DNA from: a virus | Taxonomy: Duplodnaviria; Heunggongvirae; Uroviricota; Caudoviricetes | Reading direction: 5' to 3' (one strand) | DNA length: 4,730 nucleotides | Virus record (IMG/VR): IMGVR_UViG_2711768074_000004 | Shown here: one piece after another, positions 1 to 4,730 of the stretch | How positions within the stretch are numbered: the stretch's first letter is position 1 | Layout of the letters: every line of letters starts with the position of its first letter | The notes under the pieces: model-generated | The model's database searches: none | What the model was told of the DNA's origin: nothing | Seen by the model: only the letters and a program-made list of their open reading frames with translations | Program-made: the position numbers and the translations under genes

Positions 1-32
1 CAGTGATCCAGGTCCGGTGTTTCATACGATAG

Positions 33-54
33 TGTCCATTAAAAATGATGGACA
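33..54. promoter_or_regulatory. perfect 7-bp inverted repeat TGTCCAT-N8-ATGGACA, candidate operator / protein-binding site
   Basis: TGTCCAT at 33-39 and ATGGACA at 48-54, read directly; AT-rich spacer TAAAAATG. Lies at the degraded 5' end of the Rha-like gene. Confidence 0.3.
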
Positions 55-123
55 TTATTTTTGTAGAGCCGGAGGAAACAGACCAGACGGTTTAAATGAG
101 CCGGTTACAAAAAGATTCGCATT

Positions 124-552
124 TTGGATTGTTCTCCAGAGTTTTGTGCCCGCAATTTTGCGGAGACATCAATTTTGGTACGCCAGCCCAACGGCGGTAC
201 TCGCAAACTACCTTGCTATCAAATAACCCGCGATGGCTTTGCGTTTCTTGCTATGGGTTTCACGGGTAAACGTGCTGCCCAGTTCAAAGAGGCATACATC
301 AATGCCTTTAACCAGATGGAGAAACAGCTTTCAAAGCCCTCTGTACCGAGCGACGTTGCACATAACGCCAGCGTTCTCTATTCCTACATTTCATCAATTC
401 ATCAGGTCTGGTTGCAGCAGCTTTATCCCATGCTGGAAAAAGCTGAATCACCGCTGGCTGTAAGTCTGTATGACCGAATTAACGATGCGGCATTTCTTGC
501 CCGTCTTATTCATTCGTCGCTGAACTCTTCAGAGGTAAGGGGGCGCAAATGA
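124..552 (+). CDS. Rha-family phage regulatory protein; only the C-terminal half of the Rha domain is in this frame, 5' end appears degraded or frameshifted
   Basis: Translation contains LDCSPEF...NFAETS...LPCYQITRDGFAFLAMGFTGKRAAQFKEAYINAFNQME, which matches the conserved C-terminal half of the Rha domain as I recall it. An in-frame stop lies at 97-99 immediately upstream, and the ORF-track start at 124 is a TTG with no clear Shine-Dalgarno. N-terminal-like fragments appear in the other two frames upstream (MMDIIFVE..., ...EPVT...). Confidence 0.55.
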   Translation: MDCSPEFCARNFAETSILVRQPNGGTRKLPCYQITRDGFAFLAMGFTGKRAAQFKEAYINAFNQMEKQLSKPSVPSDVAHNASVLYSYISSIHQVWLQQLYPMLEKAESPLAVSLYDRINDAAFLARLIHSSLNSSEVRGRK

Positions 553-773
553 TCCGGAATATTTTCAAACGTTTTACCAATCAGACTTTCCGTTGTCCTC
601 GTCCGGGTCAGTGGTACACCACGCCTGCAGGGCATGTTCTACGTGTTAGCCTGGTTGACCGTGAATGTCAGAAGGTGGTTTGTGAACCGCTGGGCCGTAA
701 TTACCGCGTCAGTATGCCGCTTATAGCCTTTCGCTCCGGAAAAAACATGAAGCATCTCGGAGGTGCTGCATGA
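549..773 (+). CDS. hypothetical small phage protein (74 aa)
   Basis: ATG at 549 overlaps the upstream stop (ATGA). Shine-Dalgarno-like AAGGGGG at 538-543. Its stop in turn overlaps the start of the replication gene. Three Cys residues; no family recognised. Confidence 0.5.
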   Translation: MIRNIFKRFTNQTFRCPRPGQWYTTPAGHVLRVSLVDRECQKVVCEPLGRNYRVSMPLIAFRSGKNMKHLGGAA

Positions 774-1588
774 GTATGGAGCTGATGGTTAAAGCGATGA
801 AAATTCGAGTGGGAAATCCATTGCGAAAACTGGTTCTGATCAAGCTGGCTGATAATGCCAGCGATCAGGGGGAGTGCTGGCCCAGCTACCAGCATATTGC
901 TGACCAGTGCGAGATTAGCAAACGTTCTGTGATGAATCATATTGCGGCCCTTTGTGAGTCCGGGCTGGTAAAAAAAGTCACCCGGAAAGGTGAAAAAGGT
1001 AACTCAAGTAATATCTATCTCCTTCATCTGGATGGTGCAGGAGATTCACTAGGGGGTAGTGCAAATAATTCACTATCTGGTGCAGCAAATTCACCAGGTA
1101 GTGCAGGAGTTGCACCAGGGGGTAGTGCAGGAGATTCACCCAGAACCAGTCACTCTTTTGAACCAGTCAAAGAACCAGTCAATGAACCAATAGCTGTTGG
1201 TGCATCTGCTGATGAGTCTGTGCGAGTTCGTTCAAACCGACCGGAATACTCTCCGGAGTTTGAGCAGGCATGGCTGGTATATCCCAAACGTGCTGGTGGC
1301 AATTCAAAATCTGCAGCCTTCAAAGCCTGGAAAGCCCGTTTGAATGAGGGGGTAAACCCCGAAACCATGCTGGAAGGTGTGAAACGCTACGCGGGCTGGG
1401 TATCTGCGATGGGTAACAGCGGCACACAATTTGTGAAACAGGCTGTCACGTTCTTTGGTCCGGATCGTCATTTCGAAGAATCCTGGGAAGTTCCTGCGGT
1501 ATCTGCAGCCAGACGCGAGGACCCGTACTTCAAAGCCAGTTACGACAATGTGGACTACAGCCAGATCCCGGTAGGATTCAGGGGGTGA
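770..1588 (+). CDS. phage replication initiation protein: N-terminal helix-turn-helix domain, Gly/Ser/Ala-rich linker encoded by iteron-like repeats, C-terminal domain of unrecognised family
   Basis: ATG 770 preceded by GGAGG at 759-763. N-terminus (NPLRKLVLIKLADNASDQGECWPSYQHIADQCEISKRSVMNHIAALCESGLV) resembles the HTH of phage O-like / DnaD-like initiators. The middle of the gene (1031-1193) consists of direct DNA repeats, as lambda ori does inside gene O. Confidence 0.8.
   Translation: MSMELMVKAMKIRVGNPLRKLVLIKLADNASDQGECWPSYQHIADQCEISKRSVMNHIAALCESGLVKKVTRKGEKGNSSNIYLLHLDGAGDSLGGSANNSLSGAANSPGSAGVAPGGSAGDSPRTSHSFEPVKEPVNEPIAVGASADESVRVRSNRPEYSPEFEQAWLVYPKRAGGNSKSAAFKAWKARLNEGVNPETMLEGVKRYAGWVSAMGNSGTQFVKQAVTFFGPDRHFEESWEVPAVSAARREDPYFKASYDNVDYSQIPVGFRG
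1031..1141. repeat. five imperfect ~20-24 bp direct repeats (iteron-like), core GGT(A)GTGCA-N5-T(T/G)CAC with internal dyad symmetry; putative phage ori
   Basis: Units read directly: 1031 GATGGTGCAGGAGATTCACT; 1051 AGGGGGTAGTGCAAATAATTCACT; 1075 ATCTGGTGCAGCAAATTCACC; 1096 AGGTAGTGCAGGAGTTGCACC; 1117 AGGGGGTAGTGCAGGAGATTCACCC. Unit 4 carries a perfect GTGCA/TGCAC inverted pair. Confidence 0.5.
1143..1193. repeat. three copies of GAACCAGTCA plus one degenerate copy (GAACCAATAG), immediately downstream of the iteron block
   Basis: GAACCAGTCA at 1143-1152, 1160-1169 and 1172-1181; GAACCAATAG at 1184-1193. Confidence 0.4.
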
Positions 1589-1590
1589 TC

Positions 1591-2079
1591 ATGAGTCTTT
1601 TGAATGAAGTTCAGAAATTCATTGAAGCCCATCCGGGGTGTACTTCCGGAGACATTGCGGATGCTTTTGCAGGTTACTCACGGCAGCGCGTTCTGCAGTC
1701 TGCAAGCAAGTTACGTCAGAGTGGGCGTGTGGCTCACCGTTGTGAAGGAGATACACGCAGACATTTCCCACGCCTGACTGAGAGAGCGCAGGAGCCGGAA
1801 CCACAACCAGTTCGTGAAACCAGACCTGTGCGCAATTTCTATGTCGGCACTAACGATCCCCGGGTGATTTTGTGCCTGACCCGCCAGGCTGAAGAACTGG
1901 AGTCAAGGGGCTTATACCGTCGTGCTGCAACCGTGTGGATGGCGGCATTCCGTGAAAGCCACTCCCAGCCAGAACGAAACAATTTTCTGGCGCGTCGTGA
2001 GCGGTGCTTACGGAAAAGCAGCAAGCGCGCTGCATCAGGTGAAGAGTGGTATCTATCAGGGAATTACGTGGGGGCTTAA
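1591..2079 (+). CDS. PerC-family transcriptional regulator-like protein with an N-terminal winged-helix-like extension
   Basis: C-terminal segment AEELESRGLYRRAATVWMAAF...ERNNFLARRERCL matches the PerC signature as I recall it (A..LE..GLWRRAA.RW ... RR..C). ATG at 1591 follows GGGGG at 1580-1584; the ORF track's GTG at 1585 is in frame and overlaps the upstream stop. Stop TAA 2077-2079 overlaps the next ATG (TAATG). Confidence 0.6.
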   Translation: MSLLNEVQKFIEAHPGCTSGDIADAFAGYSRQRVLQSASKLRQSGRVAHRCEGDTRRHFPRLTERAQEPEPQPVRETRPVRNFYVGTNDPRVILCLTRQAEELESRGLYRRAATVWMAAFRESHSQPERNNFLARRERCLRKSSKRAASGEEWYLSGNYVGA

Positions 2080-2732
2080 TGAGTAATAAATATTGCCAGG
2101 CGCTGGTGGAACTGCGGAACAAACCAGCCCATGAACTGAAGGAAGTGGGCGATCAGTGGCGCACGCCGGACAACATTTTCTGGGGAATTAACACCCTGTT
2201 TGGCCCGTTTGTTCTGGATCTGTTCACTGATGGTGATAACGCCAAATGTGCCGCTTATTACACTGCGGAAGACAACGCGCTGGCGCATGACTGGTCAGAA
2301 CGTCTTGCGGAGCTTAAAGGTGCTGCCTTTGGTAATCCCCCGTACAGCCGCGCCAGTCAGCATGAGGGGCAATACATCACCGGCATGCGTTACATCATGA
2401 AACATGCCAGTGCTATGCGTGATAAAGGCGGGCGCTATGTTTTCCTGATCAAAGCTGCCACCAGCGAAGTGTGGTGGCCGGAAGATGCAGACCATATTGC
2501 TTTTATTCGCGGGCGTATTGGTTTTGAACTGCCAGCCTGGTTTATCCCGAAGGACGAGAAGCAGGTGCCGACAGGCGCTTTCTTCGCTGGTGCTATTGCT
2601 GTTTTCGACAAGACCTGGAAGGGACCGGCAATCAGCTACATCGGGCGCGATGAACTTGAGGCATGTGGTGAGGCGTTTCTGGCGCAGGTTCGCCAGCAGG
2701 CAGAAAAACTTGTCAGGGAGATGGCGGCATGA
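2079..2732 (+). CDS. DNA N6-adenine methyltransferase, phage Dam family; orphan (no restriction endonuclease partner in the window)
   Basis: Translation MSNKYCQALVELRNKPAHELKEVGDQWRTPDNIFWGINTLFGPFVLDLFTDGDNAKCAAYYT...FGNPPYS carries the NPPY catalytic motif of amino-methyltransferases. ATG 2079 preceded by GGGG at 2071-2074; the ORF-track start at 2046 is an in-frame upstream extension lying inside the previous gene. Confidence 0.85.
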   Translation: MSNKYCQALVELRNKPAHELKEVGDQWRTPDNIFWGINTLFGPFVLDLFTDGDNAKCAAYYTAEDNALAHDWSERLAELKGAAFGNPPYSRASQHEGQYITGMRYIMKHASAMRDKGGRYVFLIKAATSEVWWPEDADHIAFIRGRIGFELPAWFIPKDEKQVPTGAFFAGAIAVFDKTWKGPAISYIGRDELEACGEAFLAQVRQQAEKLVREMAA

Positions 2733-3055
2733 CGACGTTAACTCAATGCCAGCAGCAGGTGCTGGATATGCTGATTTCTTACCAGCAAGAGCGTGGCTTT
2801 CCGCCAACCAATCAGGAGGTGGCAACCATGCTGGGATACCGTTCAGTGAATGCAGCGGTGGAGCATCTTCGCGCACTGGAGAAAAAAGGCGTCATCACGA
2901 TAAAGCGTGGCGTGGCCCGGGGGATCACGCTTCATACCGCAGTGAAGGACGACGACAGCGAAGCGGTCGGTATCATCCGCGCACTGCTTGCCGGTGAGGA
3001 GAGCGCCAGGTTGCGTGCAGCCCACTGGTTACATGAGAGGGGCCTGAAAGTATGA
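2729..3055 (+). CDS. LexA DNA-binding-domain family protein (winged HTH only, no S24 peptidase domain)
   Basis: LTQCQQQVLDMLISYQQERGFPPTNQEVATMLGYRSVNAAVEHLRALEKKGVITIKRGVARGITL aligns along its length with the E. coli LexA N-terminus ([65 protein letters not shown]). At 108 aa it has no room for the cleavage site or Ser/Lys dyad. ATG overlaps the methyltransferase stop (ATGA). Confidence 0.8.
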   Translation: MTTLTQCQQQVLDMLISYQQERGFPPTNQEVATMLGYRSVNAAVEHLRALEKKGVITIKRGVARGITLHTAVKDDDSEAVGIIRALLAGEESARLRAAHWLHERGLKV

Positions 3056-3441
3056 AGTTGATCCTTCCTTTCCCGCCCAGTGTGAACACGTACTGGCGAC
3101 ACCCCAACAAAGGGGCATTTGCTGGTAAGAGCCTGATAAGCGAGGCGGGGCGAAAATTTCAGAGCGCGGCGTGCGCAGCAATAGTTGAGCAGTTACGTCG
3201 TCTGCCGAAACCAACGTCGGCACCTGCTTCAGTGGAGATCGTGTTGTTTCCGCCGGATAACCGGATCCGTGATCTGGACAACTATAACAAGGCGCTGTTT
3301 GACGCCCTGACCCACGCGGGTGTGTGGGAAGACGACAGACAGGTGAAAAGAATGCTGGTGGAGTGGGGACCGGTTATCCCGAAAGGGAAGGTCGAGATCA
3401 CTATCAGTAAGTACGAGAAAACGGCGGGTGCAGCCGCCTGA
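3052..3441 (+). CDS. rusA: RusA-family Holliday junction resolvase (crossover junction endodeoxyribonuclease)
   Basis: PFPPSVNTYWRH...RIRDLDNYNKALFDALTHAGVWEDDRQV...EITISKYE parallels E. coli RusA (LPWPPSNNRYYRH...[28 protein letters not shown]...ELTITE), including the catalytic acidic residues. ATG overlaps the upstream stop. Confidence 0.9.
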   Translation: MKLILPFPPSVNTYWRHPNKGAFAGKSLISEAGRKFQSAACAAIVEQLRRLPKPTSAPASVEIVLFPPDNRIRDLDNYNKALFDALTHAGVWEDDRQVKRMLVEWGPVIPKGKVEITISKYEKTAGAAA

Positions 3442-3460
3442 TCAAGAGGAGAAACGAAGT

Positions 3461-4270
3461 ATGAATAATCTGATGGTCATTGATGGTATTGAAGTTCGTC
3501 GTGATGCTTATGGGCGTTACAGCCTGAACGATCTGCATCGCGCAGCAGTAGCATCTGGTGCAAATGCCAGAACCAAGGAGCCAGGAAAGTTTCTTTCCAG
3601 CCAACAAACTGTTGAGCTTGTTCATGAATTGACCAACACCCAGAATTTGGGTGTTGACCCGGTGAGTGTGATTCATGGGGGAAATGAACGGGGAACGTAT
3701 GTCTGCAAGGAACTGGTGTATGCCTATGCAATGTGGATCAGCCCGTCATTCCATCTGAAGGTGATCCGTACTTTCGACATGGTAACCAGCGCACCGGAAA
3801 AATTATCCGGACAGGCTGCTGACAAGATGCAGGCTGGTGTGATTCTGCTGGACTTTATGCGCCGGGAATTAAACCTGTCTAACTCTTCAGTGCTTGGTGC
3901 CTGTCAGAAACTCCAGGAGGCTGTTGGCTTACCGAATCTGGCACCGCGCTATGCCATTGATGCTCCTGCTGACGCGCCTGATGGCTCAAGCCGCCCCACG
4001 CTGTCACTGAGTGCACTGCTGAAGCAGTATGGTATCCGCCTGACAGCTAATCAGGCATATCACCAGATGGCGAAGCTGGGGATCGTTGAACAACGTGAAC
4101 GATACAGCCGCACTGCGATTAACAACATCAAAAAATTCTGGTCGCTGACAGCGAAAGGCTGCATGTTCGGCAAGAACATCACCAGTCCCGCAAATCCGCG
4201 CGAGACGCAGCCGCATTTCTTCGAATCCCGGTTCCCTGAGCTGTTAAAGCTGCTCGATACCGTTCATTGA
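3461..4270 (+). CDS. KilA-N domain protein with KilAC/Ant-like C-terminal region (antirepressor-like)
   Basis: N-terminus MNNLMVIDGIEVRRDAYGRYSLNDLHRAA...GTYVCKELVYAYAMWISPSFHLKVIRTFD is KilA-N-like; C-terminal part (LSALLKQYGIRLTANQAYHQMAKLGIVEQRE...) resembles the KilAC/Ant C-terminal domain. ATG 3461 preceded by AAGAGGAG at 3445-3452; the ORF-track start at 3428 is an upstream in-frame extension overlapping rusA. Confidence 0.8.
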   Translation: MNNLMVIDGIEVRRDAYGRYSLNDLHRAAVASGANARTKEPGKFLSSQQTVELVHELTNTQNLGVDPVSVIHGGNERGTYVCKELVYAYAMWISPSFHLKVIRTFDMVTSAPEKLSGQAADKMQAGVILLDFMRRELNLSNSSVLGACQKLQEAVGLPNLAPRYAIDAPADAPDGSSRPTLSLSALLKQYGIRLTANQAYHQMAKLGIVEQRERYSRTAINNIKKFWSLTAKGCMFGKNITSPANPRETQPHFFESRFPELLKLLDTVH

Positions 4271-4271
4271 G

Positions 4272-4643
4272 GTGACCGTGAGAGCGCTACTGACCCCTGA
4301 AATTGCCCCGCGTATGGGGATCGTATTGTTCAGGCCAGGTTCAGAGCTGATGCCCCTGTTTATGCAGGGGCGTGTCCTGCTGGAGCCTGAGCCGGAACGT
4401 TATTCATCTTTCGCCAGTGGTGCCGTTCCGGCGGCATCACAACCGCTGGCGGATGATCCTGCCGTTCGGGCCGTGTTCCGCAATGAGGCAGTGATCCGTC
4501 GTGCTGGTGGCGTGGAATGTCTTGAAAGCTGGTTACTTCGTGAAAAAGGCTGCCAGTGGCCTCATTCCGACTGGCACAGCGAGAACATGACAACAATGCG
4601 ACACGCGCCGGGCGCAATCCGTCTGTGCTGGCACTGCGGGTAA
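4272..4643 (+). CDS. hypothetical nin-region protein, 3'-truncated by IS1 insertion; last residue and stop codon are supplied by the IS1 terminus
   Basis: ORF opens directly after the KilA-N gene stop (in-frame GTG 4272/4278 near GAGGTGA, or ATG 4314). It ends ...LCWHCG-TAA, where codon GGG 4638-4640 straddles the IS1 boundary and TAA 4641-4643 lies inside the IS1 inverted repeat. Family not recognised; a DUF968/YdfU-type protein is a possibility from genomic position only. Confidence 0.5.
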   Translation: MTVRALLTPEIAPRMGIVLFRPGSELMPLFMQGRVLLEPEPERYSSFASGAVPAASQPLADDPAVRAVFRNEAVIRRAGGVECLESWLLREKGCQWPHSDWHSENMTTMRHAPGAIRLCWHCG

Positions 4644-4730
4644 TGACTCCAACTTATTGATAGTGTTTTATGTTCAGATAATGCCCGATGACTTTGTCAT
4701 GCAGCTCCACCGATTTTGAGAACGACAGCG
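4639..4730 (-). mobile_element. IS1 insertion sequence, partial (92 bp in window), reverse orientation; the IRR end abuts the phage DNA
   Basis: 4639-4730 GGTAATGACTCCAACTTATTGATAGTGTTTTATGTTCAGATAATGCCCGATGACTTTGTCATGCAGCTCCACCGATTTTGAGAACGACAGCG matches the reverse complement of the right end of IS1 as I recall it, including the ~23-bp terminal inverted repeat at 4639-4661. Confidence 0.9.
4654..4730 (-). CDS. insB: IS1 transposase InsB, C-terminal fragment (partial; continues beyond the window)
   Basis: Minus-strand translation of 4730..4654 gives ...LSFSKSVELHDKVIGHYLNIKHYQ-stop, the InsB C-terminus. Confidence 0.75.
   Translation of the reverse strand, partial: LSFSKSVELHDKVIGHYLNIKHYQ

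Follow-up and report, generated by a model that had tools for sequence, protein, structure and literature searches.

A lambdoid-prophage Ash+Rha gene very probably interrupted by an IS66-family element

The truncated Rha gene at the left edge of the window (the whole stretch of DNA that was analysed, 4,730 bases) is best read as an insertion pseudogene, made by transposition of an IS66-family element into the Ash+Rha gene of a lambdoid prophage; we put the probability of this reading at about 0.96. The element, oriented against the gene, would have entered between codons 240 and 241, inside the Rha domain, and would have duplicated 8 bp of the target (AAAAAGAT). The window would then start 108 bp within the element, leaving the tnpA-proximal tip, one copy of the duplication and the 3'-terminal third of the gene, with neither promoter nor start. 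The unusual peptides in other frames, like the in-frame stop at 97-99, would accordingly be IS sequence, and a full-length Rha protein could no longer be made. While the window itself holds one element end and one duplication copy, the full anatomy was read from sister assemblies that span the element. The features around the junction are as follows.

1-108, minus strand: IS66-family terminal 108 bp, tnpA-proximal end; the element continues past the window's left edge
2-55, minus strand: IS66-family tnpA codons 1-18 (MSIIFNGHYRMKHRTWIT...), ATG at 55-53; the tnpA annotated in another copy (L002) ends at locus position 4055, which equals window position 55
79-108, no strand: imperfect terminal inverted repeat, read outward-in GTAACCGGCTCATTTAAACCGTCTGGTCTG; 18 of 30 positions match the opposite end GTAAGCGACTCGTCAGAACCGTATTGATAT
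109-116, no strand: target-site duplication AAAAAGAT, 8 bp, right-hand copy; the left copy lies beyond the window, upstream of the IS
109-552, plus strand: ash-rha 3' fragment, codons 241-387 and stop, from tblastn, Pfam and megablast
124-552, plus strand: mechanical ORF of 142 aa with a TTG start, the longest frame-1 ORF in the ORF list
549-773, plus strand: 74-aa gene, the first in an overlapping early chain; its ATG overlaps the rha stop (ATGA), with the same order in ten related loci

The interrupted gene and its intact relatives

What is left of the Rha domain, two thirds of it, is located at approximately 127-324 and is followed by the C-terminal region. The match to Phage_pRha (PF09669) reaches 66-67 bits, with a gathering cut-off of 29.9 bits, and covers model positions 30/32-91 of 91. 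A first-pass annotation of the same DNA had called the Rha-like gene 5'-truncated, and this is borne out by comparison with the intact relative from E. coli PigCaeca_1, in which positions 1-91 are covered. The in-frame stop it had placed just before the conserved half was confirmed as the TGA at 97-99 in frame 1. No complete Rha domain in a gene with its own start is present here; IS DNA and this stop precede the frame. The same annotation had named a TTG as the only nearby start. The longest frame-1 ORF does begin at the TTG at 124, but the in-frame ATG at 253 had been overlooked, from which a gene caller reported a 99-aa ORF in one of the sister assemblies (L015, see below).

For comparison, relatives were chosen as contigs that encode exactly the replication protein of the window (770-1588). 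Among the matches listed, nine of ten loci carry an intact gene of 382-387 aa with an Ash (PF10554) and a Rha (PF09669) domain; the tenth, with the interrupted gene, is L015. The fragment in the window shares 99-100% identity with the last 147 residues of the intact genes and occurs in the same position and gene order. It thus corresponds to the Ash+Rha form of Rha known from lambdoid prophages, which has the same place between a cII-like (CP76) gene and the replication genes. In contrast to the intact form, the start codon context is missing, and the IS separates the fragment from the Ash domain as well as from the initial 38 residues of the Rha region. The best megablast matches to intact rha genes, found in 96 E. 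coli genomes and in phages, start at base 109. No match to an intact rha gene reaches upstream of this base, either with window 1-800 or with the whole window searched against 5,426 E. coli genomes and the phage collection. A chimeric frame-2 ORF at 17-226 returned noise matches only in the Pfam scan.

The starts of the rha matches vary: those to many phages and prophages, among them the cdtI phage, mEp460 and Stx phages, begin only at 201/202, those to Salmonella phages at 151 and others at 109. Such staggered starts point to putative mosaic recombination joints within the Rha domain.

A crude consensus scan gave no promoter-like (sigma-70-like) sites in 1-800, and direct reading of the sequence revealed no Shine-Dalgarno sequence upstream of TTG 124 or ATG 253. 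The one terminator-like hairpin in 1-800, at 229-243, equals the number expected by chance. Since promoter-like sites are absent from 1-800 and both starts lack a Shine-Dalgarno sequence, we infer that the 3' fragment is unexpressed. The truncated ORF is very unlikely to yield a functioning, shortened Rha derivative, whether begun at TTG 124 or at ATG 253 and driven, for instance, by read-out from the IS. In its favor, the 147 codons are still open and identical in the assemblies with the insertion, and the 99-aa ORF is reported by gene callers. However, besides the absent expression signals, the Rha domain lacks its first third, and the openness may only mean that the insertion is recent, as 0 differences from L015 were found over 3,442 bases. 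Also very unlikely is a reading according to which the Rha C-terminal or the Ash-plus-partial-Rha fragment would be expressed with a new regulatory role (e.g. dominant-negative on Rha or anti-repressors of co-resident prophages) and the immobilized IS would lock the prophage as a domesticated element.

The IS66-family element and its junctions

Terminal inverted repeats that start with 5'-GTAA are a hallmark of the IS66 family, for which a target duplication of 8 bp is also usual. Window 98-108 reads ...GAGCCGGTTAC, with TTAC at 105-108 as the reverse complement of the GTAA terminus. The 18 of 30 matches between the two ends compared, GTAAGCGACTCG... and GTAACCGGCTCA..., include GTAA and AACCGT. 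Window 1-108 is the end of an IS66-family element and is identical (108/108) to six independent copies in unrelated contexts, namely an RHS region, a dynamin-like gene, a tail-fibre gene and F-type plasmids. When searched alone, window 1-125 matched approximately 5,300 sites in 1,738 E. coli genomes, at most 18 per genome and on chromosomes as well as plasmids. All of the matches listed are annotated as 'IS66-like element accessory protein TnpA'. In the annotated copies tnpA is adjoined by tnpB and an 'IS66-like element ISCro1 family transposase' (RefSeq); 'ISCro1' is used here as this RefSeq/PGAP family label and not as an ISfinder-verified name.

Two sister assemblies contain the whole element. 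The first (L015; GCA_000188775.2, a 68-kb contig) is identical to the window over 1-3442 with 0 differences. The second (L016), an IMG/VR provirus found by means of the exact 34-base junction, is identical over its 2,621 available bases. Both are also identical at the extra T of the IS described below and may be the same genome. In both, the complete element measures 2,700 bp, has GTAA-type inverted repeats and carries tnpA/tnpB/tnpC with PF01527, PF05717 and PF03050, and AAAAAGAT is duplicated at its two flanks. The junctions in L015 and in the reverse complement of L016 read ...CTGAAAAAGAT / gtaagcg...ccggttac / AAAAAGAT TCGC, whereas the intact gene reads CTGAAAAAGATCCGC, with AAAAAGAT present once. 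Codons 1-240 are intact about 2.7 kb upstream, beyond the element. The upstream fragment would end with ...LKKM-stop, one codon into the IS, by way of the TAA in the GTAA terminus.

The gene order in L015 is an Ash-containing ORF of 243 aa, the opposite-strand genes tnpC (in two pieces), tnpB and tnpA, and the 99-aa Rha remnant. TnpA (225 aa) matches PF01527 (HTH_Tnp_1), TnpB (115 aa) matches PF05717 (TnpB_IS66), and TnpC, split into 253 and 206 aa, matches PF13007/PF13005/PF03050/PF13817 (zf-IS66/DDE_Tnp_IS66). In its imperfect GTAA repeats, the 8-bp duplication, a length of about 2.7 kb and the tnpA-tnpB-tnpC arrangement the element is similar to known members of the IS66 family (relatives IS679 and IS66). 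An 'ISCro1' insertion is given as 2,824 bp in the literature (PMC8764528). In L015 and L016 the element inserted here is 2,700 bp long instead of the 2,699 bp of other copies, with one extra T that splits tnpC. This +1 T is located outside the window, near position ~3491 of L015 (IS position 852), where GGGCATTCAGC is found instead of the GGGCATCAGC of the 2,699-bp copies. The intact transposase of an active, autonomous element is therefore not seen at this site in the sister assemblies, and the IS copy may no longer supply its own transposase.

In silico removal of the element together with one duplication copy restored an open Ash+Rha frame of 387 codons. Across the former junction this frame reads ...FFSKRHDDVLKKIRILDCSPEF..., as in the intact PigCaeca_1 gene, and nine related prophages have intact genes of 382-387 aa with which the reconstructed one is collinear. 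Its residues 241-386 align to window 109-546 with 100% identity (tblastn, E 6e-106). A direct junction check by script showed that seven further copies of the element are each flanked by their own 8-bp duplication. With both junctions and the 8-bp duplication, the breakpoint has the standard signature of real transposition.

In the sampled copies of the ISCro1 family, a sample biased by BLAST rank, the duplications are A/purine-rich: AAATAATT, AAACAGAC, GAAGATAT, GATGAGAA, GAAACAGT and GAAATATA (L002, L017-L022). In the same rank-biased sample several IS copies match the window for a few bases past the IS end, and the flank of L002 resembles the window flank over about 17 bases. A target preference for AAAnAnATTCGCATTTT-like sites was rejected, as BLAST rank, hence similarity to the window flank, had determined which copies were sampled.

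The exact junction was found in none of the 5,426 complete E. coli genomes (megablast) and is therefore confined to a narrow lineage. The exact 34-base junction gave no match in a one-genome-per-species collection either. With a 20-mer of the junction, three matches in unrelated MAGs were obtained, which alignment showed to be due to chance. A generic repeat finder applied to L015 2600-5380 did not return the IS inverted repeats and the 8-bp duplication among its top families, because the inverted repeats are too imperfect for its 8-base seed and chance repeats dominated the output.

A mis-assembly at the repeat, by which an IS end was joined to a gene that is intact in reality, is highly improbable. 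The window does begin and end within multi-copy insertion sequences (1-108 and 4639-4730), which is typical of a short-read break or mis-join. Against this, the junction recurs in an independent contig of 68 kb, which runs through the entire element and shows both junctions, the perfect 8-bp target duplication would not result from a mis-join, and the breakpoint coincides with the IS terminus to the base.

The first-pass annotation had attributed the truncation to small indels, or alternatively to sequence errors, with pieces of the Rha N-terminus surviving in other frames. Three intact Ash-Rha/Rha proteins were compared with window 1-600 by permissive tblastn (E up to 1000, word size 2). Each query gave a single significant alignment (E 1e-86 to 2e-108), which lies in frame 1, starts at nt 109 or 112 and reveals no frameshift. 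Alignments touching 1-108 in any frame had E values of about 3 or worse, with the Rha N-terminus out of register, so the upstream frames carry no Rha-like residues. Homology that continues upstream in another frame was not found; at the DNA level it ends at 109. The two peptides put forward as remnants, MMDIIFVEPEETDQTV in frame 3 (45-92, MMDIIFVE...) and GLNEPVT in frame 2, are correct translations but have no likeness to Rha and are encoded by IS DNA. The former is a plus-strand reading that starts across the start of the minus-strand tnpA gene and runs on into the IS leader, and the latter is a translation of the IS inverted repeat. Frameshifting of rha by indels or sequencing errors, with remnants of the N-terminus in frames 2 and 3 at 45-110, has the stop directly before the conserved part and the short hydrophobic peptides in its favor, yet it is refuted by the 100% identity of 1-108 to the IS end, the lack of Rha-like residues there in any frame, the abrupt end of rha DNA homology at 109 without gapped continuation, and the true N-terminal codons that are intact 2.7 kb off in L015 and L016. 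The cut is clean at 108/109. The gene had rightly been suspected to be a pseudogene; the cause is an IS66-family insertion instead.

Downstream early genes and the right edge of the window

The fragment is followed by the 74-aa ORF, an HTH_36/DnaD_N-type replication protein, PerC, Dam, a LexA-like protein, RusA, KilA-N and DUF968, and in relatives then by antiterminator Q. Overlaps of 4 bp (ATGA or GTGA) at 549-552, 770-773 and 1585-1588 join successive early genes, which suggests possible translational coupling along an operon 3' of the disrupted rha. Transcription of these early genes would normally start at a rightward promoter under repressor control, 5' of the cro-like and CP76 genes. The IS66-family insertion is probably polar, so that both transcription of the downstream replication and early genes and their translational coupling would be impaired. 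That function is lost and the insertion polar is deduced from the absence of promoter-like sites in 1-800, the ATGA/GTGA overlaps and a published ISCro1 case, in which the insertion lowered the transcription of a neighboring gene or operon (PMC8764528).

Iteron-like direct repeats are located at 1035-1139 and 1143-1183, inside the HTH_36/DnaD_N replication-initiator gene (770-1588). They consist of GTGCAGGAGATTCAC-type units and three copies of GAACCAGTCA and encode a low-complexity Gly/Ser/Ala linker. By analogy with lambda O, these repeats may be the replication origin of the prophage.

At the right edge, window 4639-4730 is an IS1 terminus (GGTAATGACTCCAACTTATTGATAG...), inserted in a DUF968/HNH-type gene that starts at 4278. 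Of this gene 120 of 329 codons are left, and the ORF stops at a TAA within the IS1 end; in L015 the gene is uninterrupted. Both ends of the 4,730-base window are thus situated about 100 bases inside multi-copy insertion sequences. This suggests that the window is an entire short-read contig, interrupted on either side by repeats. The window boundaries are therefore explained by the bracketing IS66-family and IS1 elements.

Up to the IS1 junction, the window and L015 show 20 differences over 4,638 aligned bases. Nineteen of them cluster at 3991-4613, in the KilA-N and DUF968 genes, and the remaining one is found at 3443. This clustering looks like a recombination patch, as opposed to uniform divergence.

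Two insertion sequences (IS66-family and IS1) in the early region of one prophage are similar to what is found in IS-disrupted genes of cryptic E. coli prophages, and the insertion fits a decaying, cryptic state of the prophage. IS insertion of this kind is already known; the feature is ordinary and touches no open biological question. For annotation, an IS-interrupted ash-rha pseudogene beside an IS66-family end should be recorded, not a frameshift, a sequence error or a short Rha protein. The two bracketing insertion sequences mark the prophage as probably defective.

Follow-up and report, generated by a model that had tools for sequence, protein, structure and literature searches.

The replication module and its genes

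The window (the whole 4,730-nt stretch of tailed-phage DNA that was analysed) carries an ordinary, already catalogued replication module of SfV-type E. coli and Shigella prophages, one of the initiator-only kind (Table 1). At least 80% of the window is present in 691 of 5,426 complete E. coli genomes, the SfV module is ~98% identical to it in protein sequence, and over its C-terminal 121 aa the initiator shares 98% identity with SfV orf39 and its mEp460 counterpart. The 74-aa ORF that opens the module overlaps the stop of a truncated rha gene at its 5′ end and the initiator start at its 3′ end. Downstream, the PerC-family ORF may begin at 1585 (GTG, giving 164 aa) or at 1591 (ATG, giving 162 aa), both forms ending at 2079, and only 3 nt separate the initiator stop from the ATG. 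Since tight packing is a property of every gene in the operon, this spacing is no proof of a partnership between the two products.

Table 1. Features of the replication module (positions in the window)
Feature	Position	Strand	Basis and remarks
ORF, 74 aa	549..773	+	phrog_1153; equals SfV orf38
Replication initiator, 272 aa, SfV orf39 type	770..1588	+	phrog_270 "replication initiation protein", E = 4e-88
N-terminal winged-helix domain, putative origin-binding, residues 1-93	770..1048	+	Pfam HTH_36, AF2, Foldseek
Putative origin iterons, five copies	1031..1139	.	inside the initiator gene; encode a disordered GGSA-rich linker
AGAACCAGTCA, three copies	1142..1181	.	immediately right of the iterons
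Helical C-domain, residues ~159-240	1244..1489	+	conserved; AF2
C-terminal tail IPVGFRG	1565..1585	+	shortened form of the DnaT-type tail
PerC-family protein, YfdN type, SfV orf40	1591..2079	+	Pfam PerC; phrog_1324

The initiator and its putative origin

The initiator, for which 5,443 homologues were found, consists of an HTH_36 winged helix, a disordered linker encoded by the iterons, and a helical C-domain with a short tail. Residues 17-67 belong to the HTH_36 family (44.1 bits against a Pfam cutoff of 25); DnaD_N reached 24.3 bits, under its Pfam cutoff of 27, and membership of that family is not established. Neither Phage_rep_O nor Phg_2220_C matched the protein in Pfam at E ≤ 0.01. AF2 modelled the N-terminal domain with a pLDDT of 93-98 and the topology H-H-H-H-E-E, and Foldseek searches with it returned winged-helix proteins exclusively, the N-terminal domain of DnaD (2v79) among them.

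The iterons follow the consensus GGT(AG)TGCA-N5/6-TTCAC at a spacing of 18-24 bp, and the pattern has three matches at ≤3 mismatches where none is expected. Indels in the iteron stretch are the only differences among homologues of 250, 272, 294, and 302 aa, and the corresponding linker (residues 95-123) has an AF2 pLDDT below 50. By likeness to the lambda ori, which lies inside O, these repeats are the putative origin; in the AF2-based layout this predicted origin sits, as in lambda, within the initiator gene between the portions encoding the N- and C-terminal domains. The neighbouring AGAACCAGTCA repeats may act as an unwinding or loading region; their stretch is only mildly A+T-rich (GC 0.43). 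No DnaA box (TTWTNCACA) occurs in the window.

Absence of a helicase or loader gene

The preliminary description held that the module encodes no helicase loader, and this was confirmed. None of the nine window proteins matched the AAA+, IstB/DnaC, DnaB, or lambda-P families in Pfam, and the sole Walker-A-like string in the six frames of the window falls inside a stop-to-stop stretch of 26 codons. When DnaC-like, DnaB-like, P-like, lambda P, DUF6475-type, and primase-helicase queries were run by tblastn against the window, the complete SfV genome, and a 44.5-kb prophage region, the best E value was 0.09. Likewise, no helicase or loader gene is found in the whole 37-kb SfV genome or in a PGAP-annotated prophage of ~44 kb (L001). 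The suggested comparison of gene order among relatives gave the same picture, with the order small ORF, initiator, PerC-like, Dam, LexA-DBD, RusA, KilA-N, DUF968, Q shared by SfV, mEp460, and Stx2a_1447, and no loader in any of them. Together with the SfV and L001 results, this order indicates that the absence is no artefact of a short window.

One explanation would be that a loader has been deleted and that the window derives from a decayed, non-replicating prophage. The window copy is indeed bounded by an IS66-family end that cuts rha and an IS1 end that cuts the DUF968 gene, but the same loader-free series of genes, with the small ORF first and the DUF968 gene last, is present in the complete SfV, mEp460, and Stx2a_1447, and no remnant of a loader was detectable by tblastn, which makes such a loss very hard to credit. 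Both SfV and mEp460, which are isolated, plaque-forming phages, were deposited as complete genomes carrying the module.

A loader might also lie among the other phage genes, for example the 74-aa ORF, Rha/Ash, KilA-N, DUF968, or DUF2303. Several phage genes have no assigned function, and phages are still yielding new loader families (PMC11087808). However, the 74-aa ORF and Rha/Ash coexist with DnaC and DnaB in Stx2_112808, where a 53%-identical homologue of the former precedes the initiator, so that the 74-aa ORF is no substitute for a loader. None of these candidates has a loader-family match in Pfam or PHROGs, and the possibility, raised at the outset, of a loader elsewhere in the prophage found no support across the SfV genome and the 44.5-kb prophage. 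This explanation is therefore quite improbable.

The PerC-family gene

The gene after the initiator had been described as PerC-like, and its product is a PerC-family protein by Pfam, with the domain at residues 100-151 (36.1 bits against a cutoff of 22.6). It also matches phrog_1324 ("transcriptional activator") at E = 8e-79; its N-terminal region gives weak MarR-like and Ren-like PHROG matches, the latter (E = 0.007) too weak for use. The idea that it is a divergent loader was dropped, as Pfam, PHROGs, and NCBIfam return solely PerC/ANR-type regulators, hhalign against lambda P (0.3%), lambda Ren, and DUF977 gives probabilities below 1% in each case, and neither a Walker A motif nor a Pfam match to IstB_IS21, AAA, or the P family was found in the 1591-2079 product.

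It is nevertheless conceivable that the protein is an unrecognised non-AAA+ loader or adaptor, since its gene occupies the exact slot of P or DnaC, with the ATG just past the initiator stop, and lambda P is likewise a helical protein that is not an ATPase. Moreover, the gene is kept in 72 of 80 near-identical viral contigs, and a 25%-identical homologue stands at the same position in Leclercia. Against this, the protein has the PerC and transcriptional-activator matches given above and no likeness to a loader family is seen; the family is narrow, with 201 matches compared to 5,443 for the initiator; the gene follows only one of 45 diverse initiators with the same C-domain; and two otherwise similar contigs (L012, L086) do without it. 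A loader function is accordingly improbable, and the protein is predicted to be a transcription regulator at the ren/nin position.

Distribution and neighbours of the C-domain

The C-terminal part of the initiator, singled out earlier as a possible recruiter of host helicase, proved to be a discrete conserved domain of ~80 aa, with an AF2 pLDDT of 95-98, helices at residues 162-170, 180-192, 197-214, and 225-228, and representatives in 4,504 clusters at 50% identity. Its motif can be written F-E-x2-W-x2-YP-x-R-x-G-x-N ... G-x2-RY ... TFFG ... W. The domain has no Pfam family and no sequence relative in the PDB; PDB matches for the protein and two profiles (a keratinase, MukB, a designed repeat protein) were set aside as chance.

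The C-domain is found fused to HTH_36, DUF1376, Phage_rep_O, and other domains, representing at least five N-terminal families. For example, a Stx phage carries a ~85%-identical C-domain on an unrelated N-terminal domain, followed by DnaC-like and DnaB-like genes. Among 45 diverse loci, one per species, the gene directly downstream of the C-domain initiator encodes a helicase or a loader, confirmed or probable, in 38 (84%), being DnaC-like in 20, a primase-helicase in seven, P-like in three, and a DUF6475-type probable loader in eight. Judged from these sequences, the C-domain appears to be a portable module with a link to helicase delivery. The DnaC that accompanies it in POCJ13 shares 50% identity with that of E. 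coli, which makes host DnaC a plausible stand-in for a phage-encoded one.

Host DnaC cannot be the universal partner of the C-domain, since Vibrio hosts have DciA in place of DnaC and Vibrio phages of the same full-length architecture have no annotated loader. Vibrio phage D77 encodes two proteins, of 542 and 794 aa, that lack a Pfam match and could hide a helicase, and for this reason it was dropped as a test of DnaC dependence.

As four unrelated delivery systems pair with the C-domain, a generic role in origin melting or ssDNA binding fits these data as well as helicase docking does. It could be argued that the domain serves oligomerisation of the initiator or origin melting only, the helicase arriving by a host path that bypasses the initiator, for example through DnaA or through the PriA-PriB-DnaT restart primosome at the opened origin or an R-loop. 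This is the less likely account: the loader or helicase next to 84% of the related initiators suggests a physical partnership, and a DnaA route sits poorly with the lack of a DnaA box in the window. In addition, this phage type carries a homologue of YfdR, a protein that binds DnaA and blocks its contact with DnaB (PMC4776307), which argues against reliance on DnaA.

Likeness of the C-terminal region to DnaT

A further clue comes from DnaT, the E. coli adaptor by which DnaB-DnaC is passed to ssDNA; the site of helicase loading is marked by filaments that its C-terminal domain builds on ssDNA (PMC13377028). In hhalign, the C-domain with its tail matched the DnaT family over 68 columns at E = 4e-4 and a probability of 35%, which fell to 5.6% when the tail was left off; the aligned columns take in the ssDNA-stacking positions F124 and Y127 of DnaT. 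When an HMM of DnaT(84-179) was run against 11,107 sequences, the top 17 matches were all C-domain initiators (E = 5e-6 to 8e-3), proteins of the window type reaching only E of about 2. A control HMM of DnaT(1-83) gave no match below E = 0.8 in the same sequences, and one of DnaT(84-153), with the tail removed, gave sub-threshold matches only. The DnaT model PF17948, with which E. coli DnaT itself scores 3.7e-21, matched neither the window fragment, 43 family members, nor the tail-bearing relatives at E ≤ 10. A three-helix-bundle fold superposable on DnaT (2RU8, 4OU6), with filament formation on ssDNA, was not established for the C-domain.

The tail itself, RD.N..SEPD..IPPGFRG in its DnaT-type form, is present in 116 of 120 DnaT homologues and in 15 of 149 C-domain representatives. 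Tritos, POCJ13, and P0284, whose C-domains are 46-52% identical to that of the window, carry the motif in full, and the window protein retains IPVGFRG alone. Loss of residues 154-179 weakens the cooperative binding of DnaT to ssDNA (PMC4132743). In sequence, the likeness to DnaT is strong for the tail in relatives and weak for the helical domain.

A proposed model for helicase recruitment

The occurrence of the C-domain on an unrelated N-terminal domain beside DnaC and DnaB, the neighbours in 38 of 45 loci, and the DnaT likeness lend indirect support to the idea that this domain may stand in for loader recruitment. The two options offered in the preliminary description, that the domain binds DnaB itself and that the module uses host DnaC, are not mutually exclusive. 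The favoured reading, with a probability of roughly 0.55, is that an origin-tethered, DnaT-like module recruits the host DnaB-DnaC complex, YfdN being a regulator and not a loader. The winged-helix domain would bind the five iterons in its own gene and open the adjacent DNA, and the C-terminal module would then behave like the C-terminal half of DnaT, gripping the exposed single strand and giving the host DnaB6-DnaC6 complex a place to land. Host DnaC would be needed by the phage, replacing a P or DnaC of its own. The SfV lineage lacks the gene that C-domain relatives usually carry for this step, be it DnaC-like, P-like, a probable loader, or a primase-helicase.

A bolder version, which can be put forward only tentatively, is that the initiator is a sequence-targeted DnaT whose iteron-tethered C-module alone captures and loads host DnaB-DnaC, without DnaA, PriA, or PriB. 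If true, this would represent a third, minimal route of helicase loading in E. coli, with the corollary that a phage pair of initiator C-module and dnaC gave rise to the enterobacterial dnaT-dnaC operon.

The novelty implied for the module does not hold, as lambdoid modules with only an O-like gene are documented (PMC12315714) and this one entered GenBank with the SfV sequence. What is added here is the three-part initiator, the distribution and neighbours of its C-domain, and the likeness to DnaT. The O-only layout is found in about one-ninth of enterobacterial lambdoid phages, including the serotype-converting phage SfV and some Stx2 phages, and for Stx phages a link has been drawn between replication type and both lysogen stability and toxin output. 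Moreover, the C-domain comparison bears on how DnaT recruits DnaB-DnaC and on a phage origin of dnaT and dnaC.

Comparison with known systems

The closest counterparts are SfV orf38-orf39-orf40 and mEp460 gp42-44, with the same genes in the same order; they differ in that the window copy is truncated by an IS element at either end and that iteron number varies among alleles. CPS-53 of K-12 has a yfdO/yfdN remnant of the module, with yfdO as the cryptic remnant of the initiator gene, in agreement with the yfdN gene names in E. coli genomes. In a survey of 314 enterobacterial lambdoid phages, an O-like initiator was the sole replication gene in 34, their replication being "not yet understood" (PMC12315714; Zheng, Casjens et al., Genome Res 2025). 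The present module matches that description, having a single O-like initiator and no helicase or loader, and none is found anywhere in the complete phage genomes of SfV type. In the published description of the Eru6 region, Rha and a protein with HTH_36 take up the first two positions beside cI (PMC8951638), which fits the gene order of Stx2a_1447. The full arrangement is also seen in L001; the window holds the truncated rha and the HTH_36 gene, the cI position lying beyond it.

With lambda O-P, the module shares N-terminal origin binding, iterons within the initiator's own gene, a flexible linker, a C-terminal part that recruits a partner (here as proposed), and an operon position to the right of cro and cII. 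Unlike lambda, it has no P gene, no adjacent loader or helicase, and neither Phage_rep_O nor Phg_2220_C, and the initiator matches lambda O in hhalign with a probability of only 0.8%. Solo iteron-binding initiators are familiar from plasmids, where pSC101 RepA, R6K pi, and RK2 TrfA rely on the DnaB of the host, either with DnaC or without it, and some touch DnaB directly. These Rep_3 proteins are an unrelated family, however, and most also need DnaA boxes, which are absent from the window.

In the DopC-DopE system, the O-like DopC was earlier assigned HTH_36 and DnaT_C by HHpred (PMC5509034; Brezellec et al. 2017), the same two-part layout of HTH_36 and DnaT C-terminal motif. DopC differs in being chromosomal, in lacking iterons, and in having a P-like partner, whereas the window has iterons and no loader. 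Finally, E. coli DnaT (primosomal protein i) has the tail motif in common with the initiator family and a weakly similar helical domain, and the order of the dnaT-dnaC operon mirrors that of initiator and then DnaC in POCJ13 and DC1.

Gene content and insertion sequence-disrupted ends

The window corresponds to the early-right operon of a lambdoid prophage of SfV type (table below), and its copy is disrupted at both sides, since an IS66-family end lies at the left and an IS1 end at the right. The former is fused to rha at codon ~180, thereby truncating the gene, and the latter leaves 123 codons of a DUF968/HNH protein that is 331 aa long in relatives. The left junction was absent from every complete E. 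coli genome of the collection. Together, the two ends suggest that the prophage is defective and that its host, perhaps Shigella or the like, is rich in IS elements. The LexA-domain protein, which possesses no S24 peptidase domain, is conserved in phages SfV and mEp460 and could sit on SOS boxes yet escape cleavage.

Features of the window
Feature	Position	Strand	Remark
IS66-family element, end	1-108		100% identity to many plasmid copies annotated IS66 accessory TnpA
rha, truncated	124-552	+	
74-aa ORF, function unassigned	549-773	+	phrog_1153
Initiator	770-1588	+	
PerC-family gene	1591-2079	+	
Dam methylase	2085-2732	+	
LexA DNA-binding-domain-only protein, 108 aa	2729-3055	+	Pfam E 2.6e-19
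RusA	3052-3441	+	
KilA-N protein	3470-4270	+	
DUF968/HNH gene, first 123 codons	4272-4643	+	
IS1 terminal sequence	4636-4730		Inserted after codon 123 of DUF968/HNH gene

A replication module without a helicase loader

The preliminary description had reported a replication module with no recognisable helicase loader, and this loader-less module proves genuine: the observation was right, and the feature had already been catalogued. No window protein matched the AAA+, IstB/DnaC, DnaB or lambda-P families of Pfam, no real ORF of the window carries a Walker A motif, and tblastn searches using six types of loader and helicase query found none in the window, in SfV's complete genome or in a prophage of 44.5 kb (best E 0.09). 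Gene order is identical in SfV (37,074 bp), mEp460 and Stx2a_1447, as the suggested comparison with relatives has now established. Moreover, no helicase or loader was found in the full SfV gene list, in Pfam scans of SfV's unassigned early genes, or in the PGAP-annotated prophage from its left arm through the baseplate genes. The absence of a loader is thus a trait of the phage type rather than an effect of the fragment.

The gene following the initiator was described as PerC-like, and its product indeed has a Pfam PerC domain, along with sub-threshold MarR-like and Ren-like N-terminal matches. That it might be a divergent loader was checked and found unlikely: it has no ATPase motif and does not resemble lambda P, its family is small (201 matches versus 5,443 for the initiator), and a gene of this type follows the initiator's conserved C-terminal helical domain (C-domain) in just 1 of 45 diverse loci. 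Two near-identical contigs lack the gene altogether. The product is best read as a regulator occupying the ren/nin slot.

In Stx-phage typing, the "Eru6" region, represented by Stx2a_WGPS2, is described as having Rha and HTH_36 proteins beside cI (PMC8951638); the same arrangement occurs in Stx2a_1447, which its record assigns to the species named after WGPS2. Most of the window is present in 691 of 5,426 complete E. coli genomes.

The initiator and its portable C-terminal domain

AlphaFold2 modelling with 119 diverse homologues gave a winged helix at initiator residues 1-93 (pLDDT 93-98), a disordered stretch at 95-155 and a compact helical domain at ~159-240 (pLDDT ~98), and a domain-only run agreed. 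The C-terminal part is indeed a discrete, conserved domain. Five iteron-like repeats, GGT(AG)TGCA-N5/6-TTCAC (1031-1139), code for the disordered stretch and are followed by three AGAACCAGTCA repeats; indels in the iteron array are the sole difference among initiator alleles of 250, 272, 294 and 302 aa. Much like lambda, whose origin lies within its initiator gene, the array bears the signature of a putative origin. In many database 'proteins', such as P0047-P0050, P0026 and P0039, the initiator N-domain runs into sequence from RusA, Dam or PerC; these fusions look like internal deletions of cryptic prophages rather than true architectures.

The C-domain is a widespread, unannotated and portable module. 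A full HMMER scan detected it in 4,504 clusters (50% identity level), as a rule at the C-terminal end of proteins 250-350 aa long; it has neither a Pfam model nor a PDB sequence match. N-terminal partners among 119 representatives include HTH_36 (31), DUF1376 (12), lambda-type Phage_rep_O (5), Lin1244_N, Phage_rep_org_N and others; in Stx2_112808, a C-domain ~85% identical to the window's is joined to an unrelated N-domain.

The gene immediately after the initiator was surveyed in 45 loci from a one-genome-per-species collection. It was DnaC-like in 20 (with a DnaB-like helicase next in 10 of these), a Toprim + DnaB_C primase-helicase in seven (one split in two), a lambda-P-like loader in three and a DUF6475-type protein in eight. 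Thus, a helicase-delivery gene from one of four unrelated families adjoins the initiator in 38 of the 45, counting the eight DUF6475-type proteins, whose N-terminus matches the PHROG 'helicase loader' only weakly. The other seven had nothing recognisable; among them were a YfdN-like gene in Leclercia and a DUF977 gene in Shigella flexneri, the latter also present in phage Tritos. Along its whole length, the phage POCJ13 DnaC shares 50% identity with E. coli DnaC, making the host protein a plausible replacement where a phage has no such gene.

The eight DUF6475-type proteins, encoded directly after the initiator in L111, L115, L116, L119, L121, L123, L125 and L128, belong to an uncharacterised 216-319-aa family (phrog_6028/10105; DUF6475 in L119, the sole member matching Pfam). 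This family holds the loader position in Burkholderiales and Methylococcales, and its weak N-terminal similarity to 'helicase loader' (E 1e-4 to 1e-5) may denote a new loader family. Vibrio phage D77 (L009/L138) and ~100 similar records combine a window-type winged-helix N-domain with the C-domain; they have no annotated loader, and neighbouring 542- and 794-aa proteins lack Pfam matches.

Likeness to DnaT and a possible route for the helicase

The label 'primosomal protein I' that some records give these initiators prompted a comparison with E. coli DnaT. Members of the DnaT family have the C-terminal tail RD.N..SEPD..IPPGFRG, as against ISEPDTEIPPGFRG in initiators of the Tritos and POCJ13 types and IPVGFRG in the window's initiator; the 20-residue tail of E. 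coli DnaT (RDVNTVSEPDSQIPPGFRG; dnaT at 1979-2518 of locus L139) is nearly identical to those of the Tritos- and POCJ13-type initiators of L006 and L007. When a DnaT(84-179) HMM was run on a set of 11,107 sequences made up largely of decoy ORFs, the top 17 were exclusively C-domain initiators (E 5e-6 to 8e-3), and a DnaT(1-83) control matched none. By hhalign, the C-domain plus tail aligned with DnaT over 68 columns (E 4e-4, probability 35%), pairing the invariant RY and the next aromatic residue with F124 and Y127 of DnaT, two positions that stack against the bases of ssDNA (PMC4132743). Independently, an HHpred analysis had recognised HTH_36 and a DnaT C-terminal motif in DopC, an O-like protein (PMC5509034). 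On these grounds, the tail-bearing relatives are likely DnaT-like, with the window's own initiator a probable, less secure case.

In the PriA primosome, filaments of the DnaT C-terminal domain on lagging-strand ssDNA mark the DnaB-DnaC loading site (PMC13377028). By analogy, the winged helix would set the initiator on the iterons, and the DnaT-like module would then grip the opened strand and offer a landing site for DnaB-DnaC, with host DnaC replacing the phage DnaC, P or self-loading primase-helicase of relatives. The earlier suggestion that the initiator's C-terminal domain may recruit host helicase, or that the module relies wholly on host DnaC, is reasonable and gains comparative support. 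The main alternative, that the C-domain handles DNA only and the helicase arrives by an independent host route, is less probable. PriA is a possible route of this kind. Against DnaA, there is no DnaA box within the window, and the phage type encodes a homologue (16425-16961 of prophage L001, minus strand; SfV orf30) of YfdR, an HD-domain protein that binds DnaA, blocks its contact with DnaB and lowers DnaB-DnaC binding to DnaA-oriC (PMC4776307). It is conceivable that this homologue could divert host DnaB-DnaC toward the phage origin.

A survey found an O-like initiator alone in 34 of 314 enterobacterial lambdoid phages; none of these O-only phages has been studied, and their replication type "is not yet understood" (PMC12315714). 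It is this mechanism that retains interest, with the DnaT-like module as a way in. Finally, E. coli dnaT lies directly upstream of dnaC, much as Tritos- and POCJ13-type initiators lie upstream of a phage dnaC; tail likeness and gene order together hint at a phage origin for the dnaT-dnaC operon and at some function for the tail.

Follow-up and report, generated by a model that had tools for sequence, protein, structure and literature searches.

Does a lambdoid prophage replicate from an origin placed inside the gene of its own initiator? The question is raised by a locus in a 4,730-base stretch of DNA (hereafter called the window) that corresponds to the early-right region of a lambdoid prophage of the E. 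coli or Shigella type. According to an original prediction, direct repeats embedded in a replication initiator gene of this region form an origin whose layout mirrors that of lambda, where the iterons lie inside gene O.

A prophage remnant carries the gene of a winged-helix initiator

The window contains a truncated Rha gene (124-552), a small ORF (549-773), the gene of an HTH_36 protein, which is the initiator (770-1588, + strand), a PerC-like gene (1591-2079) and genes encoding Dam (2079-2732), a protein with a LexA DNA-binding domain (2729-3055), RusA (3052-3441) and a KilA-N protein (3461-4270), followed by a truncated ORF (4272-4643). The left end of the window (positions 1 to ~108) matches an IS66-family element and the right end (4639-4730) IS1; against complete E. 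coli genomes, alignment to prophages is confined to 109-4638. This copy is thus what remains of a prophage, with an insertion sequence at either end. The gene cI and the start of Rha are absent from the window because of the IS66-family insertion, and a Rha fragment lies upstream of the initiator gene. The remnant is detached from its immunity region, and its initiator locus may not fire here. At least 80% of the window is matched in 691 of 5,426 complete E. coli genomes. Pfam revealed no helicase or loader gene in the window, the genes 3' of the initiator being PerC-like, Dam, LexA-like and RusA, and no Rfam RNA family matched anywhere in it.

The initiator gene (770..1588, + strand) encodes 272 aa and was assigned from its ORF, Pfam and PHROG matches, nucleotide identity and AlphaFold2 layout. 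In the AlphaFold2 model an N-terminal winged helix is followed by a disordered linker and a helical C-terminal domain. Pfam family PF13730 (HTH_36) was found at residues 17-67 (44.1 bits, cut-off 25), and both halves of the protein matched replication-initiation families of PHROG. That the gene encodes a replication initiator, as first proposed, is supported by the matches of its N-domain to the PHROG 'replication initiation O-like' families (phrog_8540/391, E = 1e-46 and 5e-34) and by the helicase- or loader-type genes that lie directly downstream in relatives. Nucleotide identity is 97.9-99.1% to SfV orf39, cdtI gp46, the mEp460 replication protein, many Stx2c phages and Stx2a_WGPS2 (AP012537.1, 98.5%), the last being the type phage of the 'Eru6' replication region (PMC8951638). 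The family comprises 5,423 protein clusters at E <= 1e-5, and the window protein is 98% identical to the commonest of them (2,852 sequences).

The N-terminal winged-helix DNA-binding domain (residues 1-88; 770..1033, + strand), delimited from AlphaFold2, Foldseek and homologues, is the presumed reader of the repeats. It is modelled with a pLDDT of 82-94, with helices at 17-29, 40-47 and 51-64 and a beta wing at 67-85, and contains 21 residues that are invariant in 9 distant homologues. Its nearest solved folds according to Foldseek are dimeric wHTH proteins, including DnaD-N, and matches to MarR/PadR/ArsR-type folds were obtained; against the PDB there was nothing beyond generic winged-helix matches (E >= 0.028), and no solved structure was found by sequence match. 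The score for PF21984 (DnaD_N) was 24.3 bits for a cut-off of 27, with Foldseek giving E = 0.04 for DnaD-N (2v79) amid many generic wHTH matches. No Rep_3 or WH1-WH2 match was found in the initiator with Pfam. Linker residues 91-157 are modelled as disordered (pLDDT <50). The C-terminal helical domain (residues 160-272; 1247..1585, + strand; AlphaFold2 and PHROG) has helices at 162-223 (pLDDT 60-79), matches the replication-protein families phrog_26426/270/1701 and no family of Pfam or NCBIfam, and is presumed to recruit the helicase or its loader.

Five phased dyads occupy the linker-coding part of the gene

Five 15-bp dyads of the form GTGCA-N5-TKCAC match GTGCANNNNNTKCAC exactly, with start-to-start spacings of 24/21/21/24. 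They are iteron 1 (GTGCAGGAGATTCAC, 1035-1049), iteron 2 (GTGCAAATAATTCAC, 1059-1073), iteron 3 (GTGCAGCAAATTCAC, 1080-1094), iteron 4 (GTGCAGGAGTTGCAC, 1101-1115) and iteron 5 (GTGCAGGAGATTCAC, 1125-1139). When one mismatch to GTGCANNNNNTKCAC was allowed, 11 matches were found on both strands against 1.29 expected, a number that none of 200 shuffles reached. The five direct repeats of about 21 bp, each with an internal dyad, are therefore where the original prediction had placed them, as judged by exact pattern matches and shuffles. The arms it had given as a type, GTGCA-N5-TGCAC, are found in full in the perfect dyad at 1101; the right arm of the other four dyads is TTCAC. The tandem-repeat search that it had recommended was run and returned periods of 21/24 and 12 (Tandem Repeats Finder); a second repeat search recovered the same families.

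The repeats encode GAGDSLGGSANNSLSGAANSPGSAGVAPGGSAGDSP followed by RTSHSFEPVKEPVNEP, between the HTH_36 domain and the helical C-terminal domain. Pfam and AlphaFold2 thus agree with the predicted location in the linker, and translation gives the Gly/Ser/Ala-rich peptide as it had been written. Alternative-frame ORFs at 1059-1193 (+) and 978-1139 (-) were rejected as by-products of the repeats.

Several features speak against an origin at this site, where there is no clear AT-rich tract and where no DnaA boxes, promoters or GATC cluster were found. By the last iteron, GC is 0.43-0.48 at 1120-1199 compared to ~0.45-0.55 around it. A search for DnaA boxes (TTWTNCACA, one mismatch) gave 6 matches for 8.2 expected, with none in the repeat region; no sigma-70 promoter was found in a scan of 1-2200, and no GATC cluster is present at the repeats between 867 and 1462. 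Folding of 1025-1200 as ssDNA or hairpins was not significant (z = -1.08).

The dyads are conserved as DNA across homologues

N-domain homologues were collected from annotated phages, one genome per species (80 loci), and IMG/VR (80 loci), and came from Pseudomonas, Vibrio, Aeromonas, Shewanella and others. For 92 distinct and diverse genes, the 270 nt following the N-domain were searched for the best half-site h arranged as h-N5-rc(h), with one mismatch allowed. At least three dyads of one half-site were present at the same place in 80 of the 92 homologues, most often five, whereas none of 92 upstream segments, 89 downstream segments or 460 shuffles contained three or more. Spacings were 21-24 bp in 251 of 271 cases. 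In 48 of 80 genes the identical DNA repeat occupies two reading frames, typically with spacings of 23 and 22 bp that together restore the frame. At a Pseudomonas locus (L017), for instance, one copy of GTGCAGGAGATTCAC is translated as SAGDSL and a second one as VQEIHQ, and in mEp044 GTGACACAGAGTCAC gives SDTESP and VTQSHQ. The constraint is therefore on the DNA and not on the peptide: a DNA-level constraint with helical phasing can generate the two-frame pattern and a peptide-level constraint cannot. Between half-site classes the linker peptides are wholly different, and the 5-N5-5 geometry is retained.

The number of dyads varies from 1 to 9 among near-identical proteins (8 in phage cdtI). 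The 272-aa form with five dyads is dominant (2,852 member sequences), forms with 1, 2, 6, 7, 8 and 9 units exist, and some prophage alleles have 1-2 dyads, with one allele lacking the box described below. Variable copy number, which the original prediction took as a ground for rejecting an origin, is indeed seen, but the ground is invalid: functional lambda-type origins differ in iteron number (4 vs 6), and two iterons with the AT-rich tract are enough for unwinding in vitro (PMC7466680), so the variation is not evidence against an origin. Among 60 distinct near-identical 819-nt alleles of the initiator gene, 6 of 75 sites were polymorphic in the iterons compared to 9 of 32 in the spacers (Fisher p = 0.012), and the stretch just past the box was the most variable (25 of 58 sites).

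The half-site covaries with the recognition helix

The recognition helix (residues 51-64, KRSVMNHIAALCES; 920..961, + strand) is a helix in the AlphaFold2 model, and its residues 51-56 covary with the half-site. When helix class and half-site class were tabulated for 88 genes, no exception was found. The helix R[ST][VA][MIVQ]x goes with GTG[CA]A-N5-T[GT]CAC (66 genes), R[ST][VA]MR with GTGA[CT]-N5-GTCAC (7 genes), S[AT]VRx or ASART with TGCCA-N5-TGGCA (3 genes) and S[ST]VKx with GGGCA-N5-TGCCC (2 genes); RSVMN, for example, is paired with GTGCA and RSVMR with GTGAC. An independent IMG/VR set gave the same pairings and added RKTAIG with GTGTA-N5-TACAC. L052 has the helix EISKRSVMNHIDAL and the half-site GTGCA, L059 the helix EISKRSVMRHIDDL and the half-site GTGAC; only two residues distinguish the helices, one of the changes being N to R. 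In seven genes the helix is STVR[KR], and four repeats of a different geometry are present (TGTAGGCC...); these genes, like the alleles that have 1-2 dyads or no box, are points against the origin reading.

The half-site class is independent of the C-domain, as one C-domain cluster spans four half-site classes. Because the half-site follows the recognition helix, the winged-helix dimer of each initiator is predicted to bind its own repeats. The distinct initiator/ori specificity suggested at the outset agrees with this covariation and with a repeat sequence that differs from that of lambda (TCCCTCAAAACGAGGGA).

An invariant box lies at a fixed distance from the last dyad

Downstream of the dyads lies a putative origin box (1142..1193, + strand), delimited from codon identity, fixed offsets and an IMG/VR scan. 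Its family consensus, AGAACCAGTCACTCTTTTGAACCAGTCAATGAACC, is 35 bp long and begins exactly 2 bp beyond the last dyad; the copy in the window has one extra 12-bp unit. The three copies of GAACCAGTCA that had been reported after the dyads are exact at 1143, 1160 and 1172 (0.28 expected; 0 of 200 shuffles reached 3), with a degenerate fourth, GAACCAATAG, at 1184. Most loci have two such units 17 bp apart, and a third, 12 bp further on, is present in the window and in 20 other loci. Inside the box is a perfect dyad with the geometry of the iterons (TTTGA-ACCAG-TCAAA, 1157-1171).

At residues identical to the window protein, homologues use the same codon in 719 of 732 cases in the box (98.2%) compared to 1744 of 4287 in the N-domain (40.7%), and third-codon-position identity is ~0.9 in the box compared to 0.41 in the N-domain. 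This codon conservation extends over GC-rich Pseudomonas, Vibrio, Aeromonas, Shewanella, Pasteurellaceae and Enterobacterales. The dyads are anchored on the box, with offsets of -17 in 88% of loci (the position of iteron 5), -41 in 96% (iteron 4) and -62 in 60% (iteron 3). Combined, codon identity and fixed dyad distance indicate that strong selection acts on the box as DNA and that its position is tied to that of the array. The peptide that it encodes, RTSHSFEPVKEP, lies in a disordered region of the AlphaFold2 model. The box is constant across helix and specificity classes. The GAACCAGTCA copies belong to it and thus to an invariant element that all of these classes share, rather than forming another group of specificity repeats.

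When IMG/VR was scanned with the box alone, 104 distinct regions were obtained. The strict N-domain motif was found upstream and in frame in 97; 6 others had a KI variant of the motif and 1 was frameshifted, so that the N-domain precedes the box in at least 103 of the 104 distinct viral regions. The box is 57% A+T, and family-wide the AT content after it is 0.51 compared to 0.48 for the gene. Comparison by eye with the IHF, FNR and CRP consensus sites gave no fit in the box, the spacing of TTGA-N5-TCAA being wrong for FNR.

The initiator is modular and its two halves meet at the box

The two halves of the initiator shuffle independently: in tblastn, matches to the N-half end at residues 136-142, which is the end of the box, and matches to the C-half start at residues 130-163. 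A cassette made of N-domain, dyads and box precedes at least five unrelated C-domain clusters. Conversely, the portable C-domain of the window protein is joined to a different N-domain in Stx2_14040. The partner gene found downstream depends on the C-domain. AsXd-1 and Stx2_14040, which have the C-domain of the window, carry DnaC-like and DnaB-like genes directly downstream; a lambda-P-like gene is found there in Klebsiella ST13-OXA48phi12.5 and Aggregatibacter S1249, and a Toprim (primase-helicase) gene in Stx2a_F451. The phage type of the window has no loader or helicase gene, which is a point against the origin reading; host DnaB/DnaC would have to serve, and the C-domain would recruit the helicase.

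Because the modules join exactly where the box ends, the box might be conserved mainly as a homologous-recombination joint for the N- and C-modules. Alternatively, the box or the dyads might be read by a factor other than the initiator (the nearby Rha, PerC-like or LexA-like protein, or a host protein); since the box does not covary with the helix, whatever reads it must be common to all classes. We consider these possibilities improbable. The role of a joint alone would not keep third-position identity at ~90% across Vibrio, Pseudomonas, Pasteurellaceae and Enterobacterales while both flanks diverged, nor would it fix the distance between the box and the last dyad. The dyads covary with the adjacent helix, which speaks for binding by the initiator itself, and the genes nearby are not the same from locus to locus. 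A host-factor site within an origin is also compatible with the explanation that we prefer, namely that dyads and box form a replication origin.

The dyads and the box as a probable replication origin

A complete 44.6-kb genome of the phage type of the window has been deposited as a circular 'plasmid'. The initiator is its only candidate replication gene, and dyads and box cluster at this gene only, with one isolated dyad elsewhere. The anatomy of the locus, its family-wide conservation at the DNA level, the helix covariation and the modular linkage are direct observations. From these sequence comparisons, the segment 1035-1193, inside the linker-coding part of the initiator gene, is most likely the replication origin of an SfV/'Eru6'-type lambdoid prophage, with a probability of roughly 80%.

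The origin might work as follows. Dimers of the N-terminal winged helix would bind the five 15-bp dyads, the half-sites of which are 10 bp apart and would therefore be met in two successive major grooves. Since the dyads are about two helical turns apart, the dimers would sit on one face of the DNA and could assemble with it into a wrapped complex resembling the O-some of lambda. This complex would act at the box, 2 bp past the last dyad, the likeliest event being initial strand opening or helicase entry, and the exchangeable C-terminal domain would bring the helicase.

The dyads could alternatively be autoregulatory operators at which the initiator binds its own gene and blocks or attenuates transcription or translation, the true origin being elsewhere. 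Dimeric wHTH proteins acting on inverted repeats are typically repressors, as the MarR/PadR/ArsR-type fold matches recall, plasmid Rep dimers are known to autoregulate at inverted repeats, and helix covariation indicates self-recognition and not replication per se. Against this, 3-9 phased sites at 21-24 bp, together with a box at a fixed 2 bp, resemble an origin and are more than a roadblock would require; in every case the cassette is joined to a C-domain presumed to recruit the helicase, and the whole phage genome offers no other repeat cluster or replication gene. A purely regulatory role is thus quite unlikely, and an operator role could coexist with an origin role. That the repeats are low-complexity coding sequence made by slippage for a flexible Gly/Ser/Ala linker, with no function as DNA, is scarcely credible: the region does encode a disordered linker and copies do expand and contract among near-identical alleles, but this reading is already contradicted by the reading-frame result (48 of 80 genes read one DNA unit in two frames, so that it yields peptides as unlike as SAGDSP and VQEIHQ) and by the covariation of half-site and recognition helix, and it is at odds with the dyad symmetry and helical phasing of the units, with a 5-N5-5 geometry kept while peptides differ between classes, and with box codons 98% identical at synonymous positions.

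Within the origin reading, the role of the box can be stated more tentatively, with a likelihood that falls a little short of even. It may be an undescribed, sequence-specific origin core for strand opening or helicase entry, shared by thousands of gammaproteobacterial temperate phages and read either by an invariant face of the N-domain (KLVLIKLADNA...GECWPS) or by a universal host protein. If so, its role would be independent of the specificity class of the initiator and of the helicase loader, and the dyads with helix residues 51-56 would constitute a code from which the replication specificity (incompatibility) group of a prophage could be predicted by sequence alone.

The family includes the serotype-converting phage SfV, the cdtI phage and Stx2a- and Stx2c-converting 'Eru6' phages, and replication of these phages drives toxin gene dosage. 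A candidate origin, predicted binding sites, specificity residues and the box provide directly testable targets, and prophages become sortable by sequence into replication-specificity types.

Comparison with known replication origins

A literature search with the exact 15-mer, a 26-mer of the box and keywords found no description of this origin, although an earlier in-silico mention is possible. Stx2a_WGPS2, the 'Eru6' phage, carries this gene with a Rha-family gene upstream, as in the window; the two genes that identify the 'Eru6' region, first the Rha-family gene and then that of the HTH_36 protein, stand beside cI. The Eru typing of Fagerlund et al. 2022 classifies gene content only and describes no origin, and according to its authors nothing is known of the proteins by which Eru phages replicate (PMC8951638).

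Iteron plasmids (pPS10 RepA, F RepE, RK2 TrfA) likewise combine a winged-helix initiator with phased direct repeats, and in their general model an unwinding element with short 'mers' lies beside the iterons and initiator specificity defines the replicon type (PMC4980987). Plasmid iterons, however, are situated outside the rep gene and serve as sites for monomers, dimers being bound at a separate operator, whereas here the repeats are inside the gene and each is a dyad.

Among phages, initiator-binding repeats are found inside the initiator ORF in P22 gene 18, phi80 gene 15, lactococcal TP901-1 rep and SPP1 gene 38 (oriL); the protein families and repeat sequences of these phages differ from those described here. 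The closest parallel is with lambda and the Stx phages 933W and P27, whose origins also have internal-dyad iterons that encode the linker in the central part of the initiator gene and follow one another at about two helical turns. The annotated lambda iterons, spaced by 20/24/23 bp (24/21/21/24 here), lie right after the O N-domain, the same position as in the window, so that the predicted likeness of layout holds. Two further likenesses are an initiator gene in the early-right operon and a division of labour in which the N-domain reads the origin and the C-domain contacts a helicase-loading partner, a contact that is presumed here.

The differences are equally clear. The lambda iteron (TCCCTCAAAACGAGGGA) is unrelated to the present repeats, as had been anticipated, and the proteins have no detectable sequence homology: the initiator belongs to PF13730 and not to PF04492 (Phage_rep_O), which gave no match in it and scores 123 bits on lambda O itself, and hhalign of the N-domain against O gave a probability of 6%. 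Lambda has the P loader whereas this phage has no P-like loader. Finally, the AT-rich tract of lambda is replaced by a sequence-specific box of 57% A+T that is invariant across specificity classes. Combined, these comparisons give good support to the view, drawn from sequence, that the lambda design, an origin within the initiator gene, recurs here on a winged-helix family with no detectable sequence homology to lambda O. What takes the locus past the lambda paradigm is its box, which is conserved almost absolutely at synonymous positions and depends neither on initiator specificity nor on the helicase loader.

Dyads and reading frames in the window

The invariant box, which follows the five iterons of the putative origin, contains a further perfect dyad, TTTGA-ACCAG-TCAAA, at window positions 1157-1171. 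Its 5-N5-5 geometry is that of the iterons and its half-site is different. A dyad was present at the corresponding offset in 60% of the family loci. Elsewhere in the window, a solitary iteron-like site that includes one mismatch, GTGTATCTCCTTCAC, was found on the minus strand at 1742-1756, within a PerC-like gene, and its occurrence is compatible with chance. Two alternative-frame ORFs predicted by an ORF finder, 1059-1193 on the plus strand and 978-1139 on the minus strand (44 and 53 aa, respectively), were rejected as by-products of the repeat array. For one repeat, Pseudomonas homologues do use the +1 frame peptide VVQEIHQ.

GATC sites and neighboring genes

The window as a whole is somewhat enriched in GATC sites (25 compared to 17.5 expected, a number reached in 4 of 200 shuffles), and none is present between 867 and 1462, the stretch that includes the putative origin. 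The phage has a Dam methylase gene of its own (2079-2732). The gene at 2729-3055 specifies a 108-aa protein made up entirely of a DNA-binding domain of the LexA type (PF01726, 69 bits), and no S24 peptidase domain was found in it. One possibility is that this protein acts as a non-cleavable mimic or competitor of LexA.

Insertion sequences at both ends

Positions 1-108, at the left end of the window, match the tnpA-side end of an IS66-family element, which cuts short the adjacent Rha-family gene (124-552, covering only profile positions 32-91 of PF09669). As a result of this truncation, the replication gene is separated from cI/cro and the early promoter. At the right end, an IS1 terminus (4639-4730, 100% identical to IS1A/IS1B copies) interrupts an ORF at 4272-4643. 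Against an "HNH endonuclease" PHROG of 334 positions, this ORF aligns over positions 1-121 only, and its relatives are DUF968-like. The piece of prophage in the window (109-4638) is thus flanked by two insertion sequences.

Putative origins in related phages and prophages

A complete lambdoid phage genome of the same replication type was identified in NZ_CP148393.1, a 44.6 kb circular record from E. coli deposited as a plasmid without replicon type. Its immunity genes, ymfK/ymfT/ymfL, are e14-like, and no gene for a helicase, loader or primase was found in the complete genome. One isolated perfect dyad, GTGCATTACCTGCAC, is present at position 31715 inside the tape-measure gene.

Reduced versions of the putative origin were found in two E. 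coli homologues, P0040 and P0042: a deletion has removed the last dyad and the entire box from one allele (247 aa), and only one dyad is left in the other (242 aa). Both are probably dead origins within decaying prophages and may provide natural controls.

Homologues whose recognition helix reads STVR[KR] or TSVRN (L073, L078, L079, L085, L089 and L093 from Pseudomonas, and L008 from Vibrio phage D68) carry, in place of 5-N5-5 dyads, 3-4 phased repeats of a different geometry, for example TGTAGGCC-N-AGCAC, one copy of which is a TGTAGGC/GCCTACA palindrome.

Lastly, the "O" protein of the Stx2a phage Stx2_14040 ("Eru7"; L014, 997-1890) shares the C-terminal domain of the window protein, beginning at "GASAD", and has an unrelated N-terminal half. 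The sequence coding for this half carries repeats of its own: five copies of GGGAAAC at about 1335-1437, then A/T-rich ACAGAGAATAC repeats. Downstream of the gene are DnaC-like and DnaB-like genes. This arrangement looks like a second origin type fused to the same portable C-terminal module as in the window protein.

Follow-up and report, generated by a model that had tools for sequence, protein, structure and literature searches.

The methylase gene and the LexA-like gene that adjoin each other in the window (the whole 4,730-nucleotide stretch of virus DNA analysed here) are quite probably two independent single-gene cassettes, adjacent in the early-right operon of a prophage cut by IS elements, the first for a solitary Dam-family methylase and the second for a winged-helix regulator. 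The region is the early-right (replication/"nin") operon of an SfV/mEp460/cdtI-type lambdoid prophage and is already annotated, and the finding on the two genes is likewise ordinary and already known: both are named by standard pipelines, were first listed in phage SfV, and occur in about a third of sequenced E. coli genomes. The remaining interest lies in the LexA-like protein (mini-LexA), which is a possible uncleavable SOS-box binder.

A lambdoid prophage fragment between two IS ends

Megablast and Pfam assignments indicated that positions 109..4638 (+ strand) are a prophage fragment forming one compact operon. The Megablast matches (phages and E. coli) all spanned 109/202 to 4638, and the region was 96-98% identical to phages 1720a-02, mEp460, cdtI, SfV-like phages and Stx2-converting phages. 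The operon ran in the order Rha remnant, ORF74, O-like replication gene, PerC, methylase, LexA-like gene, RusA, KilA-N and DUF968 remnant, and the order in mEp460 is cI-like repressor, cro-like, Rha, O-like, PerC, methylase, LexA-like, RusA, KilA-N, DUF968, Q and lysis genes. The upstream neighbour of the methylase gene was a PerC-family (YfdN-type) gene at 1585..2079 (+; PF06069, 36 bits; PHROG 1324), which is called yfdN in E. coli genome annotation, and the downstream neighbour of the LexA-like gene was a RusA Holliday-junction resolvase gene at 3052..3441 (+; PF05866, 55.6 bits). The partner found most consistently with the LexA-like gene was RusA, which followed it in mEp390, Ayreon, Citrobacter prophages and Cronobacter prophages as well. 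The first-pass annotation had read the domains and overlaps of this locus correctly but missed that it is a known, annotated lambdoid prophage region and that it is an IS-truncated remnant.

Both ends of the window belonged to IS elements. Positions 1..108 (strand not given) were an IS66-like element end that truncates the Rha gene, with 100% matches annotated "IS66-like element accessory protein TnpA" that were multicopy and found in 1,738 genomes. Positions 4639..4730 (strand not given) were an IS1 end, with 100% matches annotated as IS1 family transposase at a median of 10 copies per genome, and it cuts the DUF968 gene to 123 codons, compared with an intact length of 329-330 codons in relatives. 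The junction of IS66 and prophage was not found in GTDB representative genomes, and a full-length match to the window was found neither in complete E. coli genomes (best 97.8% over 109-4638) nor in plasmids. Nothing resembling a promoter or a terminator stood out above chance in the fragment, and it contained no Rfam family.

This structure could mean that the genes in the present genome are silent fossils of a decayed prophage with no current function, a reading that we consider rather unlikely. The fragment is bounded by the two IS ends with Rha and DUF968 truncated, and the repressor, the pR region, Q and the late genes were all absent from the window; since the repressor/pR region is replaced by the IS66-like element, regulated expression may be lost at the present locus. 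The copy in E. coli K-12 is more decayed still, with yfdM matching only the first 41% of the methylase gene. However, all seven internal ORFs of the fragment were intact, and the methylase protein was identical to the copy in intact prophages, so decay, if any, was recent. IS elements can also give outward promoters, and YfdM of K-12, though truncated, is itself reported to affect how a T1-like phage propagates (bioRxiv 10.1101/413146).

The genes of the operon were tightly packed. At the TAATG junction (2077..2081, +), the TAA of the PerC-like gene (2077-2079) has one base in common with the methylase ATG, and at the ATGA junction (2729..2732, +) the LexA-like start lies over the methylase stop, just as the first-pass annotation had described the coupling of the methylase gene to its upstream and downstream neighbours. 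The RusA start likewise lies over the LexA-like stop in an ATGA at 3052..3055 (+), and overlapping stops and starts were also present at 549-552, 770-773 and 1585-1588, so that six consecutive operon junctions overlap alike. Because five more junctions in the window overlap too, the overlap is not special to the methylase/LexA-like pair. The adjacency of the two genes and their ATGA/TAATG overlaps reflect conserved gene order and tight translational packing, and do not indicate a partnership between methylase and regulator. In Ayreon and SfIV, the same TAATG runs straight into the LexA-like gene (TTAATGACGACG).

The methylase: identity, orphan status and predicted target

The gene at 2079..2732 (+; ATG at 2079, TGA at 2730-2732) encodes an orphan phage N6-adenine DNA methyltransferase of 217 aa (PF05869, TIGR01712), which was identical to RefSeq WP_000066917.1. 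The protein scored 156 bits against PF05869 Dam (cutoff 28.1; E 1e-45; profile positions 3-167/169) and 255.6 bits against the TIGR01712 phage_N6A_met equivalog (cutoff 97.05; positions 1-165/165), which makes it a member of that equivalog family, and all 217 of 217 positions were matched with the PADLOC MTase_II model PDLC03263. A 100% nucleotide match in E. coli EC4 is annotated "phage N-6-adenine-methyltransferase". The catalytic motif IV, NPPY, was read at residues 86-89 (2334..2345, +), and alignment with VT2-Sakai Dam and Tls (T1-like) Dam showed that N86-P-P-Y-S90 was invariant, as were D25, W27, T29, P30, L46, D47, S129, W132, G145, R146 and F149. The family scores and the motif thus agree with the initial call of an N6-adenine methyltransferase with an NPPY motif. 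Its dN/dS of 0.04-0.09 indicated purifying selection. No MT-A70 hit was obtained in Pfam, and no solved structure was similar by sequence.

The methylase is an orphan, without a cognate restriction endonuclease adjacent to it or in the same element. As first noticed from the sequence, there was no nuclease gene in the window, on either strand, and none of the long ORFs that cross the region on the antisense strand or in alternative frames matched Pfam. An endonuclease directly adjacent in the complete prophage, which the first-pass annotation had named as the finding that would contradict it, was looked for in related loci and none was found; nor was there a nuclease partner in any genomic context examined. 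In all related loci examined, the methylase gene was flanked by PerC or an O-like gene upstream and by the LexA-like gene, RusA, KilAC or a second methylase gene downstream. The DUF968 "HNH" gene belongs to the conserved genes of the nin region and is present also in phages lacking the methylase. In the EC4 prophage, a C5-methylase/AAA-ATPase cassette lies 3 kb away on the other strand as a unit of its own.

The predicted target is GATC, which we regard as somewhat better than an even bet. Among PF05869 members, M.EcoVT2Dam is named a GATC enzyme (PMC6602927), as are M.EcoT1Dam and M.Btr190III (PMC4996451). These characterised relatives were 28-31% identical over 56-65% of the window methylase, whose subfamily has three insertions compared with them, so the assignment of GATC derives from the relatives. 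GATC was not avoided in the window (25 sites vs 17.5 +/- 3.6 expected). The enzyme might instead act on a different or relaxed DNA motif or on a non-DNA substrate, "Dam family" being a label only, and this we hold to be the less probable reading, at roughly one chance in three or a little under. The identity of about 30% to the GATC-named enzymes and the subfamily-specific insertions are consistent with it, the family member M.Btr190III has substantial off-target activity (PMC4996451), another prophage "Dam-like" enzyme preferred rRNA (PMC10810198), and similar prophages also carry a non-specific adenine methylase of the M.EcoGI/GII type (PMC5778455). Yet every family member with a specificity found in the literature searched is a GATC enzyme, across very distant lineages, the catalytic and family-invariant residues are intact in the window enzyme, and its score is 2.6 times the cutoff of TIGR01712, which is an equivalog-level model.

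Published measurements were sought for this protein as well. An O104:H4 genome carries the methylase protein of the window, and no REBASE name or measured motif was found for that copy. It could be thought that the protein is M.EcoGV, the O104:H4 "Dam homolog" with GATC specificity; this was ruled out, as M.EcoGV is the MT-A70 type of Gong et al. The family of the window methylase is not mentioned in the paper on the Hia5/Hin1523 non-specific methylases, and no experiment on the exact window enzyme was found in the literature searched. This methylase subfamily is very common; its precise target has seemingly never been measured, and the measurement would be easy.

An anti-restriction or epigenetic role of the methylase is plausible. 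Judging its timing from gene order only, the gene in an intact prophage would be transcribed together with those for replication upon induction or infection, and the enzyme would then modify the replicating phage DNA, and host DNA incidentally. Fast-replicating phage DNA would in this way be kept fully modified, which could guard it from methylation-sensitive restriction in the next host and could let it be taken as "self/old" by Dam-dependent processes.

The LexA-like protein and its candidate operators

The gene at 2729..3055 (+; ATG at 2729, TGA at 3053-3055) encodes a protein of 108 aa that consists of a LexA DNA-binding domain only (PF01726, 69 bits). Its layout was a winged helix-turn-helix at residues 1-68, a flexible linker at 69-75 and a two-helix C-terminal hairpin at 75-103. 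The PF01726 LexA_DNA_bind score was well above the cutoff of 23.7 (E 3e-19), which identified the DNA-binding domain, and the score of 70.3 bits against TIGR00498 lexA was below its cutoff of 110.95 and covered positions 1-91/203 only. The protein also matched PHROG 362 "transcriptional repressor" (197 bits) and the E. coli LexA DNA-binding domain 1lea (E 6e-16). AlphaFold from the single sequence gave an uninformative model (pLDDT 58), so the prediction was rerun with a 24-sequence alignment, which raised the pLDDT to 84, and Foldseek superposed this model at 1.3 A on 1lea and at 1.0 A on DNA-bound LexA 3jso, with 51% identity. The early description of the small downstream protein as a LexA-type winged helix-turn-helix with the DNA-binding domain alone therefore held against PF01726, 1lea and the superposition. 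A dN/dS of 0.09-0.13 against close relatives indicated purifying selection.

The protein ended at residue 108 without the Ala-Gly cleavage site and the S24 Ser/Lys autoprotease/dimerisation domain of LexA, and there was no Peptidase_S24 hit. The "LLAGE" at residues 86-90, which aligned to LexA "VAAGE", was considered as a cleavage site and ruled out, because it is TGG or AEE in distant members. Lacking both cleavage site and protease domain, the protein would also lack RecA-dependent inactivation, and it may be a RecA-insensitive DNA-binding regulator that dimerises via its two-helix tail.

Alignment with E. coli LexA placed the predicted recognition helix at residues 40-52 (VNAAVEHLRALEK; 2846..2884, +). 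The DNA-binding positions listed for E. coli LexA are S39, N41, A42, E44 and E45 (PMC13416735), and four of these five were kept in the LexA-like protein (S39, N41, A42 and E45), with E44 replaced by V. S39, N41, R64, G65 and I66 were invariant in 24 members of the LexA-like family. The operator may resemble the SOS-box half-site CTGT, a tentative proposal that we put at about one chance in three. The change of E44 to V counts against it, as does the distribution of SOS boxes: none were present in the window and, at most loci that carry the LexA-like gene, none at a distance of up to 3 kb from it. In relatives, they occurred only with one KilA-N allele and at a late-region methylase gene: a KilA-N antirepressor-like gene is SOS-box-controlled in O104:H4 and SfIV relatives, and the gene of an M.EcoGI/GII-type non-specific methylase has a perfect SOS box in its first codons (mEp460, EC4 prophage). 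The recA and sulA SOS boxes, and likewise TACTGTATTTATGAACAGTG and TACTGTAAAAATAAACAGTG, would be candidate DNA targets for the LexA-like protein, and SOS boxes in this capacity are to be taken as a lead, not as support.

One speculative and fairly improbable scenario is that mini-LexA is a phage-made, RecA-proof mimic of LexA. It would be made early after induction, dimerise by its tail and re-occupy SOS boxes once host LexA has been cleaved, thus shutting down host SOS functions and LexA-controlled genes of its own or competing prophages. The SOS-box KilA-N antirepressor-like gene and the M.EcoGI/GII-type methylase gene of the relatives are candidate targets for such a mimic. In a variant that is less likely still, mini-LexA would also dock the neighbouring methylase onto DNA. 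No relevant paper came up when the literature was searched for a characterised phage protein with a LexA domain only. Mini-LexA is widespread and selectively maintained, with no published function found, and if it binds SOS boxes while resisting cleavage, it would give prophages a new means of interfering with the SOS response of the host and with the induction of their rivals.

Probable independence of the two genes, and comparison with known systems

Of 5,426 complete E. coli genomes, 1,662 had the identical pair of genes annotated side by side, as did about 50 sequenced phages. The methylase was found in 1,725 of these genomes and the LexA-like gene in 2,222, and the LexA-like gene stood next to a full methylase gene in 96% of the methylase carriers (1,662/1,725); among phage records, there were 1,201 of the methylase family and 63 of the LexA-like protein. 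All combinations of presence and absence of the two genes occurred in close relatives. In SfIV, Ayreon and Citrobacter prophages, PerC was followed by the LexA-like gene and the methylase was absent; Salmonella prophages had PerC, methylase (protein 88% identical) and RusA without the LexA-like gene; and phage LLS had an O-like gene, methylase (72% identical) and KilAC. In Cronobacter prophages, the gene of a 660-aa C5-cytosine methylase lay between the two. The methylase ORF was a precise ORF-sized insertion/deletion between two ATGA tetranucleotides, and at one E. coli locus (L014) the dS relative to the window was 1.18 for the methylase gene and 0.15 for the adjoining LexA-like gene, which placed a recombination breakpoint exactly between them. 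The functional pairing that the first-pass annotation had implied was thus not supported, given the separate occurrence, the precise cassette boundary and the contrast in dS. The slot between the PerC-like and LexA-like genes is a landing site for methylase cargo, with 0, 1 or 2 orphan methylases in related prophages, and illustrates how temperate phages shuffle anti-restriction genes ORF by ORF.

A functional two-component unit, in which the LexA-type protein controls methylase expression or targets methylase specificity as PNB-2 does, is highly improbable. The ATGA overlap suggests co-translation, the pair is adjacent in the many E. coli genomes counted above, and the overlapping-start adjacency recurs at another locus (L022) with a LexA-like protein about 50% identical and a Dam-family protein of 392 aa. 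There is also a precedent, a prophage methylase that acts on 16S rRNA and depends for this on a winged-helix protein encoded beside it (PMC10810198), but that enzyme belongs to another family (MT-A70, DPPW), lies elsewhere in the prophage and has its partner upstream. Each gene of the window pair is intact and under purifying selection without the other, and the second methylase gene in Cronobacter and the L014 breakpoint separate them. Fused proteins gave no help: the PF05869+PF01726 and PerC+PF05869 fusions were few, single-member clusters that are probably frameshifts, and a Rosetta-stone link had no support, as the C-terminal extensions of the 285-392 aa homologues were unrelated to LexA. 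From the recurrent adjacency at L022 and the co-occurrence in 1,662/1,725 genomes, a weak functional link between the two genes is conceivable.

The locus had initially been said to resemble a controller/methyltransferase arrangement with an atypical fold (LexA-like, not Xre) and gene order; the atypical fold and order stood, but the pairing did not. The C proteins of type II restriction-modification systems have an Xre-type helix-turn-helix; they are encoded ahead of the nuclease gene, which they activate from a C-box operator. The window is like them in having a small DNA-binding protein beside a methylase, but no C-M-R module was found, the fold being a LexA winged helix, the gene lying downstream of the methylase gene, and there being no intergenic operator region because the two genes overlap by 4 nt. 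With no nuclease to control, a controller role is unsupported, and the controller-protein model was ruled out on these grounds together with the independent occurrence of the genes.

M.EcoPA8orf6770P/PNB-2 of Stx phage PA8 (PMC10810198) likewise couples a prophage enzyme, which carries the annotation of a DNA adenine methylase, with a winged-helix protein encoded next to it. There, PNB-2 gives the MT-A70 methylase its substrate specificity (PMC10810198; Gong, Chakraborty, Koudelka 2023), the partner is encoded upstream, the pair lies elsewhere in the prophage, and both proteins are needed for 16S rRNA methylation. In contrast, the window enzyme is a PF05869 protein with NPPY, not of the MT-A70/DPPW type, and is also found without the winged-helix gene.

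Taken singly, the two proteins have counterparts as well. M.EcoVT2Dam (VT2-Sakai/933W) and T1/Tls Dam are likewise solitary PF05869 phage enzymes with the motifs DxWxTP, LD, NPPYS and GRxxF, and the VT2 Dam gene also lies in the nin region, between the replication genes and Q; they differ in sequence (31% and 24-28% identity, respectively), and the window enzyme exceeds VT2 Dam by 40 residues. YfdM of the K-12 cryptic prophage CPS-53 matches its part of the methylase gene at 98.9% nucleotide identity and adjoins yfdN (PerC), but only as the remnant of a truncated gene; genetic evidence implicates it in propagating the T1-type phage SW1 (bioRxiv 10.1101/413146). E. coli LexA (1lea, 3jso) shares the winged helix-turn-helix and the four conserved contact residues with the window protein, which has a conserved, family-specific two-helix tail instead of the Ala84-Gly85 site and the S24 protease and dimerisation domain. 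The closest known system is the pair dam and orf42 of SfV, with its equivalents in mEp460 (gp45/gp46), cdtI, SfII, 1720a-02 and Stx2a/Stx2c-converting phages, which has the same genes, order, overlaps and neighbours and proteins 94-100% identical, the only difference of note being that IS elements interrupt the present prophage at either end.

Gene content and origin of the prophage fragment

All real genes of the window were found on the + strand, packed end to end: the C-terminal part of a Rha-family regulator (124-552), a 74-codon ORF (549-773; PHROG 1153), an O-like replication protein (770-1588; HTH_36/DnaD_N), a PerC-family (YfdN-type) protein (1585-2079), the methyltransferase (2079-2732), the LexA-domain protein (2729-3055), a RusA resolvase (3052-3441), a KilA-N protein (3461-4270) and the start of a DUF968 gene (4272-4643). 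Six successive junctions overlapped by 1-4 nt (ATGA at 549, 770, 2729 and 3052, GTGA at 1585 and TAATG at 2077). Simple scans of the window gave no promoter- or terminator-like sites above shuffled expectation, no Rfam family matched in the window, and over 2079-3055 none of the long antisense or alternative-frame ORFs had a family match.

Window 109-4638 matched the early-right region of the lambdoid phages 1720a-02, mEp460, cdtI, PhiR40_1 and many Stx2-converting phages at 96-98% identity. The order in mEp460 is CI-like repressor, Cro-like, Rha, O-like, PerC, methylase, LexA-like, RusA, KilA-N, DUF968 and Q, followed by a late-region methylase and the lysis genes. The end of an IS66-like element (1-108) opens the window and an IS1 end (4639-4730) closes it, so the window is a prophage remnant, in which Rha is without its N-terminus, DUF968 is cut to its first 123 of about 330 codons, and the immunity region is gone. 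The exact IS66-like/prophage/IS1 configuration was absent from the searched E. coli genomes, plasmids and GTDB representatives. The 977-bp core had 100% identical copies in four complete E. coli genomes, where PGAP names the products "phage N-6-adenine-methyltransferase" and "LexA family transcriptional regulator".

Iteron-like direct repeats were also seen inside the O-like replication gene (1035-1183), with several units of about 20 nt (GGTAGTGCAGGAGATTCAC-like) at 24-42 nt spacing, then three copies of GAACCAGTCA. They also code for a low-complexity Gly/Ser/Ala stretch and would fit a lambda-type origin located within the O gene.

Family and specificity of the methylase

Sequence and profile checks bore out the coordinates, overlaps, NPPY motif and domain calls of the first-pass annotation. 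The NPPY motif lies at methylase residues 86-89 (nt 2334-2345), and the protein scored 156 bits against PF05869 and 255.6 bits against the equivalog model TIGR01712 (cutoff 97), and matched a PADLOC type II methylase model over its full length. It is intact, keeps NPPY and the residues that do not vary between it and the Dam proteins of VT2-Sakai and Tls (T1-like), and its dN/dS of 0.04-0.09 indicated strong purifying selection. It had also been called an orphan, and indeed none of the related loci examined had a nuclease beside the methylase.

The literature consulted names three family members as GATC enzymes: M.EcoVT2Dam (PMC6602927), M.EcoT1Dam (PMC4996451) and M.Btr190III, which also shows off-target activity (PMC4996451). 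The window methylase was only 24-31% identical to these three, and its subfamily carried three insertions relative to the members so named. The window contained 25 GATC sites (17.5 ± 3.6 expected), which meant a slight over-representation and no avoidance. From its family and gene position, the methylase would be expressed early, alongside the replication genes, and would self-protectively methylate replicating phage DNA, probably at GATC.

M.EcoGV, the prophage "Dam homolog" of O104:H4, methylates GATC upon overproduction; it is a different, MT-A70 enzyme (PMC10810198), which ruled it out as the window methylase. The K-12 gene yfdM corresponds to the first 41% of the methylase gene, and a preprint reports a genetic link between YfdM, described there as a putative Dam methylase, and propagation of a T1-like phage (10.1101/413146). 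Methylase equivalents in NC_019716, NC_003444, NC_009514, NC_021857 and NC_049941 carry the RefSeq label "phosphoadenosine phosphosulfate reductase". The methylase matched only positions 283-492 of the 495-position profile PHROG 33262, from which the label apparently came, and this looks like a propagated misannotation.

Association of the methylase with the LexA-like gene

The first-pass annotation implied a functional coupling of the methylase and the LexA-like gene, and this was not supported, as wider comparisons parted the two genes. Among 5,426 complete E. coli genomes, the methylase (counted at at least 80% coverage) was present in 1,725, the LexA-like gene in 2,222, and both were adjacent in 1,662. 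All of these copies had more than 90% DNA identity and therefore count as a single module that spread recently, not as independent evidence.

Outside this module, PerC was followed directly by LexA-like in SfIV and Ayreon, and by LexA-like and RusA in two types of Citrobacter prophage, whose LexA-like proteins were 83% and 64% identical. The order in mEp390 was replication gene, LexA-like (protein about 47% identical) and RusA. The methylase was found alone between PerC and RusA in Salmonella prophages (88% identical), and between O-like and KilAC in phage LLS (72% identical). In tblastn searches of the phage collection, 1,201 records matched the methylase family, against only 63 for the LexA-like protein. 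The Ayreon/SfIV junction, TTAATGACGACG, was the product expected if the window lost the 650 bp that separate its two ATGA tetranucleotides, and thus the methylase is an exact ORF-sized cassette. Compared with the window, the E. coli locus L014 had a methylase dS of 1.18 (85% protein identity) and a dS of 0.15 for the adjoining LexA-like gene (96% protein identity), and a recombination breakpoint lies at the boundary of the two genes there. The LexA-like gene had its most constant neighbour in RusA, not in the methylase.

The sole observation pointing towards pairing was the related locus L022, where a 392-aa Dam-family protein likewise overlaps the start of a LexA-like gene, the latter only about 50% identical. 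This adjacency is expected because gene order is conserved in this phage group, and it does not outweigh the separations.

In Cronobacter prophages (L015-L017, 3861-5843), a 660-aa protein whose N-terminal domain is a C5-cytosine methylase separates the Dam-family methylase from the LexA-like gene, which makes the PerC-to-LexA-like interval a landing site for 0, 1 or 2 orphan methylases. Between Q and the lysis genes of the E. coli EC4 prophage (L009, 23572-26411, minus strand) there is a cassette, unrelated to the window methylase, that combines a C5-cytosine methylase with a 591-aa AAA-ATPase (AAA_21/AAA_15; annotation: ATP-dependent nuclease) and brings that prophage to three methylase genes. 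Databases also hold fusions of PerC and methylase (380 aa) and of methylase and LexA-like protein (about 290 aa), nearly all of them as single-member clusters (P0253-P0276, P0254, P0268, P0270); they are most simply explained as frameshifts or assembly errors and not genuine fusions, because the genes overlap by 1 nt and 4 nt.

The LexA-like protein, SOS boxes and known systems

The 108-aa LexA-like protein scored 69 bits against PF01726 and matched the E. coli LexA DNA-binding domain 1lea with an E of 6e-16, but reached only 70 bits against the full LexA model (cutoff 111), because everything past the DNA-binding domain is absent. Neither cleavage site nor protease domain is present, and the "LLAGE" stretch aligned to the LexA cleavage loop is not conserved in distant family members. 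AlphaFold (24-homologue alignment, pLDDT 84) predicted three helices and a beta-hairpin wing for residues 6-68, a low-confidence linker (69-75) and C-terminal helices at 75-87 and 93-103. By Foldseek, the N-terminal part superposed at 1.3 Å on 1lea and 1.0 Å on DNA-bound LexA 3jso (51% identity). Exhaustive HMMER searches returned a small family of 106-135 aa with LexA domain and two-helix tail (40-54% identity), as well as many other short LexA-domain proteins. S39, N41, R64, G65 and I66 were invariant across the family, and four of the five DNA-binding residues listed for E. coli LexA (S39, N41, A42, E44 and E45; PMC13416735) were retained, with V at position 44. Close relatives gave a dN/dS of 0.09-0.13 and distant ones values of up to 0.26. 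We infer a RecA-insensitive, probably dimeric, putative DNA-binding regulator. Literature searches found no publication on this protein and nothing relevant on a characterised LexA-domain-only phage protein.

No exact CTGT-N8-ACAG box was found in the window, nor near the LexA-like gene in most relatives. SOS boxes elsewhere in related prophages keep a "LexA mimic" reading of this protein alive, at low probability. Both mEp460 (L001, 15124-15143) and the EC4 prophage (L009, 28091-28110) carry the perfect box TACTGTAAAAATAAACAGTG, which begins 8-10 nt into the late-region gene for a non-specific adenine methylase of the M.EcoGI/GII type. Its position suggests control of this gene by LexA or a LexA-like protein, and it could be the reason why this type of methylase is reported silent in lysogens (PMC5778455). 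Another perfect box, TACTGTATTTATGAACAGT(G/A), lies in E. coli O104:H4 2009EL-2071 (L010, 3761-3780) and SfIV (L002, 3265-3284), within the 160-bp gap separating rusA from a different KilA-N allele, and hints at LexA control of an antirepressor-like gene that lies one gene beyond the LexA-like gene on its downstream side; the rusA/KilA-N junction of the window is only about 20 bp, without SOS box. A third, TACTGTTTTTACATACAGTA, is within the coding sequence of mEp460 gp38 (L001, 6073-6092), the gene for a CI-like (S24 peptidase) repressor. The SfIV rusA itself (2824-3220), downstream of the LexA-like gene, is a probable pseudogene, judging from a premature TGA (GGG TGA, about 2921) and its missing annotation.

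The arrangement of methylase and LexA-like gene is already known and annotated everywhere, and that of SfV dam/orf42 is the same. A full LexA repressor was ruled out for the 108-aa protein, whose protease half is absent. The arrangement had been described as atypical of a controller/methylase module, rightly, and such a module was ruled out, as there is no nuclease, operator region or Xre fold and the genes are independent. The likeness to the PA8 MT-A70/PNB-2 holoenzyme is superficial only: the window methylase belongs to a different family, has its partner gene on the opposite side and, unlike in PA8, can do without the partner.

What the first reader, a model, noticed from the sequence alone, without database searches (positions are those of the whole stretch)
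2729..3055. LexA DNA-binding domain without the autocleavage domain: candidate non-cleavable SOS-box binder
Residues ~5-70 align with the LexA N-terminal domain, and the recognition-helix region is largely conserved (RSVNAAVEHL versus LexA [9 protein letters not shown]). The protein is only 108 aa and lacks the Ala-Gly cleavage site and Ser/Lys dyad. Such a protein could bind LexA-type operators and resist RecA-stimulated cleavage, or heterodimerise poorly and act only at phage sites. Either would alter how the SOS response or prophage induction is wired.
Basis: partly seen in the sequence, partly recalled or inferred. Interest (0 to 1): 0.7.

Follow-up and report, generated by a model that had tools for sequence, protein, structure and literature searches.

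The report
Prophage LexA DNA-binding domain without protease
A small prophage gene, present in about 41% of complete E. coli genomes, encodes the DNA-reading half of the SOS repressor LexA joined to a short helical tail instead of the self-cleaving half; this could let the phage keep LexA-type control after DNA damage, but its function has never been tested.

Summary
Window 2729-3055 (+) is an intact 108-aa gene. Residues 1-70 are a LexA winged helix-turn-helix (Pfam PF01726 E=2.6e-19; AF2 model on LexA-DNA structure 3JSO, rmsd 1.5 A). There is no S24 peptidase domain. One detail is wrong: an Ala88-Gly89 pair aligns with LexA Ala84-Gly85. It is not conserved among relatives, so it is probably only a relic.

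The gene is under strong purifying selection (dN/dS 0.06). It lies in the replication-to-Q ("nin") region of SfV/mEp460/Stx-type lambdoid prophages and is translationally coupled to RusA. It occurs in 2233 of 5426 complete E. coli genomes, annotated "LexA family transcriptional regulator" (PHROG 362).

The four main base-reading residues of LexA (S39, N41, A42, E45) are kept; E44 is Val and R28 is Asn. Residues 78-108 form a conserved two-helix tail, probably for dimerisation.

Best reading (about 0.4): a RecA-insensitive LexA-type repressor, made during lytic growth, that binds CTGT-type SOS-like operators. Main rival: its own operator, as in GIL01 gp6, the only characterised phage truncated LexA homologue. 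Kluyvera prophages fuse this domain to RusA.

In this window the module is a remnant cut by IS66-like and IS1 elements. Verdict: new member of a known kind, moderate interest.

The parts
2729..3055 (+). Complete gene for the 108-aa LexA-DBD-only protein (stop codon included)
   Evidence: ORF list and sequence. PF01726 E=2.6e-19. phrog_362 full length, E=9e-59. dN/dS 0.057 over 51 distinct alleles. The exact protein is on 528 contigs, named 'MULTISPECIES: LexA family transcriptional regulator'.
2717..2720 (+). GGAG Shine-Dalgarno-like motif 8 nt before the ATG, inside the end of the dam gene
   Evidence: Read directly from the sequence.
2729..2938 (+). Residues 1-70: LexA-type winged helix-turn-helix (helices 6-22, 28-35, 40-52; wing strands 56-59 and 65-68)
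   Evidence: AF2 secondary structure, pLDDT about 80. Foldseek hits 3JSO and 1LEA, rmsd 1.5-1.7 A. dN/dS 0.030.
2840..2869 (+). Recognition-helix segment RSVNAAVEHL (residues 38-47): S39, N41, A42, E45 as in LexA; E44 replaced by Val
   Evidence: Alignment with E. coli LexA. Contact residues from PMC3091678 and PMC11442139.
2939..2959 (+). Residues 71-77: acidic, low-confidence linker (AVKDDDS)
   Evidence: pLDDT below 50 at residues 71-73. Length-variable in relatives.
2960..3052 (+). Residues 78-108: conserved two-helix tail (AF2 helices 74-87 and 93-102), containing the relic Ala88-Gly89. Inferred dimerisation or partner-binding module.
   Evidence: AF2 gives pLDDT 87-88 for residues 81-100. 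Positions 82, 83, 86, 87, 97, 100 and 101 are hydrophobic in all 12 sequences at 40-85% identity. dN/dS 0.10. No Pfam domain.
2046..2732 (+). Upstream phage Dam methyltransferase. Its TGA stop overlaps the ATG of the LexA-like gene (ATGA).
   Evidence: PF05869 E=1e-45. Sequence. Dam lies upstream in 56 of 80 related loci.
3052..3441 (+). Downstream RusA Holliday-junction resolvase. Its ATG overlaps the TGA of the LexA-like gene (ATGA), so the two form a coupled gene pair.
   Evidence: PF05866 E=1e-14. RusA lies downstream with the ATGA junction in 79 of 80 loci. The two are fused in Kluyvera.
1..108 (.). IS66-like element end that truncates the Rha gene and cuts the module off from its native promoter region
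   Evidence: 100% match to sequence annotated IS66-like accessory tnpA in 1738 genomes. Phage homology starts at position 109.
4639..4730 (.). IS1 end that interrupts the DUF968/HNH gene
   Evidence: 100% match to sequence annotated as IS1A/IS1B family transposase in 4963 genomes. Phage homology ends at position 4638.

Best explanation
The gene encodes a small phage DNA-binding regulator derived from the N-terminal part of a gammaproteobacterial LexA: the wHTH domain plus a remnant of the linker. The S24 self-cleaving dimerisation domain has been replaced by a roughly 30-residue two-helix tail.

Shown here: the fold, the absence of the protease, retention of LexA's main base-reading residues, strong purifying selection, and the position in the lambdoid replication-to-Q operon, coupled to RusA.

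Inferred:
1. The gene is transcribed with the delayed-early genes during lytic growth or induction, that is, when host LexA has been cleaved.
2. The tail makes it a dimer.
3. The dimer binds CTGT-type, SOS-box-like palindromes. Because it has no cleavage machinery, it is insensitive to RecA*.
4. It therefore restores LexA-type repression at a subset of LexA-controlled sites. These could be SOS boxes on this and co-resident prophages, and possibly host SOS genes.

The exact target set and the benefit to the phage are unknown.
For: Identity and fold.

Base-reading residues: S39, N41, A42 and E45 are reported as the primary mediators of CTGT recognition, and changing them alters specificity. E45K abolishes specific binding. 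All four are present here and invariant or nearly so in the E. coli clade. DBD dN/dS is 0.03. The wing motif RGI is invariant.

Precedent: the LexA N-terminal domain alone retains some SOS-box binding and repression, and has to be removed by ClpXP.

Tail: a conserved hydrophobic core across 40-85% identity, confidently helical but flexibly linked. In Kluyvera the tail is replaced by RusA, a dimeric enzyme from my own knowledge, while the DBD core stays invariant over 15 variants. This fits a need for a dimerising partner.

Context: the gene lies between the replication genes and Q, in the same orientation, with overlapping stop/start codons and no promoter-like site upstream.

Candidate operators: canonical SOS boxes (TACTGT-N8-ACAGTA) occur in related phages carrying this gene, inside the cI linker and at the start of the late-region methyltransferase gene.
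Against: There are no binding data. E44, a listed contact, is Val in this clade and never Glu in any short-family member. R28, a backbone contact, is Asn.

Across the family, position 45 is E, G, A or D and position 44 is V, T, F, A or S. If, as I assume from memory, the Enterobacteriaceae hosts share one SOS box, this looks more like operators co-evolving with each phage than mimicry of one host site.

GIL01 gp6, the only characterised analogue, binds a different palindrome from the host LexA box and activates transcription.

The window itself holds no SOS-like box above chance: 21 matches against 20.9 expected. The SOS boxes in related phages are absent from several family-bearing prophages (L089, L092, L094, L096, L100). 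They are adequately explained by host LexA.

Dimerisation by the tail could not be modelled.
Confidence: 0.4

Rival explanations
1. A phage-specific regulator with its own operator, like GIL01 gp6. The domain was captured from LexA but now recognises a phage-specific palindrome and activates or represses particular phage promoters during lytic development. It has little or no action at host SOS boxes.
For: gp6 is a truncated LexA homologue that binds GaCACAC-GTGTGaC, not the host dinBox, and acts as a class II activator. Positions 44/45 of the recognition helix differ between family members (VE, TG, TA, FE, VA, SD, AD, AE), as expected for co-evolving protein-operator pairs. E44 and R28 are lost. 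Standalone LexA-DBD proteins are common in many phage groups.
Against: In the E. coli clade all four primary CTGT-reading residues are kept under strong constraint, unlike the diverged gp6. No candidate phage-specific palindrome was found. The genes around it are packed with overlapping ends and no intergenic operator region. Lambdoid late expression is already provided by Q.
Confidence: 0.3
2. A partner of the neighbouring nuclease. The protein works with RusA, and perhaps with the DUF968/HNH nuclease. It would recruit or restrain Holliday-junction resolution at particular DNA sites, with the C-terminal tail binding the RusA dimer.
For: RusA lies immediately downstream, with an ATGA stop/start overlap, in 79 of 80 close loci and in most diverged ones. 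There are natural in-frame LexA-DBD::RusA fusions that lack the tail in Kluyvera ascorbata and K. cryocrescens, in Kluyvera sp. STS39-E (L087), and in metagenomes. These form a cluster of 18 distinct sequences. The DBD core is invariant and the linker variable. One LexA-DBD::DUF968 fusion was also seen.
Against: Adjacent genes in a dispensable operon can fuse by simple deletion, and the DUF968 fusion is a singleton. Two diverged prophages have the gene without RusA (L088, L090). From my own knowledge, rusA occurs in many prophages without this gene (for example DLP12 of K-12) and RusA needs no partner in vitro. The fusion is equally explained by RusA merely supplying dimerisation.
Confidence: 0.12
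3. A controller of the adjacent orphan DNA methyltransferase, working like a C protein.
For: A methyltransferase lies just upstream in most loci, and it belongs to different families in different loci: Dam (PF05869), a DPPW-motif N6 enzyme, or a 600-660-aa C5-type enzyme, as judged from sequence motifs.
Against: No Dam signature was found directly upstream in 24 of 80 close loci, and no methyltransferase is directly upstream in L085. The gene is downstream of the methyltransferase. There is no upstream operator or promoter. PADLOC matched only the methyltransferase, to Type II and orphan methyltransferase models, and gave no meaningful hit for the LexA-like protein.
Confidence: 0.04
4. A non-functional relic: a truncated lexA fragment carried passively by prophages.
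For: It looks like the first 90 residues of LexA, including a relic Ala-Gly. This particular copy sits in an IS-bounded prophage remnant.
Against: dN/dS is 0.057 over 51 alleles. The tail, which is not LexA-like beyond residue 91, has a conserved hydrophobic core at 40% identity. The family is conserved across Escherichia, Citrobacter, Kosakonia, Enterobacter and Silvania prophages at the same genomic position.
Confidence: 0.03

Closest known systems
E. coli LexA N-terminal domain (residues 1-84; PDB 1LEA, and 3JSO in complex with DNA)
   Same: Same winged-HTH fold (rmsd 1.5-1.7 A) at about 50% identity. S39, N41, A42, E45, H46 and the RGI wing motif are conserved. Homology extends through the linker to the Ala-Gly position. 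The free LexA NTD still binds SOS boxes and represses.
   Different: It is a stand-alone gene product, not a cleavage fragment. E44 is Val and R28 is Asn. It carries a conserved two-helix C-terminal tail. From my own knowledge, the VAA-COOH end that targets the LexA fragment to ClpXP is absent; this protein ends in ...GLKV.
GIL01 gp6 (Bacillus thuringiensis tectivirus), a truncated LexA homologue that activates late promoter P3 (PMC6182141)
   Same: A phage-encoded, early-expressed protein consisting of a LexA DNA-binding domain without the S24 domain.
   Different: gp6 is essentially the bare domain (the ORF spans 201 nt). It shares 44% identity with its host LexA over that region, has a critical K38, binds its own palindrome and activates transcription. 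The protein here has a tail, keeps the host-type base-reading residues, sits in a lambdoid nin region beside RusA, and has an untested function. Sequence relatedness to gp6 itself was not tested.
Non-cleavable LexA mutants (for example S119A; Ind- alleles from my own knowledge)
   Same: If it binds SOS boxes, it would behave like a RecA-insensitive LexA (mentions S119A as non-cleavable).
   Different: Those mutants are full-length dimers with the native dimer interface and full operator affinity. This protein lacks the whole C-terminal domain.
PHROG 362 / NCBI 'LexA family transcriptional regulator' / pham 237 of Stx phages
   Same: The protein is a full-length member. Identical or near-identical proteins carry this name in RefSeq. 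Most likely the pfam01726 pham listed in 15 Stx phages is this family; that identification is my inference from its Pfam label and was not checked.
   Different: These are annotation labels only. No experiment on any member was found in the searchable literature.

Membership tests
LexA proper (TIGR00498 equivalog; S24 self-cleaving SOS repressor) | N-terminal LexA-type winged HTH | tested here: met
   PF01726 E=2.6e-19; 1LEA E=5.8e-16; fold match to 3JSO.
LexA proper (TIGR00498 equivalog; S24 self-cleaving SOS repressor) | C-terminal S24 peptidase domain with the Ser119/Lys156 dyad; whole-protein score above the curated cut-off | tested here: not met
   No PF00717 hit. TIGR00498 scores 70.3 bits against a cut-off of 110.95 and aligns only to model positions 1-91 of 203. 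The protein is 108 aa.
LexA proper (TIGR00498 equivalog; S24 self-cleaving SOS repressor) | Functional Ala-Gly cleavage site | tested here: inconclusive
   A88-G89 aligns with A84-G85 but is not conserved in relatives. In the AF2 model the dipeptide lies at the C-terminal end of helix 74-87, in a helical tail rather than a strand. With no catalytic domain in cis, cleavage cannot be self-catalysed. Trans-cleavage was not testable.
LexA proper (TIGR00498 equivalog; S24 self-cleaving SOS repressor) | Binds CTGT-N8-ACAG SOS boxes | not testable with these tools
   The four primary contact residues are conserved, but E44V and R28N differ. EMSA or ChIP is needed.
Stand-alone phage LexA_DNA_bind proteins (PHROG 362) | Full-length match to the family profile | tested here: met
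   phrog_362 E=9.4e-59, residues 1-108 against model positions 1-106 of 106.
Stand-alone phage LexA_DNA_bind proteins (PHROG 362) | Conserved position in lambdoid prophages between the replication genes and Q, next to RusA | tested here: met
   mEp460 and E. coli 219 prophage maps. Diverged loci. RusA downstream in 79 of 80 loci.
GIL01 gp6-type truncated LexA activators | Truncated LexA homologue consisting of the DNA-binding domain, phage-encoded | tested here: met
GIL01 gp6-type truncated LexA activators | Bare domain with a short C-terminal extension that forms the wing, and no further module | tested here: not met
   The protein here has an extra conserved two-helix tail, residues 78-108. 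gp6 is described as the HTH plus a 14-residue wing-forming C-terminus.
GIL01 gp6-type truncated LexA activators | Binds its own palindrome overlapping a -35 element and activates a late promoter | not testable with these tools
   No such site was identified here. It requires footprinting and reporter assays.

The most novel reading that the evidence does not exclude
The family is a prophage-encoded, RecA-proof 'SOS shut-off' factor. It would be made once the prophage is induced and would re-occupy SOS boxes vacated by cleaved LexA. That would damp host SOS functions (SulA, translesion polymerases, colicins) and block LexA-controlled antirepressors of competing prophages. Because it is present in about 41% of complete E. 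coli genomes, it would be a widespread, overlooked modifier of SOS dynamics, mutagenesis and prophage hierarchy. A variant of this reading is that it does so as a complex with, or a targeting subunit of, the RusA resolvase, as suggested by the Kluyvera fusions.
Probability: 0.2. Interest if true: 0.8.

Novelty: new member of a known kind. Interest (0 to 1): 0.5.

Why it matters
LexA cleavage is the master switch for DNA-damage responses, mutagenesis, prophage induction and Shiga-toxin release in E. coli. A very common prophage protein could read LexA operators without being switched off by RecA. If so, lysogens would have a second, phage-timed layer of SOS control. That would bear on antibiotic-induced mutagenesis, competition between co-resident prophages, and toxin-phage induction. 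If it instead has its own operator or works with RusA, it is a second, independent case of phages re-using the LexA DNA-binding domain (after GIL01 gp6), this time with a new dimerisation tail. Either way the question can be settled with simple experiments. At present it is an annotated but uncharacterised family.

Tried and rejected
- SOS-box scan of the window (CTGT-N8-ACAG, up to 2 mismatches): 21 matches against 20.9 expected, so no signal.
- Promoter and terminator scan of the window: nothing above shuffles and no promoter before the gene.
- AFDB50 fold search: library unavailable.
- LexA-DNA structure paper (PubMed id 20703307, and a guessed PMC id): not held. Contact residues were taken from secondary sources instead.
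- Distant-relative scan of viral contigs: returned only loci 97-100% identical to the query. The genome scan with the wide alignment failed and was repeated with a narrower one.
- Working Ala-Gly cleavage site or trans-cleavage substrate: rejected, because the dipeptide is not conserved and lies in a predicted helical tail rather than a strand.
- Membership in a known defence system: no meaningful PADLOC hit for the protein.
- dN/dS on the DBD of the two Kluyvera fusion genes: too few differences to interpret (2 synonymous, 4 non-synonymous). Protein-level conservation across 15 variants was used instead.
- Linking the phage SOS boxes specifically to the presence of this gene: not possible without gene-negative controls. 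The boxes are absent from several family-bearing prophages.
- Literature searches for any functional study of this family: found only annotation-level mentions.
- Searches of phages, complete E. coli genomes and plasmids did not find the exact source of the window.
Full report
**1. What is in the sequence**

Window 2729-3055 (+) is an intact ATG-to-TGA ORF of 108 codons. A GGAG motif lies 8 nt upstream. The ATG overlaps the TGA of the preceding dam gene (ATGA), and the ORF's own TGA overlaps the ATG of the following rusA gene (ATGA). This arrangement is typical of translationally coupled genes in one operon.

The window as a whole is the early-right, replication-to-Q region of a lambdoid prophage of the SfV / mEp460 / cdtI / Stx-phage type. 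The gene order is:
- a Rha fragment
- a 74-aa ORF
- an HTH_36 replication protein
- a PerC-like protein
- phage Dam
- the LexA-like gene
- RusA
- a KilA-N protein
- the start of a DUF968/HNH protein

Phage homology runs only from 109 to 4638. Positions 1-108 are an IS66-like element end and 4639-4730 an IS1 end. This copy is therefore a 4.5-kb prophage remnant, cut off from the native cI/cro promoter region and from Q.

**2. Check of the observation**

The LexA similarity is real and strong:
- Pfam LexA_DNA_bind E=2.6e-19 over the whole model.
- PDB LexA DNA-binding domain 1LEA E=5.8e-16.
- An AlphaFold2 model (mean pLDDT 79) has the expected three helices and two-stranded wing. It superposes on the LexA-DNA complex 3JSO at 1.5 A over 67-68 aligned columns, with about 50% identity.
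- No S24 peptidase domain is detected. The lexA equivalog model TIGR00498 scores 70 bits against a cut-off of 111 and aligns only to its first 91 positions.

So the 'DNA-binding domain without the autocleavage domain' description is correct.

One detail is not. The protein does contain an Ala-Gly (A88-G89, in ALLAGEE), and HMMER and MAFFT align it with LexA's RVAA|GEP. Homology to LexA therefore runs through the linker to the cleavage-site position. However, the dipeptide is AN, VG, TR, SG, ER and others in relatives, and in the model it lies at the C-terminal end of the first tail helix (helix 74-87) rather than in a strand. I read it as a relic.

**3. Is it a working gene?**

Yes, at the population level.
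- Among 51 distinct 327-nt alleles recovered from related loci, pooled Nei-Gojobori dN/dS is 0.057. It is 0.030 for residues 1-70 and 0.10 for residues 71-108.
- The gene is found in 2233 of 5426 complete E. coli genomes, with up to four copies per genome. It is always annotated 'LexA family transcriptional regulator/protein' and flanked by Dam and RusA in the listed hits.
- The exact protein is on 528 contigs.
- It is a full-length member of PHROG 362, 'transcriptional repressor'.
- It is most likely the pfam01726 'pham 237' listed for 15 Stx phages in a pangenome table. That identification is my inference from the Pfam label and was not checked.
- Diverged members (42-65% identity) occupy the same position in prophages of Citrobacter, Kosakonia, Enterobacter and Silvania.

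**4. Anatomy relevant to mechanism**

(a) Recognition helix. E. coli LexA is reported to read the CTGT half-site mainly through S39, N41, A42 and E45, and mutations there change specificity. E45K abolishes specific binding, and R28 contacts the backbone. An older summary also lists E44. The window protein keeps S39, N41, A42, E45, H46 and the RGI wing motif, but has Val at 44 and Asn at 28. In the wider short family S39, N41 and H46 are invariant or nearly so. Position 44 is never Glu, and position 45 is E, G, A or D.

(b) Tail. After a low-confidence acidic linker (residues 71-77), residues 78-108 form two helices with pLDDT 87-88. Positions 82, 83, 86, 87, 97, 100 and 101 are hydrophobic in every sequence down to 40% identity. 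A 30-residue helical hairpin on a flexible tether is unlikely to be stable alone. I infer that it pairs with a second copy as a four-helix bundle, or binds a partner. I could not model this.

(c) Variants with other C-termini exist. These include a 157-aa form in Citrobacter OP27 and 127-134-aa forms. The domain thus appears with several different C-terminal extensions.

**5. The RusA connection**

RusA follows the gene with the ATGA overlap in 79 of 80 close loci and in most diverged loci.

In Kluyvera the domain is fused in frame to RusA. The LexA DBD (residues 1-70) is followed by a variable 10-residue linker and then complete RusA, with no tail. This fusion forms a cluster of 18 distinct sequences. 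Sources include K. ascorbata, K. cryocrescens and metagenomes, and Kluyvera sp. STS39-E carries a near-identical fusion (L087). The HTH core is invariant and the linker variable.

A single LexA-DBD::DUF968 fusion was also seen. In prophages lacking RusA, DUF968 is the gene that immediately follows the LexA-like gene.

Two readings are possible. RusA, a dimer from my own knowledge, may simply replace the tail as dimeriser. Alternatively, the two proteins may act together. The data do not decide between them.

**6. Candidate operators**

The window has no SOS-like box above chance and no promoter-like site before the gene.

Related phages that carry the gene often contain textbook SOS boxes in unexpected places:
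- TACTGTTTTTA(T/C)ATACAGTA inside the linker-coding part of the cI-like repressor gene.
- TACTGTAAAAATAAACAGTG in codons 3-9 of the DNA methyltransferase gene just upstream of the lysis genes.
- The methyltransferase box recurs in Kluyvera and Kosakonia prophages.

The same scan recovers the two known host lexA boxes (known from my own memory) in locus L161, which validates it.

These boxes are natural candidates, but host LexA explains them adequately. They are absent from several family-bearing prophages. I had no gene-negative control set.

**7. Most likely mechanism**

I commit, at about 0.4, to the following. The protein is a RecA-insensitive LexA-type repressor. It is transcribed with the delayed-early genes, which is an inference from lambdoid operon architecture. 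It dimerises through its tail and binds CTGT-type, SOS-like palindromes when host LexA has been cleaved.

Supporting precedent: the free LexA N-terminal domain retains SOS-box binding and repression, and must be destroyed by ClpXP for full induction.

Main rival, at about 0.3: it has evolved its own operator, like GIL01 gp6. gp6 is the only characterised phage truncated LexA homologue. It binds GaCACAC-GTGTGaC and activates a late promoter. The variability of positions 44/45 in the family favours this rival.

Other rivals:
- RusA-partner role, about 0.12.
- Methyltransferase-controller role, about 0.04.
- Non-functional relic, about 0.03. This is largely excluded by the selection analysis.

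**8. Comparison with what is known, and novelty**

It is not LexA, because the defining S24 domain was tested and is absent. It works at most like a LexA N-terminal domain or a non-cleavable LexA.

It belongs to the broad, already annotated class of stand-alone phage LexA_DNA_bind proteins, which are common in phage proteomes. Its closest characterised analogue in concept is gp6. It differs from gp6 in having a conserved helical tail, host-type base-reading residues, and a lambdoid nin-region/RusA context.

No functional study of this enterobacterial family was found.

I rate it a new member of a known kind. Interest is moderate (0.5). The identification itself is routine and already in databases. 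However, the family is very common in E. coli and Stx phages, it is uncharacterised, and it makes a clear and consequential hypothesis directly testable.

Noticed in passing
window 1-108 and 4639-4730: The phage module (109-4638) is bracketed by an IS66-like element end on the left and an IS1 end on the right. These truncate the Rha gene at its 5' end and the DUF968/HNH gene. The window is therefore an IS-bounded prophage remnant without its cI/cro promoter region or Q. No exact source was found among phages, complete E. coli genomes or plasmids.
   Followed up: yes
L086 6001-6627 (Kluyvera cryocrescens); L087 from 6001 (Kluyvera sp. STS39-E): Natural in-frame fusion of the LexA-like DNA-binding domain to RusA (208-212 aa; PF01726 plus PF05866), lacking the helical tail. 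It forms a cluster of 18 distinct sequences, with the HTH core invariant and the linker variable.
   Followed up: partly
P0153 (240 aa; metagenome/ENA): A single LexA_DNA_bind::DUF968 (HNH-like) fusion. DUF968 is the gene that follows the LexA-like gene in prophages lacking RusA. It is a singleton cluster, so it may be a chance deletion.
   Followed up: partly
L002 (mEp460) 31970-31989; L083 from 3103; 23 of 80 viral loci at -2.9 to -5.3 kb from the gene: A textbook SOS box (TACTGTTTTTA[T/C]ATACAGTA) lies inside the coding sequence of the cI-like S24 repressor, in the linker between the HTH and the peptidase domain (peptide SNTVCKNSIS). The purpose of a LexA site inside cI is unexplained.
   Followed up: partly
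L161 24260-24279; L002 41021-41040; L086 from 10822; L087 from 9929; near-matches at L088 from 8926 and L090 from 10113: A near-consensus SOS box (TACTGTAAAAATAAACAGTG) sits in codons 3-9 of the DNA methyltransferase gene just upstream of the lysis cassette. It is conserved in Escherichia, Kluyvera and Kosakonia prophages. This suggests LexA control, or a LexA roadblock, of a late-region methyltransferase.
   Followed up: partly
L002 (mEp460) 23257-23272 and 23285-23300: Two exact CTGT-N8-ACAG boxes 28 bp apart, between the phage dinI-like gene and the integrase gene, overlapping the annotated promoter (23278-23306) upstream of dinI. The same phages therefore carry LexA-controlled accessory genes.
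   Followed up: no
P0128, P0135, P0140, P0144, P0149, P0190 (representative-library hits): Proteins with two LexA_DNA_bind domains in tandem in one chain (141-352 aa). One is also fused to a 6-pyruvoyl-tetrahydropterin-synthase domain. They look like single-chain 'pseudo-dimers' of the LexA DBD. Their taxonomy and context were not examined.
   Followed up: no
L085-L100, upstream of the LexA-like gene: The slot just upstream of the gene is usually filled by a DNA methyltransferase, but of different families in different prophages: Dam PF05869, a DPPW-motif N6 enzyme followed by a 74-88-aa ORF, or a 600-660-aa C5-type enzyme. The latter two types were judged from sequence motifs only.
   Followed up: partly
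window 1585-2079: A 164-aa protein with a PerC transcriptional-activator domain in residues 100-151 (yfdN-like; phrog_1324) overlaps the start of dam. It is another small prophage regulator of unknown target in the same operon.
   Followed up: no
L161 3203-3239 and 3248-3856: In E. coli strain 219 the prophage carrying an identical copy of the gene is integrated at the dusA-like (tRNA-dihydrouridine synthase) site. That places it about 16 kb from the host lexA gene. This is probably a coincidence of the attachment site.
   Followed up: no

Follow-up and report, generated by a model that had tools for sequence, protein, structure and literature searches.

The stretch of DNA analysed here (the window, 4,730 bp) makes up the whole of contig CYGG01000153.1 in a draft assembly of E. 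coli (GCA_001284325.1), and the same contig and its 121-aa protein are on record from two samples. It is a prophage early-right segment bracketed by the ends of two different insertion sequences. Its left end, positions 1 to 108-112, is the terminus of an ISCro1-like element of the IS66 family; tnpA begins at 55 on the minus strand, and the AAAA run at 109-112 leaves the exact border of the element ambiguous. The element interrupts a regulatory gene of the Rha family at about codon 174 of 321. At its right end the window runs 92 bp into IS1. Both ends are accounted for by the inability of short-read assemblers to resolve multicopy IS elements. The features of the right-hand part are:

3461 to 4270, plus strand: KilA-N domain gene (PF04383, E = 2.6e-22)
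4272 to 4643, plus strand: mechanically called ORF, with an alternative GTG start, a chimeric GGG codon at 4638-4640 and an IS1-derived TAA at 4641-4643
4278 to 4638, plus strand: 5' fragment of a DUF968 / His-Me-finger gene (codons 1-120 and the first base of codon 121)
4630 to 4638: GGCACTGCG, the predicted 9-bp IS1 target, deduced from the usual 9-bp duplication
4639 to 4730, minus strand: terminal 92 bp of IS1 (IS1A type), the insB-3'-proximal inverted-repeat end, with the window end inside the element

The interruption of a phage gene by IS1 at 4638/4639 is confirmed. Megablast of positions 4100-4730 against complete E. coli genomes matched the KilA-N and DUF968 genes in 2,262 genomes, and the matches always covered 4100-4638 only. 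At the base level the alignment breaks at 4638/4639, intact copies reading CTGGCACTGCG and then ATAACCAGC, versus CTGGCACTGCG and then GGTAATGAC in the window (...CACTGCG followed by ATAAC... versus ...CACTGCG followed by GGTAATG...). The cut falls after the first base of codon 121 and turns GAT (Asp) into G-GG (Gly), the ORF ending ...TGC TGG CAC TGC GGG TAA. An earlier note on this DNA had placed the border of IS1 exactly there and had described the final glycine codon as partly, and the stop codon as wholly, IS1 sequence; the ORF and the alignment bear this out, the codon consisting of one phage G and of GG from IS1. The same note held that the native protein must have continued, as it does in the intact homologue WP_001300046.1 of E. 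coli 219, a protein of 329 residues to which the fragment is identical over 120 of 120 amino acids. Concerning the 123-aa product counted from 4272, the ORF exists, but the true start is probably the GTG at 4278, which gives 121 aa: it is preceded by a GAGG at a distance of 5 nt, both PGAP and the gene caller of the collection begin there, and a Klebsiella phage homologue has an ATG at the same position. The truncated product has been deposited as CTZ98521.1, a 'putative prophage protein'. The remaining 121-aa fragment has lost a D-N-x-x-R motif and the whole C-terminal DUF968/HNH domain, and the gene is therefore inactivated.

Positions 4639-4730 were identical over 92 of 92 bases to IS1A/IS1B copies of complete E. 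coli genomes (E = 6e-40). Such identical copies were present in 4,951 of the 5,426 genomes, and the same search with the terminal 92 bp gave a median of 10 IS1 matches per E. coli genome. In comparison with a complete reference copy of 768 bp (E. coli SK1144, locus L004, 1001-1768), position 4639 corresponds to base 1 of the terminal inverted repeat GGTAATGACTCCAACTTATTGAT and 4639-4661 is the right-end inverted repeat (about 23 bp); the ends of this reference copy pair as inverted repeats, which in IS1 start with GGTAATGACTCCAACTTATTGAT and GGTGATGCTGCCAACTTACTGAT. On the minus strand, 4728-4654 encodes the InsB C-terminus LSFSKSVELHDKVIGHYLNIKHYQ and its stop codon. These last 24 residues are identical to those of the annotated IS1A transposase and, together with the stop, represent all that the window, ending at 4730, holds of insA and insB. 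The transposase is read on the minus strand, toward the phage gene, and the visible IS1 end is the insB-proximal one.

Domain assignments were obtained from the intact protein, in which DUF968 (PF06147) covers residues 160-326 (E = 6.5e-81, 270.9 bits) and HNHc_6 (PF16784) residues 251-308, both entirely downstream of the cut. An HNH-type motif, PCACCG...DPHH...LCRKHHDELH, is found at residues about 250-310 of the intact protein and is absent from the window. The 121/123-aa window product matched no Pfam family, PF06147 at its gathering score included. The fragment did match phrog_96, 'HNH endonuclease', at profile positions 1-121 of 334 (E = 2.6e-56), and the entries retrieved in a homologue search with the 121-aa product were all short or partial, none exceeding 211 aa. 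The window ORF, which stops ahead of the domain, is a pseudogene fragment of a DUF968 member gene, orthologous to the N-terminus of the members and devoid of the functional domain. Within the His-Me-finger superfamily, DUF968 has been assigned to group 7 together with DUF1364 (YbcO, PDB 3G27) and YdfU, and RusA, Q and antirepressor genes have been described as typical neighbours of DUF968 genes (PMC5714182). The motif criterion for group 7 is a beta-beta-alpha-metal fold with CxxC ... HH ... C..HH. This neighbourhood agrees with the present context, with RusA in the window and Q in its relatives. Functional phages carry the complete gene: of the 186 phage records matched by tblastn, 173 were covered over 80% or more of the intact length of 329 residues. 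They include mEp460, 2H10, Stx2-converting phages, mEp390 and, with 25-26% identity, P1 (PdcB).

The part of the gene left in the window ends within a conserved N-terminal block, C-Q-x-x-[HD]...T-x-x-R-H...L-C-W-x-[CH]-D-N-x-x-R, which was recognised in the window (4551-4638, residues 92-120) and in the homologues. Residues C92, Q93, C117, W118, D121, N122 and R125 are invariant in nine full-length homologues, in an alignment spanning down to 25% identity (P1 PdcB), and position 120 is either Cys or His. It had been proposed that the terminal CWHC might be the start of a Cys/His metal-binding motif. The alignment places it otherwise, in the middle of the block, with Cys/His residues before it and the invariant D, N and R directly after the cut, so that IS1 parts CWHC from D-N-x-x-R; the Cys/His domain recognised as HNH-type lies apart from it, toward the C-terminus. 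All homologues that reach the site continue ...LCWHCDN(Q/L)LR..., with invariant D and N, and none of them ends at LCWHCG, so that the comparison with homologues called for in the earlier note upholds the truncation. No Pfam family matched the N-terminal block, and Pfam and PDB sequence searches with residues 62-190 returned only the edge of DUF968 and one chance match. Alignment of the block with the C-terminal HNH region by hhalign gave a probability of 0.4%, and an AlphaFold2 model of the N-terminal 163 aa, built from a 12-sequence alignment, was unreliable (pLDDT 43.8). The block may be a candidate second metal-binding or His-Me-like module, for which hhalign and AlphaFold2 brought no support.

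The KilA-N gene belongs to the same operon, its stop codon lying 7 nt ahead of the DUF968 start, and the order KilA-N then DUF968 is also that of E. coli 219 and phage 2H10. Several other features of the segment deserve mention. The replication-initiator-like gene at 770-1588 (HTH_36/DnaD_N) encodes 272 aa, versus 330 aa for its counterpart in the otherwise near-identical prophage of E. coli 219 (locus L001, 1497-2489), a difference that reflects the exchange of a mosaic module in the early-right operon. At 1585-2079 lies a gene for a transcriptional activator of the PerC family (yfdN-like; PF06069, E = 7.8e-9); in pathogenic E. coli, PerC homologues of prophages are known to affect the expression of virulence genes. 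The gene at 2729-3055, located between those for the Dam methylase and RusA, encodes a 108-aa protein whose sole domain is the LexA DNA-binding one (PF01726, residues 1-65); it lacks an S24 peptidase domain and could be a non-cleavable LexA-like regulator. Five gene overlaps of 4 bases (ATGA/GTGA) were observed, at 549-552, 770-773, 1585-1588, 2729-2732 and 3052-3055. They suggest translational coupling along a single early-right transcript, which fits a Q gene in need of read-through from upstream.

The gene that follows DUF968 was examined in nine related phage and prophage loci:

E. coli 219: Q of PF06530, 18 bp past the DUF968 stop
Phage 2H10: Q of PF03589, 14 bp past the DUF968 stop
mEp390: 'Late gene regulator Q', overlapping the DUF968 stop
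YeP2: Q of PF03589, 77 bp past the DUF968 stop
vB_EcoS-640R1: rusA, then Q
Kp4876-4: DUF1133/PF06530 protein directly after the DUF968 homologue
PSTCR8lys: DUF1133/PF06530 protein directly after the DUF968 homologue
Vibrio phage Strym: hypothetical protein of 91 aa with no Pfam match
P1 (pdcB): lpa, late promoter activator, 89 bp past the stop

A Q-family antiterminator was thus found downstream of DUF968, directly or after rusA, in seven of the nine loci, and P1 has Lpa. The earlier statements that the cut gene is the last of the nin-like region and that Q is typically the next gene in lambdoid phages agree with this order. A Q gene beyond IS1 at the window locus would be expected by analogy with these relatives, for which the arrangement is well supported. 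Counted differently, the DUF968 gene lies upstream of a late-gene activator in eight of nine relatives (loci L001, 5179-6557; L003, 4001-5756; L007-L013), and these activators come from unrelated families, namely PF06530 Q, PF03589 Q, DUF1133/PF06530 and, in P1, Lpa.

Taken as a whole, these data are best explained by transposition of IS1 into codon 121 of a 329-codon DUF968/HNH-like gene, the gene that closes the early-right ('nin'-like) operon in a lambdoid prophage of the e14/mEp460 type, an explanation to which we give a probability of about 0.9. The exact DUF968-IS1 junction was absent from the 5,426 complete E. coli genomes, and also from GTDB representative genomes, JGI metagenomes and IMG/VR. 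Since it was absent from all these collections, the insertion looks private to one lineage and is presumably recent. A complete IS1 measures about 768 bp and usually duplicates 9 bp of its target (8-10 bp). In the case of a simple insertion, GGCACTGCG would be repeated at the far IS1 end, followed by the remainder of the DUF968 gene and then by Q. The IS1 left end would be next to GGCACTGCGATAACCAGCTGCG, and the far side would read from the IS1 left end through GGCACTGCG and ATAACCAGCTGCG into Q. The G+C richness of the predicted target counts against a simple insertion, as IS1 is usually said to prefer A+T-rich regions.

The junction might instead be the endpoint of an IS1-mediated adjacent deletion, of an inversion or of IS1-IS1 recombination, and the part of the DUF968 gene beyond the cut (its 3' two thirds) would then be lost or located elsewhere in the genome, together with Q and perhaps the late genes. 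Substrates for such events are ample in E. coli, given the median IS1 number reported above, the visible locus stops at 4730, within IS1, and the window is bracketed by an IS66-family end (1-108/112) and an IS1 end (4639-4730), as in an IS-rich decaying prophage. However, the bracketing is uninformative, for short-read contigs end in ISs with or without rearrangement. Moreover, C-terminal fragment proteins beginning at the first ATG past the cut do exist in public assemblies. When the predicted C-terminal fragment ORFs were compared with recorded proteins by exact sequence match, four of the seven were on record, and the 195-aa form (MATDNC...) was located on a 34.8-kb NCBI/ENA contig. Insertions of this type would be expected to leave such proteins on their other side. 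We consider a rearrangement unlikely, while granting it some weight.

Two other origins of the junction can be put much lower. In an assembly artefact, the 92 bp of IS1 would owe their place to a graph error or a chimeric read, and the genome itself would have an intact gene. In favour of this reading, the IS1 part is short and lies at a contig end, where misjoins are commonest. Nevertheless, the join coincides with the very first base of the inverted repeat, for which a random chimera has a chance of about 1/768, the same contig and protein were recorded from two samples, and a contig that reaches about one k-mer length into a repeat is the normal sign of a true repeat boundary. An artefact is thus highly improbable. 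The possibility of a naturally short version of the gene, with the 121/123-aa ORF ending by chance where IS1 begins, drew on phrog_11007, whose 134 positions cover the N-terminal part only, and on the many short 'partial' N-terminal fragments on record. These short entries are contig-end partials or frameshifted copies, however. With homologues running on past the site, a stop codon that is IS1 sequence and D121, N122 and R125 invariant down to 25% identity, this candidate was refuted and its probability is practically nil.

As regards expression, translation adds the single chimeric glycine codon and stops at the TAA in the IS1 inverted repeat; under the insertion reading, an untranslated stretch of about 760 nt, antisense to insAB, follows in the RNA. 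According to the classical literature, untranslated RNA of this sort is what Rho-dependent polarity of IS1 insertions requires, whichever their orientation. Because ribosomes halt at the IS1 border ahead of this untranslated stretch, Rho-dependent polarity on Q is plausible, and late-gene activation would be weakened accordingly. A scan for consensus terminators in IS1 in its present orientation detected a single weak terminator-like site. N-type antitermination of lambda has classically been reported to suppress IS polarity, and transcription modified in this way could pass through IS1; IS1 ends can also create outward hybrid promoters. The earlier note went further in expecting a cryptic prophage. 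Such an outcome is conceivable as an extrapolation from the polarity described above, and the viability of phage P1, which carries an IS1 of its own, counts against a strong claim of crypticity. Of the two P1 genes, lpa is essential, but pdcB, the distant homologue, is not (PMC10695390). It is therefore probably not the missing DUF968 protein that would cripple the phage, and any defect would come from polarity on Q. An alternative view of the consequences would be domestication instead of mere decay, with Q uncoupled from early-right transcription, the prophage thereby locked in its host, and the conserved 120-residue N-terminal module, which ends just past its Cys/His cluster, kept as a stand-alone functional protein. 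The existence of a separate PHROG for N-terminal-only ORFs (phrog_11007) fits a stand-alone module, but we regard this scenario as very doubtful.

The insertion is an ordinary, strain-specific disruption of a prophage gene by IS1, and IS1, DUF968, Q and this kind of event are all well known already. Its importance outside annotation is small. CTZ98521.1 should be read as an IS1-truncated DUF968/HNH-like pseudogene, and the prophage segment as an IS-ridden one, in which rha contains an IS66-family element and the DUF968 gene contains IS1. Should polarity on Q prove true, the locus would provide a further example of IS elements immobilising prophages. Of mild interest are the linkage between DUF968 and late-gene activators, which is kept across non-homologous regulators, and the conservation of the N-terminal block down to 25% identity.

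Among known members of DUF968/group 7, namely YdfU of Qin, WP_001300046.1, gp45 of SfV, gp47 of 2H10 ('HNH endonuclease') and PdcB of P1, the closest comparison is with WP_001300046.1, which shares residues 1-120 at 100% identity and the gene order RusA, KilA-N, DUF968, with Q next in E. coli 219. In contrast to the intact DUF968 proteins, the window copy is without the domain at residues 160-326 and the C-terminal HNH-type motif. The classical polar IS1 insertions of E. coli have the same terminal 92 bp, comprising the inverted repeat and the insB 3' end, and in classical insertional inactivation by IS1 the gene is likewise cut at the precise end of the element and receives its stop codon from it. 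The present case differs in that one element end is visible and in that its site was absent from every collection searched. The cryptic lambdoid prophages of E. coli K-12, DLP12, Rac and Qin, are IS-disrupted as well. Whereas the prophage of the window is known from 4.5 kb only, it resembles them in presenting a lambdoid early-right region that carries ISs, here an IS66-family element and IS1.
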